From the NCBI GenBank assembly GCA_016709225.1, contig JADJEE010000012.1, forward strand, positions 2,115,630 to 2,179,629: DNA of 64,000 bases, given 5' to 3'. Numbering within the stretch: position 1 is the stretch's first letter; every line of letters starts with the position of its first letter. Source of the DNA: Deltaproteobacteria bacterium. Lineage in GTDB: Bacteria > Myxococcota_A > Polyangia > Nannocystales > Nannocystaceae. Shown piece by piece: positions 1 to 64,000 of this stretch. A program made the translations under genes and the position numbers. Under the pieces are notes generated by a model. It was not told where the DNA came from. It did no database searches and worked only from the letters and a program-made list of their open reading frames with translations.

Positions 1-503
1 GCATCGCAGTCCTGCGGGCAGCCGCCGCCGTCGCAGCTGAACGTGCAGGTCGCCCCGGCCGCGCACTCCTGCTGGCAGCCACCACCCGAGCAGGCGAAGC
101 TACAGACCTGACCGGAATCGCAGATCTGGCCGCACCCGCCGGCGGGGCAATCCTCGCCCGCACCGGTCTCGGCACCGGTGGGATCGGTGTCACCACTGTC
201 GCTGGTGTCGGCGCCGGTGTCGGCGGTGGTGCCGGCGCTCGTGCCGGCGCTCGTGCCCGCGCTCGTGCCCGCCGTCGTCCCGGCGCTCGTGCCCGCCGTC
301 GTCCCGGCGCTCGTGCCCGCCGTCGTCCCGGCGCTCGTGCCCGCCGTCGTGCCTGCGCTCGTCTGCGAGTCGCCGGTGTCACCGCCATCGTCGGCGTCGT
401 CGCCGGTGGTCAACACGCAGCCGCCGGAGGGCACTGCAAGGCCGAGGGTGAGCAGGGCGGGGAACAGCAAGGAGTTCAGGGGAGCGCGCAGCTTGGATGA
501 CAT
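1..503 (-). CDS. lipoprotein with a Thr/Ala/Gly tandem-repeat linker and a Cys-rich C-terminal region (partial; 3' end lies beyond position 1)
   Basis: Minus-strand translation from the ATG near 503 gives MSSKLRAPLNSLLFPALLTLGLAVPSGGC (signal peptide plus lipobox-like Cys). This is followed by (TSAG/TTAG)n repeats and then C-x-GGC-x-IC-x-C-rich sequence with high GC3. The ORF is open at the window edge. Confidence 0.55.
   Translation of the reverse strand, partial: MSSKLRAPLNSLLFPALLTLGLAVPSGGCVLTTGDDADDGGDTGDSQTSAGTTAGTSAGTTAGTSAGTTAGTSAGTTAGTSAGTSAGTSAGTTADTGADTSDSGDTDPTGAETGAGEDCPAGGCGQICDSGQVCSFACSGGGCQQECAAGATCTFSCDGGGCPQDCD
225..365. repeat. near-perfect tandem 12/24-nt repeats (gcgctcgtgcccgccgtcgtcccg units) that encode the TSAG/TTAG linker of the partial lipoprotein
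   Basis: Direct repeats are visible in the sequence. The plus-strand ORF 178..516 (VPALVPAL...) is the mirror artefact of this repeat. Confidence 0.7.
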
Positions 504-561
504 TGCCGCGCGGTAGAGAACCGAGCGGGTCGAATCGATTGCGCCGCCGGTGTGGCGGCCG

Positions 562-1039
562 TCACGACCCGTCGCAGGCGAGCGCCTGGGTCGAGGGCTG
601 CCACGGGTCGGGGGTCACCGTGAACACGCGCTGCGTGGCCTCGCGCGTGCGCAGCACCAGCTCGCGGAGCTCGTCGTCGTCGTAGCCCGCTGCGATCCAA
701 CGCGAGCGCATAGACCGTGCGCGCGTCATCGATCGCGACCGGCGCGACCCCGCCGTACCGCGAACCACCGAGGTCGTCCCACCGCGTGAGCTCGTCGCCG
801 CTCTCGGCATCGATGATGCTCACCCACCGATCGATCGCGGACTCGTCGTACCTCGGCGAGACCGAGCCCTCGTCGACGCCACCGACTACGAGCCAGTGGC
901 CATCGGGTGAGGCGACCGTCCCGATTCGGGCGAAGGGGAACCACCGCACCCACGTCGCCTCCGGCTCGTCCGCGGGTGTGCGGCACGCCAGCAGCCCGAA
1001 GAGGGCGACGACCGCGACACGCCGATCCTTCGCGCGCAC
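562..1039 (-). CDS. hypothetical lipoprotein with a possible frameshift near position 700
   Basis: A GTG start at 1039 gives VRAKDRRVAVVALFGLLAC, a classical lipoprotein signal. Protein-like sequence continues to about 700 in one frame (…TVYALALDRSG). It then continues in a second frame (YDDDELRELVLRTREATQRVFTVTPDPWQP…) to a stop at 562. The original frame turns into Arg-rich junk after 700. Confidence 0.4.
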
Positions 1040-1102
1040 GCAGCCATGGTCGCACGGCGCGTGGTCATTGACGAGCTGGCGGCGCTCGGGAAGCATCGAG
1101 CC

Positions 1103-1762
1103 ATGACGACGGTGACGCAGCGAGCTCGGTGGTTGATGGTGTTCTCCCTGTCGCTCGCCTGCGAGCGCGCGGCCACGACGACGCCGGAGCCGGCAACGAC
1201 GGCGACCGGCTCGGGCGCGGCCGCCAGCAGCAGTCTCGACGCCGAGCTCGTCGCCATCGCGCGCAAGCAGGGCGTCGCGCAGAAGGCCAAGCTGCGCGTC
1301 GACGGCAGCGGCAACCTGCAGAAGCAGTCGCTCTACCACAGCGATGCCGCCGCGGTGCCCGAGGCCGCACGCGCGCTGGTCGAGAAGCGGTGGCCGGGCG
1401 CCAAGGTGCGCGGCTACGAGTCCGAGCGCTACGCCGAGCATGGACGCGTCGACGAGATCGAGGTCACCACCGCCGAGGGTGCCGAGTGCGAGCTGGCCGT
1501 GAAGCAGGACGGCTCGACGCTCTACGAGGAGTGCCGCATCGCGCTCGACGCGATGCCGCCCGCGGTCGCGAGCAAGGTCGCGGCGCTGTTCCCCGATGGC
1601 AGCATCCACGAGGCCGAGACCAAGAAGGGCGAAGGCGTCGACGAGCTCACCATCGAGGTCACCGCCGGCGGCAAGGAGTACTACCTGCGCATGCGCCCCG
1701 ACGGCGAGGTGCTCGCGAAGCTGCTGCGGATCCCCGCCGTGCTCGAGGTCCCGATCGACTGA
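1103..1762 (+). CDS. hypothetical lipoprotein
   Basis: An ATG at 1103 gives MTTVTQRARWLMVFSLSLAC (signal peptide plus lipobox), followed by a T/A-rich linker and a globular domain. Codon bias is good. It is divergent from the upstream lipoprotein gene. Confidence 0.6.
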   Translation: MTTVTQRARWLMVFSLSLACERAATTTPEPATTATGSGAAASSSLDAELVAIARKQGVAQKAKLRVDGSGNLQKQSLYHSDAAAVPEAARALVEKRWPGAKVRGYESERYAEHGRVDEIEVTTAEGAECELAVKQDGSTLYEECRIALDAMPPAVASKVAALFPDGSIHEAETKKGEGVDELTIEVTAGGKEYYLRMRPDGEVLAKLLRIPAVLEVPID

Positions 1763-1796
1763 CGCGCGTCCCCACCGCGCGGCGCATTCGTCTACA

Positions 1797-2483
1797 TTGC
1801 GGCCCGTGCCCGACCGCACCCGTGAGCTCCTCGTCGGACCCGCCCCTGATCGCCCGCGCACGAGCACCGGTGAGATCCTGCAGGTACCCGCGGGCTGGGA
1901 GCTGCTGCCGCCCGGCGATGCCGGCCTCACGCGGCGCGTGAAGGCGGCAGGTCCGACATGGACGATCCGCGAACCCAAGGGTCGCAAGATGTTCTCGCGC
2001 GGACTGTGGGCCCCGCGCGAGACCATCGCCCGCGAGCGCGCCAAGCTCGATGAGGAGCGCGCCGATCCACGTTGGGCGCAGCGCCTCGAGGCCGATCGCC
2101 GCCGTCGTGACGCCGCGCAATCGGAGTACGTCGAGACCTTCTTCGCGGCGGTCTATCGATTCCTCGCCTTTGCCGACCGCCACCGCGAGCTCGCCGCGTT
2201 GGTCGCCAAGGCGATCACCGATCACGCGGTGCCGGTCGGCAGCGGCACCGTCGCGCGCACGCAGCGGATCCCGATCGAGCGCCGCGCCGAGGCAGCGACC
2301 ATCGCATGGCTGCGGCACCAGACCACCGCCTATGACAGCATGTCGATCCCGCGGGTCCGTGGCATGCGACGCGAGGTCCGGCGCCTGCTCGCCGAGCAAT
2401 CGCGACGCGTGCTCGGTCGCTATCGCAGCAGCGAAGCGGTCGACGAGGCCACATGCGTGCTGCGACGCGCCTTGCGAGCGTGA
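1797..2483 (+). CDS. hypothetical conserved protein (DUF2293-like, tentative)
   Basis: The protein-like part of ORF 1596..2483 begins after the upstream stop at 1762. Candidate starts are TTG 1797 and GTG 1806. The N-terminal 60 aa of the track ORF is low-complexity and overlaps the previous gene. The remaining 228 aa is a basic, helical protein. Confidence 0.5.
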   Translation: MRPVPDRTRELLVGPAPDRPRTSTGEILQVPAGWELLPPGDAGLTRRVKAAGPTWTIREPKGRKMFSRGLWAPRETIARERAKLDEERADPRWAQRLEADRRRRDAAQSEYVETFFAAVYRFLAFADRHRELAALVAKAITDHAVPVGSGTVARTQRIPIERRAEAATIAWLRHQTTAYDSMSIPRVRGMRREVRRLLAEQSRRVLGRYRSSEAVDEATCVLRRALRA

Positions 2484-2498
2484 CACGCGGACGCAGAG

Positions 2499-3875
2499 CT
2501 ACCCGACCGGTGGCGGAGGCGGCGGCGGCTTGTCGTGGCACACGCTGATCTCGAGGATCATGTACAGCAAGATGAGCTCCTGCGGATTCAACCCGGGGTG
2601 GGCGACGCTGGAGTTCTCGAAGGTGCTGTACATCATGCGGCCGCAGCCCCACTGACCGCTGATCGCCATGGGGCGGATCTTCGTCGGGTCGCTGCAGCTC
2701 GTGCACGGGCCCTCGACCCAGGTGTGGTGGCCGACGTCGACGTCCATGCCATCCTCGTCTTGCACGATGATCGGCGTGGTCGACTCGATGCCAGAGTAGT
2801 TGAGCTGCAGCTCGACGCTCGGCAGCGCGTTCAGTGTCGGGTTGCCGCCGCCGATGTCCTTCAAGCCAGGCGGCAGCGCCTGCAGCCACGCGAGCAGCTC
2901 GTCATCGACCACGCTGCCGTTCACGTCGTAGGCGGGCTGGATGTCCGGCATCCCCGGCGAGTGGAACTCCTGGTAGTCGGGGAACGGGGCCTCGATGTAC
3001 TCGTTCGAGTGATCGGTGGCGTACCACTTGCCGCCGCCGGCCACGTAGTCGCGGATGTTCTGCGCGCGGAGGATCGGCACCGACGGCGCGCCCAGCCAGA
3101 ACTTCGTCGCCGCGCAGGGCACGAAGATGATGTGGTACTGGCTCATGCCGATGAAGTCGTCCATGAACGCGCCCTGATCGGAATCCGAGATCAACGTGAA
3201 CTGCTGCGTGCCGGGCACGAGCTCGCCGTTGGCGGACACCTCGCCGAGCCCGAACTTCGCGAGCACGTTGAACACGCGATCGGGATCGGTCTCGTACACC
3301 GCGATCTTGGGGATCCACATGCCCGCCGCGGGGTTCCATTCGCCGGGTAGGCTGCTCTGCTCGGCCGGCACCGGGTTGCCGCCCTCGACGACGTCGAAGT
3401 CGACGACGCGGAGGAACTCGCCCTTCTGCACCACCAGCTGCTGGCCGGGGCCCGCGGTCGCCGGCAGCGAGAAGCTGCCGTCGGGCTCGGTGAGCACGAA
3501 CGGCGTGTCGCACGAGAGCTCGACGCACGACGAGCAGTAGACCTTGTCGGGCACCGGCTCGACCTCGTCGTCGGTGAGGTAGACCAGCGCGCCGCTGATC
3601 GGGATCTGCATGTTGGGCGCGTAGACCGTGCCCGTGAGCGTCGCGTTGGACCCGGGCAAGGGCGGGCAATCGTTGCCGCCCTCCTCGCCACCGCCGGTCA
3701 CACCCCCCTCGCCGATGTCGAAGCGCTCGCCGGTGTCCACCCCGATCGGGCCCGTGCTCGGGCTGCTCCCCGCGGTGTTGGCCGTGACGCTGACCTCGAC
3801 GGGATCCTCGCGCACCGTGGTCCCACACGCCCCAAGCGACAGGGACACGACCGACAGCAGTGGCACGGCGCGCAT
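2499..3875 (-). CDS. secreted lipoprotein, hypothetical (possible carboxypeptidase-regulatory-like beta-sandwich at the N-terminus)
   Basis: An internal ATG at 3875 gives MRAVPLLSVVSLSLGACG (lipobox). The 553-aa track ORF carries a 95-aa Arg-rich junk extension upstream of this. The body has no recognisable catalytic motif. Confidence 0.6.
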   Translation of the reverse strand: MRAVPLLSVVSLSLGACGTTVREDPVEVSVTANTAGSSPSTGPIGVDTGERFDIGEGGVTGGGEEGGNDCPPLPGSNATLTGTVYAPNMQIPISGALVYLTDDEVEPVPDKVYCSSCVELSCDTPFVLTEPDGSFSLPATAGPGQQLVVQKGEFLRVVDFDVVEGGNPVPAEQSSLPGEWNPAAGMWIPKIAVYETDPDRVFNVLAKFGLGEVSANGELVPGTQQFTLISDSDQGAFMDDFIGMSQYHIIFVPCAATKFWLGAPSVPILRAQNIRDYVAGGGKWYATDHSNEYIEAPFPDYQEFHSPGMPDIQPAYDVNGSVVDDELLAWLQALPPGLKDIGGGNPTLNALPSVELQLNYSGIESTTPIIVQDEDGMDVDVGHHTWVEGPCTSCSDPTKIRPMAISGQWGCGRMMYSTFENSSVAHPGLNPQELILLYMILEISVCHDKPPPPPPPVG

Positions 3876-4020
3876 GGTGCCGGCCACGTTACCCCAGGGC
3901 GCCCCGCGGTTCCTGATCCGGCTAGGATTTCGTGTGGCGCTGGATGGGCTGAGGTGGTCAGGGACGCCGCGTCGGCGCGCAGGTTCGCGCGGCCGAGCGC
4001 GGCGGCCCACCCGCTGCGCG

Positions 4021-5331
4021 TCATAGACACGCGCAGAGGTTGATCGCGCCCGGCGACACACCGTAGGGACCCGCGTCGCAGTGGCTGATCGCGACCTTCG
4101 GGCCCCGCGAGTGCGCACAGACCGAGGCCGGACACACGCCGAACGGAACATACACGCCACACGTGTCGAGCGGGAGCAGCTCGATGACGTCCTTCACCAC
4201 GCCGGCGCCACCGATGAGTCCGCCGAGGCCACCGTCAGGGCGGGGCGCCTTCTTCGCTTCGGCAGCGATGGTGGTCGCGAGCATCTGCATCGGTTCGGTC
4301 GTGCCGCGGCCCACGAACGCGTGGCTGCCGTCGTCGCCGCGAAACCACACGTCGCCGCAGACGGTCCGCATGTCGCCGCCGTCGAGTTCGTCGAGCAGCG
4401 ATGCCGCGCCGAGGTTGAAGCGGTCGGCGGTCGTGAAGCTCGCGCCCGCGAAATCGATGGCAACGGTGAGGCCACCGGTGCTGTCGAGGGTTGCCGCTTC
4501 GTCGGCCGCGAGCCGTACACCGATGCGGAACTCGGGCAGCTCCTGCAGCGGGAACGCAACGGAGTACAGGTTCTCCGCGGGGTCGAAGTCGCCGGGCGTC
4601 ACGACGATCTCCACCGCCGTCGTGCCCTCCAGCACGTCGACGATCGATGGCGTCCGCTCCTCGATCGGCGATGCCGTCATCGTGCCGAGCGCACCAGGAC
4701 GCAGGACCCAGCTCGCCTCACCCGCATCGGCATACGGCAGTGCCGACTCGTAGTTGCCCGCCGTGTAGGCAGCGACCAGGTCGCTGCTGTCGACATCGCC
4801 ATCCCCATCGAAGTCGCCCTCGGCCCAGCCGACCTCGCCATCGACGTCGGGCGACTCGTAGTGCCCAGACTCGAACATCGCGACGAGATCGTCCGACCCG
4901 AAGCGACCATCGCAGTTCGCATCGCCCGGCTGCGGTCGCAGCAGCGTGATCTCTGCATCGACGGAGCCAGACACCGTCACGGTGTGGTAGCCCGGCGCGA
5001 CGCCGGCGTCGGGCAGGATGAGCGCGACGAAGCGCCCCGACCCGCTGGGCGCGAGCTCGAGCGGGAAGCCGTCGAGCGTCGCATCGAGCGCGAAGACGCC
5101 CGCCGTCTCCTCGACCGAGCCATCGAAGCCGACCGCCAGGATTGCGCCCTCCCCATGCGGGGTCCAGCAGTGCGGCGCGGCGAGGCGGCCGTCGAGCACG
5201 GCCGCCCAGGTCGCCGCAGGCGTCTGCGCCCGCGTGGGGTTCTCGAGCTCCAGGGCTGCGCGGGGACTCTCGTTGTCCGCGCAAGCAACGAGGACGAGCA
5301 AGGTCATGAGGTGATGTCGACACATGTTCAT
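4021..5331 (-). CDS. secreted lipoprotein with dockerin-type calcium-binding repeats
   Basis: An ATG at 5331 gives MNMCRHHLMTLLVLVACADNE (lipobox). It contains DANCDGRFGSDDLV and DFDGDGDVDSSDLVAAY, which are dockerin type I-like repeat pairs. The upstream part of the track ORF is Arg/His-rich junk. Confidence 0.6.
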   Translation of the reverse strand: MNMCRHHLMTLLVLVACADNESPRAALELENPTRAQTPAATWAAVLDGRLAAPHCWTPHGEGAILAVGFDGSVEETAGVFALDATLDGFPLELAPSGSGRFVALILPDAGVAPGYHTVTVSGSVDAEITLLRPQPGDANCDGRFGSDDLVAMFESGHYESPDVDGEVGWAEGDFDGDGDVDSSDLVAAYTAGNYESALPYADAGEASWVLRPGALGTMTASPIEERTPSIVDVLEGTTAVEIVVTPGDFDPAENLYSVAFPLQELPEFRIGVRLAADEAATLDSTGGLTVAIDFAGASFTTADRFNLGAASLLDELDGGDMRTVCGDVWFRGDDGSHAFVGRGTTEPMQMLATTIAAEAKKAPRPDGGLGGLIGGAGVVKDVIELLPLDTCGVYVPFGVCPASVCAHSRGPKVAISHCDAGPYGVSPGAINLCACL

Positions 5332-5432
5332 TTGCTTCCACCATCCGCGGCCGCCGGCCGCCATCGGGTTCGCAGATGGATTGCCGGTCGAGTCGAAACG
5401 GATGCATGATTTCGTGTGGTCGGGTGGGTGGC

Positions 5433-7982
5433 ATGACGGGTGGTGATGGCGACGACGCGGCGTTCGGCCGTGCGCTGGGAGACGTGCGGCAACTCGAGCT
5501 CGCGGACGAAGCGACCGTGCGCGCCGAGCTGTTCGCGCGGATGGGCATCGCTCCGATCGCCCCGCGCCTCGGAGGTCGCTACACACTCGGTCGTCGCCTC
5601 GGAAGCGGCGGTTCTGGGGCGGTCTACGCCGCGCGTGACGACAAGCTCGGTCGCGACGTCGCCATCAAGCTCGTGCGCGTCGGCGGCCTCGATGGCTTCG
5701 ATGACTCGGCCTCCGAGGGTCGACTACGCCGCGAGGCGAGAGCCATCGCGCGTCTCGCCCATCCGAACATCGTCGCGGTGTTCGATCTCGGTCGCTACGA
5801 CTTCGGCGAGCTCGGCTACGAGCTCGCCGACGCTCCGGCGCGCGGCCTGTACCTCGTCATGGAGCTCGTCGACGGTGGTGACCTCGCCGGGTGGGCGGCC
5901 TCGGGGGCGAGCTTCGCCGCGCGCATCGAAGTCTTGATCGGCGTCGCCCGCGGTCTGCACGCAGCTCACGGCGCGGGCCTGGTCCACCGCGACGTCAAGC
6001 CGGCGAACGTCATCATCGCCCGCGACGGGACGCCGAAGCTCGCGGACTTCGGTCTCGCGCGCCCCCCGGCGGAGACGACCCGAGATGCCGGGTCAGCGGA
6101 CGATGACGAGGCGCCGCGCGACGACGTGACGGCACACGGCACGGTCGTCGGAACGCTGCCGTACATGGCGCCCGAGCAGTTCGGCGGCAGCTCGAGCGCC
6201 GCAAGCGATCAGTACGCGTTCTGCGTCACGGCGGTGGAAATCCTGCTGGGTGAACGGCCGTTCGTCGGTGACGCGAGCGAACAACTCGCGGCGAAGCGCG
6301 CTGGCCGAGCCCCCGCGCTCGAGCGACTGCCGCCGCGACTGCGCGCTGCGCTGCAACGCGGCCTGTGCACGGATCCCGCGGATCGATTTGGGTCGATGCT
6401 CGAGCTGAGCGAAGCGCTCGCCCCGGCGCCACAACGGCGCTTCGCACTCGTCGGCGCCGCGGCGCTCCTCGGCATCGCACTCGCAGGGTGGATCGCCACC
6501 CCCGACGACGCCTGTGCACCGCTCGCGCGGGCCGCCAGTGCGGTCGAGCGCATGCCGTCGGCGGCCGCACTCGCCGCGACACTCGAAGACGAGGCATCGC
6601 GCCTTCGCGCCACACATGCGGCCTGCCTCACCCTCGACGACCCGGACACGCGCGCGTGCATGGGCCAGCGTGGTCGTCAGCACGAGCGCCTGCTCGCGAG
6701 TCTCGGCGACATCGATGCCCCTGCGATGCTCCGAGCGTTCCACGCGCTACCCCCCGCCGACGAGTGTGTCGCGCTGCGTGCGGTCGCGTCGGCACCGCCC
6801 GAAGCGCTCCGCGACGGTGTCGATGCCGTGCACGAGTTCGTCGTCACCGCACGAGCACTCGCCGACGCAGGCGAGCTCGAATCTGCAGCGGTCCAGGCGG
6901 GTCACGCCATCGCGACCGCACGGCGCCTCGACTGGCCGCCGGCGCTCGTCGAGGCCAGCATCGTGCACGCGCACGTCGAGTTCGGCCTCGGCCGGGTCGA
7001 CGCCGCAGAGATCGAGCTCGTCGACGCCTACTGGTCGGCGGTCGAGCTCGGCAATCTGCCGGAGACCGAGCGCGCGGCTGAGCATCTCGCCCACCTGCAC
7101 GGCCGTCCTGGAGGCGACCGCGGCGAGGCGGAGCGCTGGGAGAAGCGCGCGAATGCCTCGCTCGACGGCATGGGCCGACCACCGTTCGTCGAGGCTCGCC
7201 TCGCCGCGATCCGCGGTGCGAACCGCAACGCGTGGCACGACGAGCCGGCAGCCATCGTCGAGTTCCGCCACGCGCTCGCACTGCTCGAAGCGCAGGGTCT
7301 CGACTACCGTCGACAGATCGCGACCCTGTCGAGCAACCTCGGCGAGATGCTCACACGGACTGGCCAGCACGCCGAGGCGGAGCGCATGCTGCTGCGTGCG
7401 ATCGAGCTCGGCGACCCGGAGGGCATCGCATCGGTTCCCGCCCTGATGCACCTCTCGACCCTGCGACGATCGCAACAACGCCTCGACGAGGCCGACGCGC
7501 TGATCCGCGACGCGATTGCGCGGCTCGACACGGCGGCACCTGCCGGCCATCCATGGCGCGGGCAGATCTTCAACAACCTCGGGGTCATCGCAACACTGCG
7601 GCCGGACTTTGCGTCCGCGGCCGACGCGTTCGCGACCGCGGTGCGATCGCACGAGCAGCTCGGCCTGCGCGACGCAGCGTGGGCGGGGTACCACAAGAAC
7701 TGGGCCACCGCGGCGGCGCGCATGCACGAGTGGAGCACGGCGATCGAGCACTTCGAGATTGCGCTCGCGGTGCTCACGAGCGCCGACCCTCGCCGCGACC
7801 AAGCGCTCGTCGGCCTCGCCGAAGCCAACCTCGAACTCGGTGACGTCTCGGCCGCCGCGACCCGCCTGCGCGAGGTCGACCCGTCCCTGCTGGCCCGCGA
7901 TGCGAGCATGGTGGCCGAAGTCGACGCGCTGCGCGCTCGCATCACCGCCGCCGAGGCCGAGCGGATAGGATCCCCCGAGTGA
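5433..7982 (+). CDS. Ser/Thr protein kinase with one transmembrane segment and a roughly 500-aa extracytoplasmic TPR-like helical-repeat domain
   Basis: Hanks kinase motifs are present: GSGGSGAVY (P-loop), AIKL, HRDVKPANVI (catalytic loop), DFGLAR, PYMAPE. A hydrophobic segment FALVGAAALLGIALAGWIA follows the kinase domain. The C-terminal half is Ala/Leu-rich helical repeats. The start could alternatively be at 5376. Confidence 0.85.
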   Translation: MTGGDGDDAAFGRALGDVRQLELADEATVRAELFARMGIAPIAPRLGGRYTLGRRLGSGGSGAVYAARDDKLGRDVAIKLVRVGGLDGFDDSASEGRLRREARAIARLAHPNIVAVFDLGRYDFGELGYELADAPARGLYLVMELVDGGDLAGWAASGASFAARIEVLIGVARGLHAAHGAGLVHRDVKPANVIIARDGTPKLADFGLARPPAETTRDAGSADDDEAPRDDVTAHGTVVGTLPYMAPEQFGGSSSAASDQYAFCVTAVEILLGERPFVGDASEQLAAKRAGRAPALERLPPRLRAALQRGLCTDPADRFGSMLELSEALAPAPQRRFALVGAAALLGIALAGWIATPDDACAPLARAASAVERMPSAAALAATLEDEASRLRATHAACLTLDDPDTRACMGQRGRQHERLLASLGDIDAPAMLRAFHALPPADECVALRAVASAPPEALRDGVDAVHEFVVTARALADAGELESAAVQAGHAIATARRLDWPPALVEASIVHAHVEFGLGRVDAAEIELVDAYWSAVELGNLPETERAAEHLAHLHGRPGGDRGEAERWEKRANASLDGMGRPPFVEARLAAIRGANRNAWHDEPAAIVEFRHALALLEAQGLDYRRQIATLSSNLGEMLTRTGQHAEAERMLLRAIELGDPEGIASVPALMHLSTLRRSQQRLDEADALIRDAIARLDTAAPAGHPWRGQIFNNLGVIATLRPDFASAADAFATAVRSHEQLGLRDAAWAGYHKNWATAAARMHEWSTAIEHFEIALAVLTSADPRRDQALVGLAEANLELGDVSAAATRLREVDPSLLARDASMVAEVDALRARITAAEAERIGSPE

Positions 7983-8590
7983 CGGAGATCGGTGACGAAG
8001 CGCTGCTCGCGGCATGGCAGGCCGGCGACAAGGCTGCCGGCGACGTGCTCGTGCGACGCTACTTCTCGCTGCTGTTCCGATTCCTCAAGCCGCGTGTCGC
8101 CGAGCACACGGCCGACCTCGCGCAGCGCACGTTTCTCGCCATCTCGCAGTCACACGAGCGGATCCCTGCGGGCGTCAGCTTTCGCGCCTGGCTCCTGGGG
8201 GTCGCGCGCAACCAACTGCTCGCGTTCGGGCGCGCGAGCGCAAGGCGCTCTCTCGTGGTCGGCGGCGCGCCGATCTCGGGGGTCGCAGGCGACGCGACGC
8301 CCAGCGAAGTCGTCGCGCACCGCGAGGAGCAGCGCGTCTTGCTTCGCGGACTGCGAACCCTCCCGATCGAGATGCAGCTCGTGATCGAGCTCTTCTACTG
8401 GGAGAACATGTCGCGGGAGGAGATCGCGGCGGTGCTCGGCGTCGAGACCAATACCGTCAAGTCGCGACTGCAGCGCGCCAAGGATCGCCTGCGCGAGCTG
8501 CTCCCGCGGCTCGATCCCGTGACCGGCAGCGTGACGGCGGCCGATCTGGAGCGCTGGGCGCAGTCACTGCGTCCGCCGGATTCGGCCTGA
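7979..8590 (+). CDS. ECF (sigma-70 family, group IV) RNA polymerase sigma factor
   Basis: The sigma-2 (LFRFLKPRV…FRAWLLGVARNQLL) and sigma-4 (EMSREEIAAVLGVETNTVKSRLQRAKDRLRE) regions are present. The GTG start overlaps the kinase stop (GTGA), indicating translational coupling. An aggat RBS-like motif lies upstream. Confidence 0.85.
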   Translation: MTEIGDEALLAAWQAGDKAAGDVLVRRYFSLLFRFLKPRVAEHTADLAQRTFLAISQSHERIPAGVSFRAWLLGVARNQLLAFGRASARRSLVVGGAPISGVAGDATPSEVVAHREEQRVLLRGLRTLPIEMQLVIELFYWENMSREEIAAVLGVETNTVKSRLQRAKDRLRELLPRLDPVTGSVTAADLERWAQSLRPPDSA

Positions 8591-8800
8591 CGCGAGTCCG
8601 TCGACGCCGCGAACCACTGCGCCCCCGTTGCGAGTGTTCTCCTCCGGCCGCACCCGACGGTCGGGACACCGGTCGAACGATCGTCCGCTGCGCGCTACCG
8701 ATCGATCACGCGACCTCGGGTTGCATGCCCCGCGTCGTCCGGCACCCTGTCCGCGTTGTCGAACGAGACCACCGCGGTGCGCAGCCTCGTTCCCGCGCGG

Positions 8801-10273
8801 ATGGACCGCCTGCCGTGGAGCGGGTTCCACTGGCGGGTCGTCATCGCGCTCGGCATCACATGGGTGCTCGACGGCGTCGAGATCGGTCTCGCGAGCGCGA
8901 TCGGTGACACGCTGCGCGACGAGCAGACGCTTGGCCTCGACGCCCAGACCATCGGCTTCAGCGCGGGGTTGTACCTCGCGGGTGAGGTCACCGGCGCACT
9001 GTACTTTGGTCGCAAGGCCGACGAGCTCGGCCGCCGGCGATTGTTCATCGTCACGCTCGCGCTCTACCTGCTCGCGAACGCACTGACGGCGCTGTCGTGG
9101 ACGACGTGGTTCTTCGTCGCGACGCGCTTCTTCGCGGGCATGGGAATCGGCGGCGAGTATGCGGCGATCCACAGTGCGATCGACGAGCTCACGCCCGCGA
9201 AGTACCGAGGCCGGGTCGACATCGCGATCGCCGGCACGTACTGGGGCGGCGCACTCCTGGCCGCGACGGCGCAGCTGCTGCTGCTCGATCCCGAGCTCAT
9301 TCCGATCGACCTCGGCTGGCGCCTCGCGTTGCTGCTCGGTCCCGTGATCGGCCTCGCGATCTGGCCGCTGCGCAGGTTCATCCCCGAGAGCCCGCGCTGG
9401 CAGCTCACACACGGCTACGAACAGGAGGCCGAGGCCACCGTCGCGCGCATCGAGGCCGGCCTGCGCGACGCGGGCGTGCAGCTCGACGACGTCGATCCCG
9501 CGCACGCCATCGTGCTGCAGCGCCACGACCTCGGCCTCGTCGAGGTGGGCAGGATACTCGTGACGAAGTACCTGCGACGGTTGTGGCTCGCCGCGACGCT
9601 GATGATCACGCAGTCGTTCCTCTACAACGCGATCTTCTTCACCTACGTGCTGATCCTGCGCGACTTCTACGACGTGCCGAGCGCATCCGTCGGCTGGTAC
9701 ATCTTCGCGTTCGCCGGCGGGAATCTGCTGGGCCCGTTCGTGCTCGGGCCAGCGTTCGACACCATCGGGCGACGCAAGATGATCGCGGCGACCTACTGCA
9801 CGTCCGCGCTCTTGCTCGCGATCACGGCGTGGCTGTTCGGCCGAGGCATGCTCACGGCGCAATCCCAGACGGTGCTGTGGTGCGTGATCTTCTTCATCGC
9901 ATCGGCCGCGGCATCGTCGGCCTATCTCACCGTGAGCGAGATCTTCCCCGTCGAGATCCGCGCGCAGTCGATCGCACTCGTGTTCGCCGTCGCGCAGGGG
10001 GTCGGCGCCACGGCACCGGCGATCTTCGGGGCAATCATCGAGGCGGCAAAGGACCCCGCGACCGGTGCGGTCGTCTCACGTCTGCCGCTGGCGCTGGCGT
10101 ACCTCGGCAGCGCGGCGATCATGGCCGGTGGTGGCGTGGTGGCGTGGCTGTTCGGCGTCGATGCCGAGCAGCGATCGCTCGAAGACATCGCGCCGCCGAT
10201 CACCTCGGTCGCGGTGTCGCATGCGACAGCCGCCGATGCGCCGGCCGGTCCGCCTCCGCCCGGCACCGTCTGA
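8801..10273 (+). CDS. MFS transporter (metabolite:H+ symporter type, 12 TM)
   Basis: The N-terminal RLPWSGFHWRVVIALGITWVLDG matches the MFS pattern; the cytoplasmic-loop basic motif GRKADELGRRRL matches the MFS G-x-x-x-D-[RK]-x-G-R-[RK] signature. There are about 12 hydrophobic segments. The track start at 8756 is a TTG; the first ATG is at 8801. Confidence 0.85.
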   Translation: MDRLPWSGFHWRVVIALGITWVLDGVEIGLASAIGDTLRDEQTLGLDAQTIGFSAGLYLAGEVTGALYFGRKADELGRRRLFIVTLALYLLANALTALSWTTWFFVATRFFAGMGIGGEYAAIHSAIDELTPAKYRGRVDIAIAGTYWGGALLAATAQLLLLDPELIPIDLGWRLALLLGPVIGLAIWPLRRFIPESPRWQLTHGYEQEAEATVARIEAGLRDAGVQLDDVDPAHAIVLQRHDLGLVEVGRILVTKYLRRLWLAATLMITQSFLYNAIFFTYVLILRDFYDVPSASVGWYIFAFAGGNLLGPFVLGPAFDTIGRRKMIAATYCTSALLLAITAWLFGRGMLTAQSQTVLWCVIFFIASAAASSAYLTVSEIFPVEIRAQSIALVFAVAQGVGATAPAIFGAIIEAAKDPATGAVVSRLPLALAYLGSAAIMAGGGVVAWLFGVDAEQRSLEDIAPPITSVAVSHATAADAPAGPPPPGTV

Positions 10274-10302
10274 TCGCCCGCATCCGGGGTGGCGCGATGC
10301 CC

Positions 10303-11289
10303 TCAGCGTGGGCGATCGTGTCGATGCACCCGGTGCGGCCGATGCCGCCCCGGCGGCTGCGCGCTCGCTTCGGCGACCGCGTCCTCGGCGAGGAAGCGTT
10401 CGGCCACGTCGACGTGCTCGTCGAAGTACTGCTTCTCCTGCGGAGAGCAGAACGCGAAGGTCTTGCCTGCCAGCGTCGAGGTCAACGTGGGATCGGCGTC
10501 CATCCAGCACAGCGGGCACTTCGGTGCGGCCGAGCCGGCATCGGGCATGCGAGCGTACTCGCCGTTCGACGCAGCGTCGTGCCACCCCGGCCCTTGGTAC
10601 TCCATGCCATCGGCGATCGAACGAGCGCTGGACTCTCCGAGATATCTTGCGACCACGCGGAGTGCGAGGTCGATCCCCGACGAGATTCCGCCGGACGATG
10701 CGAGGTTGCCCGACTCGGTGAAGCGCGCCCCCCGAAGCACGGAGACCGCTGGAAAGTCGCCTGCCAGGCGAAAGTAGCCCCCGTGATGCGCCGTCGTCGC
10801 CTTGCCGTCGAGCAGTCCCGCGCGGGCGAGCACGAAGGCACCGTTGCACACCGACATCGTGACGTCGGTCTCGGGTGAGACGGTGCGGAGCCACTCCAGC
10901 ATGTCGGGCGTCTCGCCGGTCAACGCGGGGATCACGACGACCTTGGGTGGCGGCGCGTCGGCGAAGGTGTAGTCGGGGATCACCTGCATGCCGCCGAACA
11001 CACGCACCGGATCGCGCGTCTGCGCGACGAAGTACGGCTCGAAGAGCGGATGTCCATCCTCCGTCCACGCCGCCGCGAAGACCTCGAGTGGCCCCGTGAA
11101 GTCGAGCACTTCGGCGTCGGGCCCGAGCACGATCGCCAGCGGCAACTCGCCGCCGGGCGGGACCGGCAGCGGCGAGGGGACCTGCGTGGCCGCTCGCGCG
11201 ACCGGCTCGGCCGCCGCGTCGAGCGGTGCGTGGCGATCCGATGGGCCGCGCGCGCACGCGACGACAGCAAGTGTGAGCGCGAGCCTCAT
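10303..11289 (-). CDS. DJ-1/PfpI family (class I glutamine amidotransferase-like) lipoprotein with a C-terminal YHS (TRASH-type) metal-binding domain
   Basis: An ATG at 11289 gives MRLALTLAVVAC (lipobox). The DJ-1/PfpI core with a nucleophile-elbow Cys is TMSVCNGAFVLARAGLL. The C-terminal KCPLCWMDAD…KTFAFCSPQEKQYF is a YHS domain. The track ORF 10303..14154 is otherwise antisense junk. Confidence 0.75.
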   Translation of the reverse strand: MRLALTLAVVACARGPSDRHAPLDAAAEPVARAATQVPSPLPVPPGGELPLAIVLGPDAEVLDFTGPLEVFAAAWTEDGHPLFEPYFVAQTRDPVRVFGGMQVIPDYTFADAPPPKVVVIPALTGETPDMLEWLRTVSPETDVTMSVCNGAFVLARAGLLDGKATTAHHGGYFRLAGDFPAVSVLRGARFTESGNLASSGGISSGIDLALRVVARYLGESSARSIADGMEYQGPGWHDAASNGEYARMPDAGSAAPKCPLCWMDADPTLTSTLAGKTFAFCSPQEKQYFDEHVDVAERFLAEDAVAEASAQPPGRHRPHRVHRHDRPR

Positions 11290-11586
11290 TCGCCCACGCC
11301 AGACGTCGATCACGGCGCCACCGTGAGTGTCACGTCTCGCAGCTGTGGGTCGGCTGCAATGTCGACCTCGCGGAAGGGGAAGTCGAACCACTCGCCCAGC
11401 GTCGAACAGAGCTTCGGTACGCACACGAGTCGTCTCACGCGATCGACATAACAGGGTCCGAACTCGACGAGGTGTGGTGAAACTTCGCAGCGTCACTTCG
11501 CGGCGGCCCGCAAGCAGCCCCCGCGCGAAAGCACCGCAGGTGCAGCCGCTCGACGCCCCAACGACGCCGCGGGTAGTGTCTGCGCG

Positions 11587-12681
11587 ATGCTCGATGCGTC
11601 GTTGCGGATCGTTTGGATCGCGCTGCTCGCTGGTGGGTGTGCAGGCGCCATCCCGCCGCGCGAGCGCACAGCCCCGCCACCGCGCGACGAAGCCGACACG
11701 GCGGCAACCATCGCACGCACGCACGCGCTGTTCGACGCCATCGATCGCGGAGACACGGGCGCGGTCGATCGGCAGCTGGCTCCCGGCTTCTTCGTGCTCG
11801 ACCGCGGCCGCCGCTTCGATCGACCGCTGTTCCTGACGGGGGTCGACCGGCACGACCGAGCCCCCACGAGCCCGCGAAGCTGCAGCCAGGAGGAGGTCCA
11901 CACCCATGGCTCGACGGCAGCCTACGTCGCCGAGTGCAGCGAACCCGGTGCGCACTCCGATGGCCTTCGAGCGAGCCATCGCTACACCCTGCACTGGTCG
12001 CGCGACAGCGGCACGTGGCAACTGCTGAGCCTCCAGCTCGAGCGCGGCGGGGTCGAGGACGCGCGCGAGCTTTGGAATGACATCTTCTCGCAGCGAGCTG
12101 GCTTCTCCACCGAGCCCAACGCGCTGCTCACGAGCACCATCGCTGGGCGCACTCCCGGTCGAGCGCTCGATGTGATGATGGGACAGGGCCGCAACGCGCT
12201 CCAGCTGGCGGCCGCGGGCTGGGACGTGACCGGGATCGACATCTCCGACGAAGCGCTCCGGCAAGCCACCGAGGCCGCGCAGGCGCGCGGCCTCGCACTG
12301 CAAACCGAGCTCGTCGACACCTCCAGCTTCGACTTCGGCCACGCTCGATGGGACCTCGTCGCGCTGATCTACGCCGGCGTCGAGCCCGAGCTGTTGTCTC
12401 GCGTCGAGCAGGCAGTCGCACCCGGCGGCATCGTGGTGATCGAGTACTTCGCGAGCGAGTCCGTGGTCGGCGACAACCTCGGTGGCGCGACGCCAGGCCA
12501 GCTTGCGCGGGCGTTCCGCGGCTGGAGCATCATCCGCGACGAGCGCGCGGAGGACGTTGCGGACTGGGGTCTGGGTCGGACGCTCCTCGCGCGCTTCGTC
12601 GCCCAGAAGCCGTCGCCACCGCCACCGAGTTCCGGCCTTGGCGCCCCCACCGACCGCACGCACGGGGTGCGGCAAGATTGA
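11587..12681 (+). CDS. lipoprotein fusing a SnoaL-like/DUF4440 (NTF2-fold) domain to a TehB-like class I SAM-dependent methyltransferase
   Basis: The N-terminus MLDASLRIVWIALLAGGCAG carries the signal. The N-terminal 150 aa has NTF2-like character. The C-terminal LDVMMGQGRNALQLAAAGWDVTGIDISDEAL is a SAM-binding motif I resembling TehB. Confidence 0.7.
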   Translation: MLDASLRIVWIALLAGGCAGAIPPRERTAPPPRDEADTAATIARTHALFDAIDRGDTGAVDRQLAPGFFVLDRGRRFDRPLFLTGVDRHDRAPTSPRSCSQEEVHTHGSTAAYVAECSEPGAHSDGLRASHRYTLHWSRDSGTWQLLSLQLERGGVEDARELWNDIFSQRAGFSTEPNALLTSTIAGRTPGRALDVMMGQGRNALQLAAAGWDVTGIDISDEALRQATEAAQARGLALQTELVDTSSFDFGHARWDLVALIYAGVEPELLSRVEQAVAPGGIVVIEYFASESVVGDNLGGATPGQLARAFRGWSIIRDERAEDVADWGLGRTLLARFVAQKPSPPPPSSGLGAPTDRTHGVRQD

Positions 12682-12720
12682 TCGCGTCGGCGAACGCGCG
12701 GTCGTGGTAGCGATCGAAGC

Positions 12721-14124
12721 ATGCCGTTGCTCGCCCTGCTGCCGCTCCTGCTCGCCGCCGACCACGAGCTCTTCGGCAAGCCCGTCTTCCGGCCCGCACC
12801 GCCCGAGCAGCAGACCCTCGAGACGCGACGTGAGGGCTTCGAGCGCATGCTCGACGAGCGCGGCTGGGTGCAGATCGACGATCAGGTGCGCCCCGCCGCC
12901 GAGGACGGCAGCTTCGCGCAGCCGATCATGCCGCAGGCGGCGTGGAGCTCTCCGCCGCACCGCTCGACGATCTTCCTCAACTTCTTCGGCACCGAGAGCC
13001 TCAAGCCGGGCACGAACTCCGACCTCGACGAGTCGTCGTGCCTGCAGGGCGAGATGCCGTGGCCCGGGTTCGGCGGGACCGAGCAGCAGGCGCTCGCGCT
13101 CATCGAGATCTTCGAGGTCAAGATGGCGCCGTACGGCGTGCGCATCGCCTATGACGAGCGTCCGCCATCGCATCTGCCATACGCGATGGTGATGATGGGC
13201 GGCTCCCCCAACATGCTGGGCCTCGGCAACGGTGTGCTGGGCGTGTCGTGCAGCTCGGACTGCGGCGACTTCTGGTGGCGTGACACCACCTTTGCGTTCA
13301 CCGATGCCATCAACCCCAACAACGCCGATGTGCTCGGCACCACGGCACTGCACGAGGCTGCCCACGCATTCGGTCTCGCTCACATCGACGATGCCACGCG
13401 GATCATGAATCCATTCGTCGGTAGCGGTGACGTCGATTGGGCCACCACGTGCACGCCCTACAACGACGCCACCGGCGGCATCAATTGCCAGCCGACCCAC
13501 GACGAGTTCTGCGGCGGTGGTGCGCAGAACTCGGACGCCGAGCTCCTGGCCTACTTCGGCGAGAACAGCCCCGACATCGAGCCTCCGGTGGTCGAGATCC
13601 TCTCCCCGGCCGATGGCACCGAACTCGAGGTCGGTGGCAGCGTGATGGTCGAGGCCGAGATCACCGACGATCACGAGGGCGTGGGCTGGAAGCTCGTACT
13701 CCCCGAGGTGGGGCAGGAGTCGGTGGCGTATCAGTTCGAGAAGAGCTGGCCGCTCGGCAACCTCCCCGCCGGCGTGTACACGCTGCGCGTCGAGGCCATC
13801 GACCACGATCGCAACGAAGCCTTCGACGAGGTGACGATCTACGTCGGCGTGGATGCTCCAGCCGGGACCAGCGGCAGCGGTGGCGACTCGGAGGGCGGCG
13901 GCGTCGACTCGAGCGGGAGCGGCGGTGGTGAGGACGGCACCGGCTCGTCGGATGCAGGCGCGACCACCGACGTCGACGGCGGCAATCAGGATGCCAGTAC
14001 CGTGGACAAGGAGGGCTGCGCGTGCGCTGCCACGACGCCCTCGCCGCGGACCCCCTCCGTGCTGCTGGCGGCGGGCTTGCTGATGCTGCGCCGCCGCCGA
14101 CGCTCGTGCGTCGCGGCGCGGTAG
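12721..14124 (+). CDS. secreted zinc metalloprotease (metzincin-type HExxHxxGxxH) with a C-terminal MYXO-CTERM sorting domain
   Basis: HEAAHAFGLAH is the zinc-binding consensus. A Gly/Ser/Asp-rich linker follows. The C-terminus GCACAATTPSPRTPSVLLAAGLLMLRRRRR is Cys-x-Cys, a hydrophobic helix, then an Arg cluster, which is the MYXO-CTERM pattern. Confidence 0.8.
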   Translation: MPLLALLPLLLAADHELFGKPVFRPAPPEQQTLETRREGFERMLDERGWVQIDDQVRPAAEDGSFAQPIMPQAAWSSPPHRSTIFLNFFGTESLKPGTNSDLDESSCLQGEMPWPGFGGTEQQALALIEIFEVKMAPYGVRIAYDERPPSHLPYAMVMMGGSPNMLGLGNGVLGVSCSSDCGDFWWRDTTFAFTDAINPNNADVLGTTALHEAAHAFGLAHIDDATRIMNPFVGSGDVDWATTCTPYNDATGGINCQPTHDEFCGGGAQNSDAELLAYFGENSPDIEPPVVEILSPADGTELEVGGSVMVEAEITDDHEGVGWKLVLPEVGQESVAYQFEKSWPLGNLPAGVYTLRVEAIDHDRNEAFDEVTIYVGVDAPAGTSGSGGDSEGGGVDSSGSGGGEDGTGSSDAGATTDVDGGNQDASTVDKEGCACAATTPSPRTPSVLLAAGLLMLRRRRRSCVAAR

Positions 14125-14361
14125 CAGCGTCCGCGCGATCGAGCGTTGCGGCACCTGAGGCGGCGACGCATGCGTCCTCTCGCAGCCGGCTGCGGTGAAT
14201 CACCACGGTCGTTCGACTCGCCCGCGCCATCAGAGGCTGCTAGACCGCCGTCGACCATGCGACGCACGCGGACCTCCGAGGATGCACACGACCAGACTCC
14301 GAACGCCGCTGCGCGCGATGCAGACCAGCCCCCCCGCGTCTCATCGCGGGTCCTCGCACGC

Positions 14362-15444
14362 ATGGTCCCGATCGCGCTGGTGCTGTGCGCAGCGCTCGCG
14401 GGGGGCACGGCGATGTTCCTGCGACACTATCGTGCCGAGGCCAGCGATGCCGATCGATTCGCCTCGCTGCATGGCGACCACGCGCGTCTCGAGTCGCTGT
14501 GGTCACTCCCGCCGTTCCAGCTGCGAGACCAACACGATCGCCCGTTCGGCCTCGCGGCGCTCCGCGGCCGCCCGTTCATCGCCGATTTCATCTTCACGCA
14601 GTGCACCAGCGTGTGCCCCACGCTGACCTCGAACATGCTGCTCGTGCGAGATCGACTGCACGACCGCGATGTCCAGTTCGTTTCGTTCTCGGTCGACCCT
14701 GCCCATGACACACCGGCCGTGCTCTCCGACTACGCCGCACGCTGGGGTGCCGTCGGCGACGACTGGACGCTGCTATCGAGCTCGTCGGCGCAGCTGAGCG
14801 ACGTGCTCGCCGGGTTCCGCGTCGCTGCGCGCCCCACCGACGATCCGAGCGAACCGATCGTGCACACCAACCTCTTCTTCCTGGTGGACGCCACCGGCAC
14901 CGTGCGCGGCATCTACCACAGTGACATGACGTCCGATCTCGACGCGCTGGTCGAGGACGCCCGCGTACTGGCGGCACCGCGGGTCGGCAGCGACCCGGCC
15001 CCGCGCACCATCGCGAGCCTCGGATGCACCGGCTGTCACGCCTCACCCGCCATCGCACCACCGCTGGGAGGGTCGCTCGGCGAAACACGAATGACCGATG
15101 ACGGACGACGGGTCACGGTCGACGCGGCGTACCTGCGGCGAGCGCTGCTCGATCCGCGCGCGGACGTCGTAGCGGGGTATCCCGGCGTCATGCCGAGCTA
15201 CGCCGGTGTCCTCAGCGATGCGGAGGTCGACGAGATCCTCGACCAGCTGCGGTCCATGACCGACGCGGCTCCGCCAGCGACGCCAGCCGCCCTCGCGATC
15301 GATCCCGTGTGCGGCATGAAGGTGCGCGTCACCCCGGACGCGCACCACGCTCGCCACGACGGCGAGGATGTCTACTTCTGCGCCGAGGCGTGCAAGGACG
15401 CGTTCCTCGCTGCGCCGGCGCAGTACGAACGACACCGGCAGTGA
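14362..15444 (+). CDS. SCO1/SenC copper chaperone fused to a mono-haem cytochrome c domain and a C-terminal YHS domain
   Basis: The thioredoxin-fold motif FIFTQCTSVCPT has the SCO CxxxC. The CxxCH haem site is CTGCHAS. The C-terminal DPVCGMKV…YFCAEACKDAF is a YHS domain. The start was chosen at the ATG giving the TM anchor MVPIALVLCAALAGG. The track start 14146 is a TTG, and codon usage upstream of 14362 is poor. Confidence 0.8.
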   Translation: MVPIALVLCAALAGGTAMFLRHYRAEASDADRFASLHGDHARLESLWSLPPFQLRDQHDRPFGLAALRGRPFIADFIFTQCTSVCPTLTSNMLLVRDRLHDRDVQFVSFSVDPAHDTPAVLSDYAARWGAVGDDWTLLSSSSAQLSDVLAGFRVAARPTDDPSEPIVHTNLFFLVDATGTVRGIYHSDMTSDLDALVEDARVLAAPRVGSDPAPRTIASLGCTGCHASPAIAPPLGGSLGETRMTDDGRRVTVDAAYLRRALLDPRADVVAGYPGVMPSYAGVLSDAEVDEILDQLRSMTDAAPPATPAALAIDPVCGMKVRVTPDAHHARHDGEDVYFCAEACKDAFLAAPAQYERHRQ

Positions 15445-15502
15445 CGTTGGCGGCCTGACGTTCCGCATCCGACGGGGTGCGGTGTCGCGGCGGGCCCGTC
15501 AG

Positions 15503-16312
15503 ATGCGCGGCCGACGGATGCAATGGTTTGCACGGCCCATGGCGTTCACGCGAAAGTTCATCCTCGTCGTCGTCGCGCTGGCGGTGGTCGCCGCGACCTG
15601 GATCGTCACGATCTGGCCGCGCGCGCGCGAAACGGAGCCCGACGGTCCTGCGCCCGTCGTGCGGCAGGAGCCGCGGAGCGCAGGCATGCACGGCACGACC
15701 GACGCCCACCCGCGTGCGAAGTCGGCCGCGCCCATCAGCCCAGCCGAAGCCGAGGCGCGACGCGTCGCGCGTGCCCGCTGGGAGGAGCGACGGGCCCGCA
15801 TCCTCGCCGCCCACGCGACGCCGGCCGAGCGCGACGCAGCACCGGAGACACCGAAGTGTGTCGGCGAGGATTGCCCGCCCGATCCGGCCGACTTCGGCGG
15901 CGACGTCGTGTTCGCGTCGTTCGTCGGCGAGACCCAGACGCTCACACGTGGCTGCGAGGAGCTCATGGGTGAGAAGCCGCAGTCGGTGCGGATCAACGCG
16001 CGGCTCGTCGGCGCGCCCGGGGTCGGCACCATCGTCGACAATGTCACCGTCACCGGCCCCGGCGAATCCATGGACGAGCTCACCCAGTGCCTCCAGCAGG
16101 GCATGTACACCCTCGAGCTCGGCGACGCCGCGGCGAACTTCGAACGCGACGCGACGCTGGTGCTCGGCCTACTCGACGAGGTCGCCGGTCAGCAGTGGCT
16201 GTCGCCGGAGGAGCTCGCGGGGATCCGGCAGCAGATGATCGATGGCGGACTCGACCCGGCCGCCGATCCGATGGTCTCGGTCAACGCCGGCGAGCCCGCC
16301 GCCGAGCCGTGA
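15503..16312 (+). CDS. hypothetical membrane-anchored exported protein
   Basis: The ATG at 15503 gives MRGRRMQWFARPMAFTRKFILVVVALAVVAATWIV (signal anchor). The acidic globular C-terminal part has paired Cys residues and good GC3. Confidence 0.55.
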   Translation: MRGRRMQWFARPMAFTRKFILVVVALAVVAATWIVTIWPRARETEPDGPAPVVRQEPRSAGMHGTTDAHPRAKSAAPISPAEAEARRVARARWEERRARILAAHATPAERDAAPETPKCVGEDCPPDPADFGGDVVFASFVGETQTLTRGCEELMGEKPQSVRINARLVGAPGVGTIVDNVTVTGPGESMDELTQCLQQGMYTLELGDAAANFERDATLVLGLLDEVAGQQWLSPEELAGIRQQMIDGGLDPAADPMVSVNAGEPAAEP

Positions 16313-16428
16313 GTGCCACGCTCGGCGCTTGGCCTCGCCTTCGCAGCGCGGGCGCGCCGCGAAGGCCGGGTCCGCATCTGCACTGCCCCCTTCCCGCGAT
16401 TGGCGAAGTGCACGTATCCTCGATCTCG

Positions 16429-17367
16429 ATGGTAGGCAGGACGTGGATGGTAGGGGTGTGCCCACTGCTGGTGATCGCATGCGGTCCGGTGGTCCTGGCC
16501 GGCGACGACTCGACCACCGGTGTGATCGAGACGACCAGCAACAGCGCCGGCCCGTCGACATCCTCCGATGCCCCGCCGACGACGACGATCGGCAGCACGT
16601 CGAGCGCAGACACCTCGGCGTCCGCGACCTCCGGCGTCGAACCCGACACCGGGCTCGACAGTGCCGACTTCCTCATCGAGTACGACGTCGCCCGGCCGAT
16701 CGAGTGCGACCTGTGGAACGATGATTGCCCGCGCGGCGAGAAGTGCATGCCGTGGGCGAACGATGGTGGCAACGCTTGGAACTCGACCCGTTGCTCCCCG
16801 GTGGACGAAAATCCCCACGCGGTCGGCGAGCCCTGCACGGTCGAAGAATCGCCGGTCAGCGGGATCGACGACTGCGTGGCGAACGCGATGTGTTGGAACG
16901 TCGAGGCCGGGACGAACATGGGCACGTGCGTCGGCTTCTGCACCGGCTCGCGTGCGCAGCCGCTGTGCCCGGATGGCTCCTCCTGCTCGCTGACGGGCGA
17001 CGGCGTGCTGATCCTCTGCATCCCCACCTGTAACCCCCTCGCAAGCGATTGCCCGGATGATCAGGGTTGCTACCCGTACGTCAACGGCGAGTTCGCATGC
17101 TTCCTCGACGAGTCCCATTTCGAGGGTTGGCCGGGCGCAGCGTGCGAGTACATCAATGCGTGTCAACCAGGCTTGTTCTGCGCCGACGGCGAGCTCGTAC
17201 CCGGCTGCGCCGACACGGGATGCTGCTCGCCCTACTGCGATCGGAGCGACGGCATGGCGGACGCGACGTGCGATGCAGCGCTGCCGGGCACCACGTGCAC
17301 CGCGTGGTACAGCGAGGGCGAGGCCCCACCCGGCCTCGAGAACCTGGGCGTGTGCGTGCAGGGCTGA
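16429..17367 (+). CDS. Cys-rich secreted lipoprotein
   Basis: The N-terminus is MVGRTWMVGVCPLLVIACG (lipobox), followed by a Ser/Thr linker and then about 30 Cys in EGF-like/disulfide-rich spacing (CxxxxC, GCC). Confidence 0.65.
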   Translation: MVGRTWMVGVCPLLVIACGPVVLAGDDSTTGVIETTSNSAGPSTSSDAPPTTTIGSTSSADTSASATSGVEPDTGLDSADFLIEYDVARPIECDLWNDDCPRGEKCMPWANDGGNAWNSTRCSPVDENPHAVGEPCTVEESPVSGIDDCVANAMCWNVEAGTNMGTCVGFCTGSRAQPLCPDGSSCSLTGDGVLILCIPTCNPLASDCPDDQGCYPYVNGEFACFLDESHFEGWPGAACEYINACQPGLFCADGELVPGCADTGCCSPYCDRSDGMADATCDAALPGTTCTAWYSEGEAPPGLENLGVCVQG

Positions 17368-17493
17368 CGAGCTCGGCGCACGATTCGGGTCAAGCCAGCA
17401 GGCACCCGCCGAGCCAGTCGCCGTCGAGGACGCACGTCGTCGTCGGGTCGTCGCACGAGGACTCGTCTGCACCCGAATTCGTTGGCGCCCAAG

Positions 17494-18423
17494 TCACTCC
17501 TCGAAGTCGTCCACGCGAAAGGCTTCGCGCGCGCGCACCTTCTCCGCCACCCCCGGCGACAGCTCCACCGCTCGCGAGTACACCCGCGAGTCGCTCATGC
17601 AGCTCGCCGACTCGTAGCTCAGCTCGGCGATCCCGACGCCGGTCGCGTCGTCGACGAACACGCCCACCACCGCAGGGTCGCTGCGATCCAGCGTCATCTC
17701 TGGTTCTTCGCCGCGCCAGCCCGGCATGCGCGTCGACTGCAGCACCTGTGCACCCCGCACCCGCACGATGAAGTGGCCGCCGTGGTACAGCGCCTCGGCG
17801 GCTCGCTGGCCGGGCTCCGGCAGCTCATCGACGGGCGGCAGCTCGGGGCCGCTGCCGCGGTACCAGTACGGCTGCAGCGGCAGCGCTTGCATCGGTCGCC
17901 AGCCGATCGCGAGCTCGGCGTTGATCGACGCAATCCGCTGGGCGATCTGCTCCCGCTCGTCCCGGCACGGCCGACCCCAGGCCCCCTCGGTCGCCTCGTA
18001 GATCGCTTCGCCGTCGAGCACGATCGAGCGCGAGAGCACCGACTCGTCGCGGCGTCGCAGCTCGATCGCCAGCTCACCGACGAAGTCGGCGTTGCCACCA
18101 TCGTCGCGGTCGACGGCCGCGATCGCACCGCCATCCAACCGCACCGCCGGAAAACCCTCGGCGAAGACCTCGTGCTCGCAGTCGCCGCTGCCGGCGGTTC
18201 GCGGCTCCAGCCGCAGTCGCGGTGCATCATCGGACGGGCGGATCGAACCCAGGGCGTCGATCACGTTGCCGTCGTCGTCGGGGATCGCAGCGCGCCGGAC
18301 GGCGAGCTCCGTCGCCCGCGGCGCGACCTCCGGCGGCTCGTAGTGCGCCTCGACGGGCGGCGCCATGCAAGCACTGGACGAACCCAACACGAGCAGCACA
18401 GAGATCCGCCTCGGCATCGTCAT
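17494..18423 (-). CDS. hypothetical lipoprotein
   Basis: The ATG at 18423/18417 gives MTMPRRISVLLVLGSSSAC (lipobox). The upstream part of the track ORF is junk. Confidence 0.6.
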   Translation of the reverse strand: MTMPRRISVLLVLGSSSACMAPPVEAHYEPPEVAPRATELAVRRAAIPDDDGNVIDALGSIRPSDDAPRLRLEPRTAGSGDCEHEVFAEGFPAVRLDGGAIAAVDRDDGGNADFVGELAIELRRRDESVLSRSIVLDGEAIYEATEGAWGRPCRDEREQIAQRIASINAELAIGWRPMQALPLQPYWYRGSGPELPPVDELPEPGQRAAEALYHGGHFIVRVRGAQVLQSTRMPGWRGEEPEMTLDRSDPAVVGVFVDDATGVGIAELSYESASCMSDSRVYSRAVELSPGVAEKVRAREAFRVDDFEE

Positions 18424-18507
18424 CACTCGATGTGCCCGACGCGCGACCTGGCCGCTCGGATTCCCAACCCGCGCCCGGCCCGCGCAGCGCCGCACCGGGC
18501 GCTGGAT

Positions 18508-20736
18508 TCACAGCGGCGCGCAGCCGTCGATGGCGCACGCGAGGCGCCGCCGCACCGACTTCGCCTGCACGGCCTCGTAGCTGTGATCGCCGGCCCGCGT
18601 GGTGCGGAAGCCGTCGATCGACAGGGCGCTGCCCGCGAAGCTCCCGTCGGCCTTGCCCGGGTAGACGTAGAGCACCTGCGAGGGGTGCACGGTCACGAGA
18701 TCCGCACGACCGTCGCCGGTGACGTCGAGCGGCGCCAGCACGTCGAAGCCCTCGCCGTCGAACAGCGAGGTCGGCATGGTGCCGGCGAAGCTCTCGACGC
18801 GGGTGCCGAACACACCGGTGGTGGTGCCGAGGTACACGTAGGCGGTGCCGTCGGTGTGCAATGTGACGAGGTCGGCCTTGCCGTCGCCGTCGACGTCGCC
18901 GAGGCCGATCGGCTCGAAGCCCTCGCCGTCGGGCAACGCGGGATTCATGGTGCCCGCGAACGATTCCACCGCGCTGCCGAAGGTGCCATCGGGCTTGCCG
19001 GGGAACACGTAGGCGCTGCCGCTGGTGTGCAGCGTGACGAGGTCGGCGCGGCCGTCACCGGTGACATCGGCGACATCGATCGGGAAGTGCCCTTCGCCGT
19101 CGAAGGTCGCGGAGTCGAAGGTGCCGGCGAACGAGCTGCTCGAGCCGCCGAACCGCGCGTCGGCGAGGCCAGGGTGCACGAACACGGAACCGCCGCGGGC
19201 GCTCACGAGATCGCCGCGGCCGTCGCCGTTCACGTCGGCGACGGCGATGGGCTCCCAGCTCGCCGCGTCGGTCAGGCTCACCGGGTACGTGCCGGCGAAC
19301 GACGAGACGCCGCTCGCGAAGGTGCCACCTGGTCGGCCGGGATAGACGTACGCGCTGCCGTCGTCGTATGCGGTGACGAGGTCGGCGAGCAGGTCGCCAT
19401 CGACGTCCGCGACGTCGATCACCAGGTGACCGGGCCCGCCGAAGATCGCCGTCGGCATGGTGCCGCCGAAGCTGGGTGGCGCGGGCAGCAGCACGCCATC
19501 GGGCGCGCCGAGGAACGGATACGCCGTGCCGTCGACCAGCGTGACGACATCAGCGATCTGATCGCCGTTGATGTCGCCGCGGGTGGCCTTCGACGGTGAG
19601 CTGCCGGCGTGGCAGTTGCCGCTGGCCTGGCTGTACGAGTTGCTGCCGACGAAGAGGTTGCCGAAGAAGTAGCGCTGGATGATCGCGGTGCCGGCCCCCT
19701 GCGACTGTCCGAAGCAGTTGTCGTCGATGTACGCCCCGACCTTGGGCTTGCCACGGATGACGATGCCCTGCTCGGTGCCGAGGAAGGTGTTGTGGTGGAT
19801 GTCGATCACGTCGCCGGCCCACGGCGAGCCGTCGCCGTCGGCCTCGTCTTGGCCGTGCATGTCGAGCGCGTGGCCGTTGCGCGTGGCGCCGATGTGATTG
19901 TGGCGAGCCTCGTACGAGATGCCGAGCCGGCCGGTGCCCGCGATCGAGTGGCGATTGGCGTTGTACTCGTTGTACTCGAAGATGCCGTCGGCCTCGTGTA
20001 CGAGCACGGTGCCGTAGCCGAGGCCCGTGCGTCGGTTGTGGTGGATCGCGTCGTGGTCGACGCGCGCCCGCACGGCGTAGTCGAGCAGGATCGCGGCGTG
20101 CGACCAGCCCGAGAGCTCGCTGTGGTCGACGCGCAGGCCATCGGCATGCATCGCGCGCACGGCCCGACACAGTGGCTCGCCATAGGCCGACGCCCCGATG
20201 TCCTGGTCGGGGCCGAGCAGTCGCACGCCGGTGACGCGCACACCGTCACCCCCGGCGTCGAACAACGACGGCGTATCCTGGGTGTTGGTGCGAAGGATCG
20301 CTCCGCCTGCGCCGCCGTTGCCACCGCCGCCCGACAACGTGACCTGCGGCGGGATCACCAGACCACTCTTGCCGCTGAGATCGAGATCGGCACCGGCCTC
20401 GATCTCGATCACCGAGCCCGGGGTCGCGATCATCAGCGCGCTCTCGAGCTCGGCGACGGTGCCGACCGGGAGCACCACGACCTCCGACGGCGGTGGCTCG
20501 ACCGGCGGCAGCCCGGCGTCGCCGGTCGACGCGTCACCACCGGAGCTGTCGGCCGCGGTGCCGACGTCGCTGCCCGAGCTGCCCTCGATGCCACCGCTGG
20601 TGCCGTCGGCGGCGGAAGATGCCTCGCCGGCGCCCGTGCTCAGACCATCGTCGGTGCTGCCGGACGACCCGTGCGCCGGCGCATCGGCGCACGCGACGAG
20701 GAGCGCGGTCGGAAGCAGGATGACGAGCGATCGCAC
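18508..20736 (-). CDS. lipoprotein with a right-handed parallel beta-helix (pectate-lyase-like) domain and C-terminal FG-GAP/VCBS-type repeats
   Basis: A GTG at 20736 gives VRSLVILLPTALLVACAD (lipobox); the track start at 20772 is a TTG. Beta-helix signatures NHIGATRNGHALDMHGQ and VIDIHHNTF are present. There are seven repeats of D-V-[NT]-GDG-x-ADLV…FAGT (FG-GAP-like). Confidence 0.75.
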   Translation of the reverse strand: MRSLVILLPTALLVACADAPAHGSSGSTDDGLSTGAGEASSAADGTSGGIEGSSGSDVGTAADSSGGDASTGDAGLPPVEPPPSEVVVLPVGTVAELESALMIATPGSVIEIEAGADLDLSGKSGLVIPPQVTLSGGGGNGGAGGAILRTNTQDTPSLFDAGGDGVRVTGVRLLGPDQDIGASAYGEPLCRAVRAMHADGLRVDHSELSGWSHAAILLDYAVRARVDHDAIHHNRRTGLGYGTVLVHEADGIFEYNEYNANRHSIAGTGRLGISYEARHNHIGATRNGHALDMHGQDEADGDGSPWAGDVIDIHHNTFLGTEQGIVIRGKPKVGAYIDDNCFGQSQGAGTAIIQRYFFGNLFVGSNSYSQASGNCHAGSSPSKATRGDINGDQIADVVTLVDGTAYPFLGAPDGVLLPAPPSFGGTMPTAIFGGPGHLVIDVADVDGDLLADLVTAYDDGSAYVYPGRPGGTFASGVSSFAGTYPVSLTDAASWEPIAVADVNGDGRGDLVSARGGSVFVHPGLADARFGGSSSSFAGTFDSATFDGEGHFPIDVADVTGDGRADLVTLHTSGSAYVFPGKPDGTFGSAVESFAGTMNPALPDGEGFEPIGLGDVDGDGKADLVTLHTDGTAYVYLGTTTGVFGTRVESFAGTMPTSLFDGEGFDVLAPLDVTGDGRADLVTVHPSQVLYVYPGKADGSFAGSALSIDGFRTTRAGDHSYEAVQAKSVRRRLACAIDGCAPL

Positions 20737-20872
20737 GCGATCACGCTGGCACGCTCGCGACGCCGCCAACAAGCCCGCGGCCTACGCAGGAATGCCGAGC
20801 GCTCCGTCTTCGGGGCCGGCGTCGCGCGTCCACGCGCTCGGCGACCCGATGAACGGGTGAGCCCCGCCGCGC

Positions 20873-21943
20873 TCAGGGCAGCGTGTGCTCGGCAAAGAAA
20901 TCGAGCATGCGCTCGGTGGCGTCGACGGTGTCACTGTAGGGGCCGATGAACGAGTAGCACATCTCCGGCGTGCGGCCGGGCCAGCAGTGGCCCATCGGAT
21001 CGAGGGTGCACATGCGGACGTCGCCGTCGCCGTCGCAGTCGGTCCACGTGCGGCAGCTGCCGCCGTCGAGCTCCTCGACGATCGGCTCGGGATCGCAGCC
21101 GTCGATCTCGACCCAGCGATCGATCGTCGCGTTCGCGGCGGCGATCGGCACCAGGGGATCCTGCACGCCATTGAAGGCAAACACCGGCATCGGTCGCTCG
21201 GGTGTGCAGGTGTCGAGGGGGATCTGGAGCGACCCGACCACCGGCGCCACGGCGGCGAAGAGATCCGCGGCCTCGCAGGCGAGGCGGTTCGACATGAAGC
21301 CGCCGTTCGACAGCCCCGTGGCGTAGATCCGCTGGGGGTCGACGCACGCGGCCGACGCGATGTCGGCGACCACGGCGCGGATGAAACCGACATCGTCGAC
21401 GCCGCCCGCCGACGAGTTGCCGCAGCACGCACCGGCGTTCCACGAGTTGTTCAACCCCTCGGGATGGGCGACGACGATGCCGCGAGGATCGGCGGCGTCG
21501 ATCATCTGCGACCACTGCGACTGCATCGTCGGGTTGGACAGGAAGCCATGCATGTTGACGATGAGCGGCGCCGAGGACTCGGCGGTCGGCGAGACGTGGA
21601 GGTAGTAGCGTCGTTCGACACCGTCGAAGTCGAGCGTGCGCTCGTAGTCGCCGGGCGCCAGGGGCAGCTCCACGTCGCAACCCGCCGCCGGCGGGCCGCT
21701 GTCCTCCGACGAGCTGCCGTCGCTGTCGCCCGCGCCGTCGGTGGTGTCGGCCGTGGTGGGCTCGGCCGTGGTCGCGCCGCCGGTGGTCACGCCACCCTCG
21801 GTGGAGGAACCCGCAGTGCTCGCCCCGGCCTCCGAGGAGCCGGAGCTGCCGGAGCTGCTGCCGTCTTCGCTCCCGCCGCCCGAACCACCCGTCGAGCCAC
21901 ACGCACCAAGCACCAAGCAGATCGATCCGACGAGAGTCCGCAT
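20873..21943 (-). CDS. esterase, PHB depolymerase / LpqC-like alpha/beta hydrolase family, lipoprotein
   Basis: The ATG at 21943 gives MRTLVGSICLVLGACGS. The nucleophile elbow is GLSNGG (GxSxG). The fold is alpha/beta hydrolase, after a Ser/Gly/Thr linker. Confidence 0.75.
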   Translation of the reverse strand: MRTLVGSICLVLGACGSTGGSGGGSEDGSSSGSSGSSEAGASTAGSSTEGGVTTGGATTAEPTTADTTDGAGDSDGSSSEDSGPPAAGCDVELPLAPGDYERTLDFDGVERRYYLHVSPTAESSAPLIVNMHGFLSNPTMQSQWSQMIDAADPRGIVVAHPEGLNNSWNAGACCGNSSAGGVDDVGFIRAVVADIASAACVDPQRIYATGLSNGGFMSNRLACEAADLFAAVAPVVGSLQIPLDTCTPERPMPVFAFNGVQDPLVPIAAANATIDRWVEIDGCDPEPIVEELDGGSCRTWTDCDGDGDVRMCTLDPMGHCWPGRTPEMCYSFIGPYSDTVDATERMLDFFAEHTLP

Positions 21944-22071
21944 GAGGGTGCGCTTGGGTTGGATCCGAGGCGCGCGAGGTTCCGGCGATGCCCGCGACCA
22001 CGGGCGACGCCGGCTCGGACCGCGTTCGTCGAGGCTTGTCCGGGGCGAGCGCAGTGCGATCGGGCACCGCG

Positions 22072-23214
22072 TCATCGCAGGCGCTTGCTCGCCTCGAGGC
22101 GCTCGCTCGCGTAGCCCCGCTGCAGCAGCCCGCGCACGAGCCGACTCCGGTAGATCCCGCTGCCGACCAGCACGTCCATCGCGTCCTGCACCGCCAGCCG
22201 CATGGCGCTGGGCACCGCGATGTCGGCGAAGCGCCGCCGCTTCATCTGCGCGAGCGCGGCCGCGGTGCCGCCGTGCAGCGCGGCCTCACCCGCGAGCATG
22301 CCGGTGTGCAGCGCCTGCCAGATACCCTCGCCCGCGAGCGGGTCGACGTTGTAGCCGGCGTCGCCGGCCACCAAGAGTCCGGGCACGGTGTGCGGCGCCG
22401 GTGGGACCGCCAGCGGCAACGCCCAGCTGCGCGTGCGACCGACCAGCTGCGCGTGTGCGAAGCGATCGCGGTGCGTGGCCTTGAACGCCTCGAACAACGC
22501 GACCAACGAGCGGCCGTGGGCGTGGAATCGATCCGCGCGCTGGTACACGCCGACGTTCGCGACGCCATCGACAGCTGGGAAGATCCAGCCATAGCCCGCC
22601 CGCAGATCGTGCTCGAAGAAGTGCTCGGCGGCGTCGGGCCACGCGCCCGGTTCCACGCCCGTCATGTACGCCGTGAGCGCGACCGCGAGGTGTCGGCCGC
22701 GACGGTACGGCTGCCCGAGCGCGCTCTGGGCCAGCGAGCCCGGCCCGTCCGCCGCGATCACGACGTCGGCATGCAGGCACTCGCCGCCGGCGAGCTCGAC
22801 CCCGGTCACGCGCGCGCCGATGCGGCGCAACCCGGTCGCGCGGACCCCCTCGCGCAGCTCCGCGCCAGCGCGCTCGAGCCCGCCGCGCAGCGCGTCGTCC
22901 AACGCGAGCCGCGGCACGATGTAGCCCGGCCGCGCGCCGAAGCTGCGGACGATCGCACCGGCCTCGGGCAGCAACGCGACGCCGGTGTCGACCCGTGCGT
23001 GGGGCACGGCCGCCAGCGCGCTCGCGGCATCGCGTGCGCCAGTGAACTCCGCGAACAGCTCGGCGGCGCGGTTCGAGATCGCGTCGCCGCAGGTCTTCGG
23101 CCGCGGAAATCTCGCGCGATCGATCACGATCACGCGCGCGCCGGCGCGCGCGACCACCGTGCCCGCCGCGCAGCCGGCCGGCCCGGCGCCGATGATCACG
23201 ACATCGATGGGCAT
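22072..23214 (-). CDS. FAD-dependent oxidoreductase, geranylgeranyl reductase / FixC family
   Basis: The N-terminal dinucleotide-binding motif is VVIIGAGPAGCAAG. The GD motif is VAGDAGYNVDPLAGEGI. It has no signal peptide, so it is cytoplasmic. Confidence 0.8.
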   Translation of the reverse strand: MPIDVVIIGAGPAGCAAGTVVARAGARVIVIDRARFPRPKTCGDAISNRAAELFAEFTGARDAASALAAVPHARVDTGVALLPEAGAIVRSFGARPGYIVPRLALDDALRGGLERAGAELREGVRATGLRRIGARVTGVELAGGECLHADVVIAADGPGSLAQSALGQPYRRGRHLAVALTAYMTGVEPGAWPDAAEHFFEHDLRAGYGWIFPAVDGVANVGVYQRADRFHAHGRSLVALFEAFKATHRDRFAHAQLVGRTRSWALPLAVPPAPHTVPGLLVAGDAGYNVDPLAGEGIWQALHTGMLAGEAALHGGTAAALAQMKRRRFADIAVPSAMRLAVQDAMDVLVGSGIYRSRLVRGLLQRGYASERLEASKRLR

Positions 23215-23217
23215 GCG

Positions 23218-24831
23218 TCAGCGGGCCGCCACGCCGACGAGGCGATCGTTGGCGGTCGTGCGGTAGATCCACCGGTTGTCGGGGGTGGTGAACGACCAGA
23301 TGCGCGTGGGGTCGTGGCTCTCGTCGAGCTCGCGCACGCGCGCGTTGACCTGGCCCTGGGCGCCGAAGATCGCGGCGTCGGTCACCAGCAGGTGGCCACC
23401 GGCGATGCGATCGGCGTCGCCGGCGAAGATCACCTGGAACGGTGGCTCGTCGTCCTCCCACGCCACGCTCGCGGTCATGCCGACGTCGTCGAGTGCGTAG
23501 CGGACCGCACGGGTCTCGACCGCCAGCGGCGAGATGTACGGGTTGCCGTTGCCGTTGTCGAACAGCAACAGCGTGCCGTCGTCCTGCCACTGCGGCGCGT
23601 GCTGGTGGAAGAACCACGTGTCGCCACCATCGAGGGCGAAGTCGCCTTCGTCACCCAAGCGCCACAGCACGTCGCCGGTCGCGTAGTCGATCGCGATGAT
23701 CCAGTCCTGGTGACGCAGGGACATCGTGATCACACCGGTGGTCTCGTCGAGCAACACCGCGTTGGCATGGGTCCAGTCGAGCGCACTCTCGCCATCGACG
23801 GGATTGACGATGAGGTCCTCGCCGTTCTCGCGGCGCCGCTGCGGATCGAGGTGATCGAACGAGTTCCAGCTCCACACCACATCGCCGTCGAGGGTGAACT
23901 CGACGATGGTGTCACCGACGGTGTAGCGGGTGCCGAGGTCGGGGTAGTCGACGTCGCGGAAGTCCTGCGAGATGGCCATGAAGTTGCCGTTCGACAGCTC
24001 GATGACGTCGTGGTGCAGCGTCGGCAGCCCGAGGTCGACGGCGTGGATCTCGGTGAGCACGTTGCCGAGCTCGTCGCGGATCCAGAACGTGTCGCCGCTG
24101 ATGCCGAGGATCGTGCCGTCGGCGCGCAGCCGCACGGCCACCCACACCGCCGGCGGACCCACCAGGGTCGTGGGCGCCGAGAGGTACCAGCGGGTGATGC
24201 CGGCCGGATCGATCATGATCGCACCCGCGAAGTCGCCGGCCGGCCACGGGTTCCAGTCCGACATGCGAAAGAGCGGCGCAGGCTCGACGTCGCTGGTCTC
24301 GAGCGCGAAGGCGCCGACGAAGCCGTTCAACGCCGCCGGCGTCTCGAACTCGACCTCACCGCTCGTAGCCGCGCCGCCCTCGGTGGCCGCGACCTCGAAC
24401 TGCAGCGTGTGCATGGTCGCCGGTGCCAGGCCACGCACGCGGAAGTGCAGGTGCGTGTCGTCGCCGCCCTCGGTCGCCGCGATCACCACGCCCTGATCGG
24501 TGGCGTGTGCGACGCTCGCCGAGCCGGCCGCGCTCAGCGTCAGCACGAGATCGGCGACCATCGGCTGGCCGTCGTAGGTGGTGATCTCGGCCTCGACCTC
24601 GATCGGCACCACGCCGCTCGAGCTGTCGGCCGCGCTGCTCGAGCTGTCGGCCGACGTGGTCGTCGCGCTCGTCATCGTGGTCGATGCAGTGGTGGTCGCG
24701 GTCTCGCTGCCGCCGTCACTCGACGACGACGACGACGCGCCGGCCTCGTCGGCGGCGGCACCATCGTCGGCGCAGCCGGGGGCAAAGGGCACGAGCGCGA
24801 GCGAAATCCAAGTCTTCGTCAGGGCCTTCAT
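23218..24831 (-). CDS. arylsulfotransferase (ASST)-like beta-propeller lipoprotein (family assignment tentative)
   Basis: The ATG at 24831 gives MKALTKTWISLALVPFAPGCADDG, followed by a long Ser/Thr linker. The C-terminal 430 aa has W/D-rich propeller repeats resembling ASST. Confidence 0.6.
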   Translation of the reverse strand: MKALTKTWISLALVPFAPGCADDGAAADEAGASSSSSSDGGSETATTTASTTMTSATTTSADSSSSAADSSSGVVPIEVEAEITTYDGQPMVADLVLTLSAAGSASVAHATDQGVVIAATEGGDDTHLHFRVRGLAPATMHTLQFEVAATEGGAATSGEVEFETPAALNGFVGAFALETSDVEPAPLFRMSDWNPWPAGDFAGAIMIDPAGITRWYLSAPTTLVGPPAVWVAVRLRADGTILGISGDTFWIRDELGNVLTEIHAVDLGLPTLHHDVIELSNGNFMAISQDFRDVDYPDLGTRYTVGDTIVEFTLDGDVVWSWNSFDHLDPQRRRENGEDLIVNPVDGESALDWTHANAVLLDETTGVITMSLRHQDWIIAIDYATGDVLWRLGDEGDFALDGGDTWFFHQHAPQWQDDGTLLLFDNGNGNPYISPLAVETRAVRYALDDVGMTASVAWEDDEPPFQVIFAGDADRIAGGHLLVTDAAIFGAQGQVNARVRELDESHDPTRIWSFTTPDNRWIYRTTANDRLVGVAAR

Positions 24832-24948
24832 GGGGGCCCTTGGAGCCTGCCACATCGGCGCGTGGCGAGCGTGGGACGGCGCTCGTGCGTTCTCACCCAC
24901 CCTCGTCGATGCGTTCGTGGCACGGAACCACTGGTGTCGCGGCCAAGG

Positions 24949-25881
24949 CTACGAGCCTGCGTTGCAGCGACCCAGCACGCAGCGCGCCCCCGAAGGGCAG
25001 CCAGCATCGACGACGCACTCGCGGTCGCCGGACAGGCACGCCCCGACCTCGCAGCGGGTGCCGCCGGGGCAATCGCCGTCCTTCCAGCAGTGGCGCGCGC
25101 CGCCGAGGCAGCGACCGAACTCGCACCGCGCCTCGCCCTCGCAGTCGAGATCGCGCTCGCACTCGCGCTTGCCGGTCGCGCAGCGGCCCATCTCGCAGCG
25201 ACGCTCGCCGCCGCAGTCGCGATCGACCATGCACTGCCTCGTGCCCTCGGTGCAGCGATTGAACTGGCACCGCTTGCCGGCGGCGCAGTCGGCATCGCGC
25301 AGGCAGTCGCGACCGCCCTCGACGCAGCGACCGAACACGCAGCGACGCTCGTTGCTCGCGCCGCAGTCGACGTCGAGCAGGCACTCGCCCGCGGTCGCGA
25401 CACAGGCCCCGAACATGCACAGCTGATCGCTCTCGGGGCACGCTCGTCCGTCGCCGCAGCTGCGCACACCTGGCAGGCAGGTCGATTGCTCGCAGCGCGC
25501 AGCGGCGCCGCAGTCGTCGTCCTTCTCGCAGTTGTGCTCGCCGTCGACGCAGAAGCCCCCGTTGCAGCGCTCCCACGGACTGCACTCCGCATCACGCTTG
25601 CACGTGGTCAGCACGATCTCGCCGCCACCACCGGGCCCCGGTGGCAGACGGATCTCGTGGGGCAGCTCGGGCGGAGGTTGGGTTGTCGTCGCGTCGGGCG
25701 TCCCCTCGGATGCGACCGTGGGCGGCTTCGGACGCGGCGTCACGGGGCCGGGCGTCCGCGGCGGAGCGGGTCGCTCGACCCGCACCGCCGGCGTGGTCGT
25801 GCGCGGCCGGACCACGACCCACGCAGTGGTCCCGACCACCGTCGTCGCCGCCGCCACCAGGGCCCATCCGACCAGACGCAT
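24949..25881 (-). CDS. membrane-anchored protein with about ten Myxococcus cysteine-rich repeats
   Basis: The repeated unit RC-x-FGRC-x-GGR-x-C-x-xD-xDC occurs about ten times. The N-terminal signal anchor is MRLVGWALVAAATTVVGTTAWVVV. The track start at 25929 is a TTG with poor upstream codon usage. Confidence 0.65.
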   Translation of the reverse strand: MRLVGWALVAAATTVVGTTAWVVVRPRTTTPAVRVERPAPPRTPGPVTPRPKPPTVASEGTPDATTTQPPPELPHEIRLPPGPGGGGEIVLTTCKRDAECSPWERCNGGFCVDGEHNCEKDDDCGAAARCEQSTCLPGVRSCGDGRACPESDQLCMFGACVATAGECLLDVDCGASNERRCVFGRCVEGGRDCLRDADCAAGKRCQFNRCTEGTRQCMVDRDCGGERRCEMGRCATGKRECERDLDCEGEARCEFGRCLGGARHCWKDGDCPGGTRCEVGACLSGDRECVVDAGCPSGARCVLGRCNAGS

Positions 25882-26033
25882 GCAGGTGAGCACGATGGTA
25901 GTGCATCGAGTGCGCCGTTGCGAACCCAACGCCCGGGCGTGGGTGCTCGCGATGCCAGTGTCACTGGTGTCGTTTGGGGTGTCGCTCGGGGCATCGCTCG
26001 GGGCGTCGCCTGGGGGTGCTACGATCGCGCGCC

Positions 26034-26828
26034 ATGTCCGGTTCCGATCGCGTCCTTCTCACCGTGACCGAGCACGTCGCCCACGTGCGACTGAACCGCC
26101 CCGACAAGCGCAACGGTCTCGACTTCGCGATGTTCGACGCGTTGGTGCGCACGGGGCTGTCGCTGCGCGATCGCGGCGACGTGCGGGCGGTGGTGCTGTC
26201 GGGCGAGGGCAAGGCCTTCTGCGCCGGGCTCGATTGGATGGCGTTCCTCGGCGGTGATGCCTCGCGCCGCGCCGAGCTGTTGCTGCGCGACGACGACAGC
26301 CCGGCCAACCTCGCCCAGCGCGCGTGCTGGATCTGGACCGAGCTCTCGATGCCGGTCATCGCGGTGGTGCACGGCGCGACCTTCGGTGGCGGCCTGCAGC
26401 TGGCGCTCGCGGCCGACCTGCGGCTGCTCGCCCGCGACGCGCAGCTGTCGGTGATGGAGATCCGCTACGGCCTCGTGCCCGACATGACCGCGTCGCAGAC
26501 GCTGCTCCGACTGGTGCGAGACGACCTGGCGCGCGAGCTGGTCTACACCGGCCGCGTGGTCGAGGCCGAAGAGGCGGTGCGCCTGGGGCTCGGCACCCGC
26601 GTGTGCGACGATCCGCTGGCCGAGGCACTGGCGCTGGCGCGCACCATCGCGGGCGCGTCGCCCTCGGCGATGCGCAGCGCCAAGCAGCTGTGCACGACCT
26701 CACCGCAGCTGTCGACCGCCGACGCGCTGCGGCTCGAGACCGAGCTACAGCTGGGCCTGCTCGGCACCGCCGAGCAGATGGAGGCGGTCAGCGCCTCGAT
26801 GCAGAAGCGCGTGCCGGTGTTCGAGTAG
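26034..26828 (+). CDS. enoyl-CoA hydratase/isomerase (crotonase superfamily)
   Basis: The motifs RPDKRNGLD, GEGKAFCAGLD and GGGLQLALAADLRL form the crotonase oxyanion-hole signature. Confidence 0.85.
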   Translation: MSGSDRVLLTVTEHVAHVRLNRPDKRNGLDFAMFDALVRTGLSLRDRGDVRAVVLSGEGKAFCAGLDWMAFLGGDASRRAELLLRDDDSPANLAQRACWIWTELSMPVIAVVHGATFGGGLQLALAADLRLLARDAQLSVMEIRYGLVPDMTASQTLLRLVRDDLARELVYTGRVVEAEEAVRLGLGTRVCDDPLAEALALARTIAGASPSAMRSAKQLCTTSPQLSTADALRLETELQLGLLGTAEQMEAVSASMQKRVPVFE

Positions 26829-26862
26829 CGACGGCGCACGCGGCCGAGCCTTCGGCCCGTGC

Positions 26863-27888
26863 TCAGGCCGGGCGCAGCAGCTCGACCGCGAACCACTGCC
26901 GCTCGTCGGTCCACGCGCGATCGACCCGCAGGCCCGCCGCGCGGGCCATCAGCGCGAAATCGTGGGGCCGGTACTTGTGCGAGTACTCGGTGACGATCGA
27001 CTCGCCGTCGCGGAAGCGGAACCGCTGCCCGGCGACGGTGACGATCTGCGCGCAGGTCGATACCAGCGTCATCACCACCCGCGACTGTGCATCGTCGACG
27101 AACGCGCGGTGGCGGAAGCGCATCGGCTCGAAGTCAGCCCCGAGCTCGCGGTTGATGCGATGCAGCAGGTTGAGGTTGAACTCCGCGGTCACGCCGGCGG
27201 CGTCGTCGTAGGCGGGCTCGAGGATGGTCGGCGACTTCATCAGGTCGATGCCGATGAGCACCGCACCACCGGGGCCGGCCATGTGACGCATGCTCTCGAG
27301 CAGGGCGATGGCCCGCGGGCGCTCGAAGTTGCCGATCGTCGAGCCGGGGAAGTAGACCACCCGCGGGGCCGGCACCGCGGGCAACGGCAGCGGTCGCATG
27401 AAGTCGCCCGCGACCGGGAGGATCTCGATCGCGGGGTACTGTCGCCGCAGGCCGACCGCGGTGGCCTCGAGGTGCTCGCGCGAGATGTCGACCGGGACGT
27501 AGCTGCGCGGCCGATCGAGCGCATCGAGCAGCAGCCGGCTCTTGGTCGAGCTGCCGCTGCCGAGCTCGATGATGCTCGCGCCGGGGCCGATCGCATCGGC
27601 CATCGCGCCGGCGTACTCGGCCATCAGCGCCAGCTCGGTGCGAGTGACGTAGTACTCGGGCAGATCGCAGATCGCGTCGAACAGCGCCGAGCCGCGCTCG
27701 TCGTAGAAGAACTCGGTCGGCAGGCGCTTGTCGGGCCGCGCGAGCCCCTCGAGCACGAGCGCACGGAAGCGGTCGACACCGGCGAGCGCGTTGGCGGGCT
27801 CTTGATCGAGCACCGCCGTGGAGTCGGCGAACGCGTCGTCGCGGTCGAGGCCTTGCCGCGCGGTGCGGGGCGATGCTGGACGTGTCAT
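26863..27888 (-). CDS. egtD: L-histidine N-alpha-methyltransferase (hercynine-forming), ergothioneine biosynthesis
   Basis: IIELGSGSSTKSRLLL and YFPGSTIGNFERP are EgtD signatures. The ATG is at 27888. The upstream 92 aa of the track ORF is junk. It overlaps egtB by 4 bp. Confidence 0.85.
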   Translation of the reverse strand: MTRPASPRTARQGLDRDDAFADSTAVLDQEPANALAGVDRFRALVLEGLARPDKRLPTEFFYDERGSALFDAICDLPEYYVTRTELALMAEYAGAMADAIGPGASIIELGSGSSTKSRLLLDALDRPRSYVPVDISREHLEATAVGLRRQYPAIEILPVAGDFMRPLPLPAVPAPRVVYFPGSTIGNFERPRAIALLESMRHMAGPGGAVLIGIDLMKSPTILEPAYDDAAGVTAEFNLNLLHRINRELGADFEPMRFRHRAFVDDAQSRVVMTLVSTCAQIVTVAGQRFRFRDGESIVTEYSHKYRPHDFALMARAAGLRVDRAWTDERQWFAVELLRPA

Positions 27889-29183
27889 GGATCCCTCACG
27901 AGTCGAATGCCCGAGAACTGCCAGCGTGCAGCCGGGTCGAAGAAGTTGCGGTACGTCGGGCGGACGTGCGAGCCCGGTGTGACACAAGATCCACCACGCA
28001 GCACGAACTGGTTGCACATGAATTTTCCGTTGTACTCGCCGAGTGCACCGGCGGGCGCGCGGTATCCGGGGTAGCCCCCATACGCGCTGGCAGTCCACTC
28101 CCAGGCATCGCCGAACAGCTGGGCGGGAAGCGAGGTCGCGGTGTCGCAATCCGTCACGGGGCACGGATGCAACCCGCCCACCTCGACGAAGTTACCGACC
28201 ATCGGAGCGCCCGCCGCGATCGACTCCCACTCCTGCTCGGTCGGCAGGCGTGCGTCGGCCCAGCGTGCATAGGCATCGGCCTCGAAGTAGCTGACGTGGG
28301 TCACCGGCGCCGCGAGCTCGAGCGGGCGCTGGCCGGCGAGCGTGAACTCCTCGAAGCCATCACCGGTCGCGCGCCAGTACGCGGGCGCGTCCCAGCCGTG
28401 CGTCATCACGGTGTCGTAGCCGATCGACAGCCACAGCTCGGGCCGGCGATAGCCGCCGTCCTCGACGAATGCGAGGAACTCGCCGTTGGTCACCAGCCGC
28501 GAGGCCAGCGCGAACGGCTGCAAGAACGCGCGGTGACGCGGGCCCTCGTTGTCGAAGGCGAAGCCGCGGCCGTCATGGCCGATCTCGACCACGCCGCCGT
28601 CGTCGGGCAGCCATCGCAGCGGTGTCGTCGCGACCGCTGGCCGCGTCGGCTGTTCGCGGTACACCGGCGCGATCTGGTTGCACGCGAACGCATGCAGCAG
28701 ATCGGTGAGGATCAGCTCCTGATGCTGCTGCTCGTGGTGCAGCCCCAGCTCCACGATCGCGAGCACTGCAGGCGGCAACGTGCCGGCCGCGAGCGCCCGA
28801 TCGATCGCGTCGTCGACGTGGGCGCGGAACGCCAGCACATCGGTGAGACCCGGACGCGAGAGCACGCCGCGGGACGGCCGCGGATGGGCCGGACCGACCG
28901 ACACGTAGTAGGAATTGAACAGCGCGGCGTAGCGTTCATCGAGCGGTCGGTAGCGCGGCACGTGGGGCCGCAGCACGAAGGTCTCGAAGAACCACGCGGT
29001 ATGGGCGAGGTGCCACTTCACCGGGCTGGCGTCCGGCATCGACTGGATCTGCATGTCCTCGGGCGACAGACCTGCGGTCAGCGCCGAGGTGGCCGAGCGC
29101 ACCGCTTGGTAGCTCGCGCGGGGATCGTCGGCGAAGGCCTGCGTGAGCGCGCGAGGAGGCGGCACGTGGGACGCATTCGTCAT
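27885..29183 (-). CDS. egtB: hercynine oxygenase / sulfoxide synthase (DinB_2 plus FGE-sulfatase fold), ergothioneine biosynthesis
   Basis: The N-terminal DinB-like region has a His triad (HLAHTAWFFE, HHEQQH). The C-terminal FGE/SUMF1-like domain has NVWEWT-type GDAWEWTASAY. An ATGA overlap with egtD indicates an operon. Confidence 0.85.
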   Translation of the reverse strand: MTNASHVPPPRALTQAFADDPRASYQAVRSATSALTAGLSPEDMQIQSMPDASPVKWHLAHTAWFFETFVLRPHVPRYRPLDERYAALFNSYYVSVGPAHPRPSRGVLSRPGLTDVLAFRAHVDDAIDRALAAGTLPPAVLAIVELGLHHEQQHQELILTDLLHAFACNQIAPVYREQPTRPAVATTPLRWLPDDGGVVEIGHDGRGFAFDNEGPRHRAFLQPFALASRLVTNGEFLAFVEDGGYRRPELWLSIGYDTVMTHGWDAPAYWRATGDGFEEFTLAGQRPLELAAPVTHVSYFEADAYARWADARLPTEQEWESIAAGAPMVGNFVEVGGLHPCPVTDCDTATSLPAQLFGDAWEWTASAYGGYPGYRAPAGALGEYNGKFMCNQFVLRGGSCVTPGSHVRPTYRNFFDPAARWQFSGIRLVRDP

Positions 29184-29312
29184 CGGGGCCCGCGAGGTTA
29201 CCGACCGCAGTCGAAAGCCGGCGCAGCAATCGACCCCGCGAACACGAGCACGCTCACGGCGAGCGGTGCGATCCTGCCCTCGGCGCGATCACGGTTACAC
29301 GCGTGCAACACC

Positions 29313-30281
29313 ATGGCGGTGGACGTGGCGCGATCATCGACGCTCGTCGGCGTGCTCGTGCTCGCAGCCTGCGTGCCGCTCGTGGACGGCACGGTCGCGC
29401 AGTCCGAGCCGCAGAGCACGGGTGAGCTCGGCGGCGACGCGCTCGACCCCTCGGCCACGAACGCCGAGTCCGGCGCCACCACGCCGCCCGATGCCAGCAC
29501 TGGCGATGGCACCGACGGCGCCGGCACCACCAGGGGCTCCGACGCCGAGGGCAGCACGGGCGTGCACGCCACCGACGGCTCCGACGGCAGCAATGACAGC
29601 AGCGGCAGCAACGGCGAGACGAGCGACCCCGACGGGTCGTCGTCGACCACCGCGTCGCCGCCCGCCGAGCTCGCGCACTATCGCATTCGCATCGACAACA
29701 CATGGTCGGAGCGCACCCACCCCGGCACGGATCCCAGCTTGGTGCCCGAGTACGCGCACTTCTCGTGGCTCGGCGGCGCGACCCACGACGACGGCGCGGA
29801 TTTCTGGGAGCTCGGTGCGCTCGCGAGCCCGGGCATGGTCCAGATGGCCGAGAGCGGCCTGACGCTGGTGTTGATGGACGAGGTCCAGGCTGCGATCGAC
29901 GGCGGCCATGCCGACGCCGCACTCAGCTGGCAGCAGTGGTTTTGTCCGCCCGCGACCGACGTGCCCGGCTGCGGCGAGCCCGAGGTCGAGATCGACGTCA
30001 CGCAGGCCTTCTCCCGCGTGACGCTGGTGAGCATGCTGGGACCGAGCCCCGATCTGTTCATCGGTGTCGACGGCCTGTCGCTGTTCGTCGACGGCGCGTG
30101 GGTGCAGACCCTCGTCGTCGACCTGCACCCCTACGACGGCGGCACCCGGAGCGACCACGACTTCACGATGGATGGCGCGCTGCAGCTGCCACCGCTGCCG
30201 ATCAGCGTCATCGCGTCGACCGACGACCACATCCTGGGCCCCGGCTCGCTCGGCACGATGACGTTCGAACGGCTGTGGTGA
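29313..30281 (+). CDS. spondin_N-domain lipoprotein
   Basis: MAVDVARSSTLVGVLVLAACV (lipobox) is followed by a Thr/Gly/Asp linker. The C-terminal 200 aa (HYRIRIDNTWSERTHPG…FSWLGGATHDDGADFWELG) matches the spondin N-terminal domain. It is divergent from egtB with about a 130-bp intergenic region. Confidence 0.7.
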   Translation: MAVDVARSSTLVGVLVLAACVPLVDGTVAQSEPQSTGELGGDALDPSATNAESGATTPPDASTGDGTDGAGTTRGSDAEGSTGVHATDGSDGSNDSSGSNGETSDPDGSSSTTASPPAELAHYRIRIDNTWSERTHPGTDPSLVPEYAHFSWLGGATHDDGADFWELGALASPGMVQMAESGLTLVLMDEVQAAIDGGHADAALSWQQWFCPPATDVPGCGEPEVEIDVTQAFSRVTLVSMLGPSPDLFIGVDGLSLFVDGAWVQTLVVDLHPYDGGTRSDHDFTMDGALQLPPLPISVIASTDDHILGPGSLGTMTFERLW

Positions 30282-30494
30282 TGGCCCCCGCACGCGGGGA
30301 TGGTTTCGAGCGGGCGCCGGCGGCACATCGTTTGGGTCGATCGCGGGATTTCTCGACCTCGACGGGGGCAACGACGCGTCGTCGGTGATACACCTCGGCC
30401 CACGATGGGGGGTTCGAGCAAGCTTCGCCGCACACTCGCAACGCATCGCTCGCAGGGCCGTGGGTCCACGCGCGGGTTCTCGCCGTGGCGCACG

Positions 30495-32090
30495 ATGTCG
30501 ATGGCGTTCGCGTTCGCGTTCGCGCTCGCTGGCCACGCCCATGCGGGCCCCGCGACCCCGGCGACCCCGTCCGAGAAGGCGGAGCAGGAGCCGATCGCCG
30601 CGCCCGACTCGCCGCAGGCGGTCGTCGACGCGTTCCTCGAGCTGGGCGATCGCGGCGAGTTCGAGGAGGCTGCTGCCTATGTCGATCTCGGGCGTGGCGA
30701 CGCAGCTCAGGGCCCCGAGCTCGCGCGACGGCTGCACGCGGTGCTGTCGCGGTCCGCCTCGATCAACCCCGAGCTGCTGTCGGGCAAGCCCGAGGGCGAT
30801 GTTGCCGACGGCCTGCCGCGCACGGTCGAGCGCATCGGGGAGATCGTCCCCGAGGGCGGCGACGAGGCCGAGGCGGTCGACGTGCTGCTGCAGCGTCGCA
30901 GCCGCGGGACCCCACGCTGGGTGTTCTCGCGCAAGACCGTGCAGAACGTCGATGCGTGGTACGAGTCGCTGCACGATCGCTGGCTGATCGACAACTTGCC
31001 CGAGCCGCTGCTGCGCACCGGCTGGGGCGGCCTCGCGTACTGGCAGTGGCTCGCGCTGCCGGGCTGGCTCGCGTTGGCGTGGTTCGCCGGCTGGGCGCTG
31101 GGCCGCATCACGCGACGCATGGTCGGACCGCTGGTCGCGCGCACGCGGACCGAGGCCGACGACATGCTGCTACGGCGGTTCTCTGGCCCGCTCACGCTGC
31201 TGTGGACGCTGGCGGTGTGCCGCGTGACGCTGCCGCTGCTGTCGCTGCTGCCGCGCCCGGAGGCGCTGATGCACGAGATCTTCGGCGCGGTGCTGGTGCT
31301 GCTGGTGTTCTGGGGGGCGCTGCGCGCGGTCGATCTCCTCGCCGACATGGTCAACCGCTCCAGCTGGGCCGCGGCGCGCAGCGGCACCAAGGCCCTGCTG
31401 CCGCTGGCCTCTCGCATCGTCAAGGTCGTGGTCGGTGCGCTCGCGATCGTCGCGGTGTTCGCCAAGCTCGACTACCCCATCGCGAGCCTGCTCGCGGGCC
31501 TCGGCATCGGCGGTCTCGCGGTCGCTCTGGCCGCGCAGAAGAGCTTCGAGAACCTCATCGGTGCGTTCGCGATCGGGGCCGATCAGCCCTTCCGCGAGGG
31601 CGACTTCGTGCGGGTCGAGGACTTCGTCGGCACCGTCGAGGCCATCGGCCTGCGATCGACCCGGTTTCGCACCCTCGATCGTACCGTCATCACGATCCCC
31701 AACGGCAAGCTCGCCGACATGCGACTCGAGACCTTGGCTGCCCGCGATCGCCTGCGCCTGGCGTGCACGCTCGGCCTCACCTACGGCACCACCGAGGCGC
31801 AGATCCGCGAGATGCTCGAGGGCCTGCGCACGATCCTCGCCGAGCACCCCAAGACGTGGAAGGACAACATCATGGTCCGCTTCGTCGGCTTCGGCGCCTC
31901 GTCGCTCGACCTCGAGATCATGGTGTGGTTCGCGACCTCGGACTGGAACGAGTTCGTCGCGCTGCGCGAGGACGTGCTGCTGGCGTTCATGGGCGTGGTC
32001 GAGCGCGCGGGCAGCTCGTTCGCGTTCCCGACCCGCACGGTGCACCTCGTGCACGATGCCGTGGGCGAGCGACCCGCCGGCCCGGGCTGA
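30495..32090 (+). CDS. mechanosensitive ion channel, MscS family (large periplasmic N-terminal extension)
   Basis: The signal peptide is MSMAFAFAFALAGHAHA. There are three or more TM helices, then the MscS beta-domain motif FREGDFVRVEDFVGTVEAIGLRSTRFRTLDRTVITIPNGKL. An alternative ATG lies at 30405. Confidence 0.8.
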   Translation: MSMAFAFAFALAGHAHAGPATPATPSEKAEQEPIAAPDSPQAVVDAFLELGDRGEFEEAAAYVDLGRGDAAQGPELARRLHAVLSRSASINPELLSGKPEGDVADGLPRTVERIGEIVPEGGDEAEAVDVLLQRRSRGTPRWVFSRKTVQNVDAWYESLHDRWLIDNLPEPLLRTGWGGLAYWQWLALPGWLALAWFAGWALGRITRRMVGPLVARTRTEADDMLLRRFSGPLTLLWTLAVCRVTLPLLSLLPRPEALMHEIFGAVLVLLVFWGALRAVDLLADMVNRSSWAAARSGTKALLPLASRIVKVVVGALAIVAVFAKLDYPIASLLAGLGIGGLAVALAAQKSFENLIGAFAIGADQPFREGDFVRVEDFVGTVEAIGLRSTRFRTLDRTVITIPNGKLADMRLETLAARDRLRLACTLGLTYGTTEAQIREMLEGLRTILAEHPKTWKDNIMVRFVGFGASSLDLEIMVWFATSDWNEFVALREDVLLAFMGVVERAGSSFAFPTRTVHLVHDAVGERPAGPG

Positions 32091-32302
32091 CGACGACCCT
32101 CGCGGACGGCACGGACCGGCGGGCCCGGCTCGGGCACGGTTCTCCCGCTGGGTCACGTAGCCAGCGCTCACGTCGGTCGCGGAGTCGACGATGCGTCAGC
32201 CGGTCATGTCCGTGCGATGCATCGACGCGAAGGGTGCAACGAAGCGCCATCGCGAGCCGACCCGGGTTGCCGCAGCGGGACGACCCGCGCGGAGGATCCG
32301 TG

Positions 32303-32587
32303 ATGAAGACGCGAGAGTGGTTGCTTGGAGGTCTGTTGGTCGTGCTCGGTGCGTGCGCGAGCGCGGGCGCGGAGGACAAGGTCCGGCATCAGGCGGGCTA
32401 CGATCTACAATGTGAAGAGGCGAGCATCGAGCTCACCAAGATCAGCGACGATCACAAGTTCATGGGCGTGAAGAACGCCACGTGGGGTGCACGCGGCTGT
32501 GAGCGGCAGGCGTCGTACAAGACGTCGTGTGGGCTCGGCTCGTGTACCGTGCTCACGCAGTCGCAGGCCGCCGACATCGCCCACTGA
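32303..32587 (+). CDS. small hypothetical lipoprotein (94 aa, 5 Cys)
   Basis: The ATG at 32303 gives MKTREWLLGGLLVVLGACASAG (lipobox), with good GC3. It is the in-frame tail of the junk track ORF 30485..32587. Confidence 0.5.
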   Translation: MKTREWLLGGLLVVLGACASAGAEDKVRHQAGYDLQCEEASIELTKISDDHKFMGVKNATWGARGCERQASYKTSCGLGSCTVLTQSQAADIAH

Positions 32588-32595
32588 CCAATCAC

Positions 32596-32622
32596 GGTGG
32601 GACGCCGGCAGCGCGCGGCCCA
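32596..32622. terminator. GC-rich imperfect hairpin between the convergent small lipoprotein gene and nadA (putative bidirectional terminator)
   Basis: gtgggacgccggcagcgcgcggcccac has GTGGG/CCCAC and CGCCG/CGGC arms. Confidence 0.3.
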
Positions 32623-32641
32623 CTTTGCATCGACGGCGCCG

Positions 32642-33586
32642 CTACGACAGCGCGAGCATGCGGTCGATCGGCGCCTTGGCGGCCTCGCGCAGCGCGACCG
32701 GCATGTCGAGCTCGGGCGACATGTCACGCAGGCACACGTAGAGCTTCTCGAGCGTGTTGAGCCGCATGAAGGGGCACTCGTTGCACGCGCACTGGGCCTG
32801 CGGCGGCGCGGGCACGAAGGTCTTGTGCGGGGCCTGCTTGGTCATCTGTGTGAGGATGCCGGCCTCGGTCACGACGATGAATGTGGCGTGCGGCGAGTTC
32901 ACGGCGTACTCGAGCAGCCTCGTGGTCGAGCCGATGAAGTCGGCCATCGCCAGCACCTGCGGCTCGCACTCGGGGTGCGCGATGACCTGGGCGGTCGGGT
33001 GCTCGGCCTTGAGCGCGATCAGCTTTCGCTCGCTGAAGGTCTCGTGCACGATGCACGAGCCCGGCCACAGGATCATCTCGCGGCCGGTCTGCTGCATGAG
33101 CCAGCGGCCGAGGTTGCGGTCGGGTGCGAACAGGATCGGTGTGCCCTCGGGCACCGAGTTCACCACCTTCACTGCGTTCGACGAGGTGCAGATGATGTCG
33201 CTGGCGGCCTTCACCTCGGCGGTGCAGTTGATGTAGCTGATGGCGACCGCACCCGGGTGGCGCTCGCGCCAGGCCTTGAACCGATCGCCGGGGCAGCCGC
33301 TGGCGAGCGAGCAACCCGCGTCGAGGTCGGGCAAGAGCACCGTCCGCGTGGGATTGAGGATCTTCGCGGTCTCGGCCATGAAGTGGACGCCGCAGAACAC
33401 GATGACGTCGGCGGTGGTGTCGCGCGCGGCCTGGGCCAGCTGCAGCGAGTCGCCGATGAAGTCCGCCAAGCCCTGGATCTCGCTCTCCTGGTAGTAGTGC
33501 GCGAGGATCACCGCGTTGCGCTCCCGCTTGAGGCGCAGGATCTCGTCCTCGAGATCGAGCCGTGGATCGACGTAGGGCTGTTCCAT
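32642..33586 (-). CDS. nadA: quinolinate synthase A
   Basis: The NadA length and motifs are present ([21 protein letters not shown], the Cys triad region CxxC…C). The ATG at 33586 gives [11 protein letters not shown]. The upstream 74 aa of the track ORF (GTG start) is low-complexity. Confidence 0.9.
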
Positions 33587-33901
33587 CTGCGCGGGCAGTG
33601 TACTACCCGCCGGGCACGCGGCCATGCGATCACACACGCGACGGCTCACCTCGTCGGGCGGTGGCGGGCGGGCGACTACGGATGCCCGTGGTTCAGCCGG
33701 CGCGGTGCCAGCGGCCGGTGACCCGACGCGCGACCGCAGCGCCCCGCTCGAAGGCCCGCGCGCACGGGAACCGTCCGGTATCGGCGCACGAAACATCCGG
33801 TCGCTCACCTCCGTACCTCGTCACGCGGCACGAGCGCGACTTGACGGGCAGCGTCGCTACGCTAAGGATTGACTGACCGTTCAACCAAAAACCCCCGCGC
33901 C

Positions 33902-34546
33902 ATGCCCCGCTCCACCAAAGAGAACGCCGAGCTCCGTGAGGTGCGTCGCCGCCACATCCTCGATGCGGCGCTGCGCGTGTTCGCAGCCAAGGGCCTCGCA
34001 CGCGCGAAGGTGGCCGACATCGCCCGTGAGGCGAACTTCAGCCACGGCCTGCTGTACCACTACTTCGCCGGCAAGGAGGCCGTGTTCGAGGCGCTGGTGG
34101 CCGAGGTCATGGAGCGCATCGACGCCGATCTGGCCCCCACCACCGAGCGGGCGATCGATCGCATCACGGCCTCGATCACGCGGCGCTGCGAGATGCTCGA
34201 TGGGCCCGACCCGGTACGGGTCGTGATGCATGCGGTCTTCCAGGGCGAAGTCGGCACCCCCGAGCTCCGCGCGCGCCTGAGCAAGCACATGGTTCGCCTC
34301 CGTCGCCGCCTTCGCGACCTCATCGCGCGGGCGCAACGCGAAGGTGACATCGATCCGAACATCGACGCCGACGAGATCGGCCGACTGCTGATGTTCCTCT
34401 TCCGCGGCCTGTCGATCGACGTGCCGCACCATCCGCTACCGCGCCCGGCCGCGGAGACCATTCTGCACCTGCTGGCCCCCGGCCGGCGCGGCGCCCCGCG
34501 CTGGGCCGCGCAAACCACGACTCGTTCACGGCGAACCGGAACATGA
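33902..34546 (+). CDS. TetR/AcrR family transcriptional regulator (likely repressor of the downstream RND efflux operon)
   Basis: The N-terminal HTH is LRVFAAKGLARAKVADIAREANFSHGLLYHYF. The ATG is at 33902; the track start at 33869 is a TTG within the low-GC promoter region. The stop overlaps the MFP start (ATGA). Confidence 0.8.
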   Translation: MPRSTKENAELREVRRRHILDAALRVFAAKGLARAKVADIAREANFSHGLLYHYFAGKEAVFEALVAEVMERIDADLAPTTERAIDRITASITRRCEMLDGPDPVRVVMHAVFQGEVGTPELRARLSKHMVRLRRRLRDLIARAQREGDIDPNIDADEIGRLLMFLFRGLSIDVPHHPLPRPAAETILHLLAPGRRGAPRWAAQTTTRSRRTGT

Positions 34547-35754
34547 CACGCACGTTCACCCTCGCGAGCGCAGCTCTGCTGACGACGCTCATCCTCCCGC
34601 TCGGCGGCTGCACCAAGGCGAAGACCGCCGAGGTGGTCCAGCGCGACGAGGCCGCGCCGGTCGACATCCACGTCGCGGCGGTGCGCAAGATCATCCGCCC
34701 GGCCGAGCTCGTGCTCGACGGTACCCTGCTCGCCGACGAAGAGTCGCGTGTGACTTCGGTGGTCTCGGGCCGCGTGGTCGAGGTCTTCGTGGAGCGTGGC
34801 AGCCGGGTCGAGGCCGACGCGCCGCTCATCCGCCTGCGCGACGTCGACTACGAGCTCGCGGCCAAGGCCGCGCGGGACCAGCTCGCACAGGCGCGCGCGC
34901 GCCTCGGCATCAAGGCCAACGGCGGCGCCCCCTCGCCCGAGACCCTGCCCGACGTGCAGGCGGCCAAGGCCGAGGCCAAGCTGGCACAGAGCGAGCTCGA
35001 GCGCAGCGAGAAGCTCGTCACCAGCGGCGCGGTCTCGGCCAGCGATCTCGATCAGCTCCGCACGCGCGCGGCGTCGGCACAGGACCGCTACCAGAGCGCG
35101 CTGAACTCCGCGCGCGCGCAGGTCGCCGCGGTCTCCGCCGCCAAGACCTCGCTCGAGCAGGCGCAGACCCAGCGCGACGAGGCGCTGGTGCGAGCCCCGT
35201 TCGCGGGCGAGATCGCCGACCGCCTGGTCTCGGTCGGCGAGTACGTCTCGCCGCAGACCGCGTTGGTGCACCTGGTCCGCGTGCAGCCGCTACGCATCGA
35301 GCTCGCGGTCCCGCAGCAGCACCTGCAGCAGGTACAGCCCGGTCAGAAGGTGACACTGCGCATCGACGCGATCGCCGAGCGTACCTTCGAAGCCACCGTG
35401 CGCTACGTCAGTGCGTCGGTCGAGCGCAACACCCGTGCGCTCACCGTCGAGGCGGTGGTACCCAACGACGACGGCGTGCTGCGCCCAGGCCTGTTCGCCA
35501 CCGCACGGCTGCAGACCGGCGAGCGGCAGACCGTGAGCGAGCTGCCCGCCGAAGCGGTCCGTACCGCCGCGGGCGTGTCGCGGGTGTTCGTCGTCAACGG
35601 CAGCAGCATCACCGAGCGTGTGGTCTCGATCGCCGATCGCGTCGGCGACAAGATCATCATCGCCGAGGGCCTCGGCGAGGGCGAACGCGTGGCGATCGAC
35701 GGCTTCGACAAGCTGGGCGATGGCGTCGCGGTGAACGTGCTGGACGCGGAGTAG
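34543..35754 (+). CDS. RND efflux periplasmic adaptor (membrane fusion protein, HlyD family), lipoprotein
   Basis: The N-terminus is MTRTFTLASAALLTTLILPLGGC (lipobox). Coiled-coil hairpin, lipoyl and beta-barrel regions are typical of AcrA/MexA. Confidence 0.85.
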   Translation: MTRTFTLASAALLTTLILPLGGCTKAKTAEVVQRDEAAPVDIHVAAVRKIIRPAELVLDGTLLADEESRVTSVVSGRVVEVFVERGSRVEADAPLIRLRDVDYELAAKAARDQLAQARARLGIKANGGAPSPETLPDVQAAKAEAKLAQSELERSEKLVTSGAVSASDLDQLRTRAASAQDRYQSALNSARAQVAAVSAAKTSLEQAQTQRDEALVRAPFAGEIADRLVSVGEYVSPQTALVHLVRVQPLRIELAVPQQHLQQVQPGQKVTLRIDAIAERTFEATVRYVSASVERNTRALTVEAVVPNDDGVLRPGLFATARLQTGERQTVSELPAEAVRTAAGVSRVFVVNGSSITERVVSIADRVGDKIIIAEGLGEGERVAIDGFDKLGDGVAVNVLDAE

Positions 35755-35764
35755 GAACCGAATC

Positions 35765-38700
35765 ATGCAGTGGCTCGCACGCATCTGTGTTCGGCACCCC
35801 GTGTTCACGTGGGTGCTGGTGCTCGCACTCTCGGTGTTCGGCATCGCCAGCGTCTCGGAGCTCGGCGTCGACCGATTCCCCAAGATCGACTTTCCCGCGA
35901 TCGTGGTGACCACGGTATTGCCCGGCGCGTCGCCGGAGCAGATCGAGACCGAAGTCACCGAGCGCATCGAAGAGCAGCTGAACTCGATCGCCGGTCTCGA
36001 CGAGCTGACCTCGAACTCGTACGAGGGCTTCAGCGTCGTGATGGCGCGCTTCGACCTCGAGAAGAGCCTCGGCGAGGCCTCCGAGGAGGTCCGCGACCGC
36101 GTCGCCCGCGTGGTCTCGACGCTGCCCGAGGGTGTCGAGCAGCCCCGGGTCGAGCGCATCGATCCCGACGCGGCGCCGGTCATGTTGGTCGCCGTCCGCA
36201 GCACCCGCTCGCTGCTCGAGGTCACCGACTACGCCGACCGCGTCATCCGCCGACGCATCGAGTCGCTCGGCGGCGTCGGTGGCATCTCGCTCTCGGGCAG
36301 CCGTGAGCGCGAGATCCAGGTGGTGGTCGATCCGCGCAAGCTGGCCGGCGTCGACCTCACCGTGCGCGACGTCCAGCGCGCGCTGGCAGCCGAGAATGTC
36401 GAGATTCCCGGCGGCAACGTCGACCAGGGCGAGCGCACACTGCAGCTGCGCGTGGCCGGCCGCATCGCCGATCCCCGCGAGTTCGAGGCCATCCCGGTGG
36501 CGCTGCGCGGTGGCACCGTCATCCGCATCCGCGACGTCGCGGCGGTGCGTGACGTCGGCCGCGACCCGGAGTCGTTCGCCACCATCGACGGCGAGTCGGT
36601 GGTCGTGCTGAACGTGCGCAAGCAGTCGGGCGCCAACACCGTCGCGGTGGTCGAGGCCCTGCGCGAGCGCATCGCCGAGGTCGAGCGCGAGATCCCGCCG
36701 AGCTATCGGCTCGAGATCGTGCGCGACGAGAGCGAGTTCATCTCGAACTCCATCCACGCCGTCGAGGAGCACCTCGTCATCGGCTCGATCTTCGCGGCGC
36801 TGGTGGTGTTGGCGTTCCTGCGCAACGGTCGCTCGACCATCATCGCGGCGCTGGCGATCCCCATCTCCATCATCTCGACCTTCACGCTGATCAACGCGCT
36901 GGGCCTCACGCTCAACATGATCACGCTGCTGGGCCTCACGCTGTCGGTCGGTATCGTCATCGACGACGCGATCGTGGTGCTCGAGAACATCGTGCGGTTC
37001 ATCGAGGAGAAGGGCTACTCCCCCAGTCGTGCTGCGGTCGTGGCGACCCAGGAGATCGGGCTCGCGGTGCTGGCGACCTCGCTGTCGCTGATCGCGGTGT
37101 TCCTGCCGATCGCGTTCATGAGCGGCATCATCGGCCGCTTCATGGGCAGCTTCGGCTTCACGATGTCGTTCTCGATCCTGGTGTCGATGTTCGTGTCGTT
37201 CACGCTGACGCCGATGTTGTGTGCGCGCTGGCTCAAGGGGCCCGTGCGTCCGCAGCACCCCGCCGGCGAGGCCGCACCGATGGCACCCCACGACGTCGGC
37301 CATCCCGTCGCCGCTGCGGTCACGGTGCCGCTCGACGACGACGACATGGGCTTCATCCCCGACCCGGCCCCGGGCGATCGCAAGCTCGAGCGGGCGGAGT
37401 TCCGCGCGTGGGCCCGAGGTGAGCGCACGGTCGCGCAAGTGCTCGCCGCCGGCGGCCACCAGGAGCACAACGGTCGCTTCTATCGCTTGCTCGAGACCGG
37501 CTACCTGCGCCTGTTGGCGTGGTCGATGCGCTATCGCTGGGCGGTCGCGATCGTGCTGGTCGCGGCCATGGCCTCGCTGGGCCCGCTCATCAAGGCCACG
37601 CCGAAGAACTTCCTGCCGAACGAGGACGAGTCGCGCTTCGAGATCACGATCCGCGCCCCCGAGGGCACCGCGCTGGCTCAGACCGCGCTGTTCGGTGAAC
37701 GCCTGGCGCGGGCGGTGAAGACCCAGCCCGAGGTCACGACCACCGTGCTCACCGTCGGCGCACCCGCAGGTGACCTGTCGGGTCGCGGGCCCAACCAGGC
37801 TTCGCTGTACGTTCGCATGATCCCGGCCGACCAGCGCGAGCTCTCGCAGGACGAGTTCATCGTGAAGGTCCGCGAGGAGGTGCTCGCGGGCGTGCTGCCC
37901 GACGACGTGACCGTGCTGATCTCGCCGATCGCCCCGTTCGGCGGCTCCGGCCAGCAGGCCGCACCGGTGCAGTACATCATCTCGGGCCCCGACATCGCGA
38001 AGCTCGACGAGTACACGCAGGAGATGCTGCGCCGCGTGCGGGAGATCCCCGGCGTGAGCGAGGCCAGCACGTCGCTCATCACCGGCCGCCCGGCGTATGC
38101 GGTCCGGGTCGACCGTCGGCGCGCCGCCGACCTCGGGGTCTCGATCGCCGAGGTCGCCAACGCGTTGCGTCTGCTGGTCGGTGGCCTCGCGGTCAGCGAC
38201 TTCAGCGAGTCGGGCGAGCGCTACGACGTCATCGTCCGTGCCGAGCTCGGCGCGCGCGGTCGGCCCGAGCAGATCGCCCAGATGACGGTGGCGTCGCAGA
38301 CCGGACGTCCGGTGCGACTGTCCGACGTCGCGACCATCGAGGAGACCACCGGCCCGGCGGTCATCACCCACTTCGGCCGCGAGCGGCAAGCGACGATCTT
38401 CATCAACACCCTGCCCGGCTCTTCGGAGCAAGACATCATCGACGCGCTCGAGCGCATCCGCGTCGAGCTCGACCTCGAGCCCGGCTACCGCGGCCAGCTC
38501 TATGGTCGATCGCGCGAGCTCGGTCGCGCGATGCAGAGCTTCTTGGTGGCGGTGATCCTGTCGTTCACCTTCATGTACCTGGTGCTCGCGGCGCAGTTCG
38601 AGAGCTGGCTGCTGCCCGTCACGATCATGGCCTCGCTACCGCTGACGCTGCCGTTCGCGGTGTTCTCGCTGCTCGTGCTCGGACAGTCGCTGAACCTCTA

Positions 38701-39202
38701 CTCGATGCTCGGCGTGATGGTGTTGTTCGGCGTGGTGAAGAAGAACTCGATCCTGCAGATCGATCACATGCGGACGCTGCGTCGCAAGGGCCTCTCCCGC
38801 GCCGACGCCGTGATGATCGGCAACCGCGATCGACTGCGGCCCATCCTCATGACGACGATCGCGTTCGTCGCCGGCATGGTCCCGCTGCTGGTCTCGAGCG
38901 GCGCGGGCTCGGGCACCAACCGTGCGATGGGCTCGGTCATCGCCGGCGGCCAGACGCTGTCGCTGCTGCTCACCCTGGTCGCCACGCCGGTCATCTACAG
39001 CTGGCTCGACGACCTCGCGCACTCGCGGGTCGCCGGCTGGATCGGCACCGGGCTGAGCTGGCCGTTGGTGCAGATCGATCGCCTGGTGAGTCGCAAGCCA
39101 CAGCCGCACCCGGTGGTGACGCAGACGAGCAAGACCGTGCCGGCTCCCGCGGCCCCGCGGACGCGGGCGCATCGCCCCGAGCCAGACGATCGCGACGGCT
39201 AG
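35765..39202 (+). CDS. RND multidrug efflux permease, HAE1 (AcrB/MexB-like) family, with a roughly 70-aa insertion between the two repeat halves and a C-terminal tail
   Basis: It has 12 TM segments with two large periplasmic loops, and AcrB-like motifs. An aggaa RBS lies upstream of the ATG. At 1145 aa it is about 100 aa longer than canonical AcrB. The extra sequence is PVRPQHPAGEAAPMAPHDVGHPVAAAVTVPLDDDDMGFIPDP… after TM6. Confidence 0.9.
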   Translation: MQWLARICVRHPVFTWVLVLALSVFGIASVSELGVDRFPKIDFPAIVVTTVLPGASPEQIETEVTERIEEQLNSIAGLDELTSNSYEGFSVVMARFDLEKSLGEASEEVRDRVARVVSTLPEGVEQPRVERIDPDAAPVMLVAVRSTRSLLEVTDYADRVIRRRIESLGGVGGISLSGSREREIQVVVDPRKLAGVDLTVRDVQRALAAENVEIPGGNVDQGERTLQLRVAGRIADPREFEAIPVALRGGTVIRIRDVAAVRDVGRDPESFATIDGESVVVLNVRKQSGANTVAVVEALRERIAEVEREIPPSYRLEIVRDESEFISNSIHAVEEHLVIGSIFAALVVLAFLRNGRSTIIAALAIPISIISTFTLINALGLTLNMITLLGLTLSVGIVIDDAIVVLENIVRFIEEKGYSPSRAAVVATQEIGLAVLATSLSLIAVFLPIAFMSGIIGRFMGSFGFTMSFSILVSMFVSFTLTPMLCARWLKGPVRPQHPAGEAAPMAPHDVGHPVAAAVTVPLDDDDMGFIPDPAPGDRKLERAEFRAWARGERTVAQVLAAGGHQEHNGRFYRLLETGYLRLLAWSMRYRWAVAIVLVAAMASLGPLIKATPKNFLPNEDESRFEITIRAPEGTALAQTALFGERLARAVKTQPEVTTTVLTVGAPAGDLSGRGPNQASLYVRMIPADQRELSQDEFIVKVREEVLAGVLPDDVTVLISPIAPFGGSGQQAAPVQYIISGPDIAKLDEYTQEMLRRVREIPGVSEASTSLITGRPAYAVRVDRRRAADLGVSIAEVANALRLLVGGLAVSDFSESGERYDVIVRAELGARGRPEQIAQMTVASQTGRPVRLSDVATIEETTGPAVITHFGRERQATIFINTLPGSSEQDIIDALERIRVELDLEPGYRGQLYGRSRELGRAMQSFLVAVILSFTFMYLVLAAQFESWLLPVTIMASLPLTLPFAVFSLLVLGQSLNLYSMLGVMVLFGVVKKNSILQIDHMRTLRRKGLSRADAVMIGNRDRLRPILMTTIAFVAGMVPLLVSSGAGSGTNRAMGSVIAGGQTLSLLLTLVATPVIYSWLDDLAHSRVAGWIGTGLSWPLVQIDRLVSRKPQPHPVVTQTSKTVPAPAAPRTRAHRPEPDDRDG

Positions 39203-39240
39203 CAGCGAGAAGCGGCGAGCGGCCGCGCGCTGCTAAGCCT
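39203..39240. terminator. inverted repeat between the convergent RND permease and DUF2167 genes (putative bidirectional terminator)
   Basis: tagcagcg…cgctgcta arms flank a gcggccgcgcgc core. Confidence 0.3.
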
Positions 39241-40522
39241 TGCGCTTGCGGAAGATCGCACCCACCGCGGCGACGATGCCAGCGCCCAGCAGCAGCAGCA
39301 GCTTCTTGCCCGCGAGCAAGACCTTGAAGAGGCCCGCGAGCAAGCCGGTCTTGAGCAGCACCTTGCCGGCGATGAGCCCACCGATGCCGTACGCCGCGAC
39401 CTGGTCGATGTCGGGATCGAAGTCGTCGTAGCGCGCGCCCTGCTCGAAGGTGACCTTGGCCAGCAGCGTCTCCATCGCGGGATCGATCTGCTCGAGCTGG
39501 TCCATGGTGCCGACCGCGTTCAGCGACAGCACGCCGGTGCGACCGAGCACGCGCACGTCGTAGTTGAGCGTCGCGGGTGCGTCGGGCGTGTGCAGCTCGC
39601 GGGCCCAGTACAGCCGGTGGTGCTCGGCGTCGTAGTGCGGCGTCTTGGCCCAGCCGGCGAGGGTCAGGGACGGCAGGCCGGCGGCCTCACGCGCGCGGTT
39701 GTCGGCGGCGTCCTGCGTGCGCATCTGTGCCAGGAGCTCGTCGTAGTCGATGTCCTCGGCGTCGTCGTCGTCGACGTGGCCGTCGGCGACGTAGGTCACG
39801 ACCACGCCGAAGCCGTCGCGCGCCGACACACCCATGCCCGCGGGCACGATCATCCCGAGCGGCTTGGCGTCCGACGGCGGGTTCGACCACGCCTCGGTCA
39901 GCACGCGCTCGGCGTCGTCCGGCCCGAGGAAGCGAAAGCCCTCGCCGAGCTCGAGCGTGGCGCCGGCATCGGGCAGCGCGATGCTGCCGTGCTGGTAGCT
40001 CAGCTGGGCCTCGAAGGCAGCCCCGGCGGCGGCATCGAAGGCCTCGAGCAGCTCGCGGTCCTCCGGGCTCGCGGCGGCAGGGCCCTGCTCGATGAGCGCC
40101 TGCAACCGCGGCATCGGCATGGCCTCGATGCGGGCACGCAGCGGGGCCGGGAGCTGGGTCACCAGCGCAGCGAGCTCGGGGTTGGCACCGGCCGCCTCAC
40201 CGACCGTCTGCACCGCGGTCATCAGCGCCACGACGGTCTCCTGCTCGTAGGTCCGGCTGTGCTCGGGCGTCATGAACGCGGCGTCGAAGGCCTCGGTCGT
40301 CATCGCCTCGATGCGCGTGCGCACCTCGGCGTCGAGCCGCGCGAGCTGTGCGGCGAGCACCGGATCCTCCTTGGCCGCCGCCGCGATGGTGCCTGCGGCG
40401 GGCTCCGGGGCCGCCTCGACGACCTCGGCCGGTGCCTTCGAACGCTTGGGCTTGGCCTGCGCGAGCGAACCCGCGGCGAGCACGAGGGAACAACCGACCA
40501 TCCAGGTCGCGACGTTGCGCAT
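39233..40522 (-). CDS. DUF2167-like exported protein with a C-terminal membrane anchor
   Basis: The ATG at 40522 gives MRNVATWMVGCSLVLAAGSLAQA (signal peptide). The C-terminus AAYGIGGLIAGKVLLKTGLLAGLFKVLLAGKKLLLLLGAGIVAAVGAIFRKRKA is a TM helix plus a basic tail. Confidence 0.65.
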   Translation of the reverse strand: MRNVATWMVGCSLVLAAGSLAQAKPKRSKAPAEVVEAAPEPAAGTIAAAAKEDPVLAAQLARLDAEVRTRIEAMTTEAFDAAFMTPEHSRTYEQETVVALMTAVQTVGEAAGANPELAALVTQLPAPLRARIEAMPMPRLQALIEQGPAAASPEDRELLEAFDAAAGAAFEAQLSYQHGSIALPDAGATLELGEGFRFLGPDDAERVLTEAWSNPPSDAKPLGMIVPAGMGVSARDGFGVVVTYVADGHVDDDDAEDIDYDELLAQMRTQDAADNRAREAAGLPSLTLAGWAKTPHYDAEHHRLYWARELHTPDAPATLNYDVRVLGRTGVLSLNAVGTMDQLEQIDPAMETLLAKVTFEQGARYDDFDPDIDQVAAYGIGGLIAGKVLLKTGLLAGLFKVLLAGKKLLLLLGAGIVAAVGAIFRKRKA

Positions 40523-40680
40523 GGTGCCGAGCATGGAGGATCGCAGCGGGCCTGACAACCTGACCCCGCGCGAACGAGCGAGGAACGTGGTCGACACGCA
40601 CCCGTTCGTGTTCCAACCGAAGTCACGCGCGCGTCGGCCCCGGCTCGCGGTGTGGACAGTCGCCCGCGCGGGCGCGTAGC

Positions 40681-41739
40681 GTGCGGGACGTGCGTCTTGC
40701 CTCGCTCGCACTCGCTGCCCTCGCGCTGGTCGCCTGCCACCGCGCGACGGCGTCCCCATCGACCACCACGCCGTCGAGCATGGTGGTGGCCATGCCAGCA
40801 CGCGCGACGGTGGACCCGACGCCGGCGCCCACCGACGCGACGCCGCAGCCGATCCGCGTGGCGATCACCGTCGACGATCTGCCCTCGCACGGCCCGCGTC
40901 CCCCCGGCGTCACTCGGCTGCAGGTGCACGAGCGATTGCTCGCGGCGTTCGCGGCCCACCACGTGCCGCAGGTGTACGGCTTCATCAATGGCGGTCGCGA
41001 GGCCGACGGCGACGACGAGCGCGCGTCGCTGGCCGCGTGGGTCGCCGCCGGCCAGCCGCTTGGCAATCACACCTTCTCGCATCCGCGGCTGCGCGACATC
41101 GGCCTGGCGGCGTACCTGAAGGAGATCGACGCCAACGAGGCCGTGCTCGCGCCGCTCATGGGCGACGATCGCTGGCGGGTGTTCCGCTATCCCTACCTCT
41201 TCGAGGGCACCGATCGCGCCACCACCACGGCGATCCGCGAGCACCTCGCGAAGACCCGGCATCGCGTCGCCGAGGTCACGATCGACTTCTACGACTGGGC
41301 GTTCAACCCGCCCTACGTGCGCTGTCTGGCCAACCACGACGACACCGCCGTGCAGGCGCTGCGCGACACGTTCCTGCGCCACGCCATCCGCGTGCTGCAG
41401 TGGAACGAGGCCGCGAGCCGAGAGATCTGGGGCCGCCCGGTGGCGCACATCCTGTTGCTGCACGTCGGCGCGTTCGATGCCGAGATGATCGAGCCGCTGC
41501 TGCAGGCGTACGAGGACCTGGGCGTGCAGTGGATCTCCCTCGACGAGGCGCTCGAGGACCCCATCTACGCGCACGTTCCGACCGCCGACGGCGTCACCCA
41601 GGGCACGCTGGTCGATCTGGCCATCGAGGTGGAGCACGCGCCGCATCCACCATGGTTCGAGCACCCCGATGCACTGCTGGCTGCGCTGTGCAAGGAGCCG
41701 CAGCCGCCCCAGCCGCGACCCTCGAGCCGGCGTCGATGA
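40681..41739 (+). CDS. polysaccharide deacetylase (NodB-homology, CE4 family) lipoprotein
   Basis: A GTG start gives VRDVRLASLALAALALVAC (lipobox). The NodB motifs are TVDDLP (Asp-Asp) and HTFSHP (His-His metal site). Confidence 0.75.
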   Translation: MRDVRLASLALAALALVACHRATASPSTTTPSSMVVAMPARATVDPTPAPTDATPQPIRVAITVDDLPSHGPRPPGVTRLQVHERLLAAFAAHHVPQVYGFINGGREADGDDERASLAAWVAAGQPLGNHTFSHPRLRDIGLAAYLKEIDANEAVLAPLMGDDRWRVFRYPYLFEGTDRATTTAIREHLAKTRHRVAEVTIDFYDWAFNPPYVRCLANHDDTAVQALRDTFLRHAIRVLQWNEAASREIWGRPVAHILLLHVGAFDAEMIEPLLQAYEDLGVQWISLDEALEDPIYAHVPTADGVTQGTLVDLAIEVEHAPHPPWFEHPDALLAALCKEPQPPQPRPSSRRR

Positions 41740-43016
41740 GCCCAAGCGCGGGGCTACGGCGCGTGGTCGGGATCCCCGGCGCCATCGCGATGGGCCTGGG
41801 CTCGATCGTCGGCACCGGCATCTTCGTGAGCATCGGACTGGCCGCCGAGATCGCCGGCGCGGCGGTGCTGCTCGCGGTGGTGCTGGCTGCGTGCATCGCC
41901 GCGGCCAACGGCCTCTCGAGCGCGCAGCTGGCCGCGGCCCACCCGGTCAGCGGTGGCACCTACGAGTACGGCCATCGCTACCTGTCGCCCGCCTGGGGCT
42001 TCACCGCGGGGTGGATGTTCCTGTGCGCCAAGTCGGCGAGCGCCGCCGCGGCTGCGCTCGCGCTCGCCGCCCACGTGCTGCAGCGACTCGGCCACGACGG
42101 CGCGCTGCCCCGCAGCGGACTCGCGCTCGGCGTCGTCGCGCTGCTGACCTTCGCGGTCGCCGGCGGCATGCGCCGCTCGAGTCGCATCAACGCGGTGATC
42201 GTCGGCACCACCGTGTTGGCCCTCGGAGCACTGGTCGCCACCGGCACGCCGGTCGCGCTCGCGCGCGGCGTCCATCCCGGCGTGCTCGACGATCTGCGCG
42301 CCGGCTCGGCGGCGTCGCTGCTGCACGCCACCGCGCTGATGTTCGTCGCGTACACCGGCTACGGCCGCATCGCGACCCTCGGCGAAGAGATCCGAGAGCC
42401 GGCGCGCGACATCCCGCGGGCGATCCTCGCGACCCTCGGGCTGTCGGCGCTGCTGTACACCGCCGTCACCTGGGTCGCGATCGCCACGCTCGGGGCCCCG
42501 GGGCTGGCGGCACACACCCGCGACACCGCGGCCCCGCTCGAGGCGGTCGCGGCCGCGATCGCACCGGCGTGGCTACCCACGGTGGTCGCCGTCGGTGCGG
42601 TCGCGGCGATGGCCGGCGTGGTGCTGAACCTGCTGCTCGGCGTGTCGCGGGTGGTGCTGGCGATGGCGCGGCGCGGCGATCTGCCGACCGGGCTCGCCGC
42701 GGTCGAGGGCGTCCACGCATCGCCGGTGCGGGCGGTGCTCGCCACCGGGTCCGCGATCGCGGTGCTCGTCGCGGTGGGCGATCTGCACGCGGCGTGGAGC
42801 TTCAGCGCGTTCACGGTGTTGGTCTACTACGGCATCACCAACCTCGCGGCACTGCGGCTGCCAGCCCACGAGCGTCGGTTTCCGCGGGCGATTGCGGTGT
42901 TCGGCCTACTCGCATGTATCGGTGTCGCGGTGTTCATCCCGTGGCACACCTGGCTCGTCGGCGTCGCGCTGCTCGGCCTGGGTGCGCTCGGTCGTCGACT
43001 CGCCCGTCGCACCTGA
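41736..43016 (+). CDS. APC-family amino acid permease
   Basis: The ATG at 41736 overlaps the deacetylase stop (ATGA). There are 12 TM segments. The N-terminal GAIAMGLGSIVGTGIFV and SGGTYEYG motifs are typical of APC transporters. Confidence 0.8.
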   Translation: MSPSAGLRRVVGIPGAIAMGLGSIVGTGIFVSIGLAAEIAGAAVLLAVVLAACIAAANGLSSAQLAAAHPVSGGTYEYGHRYLSPAWGFTAGWMFLCAKSASAAAAALALAAHVLQRLGHDGALPRSGLALGVVALLTFAVAGGMRRSSRINAVIVGTTVLALGALVATGTPVALARGVHPGVLDDLRAGSAASLLHATALMFVAYTGYGRIATLGEEIREPARDIPRAILATLGLSALLYTAVTWVAIATLGAPGLAAHTRDTAAPLEAVAAAIAPAWLPTVVAVGAVAAMAGVVLNLLLGVSRVVLAMARRGDLPTGLAAVEGVHASPVRAVLATGSAIAVLVAVGDLHAAWSFSAFTVLVYYGITNLAALRLPAHERRFPRAIAVFGLLACIGVAVFIPWHTWLVGVALLGLGALGRRLARRT

Positions 43017-43073
43017 CCATCCGATCATTTGACCCCGCGGGTCCGGCCGCGCGAGGCTTGGTGCAACCTGGGC

Positions 43074-46000
43074 ATGGACGCACCGCGAACACTGCGATCA
43101 CTCGCGAAGGACCTCGGGCTGGAGTGGATCGACGGGCCCGCGACCGCCACGCTCGAGGCCGACATCGCCCGCGCGAATCGAGCGTTCGACAGGAACGACC
43201 ACGAGAAGATCGGCTTCGGCGCCAGGGATGTCAGCACGGCCGGTGCGCTCGTGGGCGCGCTCGCGTCGCTGGTGCGCAAGCCCAACCTCGCGCCGATGCT
43301 CGCGCGCGTGCGTGCTCGCGTCGACGAGGTCACGCCGGCCGAGGGCGAGCCCACCATCGACGTCGGCGTCGGCGAAGCCATCGCCCGGGCCGCCCGCGAC
43401 GACACCGACCGCGTCTTCGACGACCTCTTCCTCGCCCGCGCGCTCCTCGAGCAACCCGGCGAGCTCGTGCACGGCGGTCTCGCGCCGTTCGGGCTCTCGG
43501 CCGAGGCGCTACGGCGCGGGCTGGACGATGCACTCGCGCTCGAGCTCGACGGCGAACGCGATCGACCGCTCGCCGACAACCAACGCGAGCTCGACGACGC
43601 GGTGTTCCGTGCCGCCGGCCGTCGGCTCGGCGACCTCGGCGAGGCCGCGCGGTGGCTCGAGCGCGGCCACGACGGCGACGAGGCGATGTACGCCGCCGGT
43701 AGCCCGAGCGCGCGACGCATCGGCTCGCACCGCGCGCTGCGACGACACGCGCGCAGCAACGGTGAGCTCCGCCTGGTGCCGCGGTTGCTGGCCGATTTCG
43801 CGTTCTCGGACGCGGCCCGCGAGGTGCTGGGGCTGGCCGATCGCTTACGCGGCGATGCTCGACACGTCCACGTCGAGCACCTGATGGTCGCGCTCTACGA
43901 CGCCAAGGCGAGTCCCGCCCGCGCGGCGTTCGATCGAGCCGGCGTCTCGCGCGACGCCATGCTCGCGCGGCTGCACGGCAGCGAGCTCGCCGAGCAGCGC
44001 TCGGCAACCTACGTCGCCAGCGAGCGCGTACCGCCGCTGTCGTCCCATGCCGCGCTCGCGCTGGTCCACGCCGCGCGGCACGCCGCGAACCGCGGCGATG
44101 CGACCCTCCGCGGTCGCGATCTGCTCACCGGCGTGTTCGCGGTCGAGGGCTGCCACATCGTCGAGAAGTTCACCGACGTCCGCGTCGCGCTGGCCAGCGG
44201 ACCCGCGCCCGCGCGCGAGCCCGACGAGACTCGGACCCCCGCCGCGCCGCAGCATCCGATGGTCGTCGCGTCGAGCGTGGCGCGCTTCGGCGGCGACGGC
44301 CTCGACGGCCCCGACGTGCTCGGCTTCACGCTCGAGGTCGATGCGCTCGCGCGCTTGATTGCCTCGGAGGGCATCGATCCGCCGCTGTCGATCGGGCTCT
44401 TCGGTGAGTGGGGCTCGGGCAAGAGCTACTTCATGCGACGCCTGCGCGAGCGGATCGAGCAGCTCGCGGCCGCCACCCGCCGTCGCCGTGAGCGCGACGA
44501 CGTGCCGCCACCGGCGTACGTGGGCCACGTGGTGCAGGTCGAGTTCAACGCGTGGAACTACGTCGAGGTCGATCTGTGGGCGAGCCTGGTCGCGCACATC
44601 TTCGATCGGCTGCACGCCCACGTGATCGACGAGCCCGGCCTCGAGCAGCGCCAGTGGGAGAGCTTGCTGCACCGCCTCGACGACGCCGAGAACCGCCGCC
44701 ACGATGCCAAGCAGGCGCTCGAGCTGGCGCAAGCGCGGCTCGACATGCGCCGCCGCGAGCAGGCGGCCCGCGAGCGCACGCTCGCCTATCAGATCGAGAT
44801 CCTCCGCCGCCACGCCAAGCTCAAGCGACCGATCGCGGAGATCGAGGGCACGCTCGGCATCGCGGCCGCGCGCGAGTTGTGGGACGCGATCGTGCTCCGC
44901 AGCAGCCGCGCGACCGCGGTCATCAAGGCCATGCCCGACTCGCTGCGGGCGGCACGATCGCTGTTCACCGGTCCGGCAGCGTGGTGGCTCATGGCTGCGA
45001 TCGTGCTCGTGATCGGCGGCTTGCTGCTGGCGCGCCAGCTCGAGTGGCTGCCCGATCTCGCGGCGGTGGCCGCCGCGATGCCGCTGCTGCTGGCGTGGGT
45101 GCGCAAGGCGCTCGGCCGTAGCGACGCGCTGCTCGCCGCCATCGAGGCGTTCCAAGAGGGGCTGCTCGAGCTCGAGCGCTCGAAGCAGGAGGTCGATCGT
45201 GAGGCACTCGAGCGCCTGCGCGACGACGCGATGGCGGTCGAACAGGCCCGCGCCGAGCACGACGCCGAGCGGGCGCGCGTCGACTCGTTGCGCGACGAGA
45301 TCGCGCGGCTGTACCCCGGTGAGCAGCTCGCCGATTTCCTGGCCGATCGCGCGGCCAGCAGCGACTACCGCCGCCACCTCGGCCTGCCCGCGCTGGTGCG
45401 ACGCGACTTCGAGCGGCTCGGCCGACTGGTGCGGCCGCACACCCACCGCCTACCACGCGATCACGTGACCGGCCTCGCACTGGCCCAGGCGCCGCAGCAC
45501 CTACTCGACATGCTGCATCGCCTCGAGCCCGACGCGACCGAACCGTTCGAGGTCGTGCGAGTCGAGCGGTCCGGCGACCGCGTGCGAGCGTTCGCACCCG
45601 ACGGGCGCTGCGCGATCTTCAGTTGCTGCGAGCCGATCGAGGGTGACGAGCACCCTGCGCCCTACGAGATCGATCTGCGCTCCGTCGACGACGAGCCGCT
45701 CGGGGGCCCCCGCGACGAGCTGGGCCGCCTGGGTCGGCGCGTGCCGGAGCGCCTGGTCGACGGCCTGCGACCCGCGATGATTCCCGCGCGTCTCGCCGAG
45801 CTGCTGCGCCGCGATGCGCCGCTGCGGGGCGAGCGACTCGTGCACGACACCACCCTCGACCGCTGGGTGCTGACCGATCACGACGGCGCCCGCCGGGTCG
45901 AGATCGGCTTCGACGGCGAGCTCGCGATCGTCGAGATCGGTTGGCCGATGCACCCGACGATCGAGCGCATCGTGCTGTACATCGATGATCTGGATCGCTG

Positions 46001-47123
46001 CCCGCCCGAGCGCGTGGTCGAGGTGCTGGGCGCGGTGCACCTGCTGCTGGCGTTCCCGCTGTTCGTGGTGGTGGTGGCCGTCGACGAGCGCTGGCTGGTG
46101 GGCTCACTCGAGGATCAGCACGCCCAGCAGCTGCGACCCGCCGCGGCCCCGAACGCCGGCAACACGCTCGCGATGGGCGCGTTCGACGGTCTCGCGACCC
46201 CCCGCGACTACCTCGAGAAGATCTTCCAGATCCCGTACTGGGTGCCGCGCATGACCACCGCGTCGGCGCGCGACCTCATCGCCGACATGGTCGCGCAGGG
46301 CGAGCGCATCGAGCTGCCGCGCGCCGACCCGACCCGCGTGGTGTGGGTGGATCGCCCGCGACCGAGCTCGACGCCGCCGCCCGCGGACGGCCCCCTGCCC
46401 GAGGCCGAGACCGCGCCGGCCGAGGTCCCGGGCCCCGACGTGGAGGACGAGCCGAGCGGTGGCAGCGTCCCGGGACCCGACGTCGAGTCCAGCGAGGGTG
46501 ACGACGGCGGCATGCCGGGCTTCATGAGCCTCGCCGGTACCGCGGTGAGCAACGCGGTCGAGGCGATCTCGGAGGCGTTCTCCGGCGCCGCCGAGCCCAC
46601 CGCCGCGCCGACGACGGACGACGAGTCGGGCGCCGACGACGAGCTGCTCCGCGTGCAGCCGATCTCGATCGGCGAGCGCGAGCGACTGGCGCTGCAGGCC
46701 CTGGTGCCGTTGGTGCAGAAATCGCCGCGCGCGGTGAAGCGCTTCGTCAACGTCTATCGCGTCATCCGCAGCACGCTCGGTGATCAGGCCGACGTCTTCA
46801 TGCAGCACGACGACGACGAGGTGCCGTTCGGACCCGCGACCGTGCTCATCGCGATGATGGTCGGCGACCCCGAGGCCGGCGCCTCGTTGATCGCCGCGCT
46901 CGAGCAGGACGGTGACGACGACGGCTCGCTGCACGACAGCATGCAGCGGTGGATCGACGCCAAGCCGACGCTCGGCGAGGCCACGAGCATGGCGCTCACG
47001 CTCGCGCTGACTCGCGCCGGCTGGGCTCGGCAGCGTCGGGTCGATCTGCGGGGCGTGGTCGGTCGCGTGCGCCGCTTCTCGTTCGGCGCGCGCAACCTCG
47101 GCGTCGGCCAGCAGCGACACTGA
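43074..47123 (+). CDS. KAP-family P-loop NTPase with a roughly 430-aa N-terminal region of Clp-N-like helical repeats and an acidic low-complexity C-terminal extension
   Basis: The Walker A is LFGEWGSGKSYFM, the Walker B is IVLYIDDLDRC, and the KAP C-terminal motif is KRFVNVYRV. TM helices inserted in the NTPase fold are AAWWLMAAIVLVIGGLLLARQ and LPDLAAVAAAMPLLLAWV, which is the KAP hallmark. The N-terminal repeats, e.g. HVHVEHLMVALYDAKASPARAAFDRAGVSRDAMLARL and ALALVHAARHAANRGDATLRGRDLLTGVFAVEGCHIVEKF, resemble the ClpA/B N-domain repeat. The track start is a TTG at 43029; the first ATG is at 43074. Confidence 0.8.
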   Translation: MDAPRTLRSLAKDLGLEWIDGPATATLEADIARANRAFDRNDHEKIGFGARDVSTAGALVGALASLVRKPNLAPMLARVRARVDEVTPAEGEPTIDVGVGEAIARAARDDTDRVFDDLFLARALLEQPGELVHGGLAPFGLSAEALRRGLDDALALELDGERDRPLADNQRELDDAVFRAAGRRLGDLGEAARWLERGHDGDEAMYAAGSPSARRIGSHRALRRHARSNGELRLVPRLLADFAFSDAAREVLGLADRLRGDARHVHVEHLMVALYDAKASPARAAFDRAGVSRDAMLARLHGSELAEQRSATYVASERVPPLSSHAALALVHAARHAANRGDATLRGRDLLTGVFAVEGCHIVEKFTDVRVALASGPAPAREPDETRTPAAPQHPMVVASSVARFGGDGLDGPDVLGFTLEVDALARLIASEGIDPPLSIGLFGEWGSGKSYFMRRLRERIEQLAAATRRRRERDDVPPPAYVGHVVQVEFNAWNYVEVDLWASLVAHIFDRLHAHVIDEPGLEQRQWESLLHRLDDAENRRHDAKQALELAQARLDMRRREQAARERTLAYQIEILRRHAKLKRPIAEIEGTLGIAAARELWDAIVLRSSRATAVIKAMPDSLRAARSLFTGPAAWWLMAAIVLVIGGLLLARQLEWLPDLAAVAAAMPLLLAWVRKALGRSDALLAAIEAFQEGLLELERSKQEVDREALERLRDDAMAVEQARAEHDAERARVDSLRDEIARLYPGEQLADFLADRAASSDYRRHLGLPALVRRDFERLGRLVRPHTHRLPRDHVTGLALAQAPQHLLDMLHRLEPDATEPFEVVRVERSGDRVRAFAPDGRCAIFSCCEPIEGDEHPAPYEIDLRSVDDEPLGGPRDELGRLGRRVPERLVDGLRPAMIPARLAELLRRDAPLRGERLVHDTTLDRWVLTDHDGARRVEIGFDGELAIVEIGWPMHPTIERIVLYIDDLDRCPPERVVEVLGAVHLLLAFPLFVVVVAVDERWLVGSLEDQHAQQLRPAAAPNAGNTLAMGAFDGLATPRDYLEKIFQIPYWVPRMTTASARDLIADMVAQGERIELPRADPTRVVWVDRPRPSSTPPPADGPLPEAETAPAEVPGPDVEDEPSGGSVPGPDVESSEGDDGGMPGFMSLAGTAVSNAVEAISEAFSGAAEPTAAPTTDDESGADDELLRVQPISIGERERLALQALVPLVQKSPRAVKRFVNVYRVIRSTLGDQADVFMQHDDDEVPFGPATVLIAMMVGDPEAGASLIAALEQDGDDDGSLHDSMQRWIDAKPTLGEATSMALTLALTRAGWARQRRVDLRGVVGRVRRFSFGARNLGVGQQRH

Positions 47124-47131
47124 CGCTGGCG

Positions 47132-47653
47132 TCACGCGCCCGGATCGAGCTCGCCGGGTGGCGGATCGGTGCCCGGCGGCTTGCTCGGCCCGCCTTCGCT
47201 GGGATCGAGCTGACCGGGGGCGCCGCCGCCGGGCGATGGCACCTCGACGGTGTGCAGCTGACACCCGCCGCAACTCTGGCCGTCGTCGGAGATGCCCGAG
47301 CACTGACCGCTGCAGGTGAGCACGCGGTCGCTGCCGCCCGCCTCGCAGGCCTGGGCCTCGCTGCACCCACTGGCGCAGCGACACTGGAAGCCGGTCACGC
47401 CGTCGTCGAGGTAGACGACGCCGTTCTTCGGATCGATTTCGTAGTCGACGCCATCGGCGAGCACGATCTCGGTGGTGGACTTGACGGCGTAGGTCTTGGT
47501 CTGGGAGCCGACCTGCACGACGTCGTCGTCGCTGCACTCGGTGACGTCGTCGAGCTTGCCGCCGCGTAGCTCGAGACTGTCGTCGTCGTCGAGCGCCGCG
47601 CAGCCGAGGCCGCCCAAGAACATCGAGAGGAGGATCGAGGTGGTGTAGCGCAT
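47132..47653 (-). CDS. small Cys-rich secreted lipoprotein (paralog A) with a Pro/Gly/Asp-rich C-terminal tail
   Basis: The ATG at 47653 gives MRYTTSILLSMFLGGLGCAALDDDDS (lipobox). The core QCRCASGC…C…LTCSGQCSGISDDGQSCGGCQLH has 8 conserved Cys. The tail is GQLDPSEGGPSKPPGTDPPPGELDPGA. Confidence 0.6.
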   Translation of the reverse strand: MRYTTSILLSMFLGGLGCAALDDDDSLELRGGKLDDVTECSDDDVVQVGSQTKTYAVKSTTEIVLADGVDYEIDPKNGVVYLDDGVTGFQCRCASGCSEAQACEAGGSDRVLTCSGQCSGISDDGQSCGGCQLHTVEVPSPGGGAPGQLDPSEGGPSKPPGTDPPPGELDPGA

Positions 47654-47669
47654 GGGTGCTGGCTCCGCT

Positions 47670-48179
47670 TCAGAACGTGGGGTCGACCGAGCCGGGTCCG
47701 GGGTCGCTGCCCGGCGGCTTGGGGTCGGGGGTGTTGGTGGGGTCGAGCTGGCCCGAGCCGGGATCGGCCGGATTGGGCGGTGGATCGGCGCGGTGCCAGC
47801 CGCAGCCCCAGCACGGCCGACCATCGCTGCTGATGGTGCCGTCGCAGGTGCCGGTGCAGATGGCGTCGATCGGGCCGGCGCTCACCTGGCAAACGCTGCC
47901 ACCGCAGCCGCCGTCGCAGCGGCAGACGTACGTCGCCGCCTTGTCGATCGTCACGGTGGTGCCGCCCTTGTCGAGCTCGATCTCGTCGCCGAGCGACTCC
48001 AACCGCGATGGCGAGCTGATGCGCGCGTATTCGTCTTCGTAGGTCTGATACGCCGCGCCCGGATCGACGCACTCGAGCGCCTCCCCGCGGAACTCGTCTG
48101 CATCGCCGCGACTGCGTGCGACCGGATCGCAGCCGATCGCGAGCGCCAGCACCCCCCACGTCCATGGTCGTCGATTCAT
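47670..48179 (-). CDS. small Cys-rich secreted lipoprotein (paralog B)
   Basis: The N-terminus is MNRRPWTWGVLALAIGCD (lipobox). The core YVCRCDGGCGGSVC…ICTGTCDGTISSDGRPCWGCGWH aligns with paralog A. The tail is GQLDPTNTPDPKPPGSDPGPGSVDPTF. Confidence 0.6.
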   Translation of the reverse strand: MNRRPWTWGVLALAIGCDPVARSRGDADEFRGEALECVDPGAAYQTYEDEYARISSPSRLESLGDEIELDKGGTTVTIDKAATYVCRCDGGCGGSVCQVSAGPIDAICTGTCDGTISSDGRPCWGCGWHRADPPPNPADPGSGQLDPTNTPDPKPPGSDPGPGSVDPTF

Positions 48180-48276
48180 GCGCAGCTAGACCCGGCGGCG
48201 AGGATTTCGATCGTGCAAAGTGCCCGCGACCCGCGGGGCCGAGAGAACCTTTGCCGCCAGCCGCTGTCCTCGCTTC

Positions 48277-49371
48277 GTGCGTCTTCGCCTGGCCACCTCG
48301 ATGCTCCTGCTGCCGTGCTGCACGCCCGTCGTGGCCGCCCCCCGGTCGACCACCCCCGCGCAGACCACTCCCGCGCAGACCACTCCCGCGCAGACCGAGG
48401 CTGCTCCGATCGCGGCCGCCGACGACGACCCCGCGACGCCGCGCTGGTGCATCCCGAGCGCTCCACCGCCGACGCCACCCGGTCCGAGCGTCGCCCACTA
48501 CGATTGCCAGCGTCACGCCACCGCGGTGGTCCGCGCGGTCGATGCCCGACTGCGCAAGCTGTGGACTCCCGCGCGCTCGCCCAGCCGGCTCGAGATCCAT
48601 CGCACCTGCGATCCGCTCGCCGACACGATCACCCGCGTGGTGATCGAGAGTGGCTACGGCCACGGCTTCAGCCTGCACCTGTGGCAGCTCGAGCGCACCG
48701 ACGACCGCGACTGGGCGGTATCGCGGCTCGACTACCGCGGCGACAGTGCCGATGGCGTCGCGAGCGTCGGTCGCGTCGGCGCACGCGTGATCGATCCGCT
48801 CCTCGCGGCCTCGCGCGTCGCGTTGGTGTCCGACGCGTTCGAGGTCACGCTGCCGTCGGAGGGACTCAGCCTGACCGCGGCGATGGGCTCCGGCGACTTC
48901 CATCGCGTCGTGCGCCTCGAAGACGACGACGGCGACGTGCTCGAGCGCCGCTTCACCGGCTACCCCGGCAACGGCCTCGAGGAGGCGCCCGTGGTGGTCG
49001 CCAGCGACGCGCTGCTCGAGGTGCTCGAGGCGGTGCCGCTCGCCGAGCGCCCCGCCGAGCCAGTCGATCGCGGGTTCTTCGTCGAGCGCTACGCCGCCGC
49101 CGCGCCCCACTTCGACGACGAGTTCTTCTGGTGGGTCACCGAGCGCTACATCGTGATGGCGCGCTCGTTCGGGCAGGCCTCGCTGATCCCGAGCCTGGTC
49201 GAGCGCGCCACCAAGCCCGGCGAGCACTCGGTCGCGCGCGCGCGTGAGACCGCCGTCGCCGCGCTCGCGGCGGTGACGGGCCACGACCTGCGTGTCGGTG
49301 CCGACGGCAAGCCCCGCGCGCTCGAGCTCGCGGCGGCCGACTACGCCGCGGCATGCCTGCCGGTTCGCTAG
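48277..49371 (+). CDS. hypothetical exported protein with a (TTPAQ)x3 repeat
   Basis: A GTG at 48277 gives VRLRLATSMLLLPCCTPVVAAP (signal-like). Codon usage upstream of this, within the track ORF from 48220, is poor. A globular 300-aa domain has no recognised motif. Confidence 0.55.
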   Translation: MRLRLATSMLLLPCCTPVVAAPRSTTPAQTTPAQTTPAQTEAAPIAAADDDPATPRWCIPSAPPPTPPGPSVAHYDCQRHATAVVRAVDARLRKLWTPARSPSRLEIHRTCDPLADTITRVVIESGYGHGFSLHLWQLERTDDRDWAVSRLDYRGDSADGVASVGRVGARVIDPLLAASRVALVSDAFEVTLPSEGLSLTAAMGSGDFHRVVRLEDDDGDVLERRFTGYPGNGLEEAPVVVASDALLEVLEAVPLAERPAEPVDRGFFVERYAAAAPHFDDEFFWWVTERYIVMARSFGQASLIPSLVERATKPGEHSVARARETAVAALAAVTGHDLRVGADGKPRALELAAADYAAACLPVR

Positions 49372-49535
49372 TGACCCACCACAATCGCTGTGTCGAGGTA
49401 CTAGTCGGGCTGCACGCGCGTCGATGGTGCGCCGGGCGGCGTGTCGGCCAAGCCGTGGGCCATCGGCCAATCTGCTGACCACTCGGCTGCCGGGCTGGCA
49501 CCGCAGCACCATCCTCGTCTCGAAGGAGAGAGACG

Positions 49536-50264
49536 ATGACCATGGACATGCACGACGAGATCGCGATCGTCACCGGGGCGAGCCGCGGGCTCGGGCTGGC
49601 ACTGTCGCACGCGCTGGCACGACGCGGAGCGAAGGTCGCCATGCTCGCCCGCGACGAGGACGCGCTGGCACGGGCGGCGCGCGAGGTCGGCGAGTTCGGC
49701 GAGGTGCTGGCGATCGCCGCCGACATCGGTGATCCCACCCAGGCGCCGTCGATCGCCGCTCGCGTCGCGGCGCGCTTCGGGCCGGCGACCCTCGTGGTGC
49801 ACAACGCCAGCACGCTGGGCGCGGTGCCGCTGCAGCTGCTGGCCGACACCGACCCGCGGATGTTCGCCGCGACGATGGCGACCAATCTCATCGGCCCGTT
49901 CGCGCTGTCCCATGCCGTGGTCGGATCGATGGTGCTGCGCGGGCACGGCACGCTGGTGCACATCAGCTCCGACGCAGCGGTCGAGCCGTATCCGCGCTGG
50001 GGCGCCTATGCGGTGTCGAAGGCTGGCCTCGATCACCTCGCGCGCATCTGGGCCGCGGAGCTCGACGGCACCGGGGTGCGAGTGCTCGCGATCGACCCCG
50101 GCGAGATGGACACGCAGATGCACGCCGACGCGATCCCCGACGCCGACCGCGGCACGCTGGCACGCCCGAGCGACGTGGCCGCGCGCATCGTCGCACTGCT
50201 CGGCCGAAGCGAGCGCGCCTTGCCCGTGCGCTTGCAGGCCGCCGACATCGAGGTGACGACATGA
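49536..50264 (+). CDS. short-chain dehydrogenase/reductase (SDR family oxidoreductase)
   Basis: The cofactor-binding motif is TGASRGLGLALSHALARRG; the catalytic YxxxK is YAVSK; NAS is at the active site. A strong RBS, aaggagagagacg, precedes the ATG. Confidence 0.85.
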   Translation: MTMDMHDEIAIVTGASRGLGLALSHALARRGAKVAMLARDEDALARAAREVGEFGEVLAIAADIGDPTQAPSIAARVAARFGPATLVVHNASTLGAVPLQLLADTDPRMFAATMATNLIGPFALSHAVVGSMVLRGHGTLVHISSDAAVEPYPRWGAYAVSKAGLDHLARIWAAELDGTGVRVLAIDPGEMDTQMHADAIPDADRGTLARPSDVAARIVALLGRSERALPVRLQAADIEVTT

Positions 50265-51313
50265 AGGCCCGCGGTACCCCCGACAAGGGTGGCGACACCC
50301 AGCGCCTGCTGGCGATCGACAGCGCCAGCGGCGAGGTCTTCGAACGCACCGTGGGCGAGCTGCCGCAGCTGCTGCGCGCCGGCGATCTGGTGGTGCTCAA
50401 CGATGCCGCGACGATGCCGGCCTCGCTGCAAGCTCGGGCCAACGGTGCCGCGATCGAGCTGCGCCTGGCGGGCCCGCCCGAGCAGGGTCGCTGGCTCGCG
50501 GTGCTGTTCGGCGACGGCAGCTGGCGCGTCGACACCGACGCCCGACCGGCACCGCCGCGGCTGGAGCTGGGCGCACGCATCGAGCTCGACGGGCGCGTGC
50601 AGGCCCACGTGGTCGCGGTCGATCCCACGTCGACGCGGCTGGTGTGGCTGGCGTTCGACGTGCCGGAGGCAGCGGTCTGGTCGCTGCTGTATCGACGGGG
50701 TCAACCCGTGCAGTACTCGTACCTGGCGCACGCGCTCGCGCTGTCCGACGTGCAGACCAGCTATGCCGGGCGACCGTGGTCGGTCGAGATGCCGTCGGCC
50801 GGTCGACCGCTGACGATCGCCACACTGTTGGCGCTGCGACGTCGTGGCATCGAGGTCGCGATGCTCACCCACGCCGCAGGGCTGTCGGCGACGGGTGATC
50901 CCGCGCTCGACGCCCGGTTGCCGCTGCCCGAGCGCTACGACCTGCCGGCGAGCACCGTCGTTGCGGTCGCGGCCGCGCGGGCACGGGGCGGCCGCGTCGT
51001 CGCGGTCGGGACCTCGGTCGTGCGCGCGCTCGAGGGCAGCGCGGCGCAGCACGGCGGCGTGCTGCGGGCCGGCTCGGGGCTCACCGATCTGCGGATCTCG
51101 CCGACGTTCACCCGTCGCGTCGTCGACGGCGTGCTCTCGGGCGTGCACGAGCCTGGCAGCAGCCACCACGCGCTGCTCGGAGCGTTCGCGGATGCATCGC
51201 TGCTGGAGCACGCCCACGCGTGGGCGCTCGCCCACGACCTGCAGGTGCACGAGTTCGGCGACTCGACGCTGGTGCTGCCCGGCCTCGCCCACCGCGATCG
51301 GCTCGCGGCCTGA
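50261..51313 (+). CDS. divergent QueA-like protein (S-adenosylmethionine:tRNA ribosyltransferase-isomerase family)
   Basis: The segments DLVVLNDAATMPASLQ, RVVAVGTSVVRALEGSAA and HEPGSSHHALLGAF align with QueA blocks (DLLVFNNTRVIPARL, RVIAVGTTSVRSLESAA, HLPESTLIMLVSAF). Length is 350 aa. The ATG overlaps the SDR stop (ATGA). Confidence 0.7.
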   Translation: MKARGTPDKGGDTQRLLAIDSASGEVFERTVGELPQLLRAGDLVVLNDAATMPASLQARANGAAIELRLAGPPEQGRWLAVLFGDGSWRVDTDARPAPPRLELGARIELDGRVQAHVVAVDPTSTRLVWLAFDVPEAAVWSLLYRRGQPVQYSYLAHALALSDVQTSYAGRPWSVEMPSAGRPLTIATLLALRRRGIEVAMLTHAAGLSATGDPALDARLPLPERYDLPASTVVAVAAARARGGRVVAVGTSVVRALEGSAAQHGGVLRAGSGLTDLRISPTFTRRVVDGVLSGVHEPGSSHHALLGAFADASLLEHAHAWALAHDLQVHEFGDSTLVLPGLAHRDRLAA

Positions 51314-51315
51314 CG

Positions 51316-52635
51316 TCACTGCACGTCGAGCGTGTACATGCCACCGGCGGCCGCGGTGACGAACACGAACGCATCGTCCTGCGCGCCGACCTCGAGCGAA
51401 GCACCGCCGACCGGATCGACCACCGTGATGGTGTCGGTGATCGTGAACGCGCGCGCGCCGATGCCCGCGCCCGTGGCGGTGATCGTCAGCGGGCCGGGAC
51501 CGATGAGGCGGTACACGTCGAAGCCACCGGGGTACACCGCGCCCGTGGCCCCGTCGCCCGCCACGAGATCGCCCTCGCGCGCGACCTCGCCGACGTCGAA
51601 GGTCTCGAAGCCGTAGCCGAGCTCGGGGCGGTCGGCGATCATCGCGACACCCATGTCGAGGAACACCGTGAAGGCATCATCGTCACCGACACTGGCGAGC
51701 GCGGCGTCGAGGCCGGCCCAGTCGTTGGCTGCCTCGGCCGTGATCGCGGTCATCAAGGGCGCGCCGCCGCGCTCGTAGAGATACGTGCCCCACAGCAGCC
51801 CCGCGCCATAGTTGAAGGTGCCGAAGTCGACGCCACCGGGGCCCCAGTCCTGGTCGGGGTCGAGGCGGAAGTCGTCGAGCCACTCGTCGTCGGTGAAGAA
51901 GCCGTTGGCGCTCATCGCCGCCTCGGCCATGCTCTCGTCGATCCACGCCACCTCGTCGGCGTCGTAGCCGCGATGGATGATGTGGTAGCTCTCGTGCGCT
52001 GCGATCGACAGCGCGTCGTCGCCGTCGAGCGGCGTGAGCACGGTACCGTCGAGGTGCAGCTGGGCATAGTCGCACCAGCTGCACAGGTAGCCATCACCCC
52101 CGCCGTTGGTGTCGACCACGAAGATCGCGACCTTGCCCCCGGGCAGGCCCGCGGCATCGAGCGAGCCGAACACCGCCTCGTCGTTCACGATCACGCCCCT
52201 CTCCGGATCGATCGATCCCGCGGGCGTGAAGAGCTCGTAGCGATGCATGAAGCCGGCGACGTCACTCTGATCGATGCCCTGCTCCCAGAGGTCGTCGGCG
52301 ACGATCAGGAAGGTGCGCTCGCCCTCGGCGCGGCAGGTACCGCTGACCGACGAGATCTGGTGGGTCTGCCCATCGTAGACCTGCGTCGAGGCCGGCATGC
52401 CGTAGCACGGCGAGTCGGTGTAGTCGGGCAGTCCGCCGGTGGTCGTGCCGCCGCTCGAGTCGGCCGCACCACCGGACGATCCGCCCGAGCTGCTACCGGT
52501 GCTGCCGTCGTGGCCGCCACTCGACGACTCGCCCGTCGTCGGGCCCGAGCTGCCGCTGCCGACGTCACCCCCACCTCCGGTGTCCGCGCACGCGAACAGC
52601 AGCATCGACACCGGCACGCCCATCATCCGTCGCAT
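51316..52635 (-). CDS. secreted lipoprotein with an HExxH motif (putative zinc metallopeptidase-like)
   Basis: The N-terminus is MRRMMGVPVSMLLFACAD (lipobox), followed by a Gly/Ser linker. HESYHIIH is a candidate zinc site. It has no other family match I can name. Confidence 0.6.
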   Translation of the reverse strand: MRRMMGVPVSMLLFACADTGGGGDVGSGSSGPTTGESSSGGHDGSTGSSSGGSSGGAADSSGGTTTGGLPDYTDSPCYGMPASTQVYDGQTHQISSVSGTCRAEGERTFLIVADDLWEQGIDQSDVAGFMHRYELFTPAGSIDPERGVIVNDEAVFGSLDAAGLPGGKVAIFVVDTNGGGDGYLCSWCDYAQLHLDGTVLTPLDGDDALSIAAHESYHIIHRGYDADEVAWIDESMAEAAMSANGFFTDDEWLDDFRLDPDQDWGPGGVDFGTFNYGAGLLWGTYLYERGGAPLMTAITAEAANDWAGLDAALASVGDDDAFTVFLDMGVAMIADRPELGYGFETFDVGEVAREGDLVAGDGATGAVYPGGFDVYRLIGPGPLTITATGAGIGARAFTITDTITVVDPVGGASLEVGAQDDAFVFVTAAAGGMYTLDVQ

Positions 52636-52755
52636 GCCGCGAAGCCTACGCCGATCGCCCGTGCCTGCGCGATCGGATTGCTCCGCGCGTGCCAGGGGGC
52701 TAGCGTTACGACGCGAACGACCTCGCGCGCGGGCGCGAAGTCACATGTCTCCGAG

Positions 52756-53334
52756 ATGGCGCGCGCGCGACAGTTCGACGTCGAGATCGCGACCGATGCA
52801 GCGGTCGAGCTGTTCTGGGACCGCGGCTATACGGCGTGCTCGGTCCGCGATCTGTGCGAGGCGATGGCGCTGCAGCCCGGCAGCTTCTACGCGGCCTTCG
52901 GCAGCAAGCAGGCCTGCTTTCGTCGTGCACTCGAGCGCTACCTCGCACGGGAGGCCGAGCGCAACGGACTGCTGCGAGGCCCCGGGCCCGAGGCCATCCG
53001 CGCGTGGCTCGACACCATCGCGTCGCCGCGCCGACGCCACCGCGGCTGCCTGCTGGTGAACACCGCCGTCGAGGGGCCCCACCTCGACGCACCGACCCGC
53101 GCGTTCGTGGCCGCGCGCATGGCCGCGATGGAGCACTTCTTCACCGCGTGTCTGGGCGGCGGCCCCGACGCCCACCGCGGCGCGGCCCTGGTGTCGAGCA
53201 CGGTGATCGCGATCCACGTGCTGGCCCGCGCCGGCACCACCGCCCCCCACCTGCGCAGCCTCGCCGACCAGACCCTCGGCACGCTGCAGCTGCCGCTGCT
53301 CGGCGGTTCGCGACGCTCGGCCCGGCGGGCTTGA
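52756..53334 (+). CDS. TetR family transcriptional regulator
   Basis: The N-terminal HTH is AVELFWDRGYTACSVRDLCEAMALQPGSFYAAFGSKQACF. The ATG at 52756 is in frame with the junk track ORF 51220..53334. Confidence 0.75.
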   Translation: MARARQFDVEIATDAAVELFWDRGYTACSVRDLCEAMALQPGSFYAAFGSKQACFRRALERYLAREAERNGLLRGPGPEAIRAWLDTIASPRRRHRGCLLVNTAVEGPHLDAPTRAFVAARMAAMEHFFTACLGGGPDAHRGAALVSSTVIAIHVLARAGTTAPHLRSLADQTLGTLQLPLLGGSRRSARRA

Positions 53335-53364
53335 CGATTCTTGAGCGATCGCTCAAGAATCGTC
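53333..53364. promoter_or_regulatory. perfect 32-bp palindrome gacgattcttgagcgatcgctcaagaatcgtc (putative TetR operator)
   Basis: The two halves are exact reverse complements. It overlaps the TetR stop codon and lies just before the DUF1304 gene start (53369). It is lower in GC than its surroundings. Confidence 0.5.
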
Positions 53365-53368
53365 GCCG

Positions 53369-53710
53369 ATGGCCGCCACCGTGATGACCCTGCTGGTCGC
53401 GTTCCTCCACATCGTCTTCATGGTGTTCGAGACGTTCCTGTGGACGACGCCCGGCGTGCGACGCCGCTTCGGCCAGAGCGCAGAACAAGCCGAGGCCACC
53501 CGCGTGCTCGCGGCCAACCAGGGCGTGTACAACGGCGCGCTCGCAGGCGCGCTGGTGTGGGCCACCACCGCCGGCGACGTGCCGGCGACCCGCGTGCTGC
53601 TCGGCTTCGTGATCGTGGTCGGGCTGTACGGCGGCTTCACGGCCAAGCGCAGCATCTTGGTGCTGCAGGCGCTGCCGGCCGCGATCGCGCTGGCGCTGAC
53701 GCTGGTCTGA
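53369..53710 (+). CDS. DUF1304 family small membrane protein
   Basis: 113 aa with four hydrophobic segments (MAATVMTLLVAFLHIVFMVFETFLW…). A TetR-DUF1304 pairing is a recurrent arrangement. Confidence 0.7.
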   Translation: MAATVMTLLVAFLHIVFMVFETFLWTTPGVRRRFGQSAEQAEATRVLAANQGVYNGALAGALVWATTAGDVPATRVLLGFVIVVGLYGGFTAKRSILVLQALPAAIALALTLV

Positions 53711-53798
53711 CGAGCGCAGCCGCGAGCCTGCTCGCGACGGCCCAAATCGGTCCGCGGCTTGCCGCCCATGGCCACCGCGTTATCTCTCGATCGCGGCC

Positions 53799-55820
53799 AT
53801 GGCATCACTCGTCCAGCTCCAGCGCCGCCCCGGCGATTCCCCCGCGTCGTCACGTCCGGCCAAGGTGCTGCTCGTCTCGCCGCGCTACAGCTCGTCGTAC
53901 TTCCCGATTGGCTTGGCCTACGTCTCTTCGTACATCCGCCAGTGCGGACACGAGGTCGTGGCGTGCAACCTCAACCACCACGATCACGACGCAGGTCGGG
54001 CCGAGCTGGCCCGGCTGCTGCGCGAGCACGCATTCGACGCCATCGGCATCACCGGGCTCACCGTCGCGTTCAACGCGATCGAGTCGTTGATCGAGTTCCT
54101 GCGCCCCCGCTGCGCTGCGCCCATCGTGCTGGGCGGCGGCATCACCTCGTGCGAGAGCGAGCTGGTGATGCGGACGCTGCGACCGGACTACATGGTCGTG
54201 AGCGAGGGTGAGCTGATCTTCCGCGATCTGCTGGCCGTGATCACCGCTGCGGGCGACCCCGCGAGCGTCGCCGGCATCTGGTACTGGGACGGCGAGACCC
54301 CCCGCGCGACCGGTGACGGGCCCTCGATCGCCAACCTCGACGAGCTGCCGTTCCCCGACCTCGAGCTCTTCGGCATCGCGCGCGAGATGGAGCTGCAGTC
54401 GACGATGCAGGTCACGTATCACGAGACCCGCTTTCACGCCGGCAAGACCGTGCCCATCACCGCCAGCCGCTCGTGCCCGTTTCGCTGCACGTTCTGCTAC
54501 CACGCCGGCATGGGCAAGTACCGGCGACACTCGATGGAGAACGTCGTCGATCACATCGAGTCGATCCTCGCCCGTACCGACGCCACCCACATCTCGATCT
54601 ACGACGAGCTGTTCTCGGCCAACAAGAAGCGCATCGTCGAGTTCTGCGACCTCCTCGAGCAGCGCGGCATCCAGGTCTCGTGGTTCTGCCAGCTGCGCGT
54701 CGATCAGCTCGACCAGGATCTGCTCCACCGCATGCGCAGGGCCGGCTGCCGGCACATCTCGTTCGGCTTCGAGAGCGGCAGCGATACCGTGCTCGACAGC
54801 ATGGACAAGAAGATCACCGCCGCGCAGATCGCCCGCGCGGTGGAGCTCACGCGCAACGCGAAGATCGGCATCCAGGCCAACTTTCTGTTCGGCGACCCGG
54901 CCGAGACCGAGCAGACGCTGCAGGAGTCGCTGGCGTTCCAGCGCGAGCACGACCTCATGTTCGTCGACTGGTCGGCGGTGATCCCCTACCCCGGCACGCG
55001 GCTATACGCCCGCGCGCTGGAGCGGGGGCTGATCGGCGATCGCGTCGAGTTCATCCGCAGCATGTGCGACATCTCGAGCTACCTGTGGCGCGGGCAGGTC
55101 AACCTCACCGAGCTATCCGACGAGCGCTTCCTCGAGCACTACGTCGCGCTGCGCGAGCTGAACGACCGCAACCACCGCACGCGACCGGCGATCGTCCGCC
55201 ACGGCCGTGCGACCGGCCCCCAGCACTCGTGCATCACCGTCGAGTGCCCCAGCTGCAACCACGCCGAGACGCTCGAGCTGCCGTATCCGCCGGGGCCCGG
55301 CGACACGCCGATCTCGACGCGGGCGATCGTCGGCGTGCAGGGCTACAACATCGTGTGCGATGCGTGCAATCGCAAGATGCACCTCGCGGCGCGACGCATC
55401 CCCCACGTCGCGTCGTTCTACGCCGACTTCCAGGCCGCGCTCGATCGCTGCAAGGCCGCAAGCACGCCGGTGGTGATCGTGCCGGCGATGGACCGCTACT
55501 TCGGCGTGTTCGCGCAGGATGTGGATCTCGAGGGGCTCGACGTGGTGGCCGCGCTCGACTGGCGCGCGCACCGGGCCGGCGCCGCCTTCATGGGCGTCAC
55601 CGTCGAGAGCCTCGACCACGCGCATGTGCAGCGTCACCGTGACGCCACCTTCGTGGTGCTGCCGTGGGTCGAGTCGGACGATGCGGTCGCGCTGCTGCGC
55701 GCCGCCGGCGTACAGGATGACGCGATCCTTTGTTGGACCGATCGCTTCGCCACGCACACCCGGCCGCAGCCACGCCTGCTGGCGCGCGCTTCTGGGGCTC
55801 GCGCGGCCAGCGGGTGCTAA
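53799..55820 (+). CDS. B12-binding-domain radical SAM enzyme with a roughly 250-aa C-terminal extension containing a CxxC…CxxC zinc-ribbon
   Basis: The N-terminal cobalamin-binding Rossmann-like region is VLLVSPRYSSSYFPIGLAYVSSYIRQCGHEVVACNL. The radical SAM cluster motif is SRSCPFRCTFCYH (CxxxCxxC). The C-terminal CITVECPSCNH…YNIVCDACNRKMH is a zinc-ribbon. Confidence 0.85.
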   Translation: MASLVQLQRRPGDSPASSRPAKVLLVSPRYSSSYFPIGLAYVSSYIRQCGHEVVACNLNHHDHDAGRAELARLLREHAFDAIGITGLTVAFNAIESLIEFLRPRCAAPIVLGGGITSCESELVMRTLRPDYMVVSEGELIFRDLLAVITAAGDPASVAGIWYWDGETPRATGDGPSIANLDELPFPDLELFGIAREMELQSTMQVTYHETRFHAGKTVPITASRSCPFRCTFCYHAGMGKYRRHSMENVVDHIESILARTDATHISIYDELFSANKKRIVEFCDLLEQRGIQVSWFCQLRVDQLDQDLLHRMRRAGCRHISFGFESGSDTVLDSMDKKITAAQIARAVELTRNAKIGIQANFLFGDPAETEQTLQESLAFQREHDLMFVDWSAVIPYPGTRLYARALERGLIGDRVEFIRSMCDISSYLWRGQVNLTELSDERFLEHYVALRELNDRNHRTRPAIVRHGRATGPQHSCITVECPSCNHAETLELPYPPGPGDTPISTRAIVGVQGYNIVCDACNRKMHLAARRIPHVASFYADFQAALDRCKAASTPVVIVPAMDRYFGVFAQDVDLEGLDVVAALDWRAHRAGAAFMGVTVESLDHAHVQRHRDATFVVLPWVESDDAVALLRAAGVQDDAILCWTDRFATHTRPQPRLLARASGARAASGC

Positions 55821-56989
55821 GACTTGGGTCGCTGCAGCACGCGGTTCTTCGTGATCCAGTAGAGCGAGGCGTCGTCGACCGCGATCGACCTCGCTTCGTT
55901 CTGCTGCGTCGCGAGCACGACCGGCGCACCACCTCGGTGTGGCGCCGACTTCACCTCGGTCGAGTCGGTCCAGTACACCGAGCTCGCGTCGGCAGCCACA
56001 CCCCACGGTGCCATCTGACCGCTCGCGAGGACGCTCGCTTCGCCGCCGACGGTGGCCAGGCTCATGATCGTGTTGGGGTTGTTCGCGGCCGCGCCATCGC
56101 CGTGGGCCCAGACGAACGAGTCGCCGACCGTCGCGAGTCCCCAGGGTTGCGCCAGCCCAGTCGCGAGGATCTGCATCTGCATGCCGTCGGGATCGCCCGC
56201 GAGCGGTACCGACACCAACGCGCCCACCGAGTCGTCCGGCGGAGGGGGCTCGATGAACGTCACGCCGCCATTGCCGGGCTCGGGATCGTGTGACGTGACG
56301 TAGAACCTCGTGCCGTCGAGCACGATGTCGGCGATGCCGGCGTACGCGCTGAGCAGGTTCTGCGAGCTGCCGCCCGCGAGCGGCGCGCGCCAGACTCCGC
56401 CGCTCCCCGAGCCGAAGGTGGTCCAGTACACGTGCGTGTCATCGACAGCGAGCGCGCGCGGGCGGTCGGTGGTGTCGTCGAGGACTTCGCTCGCACCACC
56501 CGCGATCGGCATCCGAGCGACGACGCCATCGTCGACGAACCCGGTCCAGTAGACCCACGCACCGTCGACGACGACGTCGTAGGGGGCCTCGAGCCCGGTC
56601 GCGAGCATCTCGATGTCGCCACCACCCTTGGCGACGCGCGCCAGCGTGCCGGCGCTCTGATCGCTGAAGTAGACGTGGGTGCCATCGACGGCGATGCCGC
56701 GCCCGCCGGTGAGTCCGTCCGCGAGCACGAGGCACTCGCCACAACCGGCGTCGGTCGGCCCGCCGCCGGTGCTCCCACCCTCACTCGACGACGTGCCGAC
56801 GCCGCCGGTGCTGTCGACCGCCGCGGTGCTGCTGTCGCTGGGCGCGGTGGTCGACGACGGACTCGCCGTGGTGCTGCCCGAGCCGCCGGTGGAGCTCGTT
56901 CCACCCGCGGTGGTGGTATCGCCCGCCTGCGAGTCGCCACACGCGGCCATGCAGATCCACCCTACCAACATCCGATGACGGCATTTCAT
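55817..56989 (-). CDS. YWTD-type six-bladed beta-propeller lipoprotein
   Basis: The ATG at 56989 gives MKCRHRMLVGWICMAACGDS (lipobox), followed by a Ser/Thr/Gly linker. Repeats HVYFSD, WVYWTG, HVYWTT, SVYWTD and SLYWIT match the LDL-receptor class B pattern. Confidence 0.7.
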   Translation of the reverse strand: MKCRHRMLVGWICMAACGDSQAGDTTTAGGTSSTGGSGSTTASPSSTTAPSDSSTAAVDSTGGVGTSSSEGGSTGGGPTDAGCGECLVLADGLTGGRGIAVDGTHVYFSDQSAGTLARVAKGGGDIEMLATGLEAPYDVVVDGAWVYWTGFVDDGVVARMPIAGGASEVLDDTTDRPRALAVDDTHVYWTTFGSGSGGVWRAPLAGGSSQNLLSAYAGIADIVLDGTRFYVTSHDPEPGNGGVTFIEPPPPDDSVGALVSVPLAGDPDGMQMQILATGLAQPWGLATVGDSFVWAHGDGAAANNPNTIMSLATVGGEASVLASGQMAPWGVAADASSVYWTDSTEVKSAPHRGGAPVVLATQQNEARSIAVDDASLYWITKNRVLQRPKS

Positions 56990-57097
56990 AGGCGCCCAGT
57001 GTGCCCCACCGATGCGCGGGTGGGGCAACCGCGAGATCGCCCACCGCCAGAACGCGCGTCGACGTGGGTTCTGGCGGGCGAGCGCCGGGGTCCGCGG

Positions 57098-58324
57098 CTA
57101 CTTCTCGCCCATGAACTCGAGCGTGAAGCGACGCAGCCGCAGCACGCTGGGAATGCCCTCGCCGCTGGCAAAGCTGAGCGACTCGGCGAAGTGCACGTTG
57201 TCCGCGGCCTGCCACGCGATGAAGGCCCGCCCCGCGGCGGTGCCGAGCAACGCGTTGCGCTTGGCCTCGAACTCGGCGCGGACCTTGGCCAGCAGCAGCT
57301 CGCTCTGCGCCTCGAGGCGCGCGCTCACGCCGTCGGCCTCCGCACGCAGGCGCTGGTCGTACTGCAGGGTCTCGGCCTGCACGTTCTTGATGCCCAGCAG
57401 GTAACGATCGTCGAGCTTGCTGTGGTCCTCGACGTCGAGCTCGAGCGCGGCGGCGGCCCTGGCGATGAGCGCGGTGCGATCATCCGCCGACAGCGCCGTC
57501 AACATGGTTCGTGCGCCACCCGGGGTCGTGTCGTCGCCGACATCGACGAAGCCGACCTGGTAGGCGCGCTCGAGATTGGCACGGCGTTGGATCCACGCCT
57601 GCTCGCTCGAGGCCGCACGGGCCTGCGTGCCCTGCACGAAGTTGTCGAGCTTTTGCTGCTCGACGGCGACGGTCTGCACCGCGGCGTCGAGCAGCTTCTT
57701 CTGCTCGTTGAGCTGGATCTGCTGCAGCTGCTGCTCGTACTCGGGGCGGAACGCGACCGCACGAATCAGCACGGTCGAGGCCTCGAGGTGCAGCGTCGCC
57801 AGCTCCTCGTTGAGCACGCGCAGGGTGTCGTCGGACACCGCGAGTCGGCGGTCGGTCGAGTAGAAATCCGCCGAGGTCAGCTCGGCCAGCCGCTCGCGCA
57901 GCACGCTGACGGTGGTCTCCTCGGCGAGCCGCTGGTAGCGGAAGGTGCCATTGGCGTCGACCTGATGGTTGCCGGCCTGCACCACATTCCAGCCCTCGCC
58001 GAGCTTGATGCGGTAGGGCACCGACACGTCGAGCATGACGATGTTGTTGTCCTTGGTGCGGATCTGCAGCGGCTGCTGCGGGCCGGCCTCGTCGCTGGTG
58101 TAGTCGAGGTACGCGAAGCGCTTGGGCAGCACCAGGATGCGGTGCATGCCCGGTACGCGCCACGCCCAGCCGGGCTCGATGTCGGTCTCGGACACGCCCG
58201 AGAAGTTGCTCTGCCGCACGCCGATCTCATCGGGGCGGACCGTCACGGTGCACATCAGCGGCACCAGCCACAACAGCAGCGTCGCGACGACCGCGATTCT
58301 GGCGAAACGTCCGATCGCGTCCAT
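57098..58324 (-). CDS. SPFH/Band-7 domain membrane protein (HflC-like)
   Basis: An N-terminal TM anchor, then an SPFH core and a long coiled-coil C-terminus. The ATG overlaps the upstream gene's stop. Confidence 0.8.
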
Positions 58325-59436
58325 CACTTGCCTCCCCCGATCTGCTCGAGCTCGATCCGCGACGGGCGACCGTCGTTGGCGTAGGGCTGGATGCCGATCG
58401 TCACGCCGGCGAGCTTGCTGCCGAGCCGCTCCATCACGCGCTCGACGGGTTGGTCACGAAAGGCCTCGATCGAGGCCTGCTGGGCGCCGAACTCGGCCTC
58501 GAGCTGGCCCCGCAGCTCGTCGGCCTTGCGCTGGGCGGCGGCCACGGCCGCCTGACCCTTGGCGACGGTGTCGATGCGGTAGCTGTCGACGATGCGGATG
58601 GTCTCCGCCTGCTCTGCGATGGCGGTGGCGAGCGTGGTCTCGAGCTCGGCCCGCTTCTCCTGGATGATCTTGTTCTGGTCGCGATCGACCTCGGCCAAGC
58701 GGCGGCTGCGATCGGTGCCGGCACGGGTGAGCTCGGACTGGATCACCGCCAGCTGGTTCTCGGCGCCGTTGCGCGACTCGATGAGGTTCTCGTACTCCTC
58801 CGAGAAGCGCGGCCGCGGCGTGACGATCTGCGTGACCACCAGGCCGTGGGCCTCGAGCACCTGGTTGAGCCGCGCTCGCGCGCGCTCGGTGGCGGCGCCG
58901 AAGTTGGCCGGGTTCGACACGCTGATGGTCGACTCGCGACCGAACTCGTCGCGCAGGATCGAGCGGGCGTAGGGTCGCATCCAGCGGCGGAAGGCCCCCT
59001 CCACGCCGGCGTCACGGATGGTGTCCTCGGCGCGGTCGCCCGCGACCTGGAAGATGATGGTGGTGTCGTTGAACAGGAAGTTCGAGCCGTCGCTCGCGCG
59101 CACCGTCAGCTCGACGACGTGGAGATCGTCCGTGTTCTGCGTGCCCTTCATGACGAAGGTCTGCGGGCTCGCGTCGAGCACGTAGATCGAGTGCAGGCCG
59201 AAGGGCGCCCGCAGCACCAGCCCCGGCTGCACGATGGTGTCGCGCGCCCCGGTGAGGTTGTTGACCCGAACGGCGACCTGACCGGGGTCGATCACCGTGA
59301 AGGTCGACATCAGCGTCACCGTGAGGACCAGCAGCGCGACCCCGAGCCACACCAACGGGCCGATACCCCGCTTGCGGAAGTTCTCGAGGAGCACGACCAC
59401 GGGATTGCCGGGGGGGCGGCCCTTGCTTGTTGCCAT
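58324..59436 (-). CDS. SPFH/Band-7 domain membrane protein (HflK-like)
   Basis: The ATG at 59436 gives [43 protein letters not shown], the N-terminal membrane anchor typical of HflK. An SPFH core follows. The upstream 54 aa of the track ORF is junk. Confidence 0.8.
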
Positions 59437-59533
59437 TGCAGCCAGAGTAACCCCAAGGGCGGCGGTGGCCGCTCGACCCGCCGGGCGCGGGTACTGGCGT
59501 GCGCGTCGGGGTCGTGCTGAACTGCTGTGGCGC

Positions 59534-59860
59534 GTGAAGACCCGCCGGCCCTGGCTGCTGCTGCTGTTCGCGACCCTGTTCGCGATCGTCGGCGTCACGC
59601 GGCCGGTGACCGCGGCCCAACGCGAGGCGGCGAGCTCACGGCTCGACGCGTCGCTGCCGGTCGCTGCCCGCCAGGACGCGCCCGATCGTCCGACCCGTGA
59701 TCCGAGTCGCCCCGATCCCGACGTGGGTGAGGCCGGCTCGCTCGGCAGCGAGACCCCCGCCGCTGCGATCCACGTCGCGTCGCTGCTCGACGCACACGCT
59801 GGCTCGCCCGCGATCTCGCCGTGCGATCGACCGCGCGCGCGCGGTCCACCGACGGCCTAG
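59534..59860 (+). CDS. possible small secreted protein (108 aa), hypothetical
   Basis: A GTG at 59534 gives [29 protein letters not shown] (signal peptide). GC3 is high throughout. It lies in the 660-bp gap between hflK-like and hflX on the opposite strand. Confidence 0.3.
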
Positions 59861-60100
59861 CCACGCGCCAAGGCCCGCCTGTGCGCGCGCCTCCGTCGTC
59901 CTGCAGCGGTCGAGCACACGATCGCAGGACACCAGGAAGGCACGCACCTGCACGGCGCGACGATGCTCGGCTGCGTCGTCGGAACTCCATCGATTTCCCA
60001 GCGTGCTCCGGCGGCGGGCCCGATTGCCCGCGGATTCCCCGTGGAGAAACCACTCACCCATCCGTTTTTCACCCGCGCCGTCTCGTGGCTGCGCAACACC

Positions 60101-60583
60101 ATGAATCTCAGCACCGCAGTCCTGCCGGGCGATGCCATCGGCGATCCGCAGGACCCCTCTCGTGCGCGAATCGATGGCTATCTCGACGACAGCGAGTCGC
60201 GCTCGTTCGCCTCGCTGGCCATCGTCTCGTTGGTCTGCGCCGGCGTGATCGCCCTGGCGGCGTCACGCCCGGGTCTGTCACCGACGCAGTGGACGCTGAC
60301 ACACTACGGCAGCATCACGTTGGCGATCTGCGGCTTCGTCGGCCTCATCGTCGAGGTTCGACGGGCACGCATGCGTCGGCTCGAGGTCTCAGTGATCGTG
60401 TTGGCCGGCGACGCCGCTGCGCGCATCGAGCCCGAGCACATCGAGCGTTGGCAAGCTCGACCCGACCAGCGGCTGTGGCTGGTGAGTGAAGCGGGCCTGC
60501 CGAAGACCTCGATGGCCCGCGCCCGCGAGCTCGGCATGCGCTGCTTCATGGCCGGCGAGCAGGGCATCAGCGAGCGCGCCTAG
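60101..60583 (+). CDS. hypothetical small membrane protein (160 aa, 2 TM)
   Basis: The ATG is at 60101. Codon usage changes sharply from poor upstream to typical high GC3 downstream. Two hydrophobic segments are present. It is convergent with hflX, with overlapping stops. Confidence 0.4.
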   Translation: MNLSTAVLPGDAIGDPQDPSRARIDGYLDDSESRSFASLAIVSLVCAGVIALAASRPGLSPTQWTLTHYGSITLAICGFVGLIVEVRRARMRRLEVSVIVLAGDAAARIEPEHIERWQARPDQRLWLVSEAGLPKTSMARARELGMRCFMAGEQGISERA

Positions 60584-62046
60584 CCGCTCGACTCCGCCGC
60601 CGCCACACGCTCGCGCAAGCGCGTGAGCACGGCCGCCGGCGCGCGCAAGGAGTAGCGCGTGCCGGTCTCGCCGTGGTGCTCGGCGAGCACGGTCGCGTCG
60701 TCGTACAGCTGCCCGATCACGCCGGCGGCCTGGTACGGCACGAACAGCTCCTCGTCCTGCATGTCGCCGTCGAAGAACGAGACCACGAGGTCCCGCACGC
60801 GACGAACGTCGGCGGGATCGTGCGCACTGACCAAGATGGCATCGGGGAACTCCTGCGAGAGCGCGGTGGTGGCCGCGTCGTCGAGGCGATCGCGCTTGTT
60901 CAGCACCAGGCGCGAGGCGACCTCGCCGGCACCGATGCCGGCCAGCACCTCGCGCACGACCGCGAGCTGCTCGCGGAAGGTCGGGTCGGCGGCGTCGACC
61001 ACGAACAGCAGCAGCGAGGCCTCGAGCGCCTCGTCGAGGGTGGAGCGGAACGACGCCACCAGCTCGTGCGGCAGCTTCTTGATGAAGCCGACGGTGTCGC
61101 TCACGAGGATGCGCGGCTCGGTCTCGGGCCGCAGCGCCCGCACGGTGGTGTCGAGGGTCGCGAACAGCTTGTCGGCGACGTAGACGCCACTCGAGGTGAG
61201 ACCGCGCATCAGCGAGCTCTTGCCGGCGTTGGTGTAGCCGACCAGGCAAACCCGCCGCTGCGACTGCCGGCTCGCGCGTCGCGTCGCGCTCTCGCGCTCG
61301 ATGGCGACCAGCTCGCGTCGCAGCTCCGCGATGCGGTCGCGGATCTTGCGACGATCGAGCTCGAGCGCCGACTCGCCGGCCCCCTTGCCGCCGATGCCAC
61401 CGCGCTGACGATCGCCTCCGGCACCGGCCTCGCGCAGGCGGGGTGCGACATAGCTCAGTCGGGCGATCTCCACCTGCAGGCGCGCCTCGCGACTCTTGGC
61501 GTGACGGTGGAAGATCTCGACGATCACGTGGGTGCGATCGAGGACCTCGGCACCAGTTGCGCGCTCGAGGTTGCGCTGCATGCGGGGCGAGAGCTCGTGG
61601 TCCACCACCACGACCTGCGCGCGTTGCTCGGGTGGACGCGGGCCGTCGTCGTCGCCGTCGTCGCCGTCGTCGGGATCGTCGGCGCTCGGCGCCTCGGGCC
61701 CATCGTCACCCTCGAGATCGTCGTCACCCTCGAGCACTCGATCGTCGCGCAGGCCCATTCGCTCGCGGCGCTCGAGCGCCTTGTCACGGCTGGCGATCGT
61801 GGGATCGGTGTGCCCGTCGCCGCCGGTCCAGCGCGCCAGCTCGCGCAGCTTGCCCTCGCCGAGCACGGTCGCGGGCGACACCGAGCCGCGTCGCTGCGTC
61901 ACCCGGCCGATGACGTCGAGCCCGAGGGTCTTCACCAGCCGCCCCAGCTCGGCGACGTCGGCCTCGTGCTGCGCGTCGGAGACGGTCGGCAGCTGCACCG
62001 CGACCAGCACGGCGCGCGGCGTCTTCTCGGTCGTCGAGATGGTCAT
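60580..62046 (-). CDS. hflX: GTPase HflX with an acidic D/E-rich insertion in the N-terminal domain
   Basis: The HflX N-domain is present. The G1 motif is GYTNAGKSSL, G3 is DTVGF and G4 is NKRD. The insertion is EGDDDLEGDDGPEAPSADDPDDGDDGDDDGPRPPE. Confidence 0.9.
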   Translation of the reverse strand: MTISTTEKTPRAVLVAVQLPTVSDAQHEADVAELGRLVKTLGLDVIGRVTQRRGSVSPATVLGEGKLRELARWTGGDGHTDPTIASRDKALERRERMGLRDDRVLEGDDDLEGDDGPEAPSADDPDDGDDGDDDGPRPPEQRAQVVVVDHELSPRMQRNLERATGAEVLDRTHVIVEIFHRHAKSREARLQVEIARLSYVAPRLREAGAGGDRQRGGIGGKGAGESALELDRRKIRDRIAELRRELVAIERESATRRASRQSQRRVCLVGYTNAGKSSLMRGLTSSGVYVADKLFATLDTTVRALRPETEPRILVSDTVGFIKKLPHELVASFRSTLDEALEASLLLFVVDAADPTFREQLAVVREVLAGIGAGEVASRLVLNKRDRLDDAATTALSQEFPDAILVSAHDPADVRRVRDLVVSFFDGDMQDEELFVPYQAAGVIGQLYDDATVLAEHHGETGTRYSLRAPAAVLTRLRERVAAAESSG

Positions 62047-62158
62047 CGGCGGCGCAGCTTAGCCGCGACCGCGCCGTCGCGCCGCCTCGAACCCGGCCGG
62101 AGTGGACCGCCCTCGCCGTGAGATCGACGCGGATCGACGGCGCGGGCGACCCGCGGCG

Positions 62159-63766
62159 CTACCGCACGACGCGGATGATGGTCTTGCGCGGCCGCAGACC
62201 AAGCTCGCTGCGGATGCACGTGCGCGCGGCGGGTTGACCGATCGCGCGCCACCCCGGCGCAGGCTCGAGCACGACCGGGGCCCCGCGCACGGTGATCTCG
62301 ATCGTCTCGCCGCGGGGCAGGAACACCAGCGCGCCGTGGTCGGTCGCCCGCACCGCGAGGCCGCCGGCGACGAACCACCGCAGGATGCCAGGCACCACCG
62401 GCGGCGCGAGCTCATCGGTGATCTCGAGCGCGTCACCGCTCCACTCGATGCGCCGGCGATGGGTCGCGACGCCGCGCCAGCCGCGGACCTCGGCGACGAT
62501 GCGCTGCTCGCCGAGTTCGAGCAGGTTCGGTACGGCACGACCACCGATGCGGTGGCTCTTCCAGAGCTCGTGCTGATCACGATCTTCGACGGTGACGGTG
62601 TTGTGCGCGTGGGTCGAGCGGGCGTAGTCGCGATCGAGGCCCGGCACGTAGGTGCCGACGCCCGCGTCGACCAGCACGCGAGTGCGGCCGTGGGAGAGCT
62701 CGAGCGCGAGGCAATCGCCGTGGATGTGGCCGACCTGCTGCGGCAGCCCCACGCCGCCGCGGTTCCACAGCAACGTGAAGGGGCCCCAGCTACGCCGCGA
62801 GAAGCCGCTCTCGCGGGCGTCGTCGTTGCCGAGCACGAGCTTGGTGCCCACGCGATCGCACAGCCGCGCCGGCGTGGCGGGTGCGGCGAGCTGGCTGTCG
62901 CCCCACAGCGCGACATCGCCGTCGGGGTGGGTGAACGCCGGCAACGCGTCGACCATGCGCCGCAGCGCGACCCGCAACGGATCGGCGAACCCTGGCAGTC
63001 GCGGCTGTGCCAGCGCCACCACCTGAGCCAGCTGCTCGGCCAGCAGGCAGTGGTAGCTCGGCGTGCGCTCGGCGTGCACGCCGTCGCTGGCCAGCTGATC
63101 GCGCACGCACGCCAACAGCCGCGGTGCGCATCGCTCGAGCACCATGCTCGGAACGTGCCCCGTCAGCCCCAGCCCGCAGGCGACCAACGCGGCGAGGTTG
63201 GTCCACACGTGATTGCCGTCGAGGTGCAGCTCGACATGACGCTCGAGGTGCAACAGCTGTGCGCACATCGACGCCAACATCAGCTCGAGCTCGGGCGCCG
63301 ACAGCTGCAGGCCCTCGCGCGCGAGCCAGCCCAGCCAGTGCAGCAGTCGCATCGAGGTCGGGTACGGCTCCCAGCCGACGCCCTCGCGGTGCTCCTCGAT
63401 CCAGTCGAAGATGCAGCGACGGGCCTGCGCCGTCGGACACTGCGGGTCGCTGATCCAGCCGTGGTAGTGGAGCGTGTACGTCCACAGCGGATCACCGCCC
63501 TGCCAGCCGGCCCGCAGGGGATCGTGGGCGGGTTGCCCGAGCAGGTGCACGCCACCGTCCTCGTCGATGCGGCCCTCGGGCGAGGGGCCACGAAATCCCT
63601 CCGGCAACGCCAGTGCGTCGACCCCGGGCGCCCGCGACTGCGCGGGCGTGCGCGCGGGGCCGCGGGTACGCTGCAGCGCGAACGCGGCCAGCTGCGACGC
63701 GCGCAGGTGACTCGCCGCGCGCAGCGTCGGGCCGAGGCGATCGAGTGCGCGTCGCAGCCGGGTCAT
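62159..63766 (-). CDS. heparinase II/III-like family protein (polysaccharide lyase-like)
   Basis: The alpha/alpha toroid plus beta-sandwich architecture has a conserved HIHGDCLALELSHGRTRVLVDAG region typical of Heparinase II/III-like proteins. The ATG is at 63766; an alternative GTG is at 63814. Confidence 0.7.
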   Translation of the reverse strand: MTRLRRALDRLGPTLRAASHLRASQLAAFALQRTRGPARTPAQSRAPGVDALALPEGFRGPSPEGRIDEDGGVHLLGQPAHDPLRAGWQGGDPLWTYTLHYHGWISDPQCPTAQARRCIFDWIEEHREGVGWEPYPTSMRLLHWLGWLAREGLQLSAPELELMLASMCAQLLHLERHVELHLDGNHVWTNLAALVACGLGLTGHVPSMVLERCAPRLLACVRDQLASDGVHAERTPSYHCLLAEQLAQVVALAQPRLPGFADPLRVALRRMVDALPAFTHPDGDVALWGDSQLAAPATPARLCDRVGTKLVLGNDDARESGFSRRSWGPFTLLWNRGGVGLPQQVGHIHGDCLALELSHGRTRVLVDAGVGTYVPGLDRDYARSTHAHNTVTVEDRDQHELWKSHRIGGRAVPNLLELGEQRIVAEVRGWRGVATHRRRIEWSGDALEITDELAPPVVPGILRWFVAGGLAVRATDHGALVFLPRGETIEITVRGAPVVLEPAPGWRAIGQPAARTCIRSELGLRPRKTIIRVVR

Positions 63767-64000
63767 CGGGTCAGCAGGCCCACGGTATCCACGACCGCGT
63801 GCCGATTGAACCACGCGCGCAGGAATTCCGCGAAATCACCGGTGCGGGCGCAGGATCGTCGATGCGCCGCCGCACGTCCACTGACCCCTTGGGCAGCGCG
63901 CGCTCGGCCACGCAGCCGTGTTCGGCGCGATGATGCATCATGGCCTCGGCGATGGGTCACGCACGACGGCGGTGGATCGCGGGCGCGGTGAGCCTCGGCC

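What the first reader, a model, noticed from the sequence alone, without database searches (positions are those of the whole stretch)
43029..47123. 1350-aa KAP-family NTPase with Clp-N-like N-terminal repeats and an acidic C-terminal tail
The Walker A/B motifs, the two TM helices inserted inside the P-loop fold, and the KRFVNVYRV motif make the KAP assignment solid. The roughly 430 residues before the Walker A are unusual. They contain at least two pairs of 40-45-aa helical repeats whose pattern looks like the ClpA/ClpB N-terminal substrate/adaptor-binding repeat. Examples are hydrophobic-x-x-HLMVAL…G-x-S-x-D-x-hydrophobic-L and ALALVHAARHAANRG…GRDLLTGVF. The C-terminal 300 aa adds a Pro/Glu/Asp-rich disordered segment before the final conserved block. 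KAP NTPases are poorly characterised and repeatedly turn up in conflict/defence-like contexts, and a Clp-N-like targeting module fused to one is not an architecture I recognise. Convergent to this gene sit two tandem paralogous Cys-rich lipoprotein genes and an exported hypothetical. The locus 41.7-49.4 kb may therefore be a functional unit rather than a lone gene. Codon usage looks native, not recently transferred.
Basis: partly seen in the sequence, partly recalled or inferred. Interest (0 to 1): 0.6.

Follow-up and report, generated by a model that had tools for sequence, protein, structure and literature searches.

The report
Membrane KAP NTPase with Clp-N domain
This gene encodes a large membrane-anchored ATPase of the KAP family carrying the substrate/adaptor-binding domain normally found on Clp chaperones; the fusion is real and never studied, but it recurs in over a hundred metagenomic protein clusters and is not tied to the neighbouring lipoprotein genes.

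Summary
The gene (window 43074-47123, +, 1349 aa from the ATG) is a KAP-family P-loop NTPase: Pfam 5.7e-25, Walker A at 444, Walker B at 966, and a two-helix membrane hairpin (635-676) flanked by long helices and inserted between the Walker motifs. Its closest solved fold is RdrA of the RADAR phage-defence system.

Residues about 245-375 are a true Clp_N domain. A family profile hits ClpC N-domains at 1.8e-14, and the model gives TM 0.73 to ClpC1-NTD. A second, upstream copy (about 96-230) is only weakly supported.

The architecture is not unique. At least 109 of 148 listed cluster representatives with this Clp_N subtype are KAP fusions. They span several phyla, and some carry extra N-terminal TIR or trypsin domains.

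The two Cys-rich lipoproteins are real paralogues. However, they and the adjacent hypothetical gene are absent from orthologous Nannocystaceae loci, where the KAP gene directly abuts the SDR and QueA genes. The proposed functional unit is therefore not supported.

Most likely this is a stand-alone, STAND-like membrane switch of the conflict/defence type, with Clp_N as sensor or autoinhibitory adaptor. That mechanism is inferred, not shown. It is a new variant of a known kind, of moderate interest.

The parts
43074..47123 (+). Complete gene, 1349 aa plus stop. The exact protein is NCBI MBK6922433.1, deposited as 'hypothetical protein'.
   Evidence: The ORF is and the translation. The start codon is supported by orthologue N-termini. 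The exact-sequence look-up is. dN/dS against the 94% orthologue is 0.03-0.74 by segment, so the gene is under purifying selection.
43074..43358 (+). N0, residues 1-95: a helical, fast-evolving N-terminal segment with no recognisable domain.
   Evidence: No Pfam hit. pLDDT is mostly below 50. dN/dS is 0.74, against 0.03 for the core. It is found only in Nannocystaceae orthologues.
43359..43805 (+). N1, residues 96-244: a probable degenerate Clp_N-like helical domain followed by a small connector. Not proven.
   Evidence: The orthologue profile hits the E. coli ClpB N-domain 1khy in register across both repeats, at E 0.0099 and 0.017. hhalign against the N2 family gives E 0.003 but probability 10%. 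Pfam Clp_N appears in 1 of 6 orthologues at E 0.06. The N2 profile gives no significant hit. pLDDT is 55-70.
43806..44198 (+). N2, residues 245-375: a bona fide Clp_N domain made of two four-helix repeats.
   Evidence: Pfam Clp_N scores 17.4 bits in the full protein and 22.0 bits as an isolated segment, against a cut-off of 20.7. Orthologues score 27.8-31.7 bits. The family profile A3 hits ClpC N-domains at 1.8e-14. The model has pLDDT 80-87 and eight helices. Foldseek gives ClpC1-NTD at E 1.4e-4 and TM 0.73.
44199..44288 (+). Pro/Ala-rich linker, residues 376-405.
   Evidence: Pro is 20%. pLDDT is below 50.
44289..44633 (+). First half of the KAP P-loop core, residues 406-520. Walker A GEWGSGKS is at 444-451 (nt 44403-44426).
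   Evidence: Pfam KAP_NTPase, motif scan, strands and helices at pLDDT 87-95, and full occupancy in 45 homologues.
44634..44975 (+). Long helical arm leading to the membrane, residues 521-634.
   Evidence: The model shows helices at about 523-579 and 584-618. The arm is conserved across the family.
44976..45101 (+). Transmembrane hairpin, residues 635-676, with a short loop.
   Evidence: Kyte-Doolittle 19-residue peaks are 2.35 at 635 and 1.66 at 658. The segments are helical in the model. Lys/Arg residues flank both sides, so both termini are inferred to be cytoplasmic (sequence).
45102..45443 (+). Returning helical stalk, a roughly 93-residue continuous helix, plus the conserved LYPGEQLADFLADRA...YRRHLGLPALVRRDFERL block. 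Residues 677-790.
   Evidence: Model helix at about 669-761. The block is invariant among orthologues and fully occupied in homologues.
45444..45953 (+). Beta-rich insertion domain specific to the Nannocystaceae clade, residues about 791-960, sitting just before the Walker B strand.
   Evidence: Occupancy is below 5% in 45 other homologues. pLDDT is 82-94, with two four-stranded meanders. There is no Pfam or PDB sequence match.
45954..46313 (+). Second half of the KAP P-loop core, residues 961-1080. Walker B IVLYIDDLD is at 966-974 (nt 45969-45995).
46314..46643 (+). Acidic Pro/Glu/Asp/Gly-rich disordered linker, residues 1081-1190.
   Evidence: Net charge is -20. pLDDT is below 50. It is poorly conserved. 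dN/dS is 0.39.
46644..47120 (+). Conserved C-terminal helical domain of KAP, residues 1191-1349, including SPRAVKRFVNVYRV.
   Evidence: End of the Pfam KAP profile. P, R, K, R, N and Y of the motif are invariant or near-invariant across 50 homologues. dN/dS is 0.04.

Best explanation
What it is (shown). This is a stand-alone, inner-membrane-anchored KAP-family P-loop NTPase. The order of parts is:
- a fast-evolving N-terminal segment;
- a probable degenerate Clp_N-like domain;
- a canonical Clp_N domain;
- a Pro-rich linker;
- the KAP NTPase.

The NTPase core is split between Walker A and Walker B by a long helical arm, a two-helix membrane hairpin, a returning helical stalk, and a clade-specific beta-rich domain. 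It belongs to a widespread, unstudied KAP subfamily in which Clp_N (1-3 copies) sits directly N-terminal to the NTPase. In some relatives a TIR, trypsin-like, SH3 or possibly beta-propeller (sub-threshold hit) module precedes the Clp_N.

How it most likely works (inferred). It acts as a STAND-like molecular switch of the biological-conflict or phage-defence type.
1. At rest, the cytoplasmic Clp_N domain docks on the NTPase or its helical arms and keeps it inactive. The ClpC N-domain does this with AAA1 and the coiled-coil M-domain.
2. A protein or peptide ligand, such as an invader protein or a tagged or misfolded host protein, binds the Clp_N groove and releases the block.
3. NTP-dependent ring assembly or conformational change follows, as in the heptameric KAP relative RdrA.
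4. The change is transmitted through the helical stalk to the membrane hairpin.
5. The hairpin perturbs membrane integrity or ion balance, as reported for PifA and Tmn.

Relatives that carry TIR or protease domains would deploy those as additional effectors.
For: Identity:
- Pfam KAP_NTPase at 5.7e-25, motifs and TM hairpin, and a confident core model.
- Clp_N is supported.

Family architecture:
- 184 clusters carry this Clp_N subtype, and at least 109 of 148 listed are KAP fusions.
- Relatives carry tandem Clp_N copies.
- TIR-Clp_N-KAP, trypsin-Clp_N-KAP and SH3-KAP forms exist, plus a sub-threshold beta-propeller hit ahead of Clp_N-KAP. Other members of the KAP clade carry LRR, WD40, tyrosinase or FGE-sulfatase domains.
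- The family is spread sporadically across Myxococcota, Deinococcota, Gemmatimonadota, Acidobacteriota, Chloroflexota, Actinomycetota, Planctomycetota, Verrucomicrobiota and Proteobacteria.
- Neighbouring genes vary, so the gene stands alone.
- The N-terminus evolves fastest: dN/dS is 0.74 and 0.24, against 0.03 for the core.

Literature:
- Single-gene KAP NTPases protect E. faecalis from phage and need Walker B (PMC13552941).
- KAP replaces STAND NTPases in effector-NTPase-sensor conflict systems (PMC8195603).
- RdrA is a heptameric ATPase (PMC9994260).
- PifA causes membrane leakage, and Tmn forms a membrane decamer that exports Mg2+ (PMC13001434).
- The ClpC N-domain is an allosteric repressor released by ligands (PMC12583610).
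Against: - No function was tested, so every mechanistic step is an analogy.
- The locus is not a defence island. Neighbours are RND efflux, DUF2167, a deacetylase, a permease, SDR and QueA. PADLOC finds nothing nearby apart from a generic radical-SAM hit 6.6 kb away.
- The gene keeps its position next to SDR-QueA across Nannocystaceae lineages whose proteins are only 58-60% identical. That pattern is more typical of vertically inherited housekeeping genes than of mobile defence genes.
- The contexts of three more distant relatives also show no defence clustering.
- This particular protein has no recognised effector domain.
- Contact between Clp_N and the helical arms was not modelled, because the full-length protein exceeds the predictor's size limit.
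- PADLOC and NCBIfam hits to QatA and PifA are partial and far below family thresholds.
Confidence: 0.45

Rival explanations
1. Housekeeping membrane-associated NTPase. The protein is a vertically inherited regulator or scaffold. It uses Clp_N to bind unfolded, aggregated or tagged cytoplasmic proteins, or a Clp adaptor. It uses NTP hydrolysis to assemble or disassemble a membrane-proximal complex. It has no role in conflict.
For: - Position next to SDR-QueA is conserved across Nannocystaceae at 58-60% protein identity.
- Composition is native.
- Purifying selection on the core is strong, with dN/dS 0.03-0.04.
- No mobile or defence genes lie in the surroundings.
- In every characterised setting, Clp_N domains bind substrates or adaptors of proteostasis machines (PMC12583610).
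- KAP NTPases were originally proposed to regulate the assembly of membrane-associated complexes, as quoted in PMC13001434 and PMC13552941.
Against: - Relatives in the same clade are fused to TIR, trypsin-like, LRR, WD40 and FGE-sulfatase modules. Those are typical of immune or conflict proteins.
- Distribution across phyla is sporadic.
- Every KAP member with experimental data acts in phage defence (PifA, QatA, RdrA, EF_KAP), except eukaryotic Kidins220.
- The N-terminal 95 residues evolve almost neutrally.
Confidence: 0.25
2. The KAP NTPase works together with the two convergent Cys-rich lipoproteins and the adjacent hypothetical protein as one envelope-spanning system covering 41.7-49.4 kb.
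For: - The genes are adjacent, with only 8 bp between the KAP stop and the lipoprotein A stop.
- The arrangement is kept in four contigs of the 94% orthologue.
- A 46% orthologue also has a convergent Cys-rich secreted protein downstream.
Against: - In L006-L009 (58-60% identity) the KAP gene is followed directly by the SDR and, in L007-L009, by QueA. tblastn finds no lipoprotein A, lipoprotein B or hypothetical homologue in any of these loci. The three genes are therefore a lineage-specific insertion.
- The Cys-rich protein in L010 is unrelated to them, with best E 0.011 when composition correction is switched off.
- The genes are convergent, so they are not co-transcribed.
- Only a loop of about 4 residues of the KAP protein would reach the periplasm.
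- The 41.7-43.0 kb stretch is an amino-acid permease gene.
- The lipoproteins have no PADLOC, Pfam or NCBIfam hit.
Confidence: 0.04
3. The Clp_N module links the NTPase to Clp proteolysis. It acts as a decoy or docking site for ClpS-type or MecA-type adaptors, or for phospho-arginine-tagged proteins. This would bring substrates to the membrane or titrate adaptors away from ClpA or ClpC.
For: - The domain is closest to ClpC N-domains.
- The Glu equivalent to ClpC E32, in the pArg2 pocket, is conserved as E268. It is nearly invariant in the 41-member family alignment (PMC12583610).
Against: - The second pocket's Glu (E106 equivalent) is replaced by Arg348, and the neighbouring His by Asp349.
- No arginine-kinase or adaptor gene is nearby.
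- No binding test is possible with these tools.
- The arginine kinase McsB was not looked for in these genomes.
Confidence: 0.1

Closest known systems
RdrA, the ATPase of the RADAR anti-phage system (PDB 8fnt, 8fnu; PMC9994260)
   Different: RdrA is soluble, has no membrane hairpin and no Clp_N domain, and works with the deaminase RdrB. No deaminase gene lies nearby here. PADLOC gives no RdrA hit at E<=1, and the aligned residues are only 13% identical.
Single-gene KAP P-loop NTPase defence proteins (EF_KAP and three gut-metagenome examples; PMC13552941)
   Same: [quoted passage not shown] Defence requires Walker B and the fused region.
   Different: Their accessory regions are C-terminal and unrelated, and none is reported to carry Clp_N. 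They were found next to small serine recombinases, and none is present here. Similarity to them was not tested directly.
PifA (F plasmid) and QatA (QatABCD)
   Same: Both are KAP-family NTPases. PADLOC gives QatA at 1.5e-14 and PifA at 2.4e-11. NCBIfam gives QatA at 68.8 bits.
   Different: The hits cover only short stretches around the Walker motifs. The NCBIfam QatA cut-off is 600 bits. No QatB, QatC or QatD genes are present. According to PMC13001434, PifA lacks membrane helices.
N-terminal domain of ClpC, ClpB and ClpA Hsp100 unfoldases (Pfam PF02861)
   Same: Residues 245-375 share the double four-helix repeat fold and a significant profile match. As in Hsp100 proteins, the domain directly precedes a P-loop NTPase that has a long helical insertion.
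   Different: The attached NTPase is KAP, not AAA+ Clp. There are no AAA, AAA_2 or ClpB_D2 hits. One of the two pArg-pocket glutamates is replaced by Arg. The helical insertion carries a membrane hairpin.
Tmn, a YobI-family membrane P-loop NTPase (PMC13001434)
   Same: It has two membrane helices inserted in a P-loop domain and long helical arms proposed to act as sensors. It forms a membrane decamer and defends against phage by ion export.
   Different: It belongs to a different NTPase family. No YobI or Tmn hit appears in Pfam or PADLOC. Its sensor arms are C-terminal ARM/HEAT repeats, not Clp_N.
Effector-NTPase-sensor conflict systems of multicellular bacteria (PMC8195603, PMC7159879)
   Same: In those systems KAP can replace the STAND NTPase. 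Variable N-terminal effectors such as TIR and trypsin are present, as in this protein's relatives. ClpN repeats are noted there fused to vWA components of ternary systems.
   Different: A Clp_N-KAP fusion is not described in those papers. This protein has no FGS or lectin sensor and no recognised effector.

Membership tests
KAP P-loop NTPase (Pfam PF07693) | Family model scored above the curated threshold | tested here: met
   88.6 bits against a cut-off of 20, E 5.7e-25, in two stretches. Orthologues score 86-95 bits.
KAP P-loop NTPase (Pfam PF07693) | Walker A GxxxxGK[ST] and Walker B hhhhDD | tested here: met
   GEWGSGKS at 444 and IVLYIDD at 966. Both are invariant in 50 homologues.
KAP P-loop NTPase (Pfam PF07693) | Transmembrane helices inserted within the NTPase domain, between Walker A and Walker B | tested here: met
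   Hydrophobic helices lie at 635-653 and 658-676. They are helical in the model, between the core strands at about 486-492 and about 965-971. Membrane insertion itself was not tested.
KAP P-loop NTPase (Pfam PF07693) | Fold similarity to a solved family member | tested here: met
KAP P-loop NTPase (Pfam PF07693) | NTP binding and hydrolysis | not testable with these tools
   Requires biochemistry.
Clp_N domain (Pfam PF02861), residues 245-375 | Family model above the gathering score | tested here: met
   The full-length scan gives 17.4 bits, below the 20.7 cut-off. The isolated segment gives 22.0 bits. Orthologues at the same position give 27.8-31.7 bits. 33 of 41 family members match.
Clp_N domain (Pfam PF02861), residues 245-375 | Profile-level homology to solved Clp N-domains | tested here: met
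   Profile A3 against PDB gives ClpC at 1.8e-14, ClpB at 3.5e-12 and ClpA at 1e-4. All 60 listed of the 77 hits are Clp, Hsp100 or ClpT N-domains.
Clp_N domain (Pfam PF02861), residues 245-375 | Two tandem four-helix repeats with the Clp N-domain fold | tested here: met
   The model shows eight helices between 246 and 375, at pLDDT 80-87. Foldseek gives ClpC1-NTD at TM 0.73 and E 1.4e-4, and almost all of the top 50 hits are Clp N-domains. The tool does not report which query residues aligned. Assigning the match to 245-375 is an inference from model confidence.
Clp_N domain (Pfam PF02861), residues 245-375 | Ligand-pocket glutamates of ClpC (E32, E106) | tested here: inconclusive
   The E32 equivalent is kept as E268. 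The E106 equivalent is Arg348 (PMC12583610). Binding was not tested.
Clp_N-like domain, residues 96-230 (second copy) | Significant sequence or fold match to Clp_N | tested here: inconclusive
   ClpB-N 1khy is the top hit at E 0.0099 and 0.017, in register. hhalign against the N2 family gives E 0.003 with probability 10%. Pfam Clp_N appears in 1 of 6 orthologues at E 0.06. The N2 profile scores -1.8 bits. pLDDT is 55-70.
Clp/Hsp100 AAA+ unfoldase | AAA+ modules (AAA, AAA_2, ClpB_D2-small) following the N-domain | tested here: not met
   No such Pfam hit. Only AAA_22 appears, at E 0.029 and below threshold. The NTPase is KAP.
QatA (QatABCD defence) | NCBIfam equivalog score and the partner genes QatB, QatC and QatD | tested here: not met
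   68.8 bits against a cut-off of 600. The neighbours are a permease, lipoproteins, SDR and QueA. QueA is not a QueC-family QatC.
RADAR (RdrA/RdrB) | An adjacent RdrB adenosine deaminase and an RdrA model hit | tested here: not met
   No deaminase lies in the locus. No RdrA model appears among PADLOC hits at E<=1.
PifA | Full-length similarity to PifA | tested here: not met
   The PADLOC PifA hit is best over residues 414-466 only, at E 2.4e-11.
STAND NTPases (NACHT, NB-ARC, Avs) | A STAND-type NTPase domain model | tested here: not met

The most novel reading that the evidence does not exclude
Clp_N-KAP proteins form a widespread, uncharacterised class of single-gene, membrane-anchored immune sensors. 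In this reading the Hsp100 N-domain has been co-opted as the sensing and autoinhibitory module. It would hold a ring-forming KAP NTPase off through contacts with the helical arms inserted in the NTPase, mirroring ClpC N-domain/M-domain repression. It would release the NTPase on binding an invader or damage-derived protein, and the membrane hairpin (or TIR/protease domains in relatives) would then execute the response. This would be an independent re-invention of the Hsp100 layout of N-domain, P-loop and inserted coiled coil, now serving immunity.
Probability: 0.25. Interest if true: 0.65.

Novelty: new variant of a known kind. Interest (0 to 1): 0.4.

Why it matters
KAP NTPases were predicted two decades ago to act in membrane-linked defence. 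Only recently have RADAR's RdrA and single-gene KAP proteins been shown to protect against phage, and how they sense infection is unknown.

This subfamily has a well-understood protein- and peptide-binding domain, Clp_N, placed immediately before the NTPase. That gives a concrete, testable handle on sensing and autoinhibition:
- the domain can be deleted or mutated;
- it can be swapped;
- it can be used as bait.

It would also extend the known roles of the Clp N-domain beyond Hsp100 unfoldases and the small stand-alone ClpT and ClpC2 proteins.

For this particular locus the practical outcome is more modest. The gene should be annotated as a Clp_N-domain KAP-family NTPase, and the neighbouring lipoproteins should not be treated as its partners.

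Tried and rejected
1. Lipoprotein linkage. I compared orthologous loci in L005-L012 by tblastn with all window neighbours. The lipoproteins and the hypothetical gene are absent from L006-L009. The Cys-rich protein downstream in L005/L010 is unrelated. Rejected.
2. QatA, PifA or RADAR membership. Only partial, sub-threshold hits were found and no partner genes are present. Rejected.
3. Defence-island context. PADLOC on nine neighbours found nothing, apart from a generic radical-SAM hit at 53700-55817. Pfam on the flanks of five distant relatives and three further contigs showed heterogeneous genes. There is no support for an island, and none for a conserved partner.
5. Sequence search of the KAP part against PDB returned nothing.
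6. Insertion domain 791-960. The Pfam and PDB profile searches gave only chance hits. The bile-acid receptor at E 0.027 is a helical protein matched to a predicted beta-rich domain.
7. Proving the upstream copy N1 is Clp_N. Four independent weak signals all point to Clp_N, but none is significant.
8. Promoter and terminator scan of 40.4-49.6 kb found no sites. This is uninformative at 72% GC.
9. Literature search for 'KAP NTPase' with 'Clp' or 'Clp_N' found no relevant paper. The original KAP paper (Aravind et al. 2004) is not held in the library. I therefore could not check whether it mentions this fusion.
10. Look-up of the Corallococcus trypsin-Clp_N-KAP gene context found no record.

Full report
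**The gene**

The ORF listed at 43029-47123 (+) starts at a TTG. The first ATG is at 43074 and gives 1349 aa. Four orthologues begin at the same Met and share P4, T6 and L7. Third-position GC is 0.91, within the 0.86-0.93 range of neighbouring genes. The exact protein is deposited in NCBI from MAGs as 'hypothetical protein [Deltaproteobacteria bacterium]' (MBK6922433.1). The nearest genome hits are Nannocystaceae MAGs of the Myxococcota.

**KAP assignment**

- Pfam KAP_NTPase matches in two stretches at E 5.7e-25 and 88.6 bits, against a cut-off of 20.
- Walker A (GEWGSGKS) is at 444, Walker B (IVLYIDD) at 966, and KRFVNVYRV at 1222.
- These residues are invariant or nearly so in a 50-sequence alignment.
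- Two hydrophobic helices at 635-653 and 658-676 lie between the Walker motifs.
- An AlphaFold2 model of residues 405-1349, built from 50 sequences, has mean pLDDT 75 and pTM 0.67.
- The model shows a confident P-loop core interrupted after the strand at about 486-492. The interruption consists of long helices, the hairpin, and a continuous returning helix of roughly 93 residues.
- Lys and Arg residues flank both ends of the hairpin, and its loop is about 4 residues long. I therefore infer that both termini are cytoplasmic.
- Sequence search and Foldseek against PDB found nothing.

**The N-terminal 430 residues**

In the full-length scan, Pfam Clp_N scores only 17.4 bits, below the 20.7 cut-off. 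Stronger evidence comes from several directions.

- Orthologues at 46-60% identity score 27.8-31.7 bits at the homologous position.
- The isolated segment of this protein scores 22.0 bits.
- A profile of the five orthologous N-termini was searched against 1.84 billion cluster representatives. It found 184 clusters at E<=1e-3, and nearly all matched through positions 247-372.
- A 41-member alignment of that segment shows the consensus VHMEHLL...GPT... / ...SRHLLYGALSV..C.
- That alignment hits ClpC, ClpB and ClpA N-domains in PDB at up to 1.8e-14.
- 33 of its 41 members match Pfam Clp_N.
- The model of residues 1-430 has pLDDT 80-87 across 245-375, with eight helices.
- Its Foldseek hits are almost exclusively Clp N-domains, led by ClpC1-NTD at TM 0.73 and E 1.4e-4.

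Residues 245-375 are therefore a genuine Clp_N domain.

The upstream block (about 96-230) is much weaker.

- The only PDB family that its profile hits is the E. coli ClpB N-domain. The hit is in register over both repeats, at E 0.0099 and 0.017.
- hhalign against the N2 family gives E 0.003 but probability 10%.
- One of six orthologues touches Pfam Clp_N at E 0.06.
- The N2 profile does not detect it.
- pLDDT is 55-70.

Relatives do carry two or three clearly recognisable tandem Clp_N domains. A degenerate second copy is therefore plausible, at about two chances in three, but it is not shown. Residues 1-95 have no detectable relatives outside the clade.

**Other segments**

- Residues about 791-960, immediately before the Walker B strand, are present only in the Nannocystaceae orthologues. 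Occupancy is below 5% in 45 other homologues.
- This segment is predicted with pLDDT 82-94 as a beta-rich domain. It has no Pfam or PDB sequence match.
- The Pro/Glu/Asp-rich stretch (1081-1190, net charge -20) is disordered in the model and poorly conserved.
- That stretch is an internal linker. A conserved helical KAP C-terminal domain follows it (1191-1349).

**Selection**

I compared the gene with the 94%-identical orthologue by segment.

| Segment | dN/dS |
|---|---|
| KAP N-terminal core with helical arms and hairpin (406-790) | 0.03 |
| KAP C-terminal domain (1191-1349) | 0.04 |
| Walker B core (961-1080) | 0.10 |
| Clp_N (N2) | 0.11 |
| Insertion domain | 0.13 |
| N1 | 0.24 |
| Acidic linker | 0.39 |
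| N-terminal 95 residues | 0.74 |

The gene is functional, and its N-terminus evolves fastest. This rests on a single pairwise comparison.

**How common is the architecture**

- Of the 148 listed representatives other than the two orthologues, 109 also match the KAP part of this protein.
- Precomputed Pfam labels show PF02861+PF07693 for ten homologues.
- Some relatives add an N-terminal TIR (P0017, P0018, P0060) or a trypsin-like domain (P0016, P0025). P0163 has a sub-threshold beta-propeller hit ahead of its Clp_N, and P0139 is an SH3-KAP protein with no Pfam Clp_N hit.
- Other members of the same KAP clade carry LRR, WD40, tyrosinase or FGE-sulfatase domains.
- Clp_N-containing matches occur in Deinococcales, Alphaproteobacteria, Kapaibacteriota and Longimicrobiales genomes as well as in Myxococcota.

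The fusion is thus recurrent and already captured by automatic annotation. I found no paper that discusses it. The library lacks the original KAP paper.

**Neighbourhood**

The window's gene order is:
1. RND pump
2. DUF2167 (-)
3. polysaccharide deacetylase
4. amino-acid permease
5. KAP
6. lipoprotein A (-)
7. lipoprotein B (-)
8. a 357-aa hypothetical (+)
9. SDR
10. QueA

The two lipoproteins are paralogues, at 34% identity and E 1e-15 to 5e-18, with 10 Cys each. The same order is found in four contigs of the 94% orthologue, which is uninformative.

- In loci whose KAP proteins are 58-60% identical (L006-L009), the KAP gene is followed directly by the SDR (67-68% identical). In L007-L009 QueA follows at 67% identity, while the L006 contig ends within the SDR.
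- tblastn finds no trace of the lipoproteins or the hypothetical gene in these loci.
- Upstream genes differ between orthologues. One has a sigma factor and an ABC-2 permease. Another has a rotamase.
- A 46% orthologue has an unrelated 26-Cys secreted protein downstream.
- More distant relatives have heterogeneous flanks: RF3, a LOG-like protein, MacB, a deaminase, DinB, HTH-M78, DUF58, Amidase_2, and flagellar genes.
- PADLOC finds no defence protein among nine neighbours here, apart from a generic radical-SAM hit.

The gene stands alone. The three-gene block at 47.1-49.4 kb is a lineage-specific insertion, not a partner. The locus is not a defence island.

**Mechanism**

What is shown is the anatomy: cytoplasmic Clp_N domain(s), a linker, and a KAP NTPase whose core is split by helical arms and a membrane hairpin.

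What is inferred is how it works. Four published findings guide the inference.
- KAP relatives with data act in phage defence. RdrA forms heptameric rings (PMC9994260).
- Single-gene KAP proteins protect E. faecalis and need Walker B and their fused region (PMC13552941).
- PifA causes membrane leakage, and the analogous YobI-family Tmn forms a membrane decamer that exports Mg2+ (PMC13001434).
- KAP can replace STAND NTPases in effector-NTPase-sensor systems (PMC8195603).

In ClpC, the N-domain is an allosteric repressor. It contacts AAA1 and the coiled-coil M-domain and is released by pArg-substrates, MecA or cyclic peptides (PMC12583610).

The layout here has an N-domain, a P-loop and an inserted helical arm. 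By analogy, Clp_N would sense a protein ligand and gate NTP-driven assembly. The hairpin would be the output in this protein, and TIR or protease domains would be the output in relatives. Of the two ClpC pArg-pocket glutamates, the first is kept (E268) and the second is Arg348. The ligand is therefore probably not pArg in the ClpC manner.

Against the conflict reading stand the stable syntenic position in Nannocystaceae, the housekeeping surroundings, and the absence of any recognised effector. A housekeeping membrane NTPase that binds unfolded or tagged proteins remains a serious rival.

**Verdict**

The protein is a member of a recurrent but unstudied Clp_N-KAP subfamily, which makes it a new variant of a known kind. 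Interest is moderate, at 0.4. It would rise if the Clp_N domain proves to be the sensing or autoinhibitory module of a membrane immune switch.

Noticed in passing
window 47132-49371: A three-gene block lies between the KAP gene and the SDR-QueA pair. It holds two paralogous exported Cys-rich lipoproteins (10 Cys each, with Pro-rich 'PG.LDP' C-termini) and a 357-aa hypothetical protein. It is present only in this lineage and its 94% relatives, and absent from other Nannocystaceae loci. None of the three proteins has a Pfam, NCBIfam or PADLOC hit.
   Followed up: partly
window 45444-45953 (KAP residues about 791-960): A clade-specific insertion of about 170 residues sits just before the Walker B strand. 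It is confidently modelled (pLDDT 82-94) as two four-stranded beta meanders plus helices. It has no sequence match in Pfam or PDB. It could be a lineage-specific sensor or regulatory domain.
   Followed up: partly
L011 and L012, about 8001-10196: Two other Nannocystaceae/Deltaproteobacteria MAGs carry a KAP gene 60% identical over the core. It appears to lack both the Clp_N N-terminus (the match starts at residue 387) and the 791-960 insertion. The modules therefore come and go within the family.
   Followed up: no
window 43074-43358 (KAP residues 1-95): The N-terminal 95 residues have dN/dS 0.74 against the 94% orthologue, compared with 0.03 for the NTPase core. The extreme N-terminal motif M..P.TL..A..L.L..D is nevertheless conserved in all orthologues.
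   Followed up: partly
L010 12085-12852 (-) and L005 6554-7033 (-): The 46% orthologue also has a convergent exported Cys-rich protein (26 Cys) whose stop overlaps the end of the KAP gene. It is unrelated in sequence to the window's lipoproteins. This is probably a coincidence in Cys-rich-protein-rich myxobacterial genomes.
   Followed up: partly
window 53700-55817: A B12-binding radical-SAM protein hits the PADLOC candidate-system model PDC-M51A at 2.2e-18. This is probably generic radical-SAM similarity.
   Followed up: no
L057 6837-11570 (Falsiroseomonas bella): A KAP homologue (P0030), an SRAP-domain gene and a small hypothetical gene sit inside an otherwise contiguous flagellar gene cluster. 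This looks like an insertion.
   Followed up: no
proteins P0052, P0056-P0058, P0060, P0063: Relatives carry two or three clearly recognisable tandem Clp_N domains ahead of the KAP domain. Short proteins (147-350 aa) made only of this Clp_N subtype also exist.
   Followed up: partly
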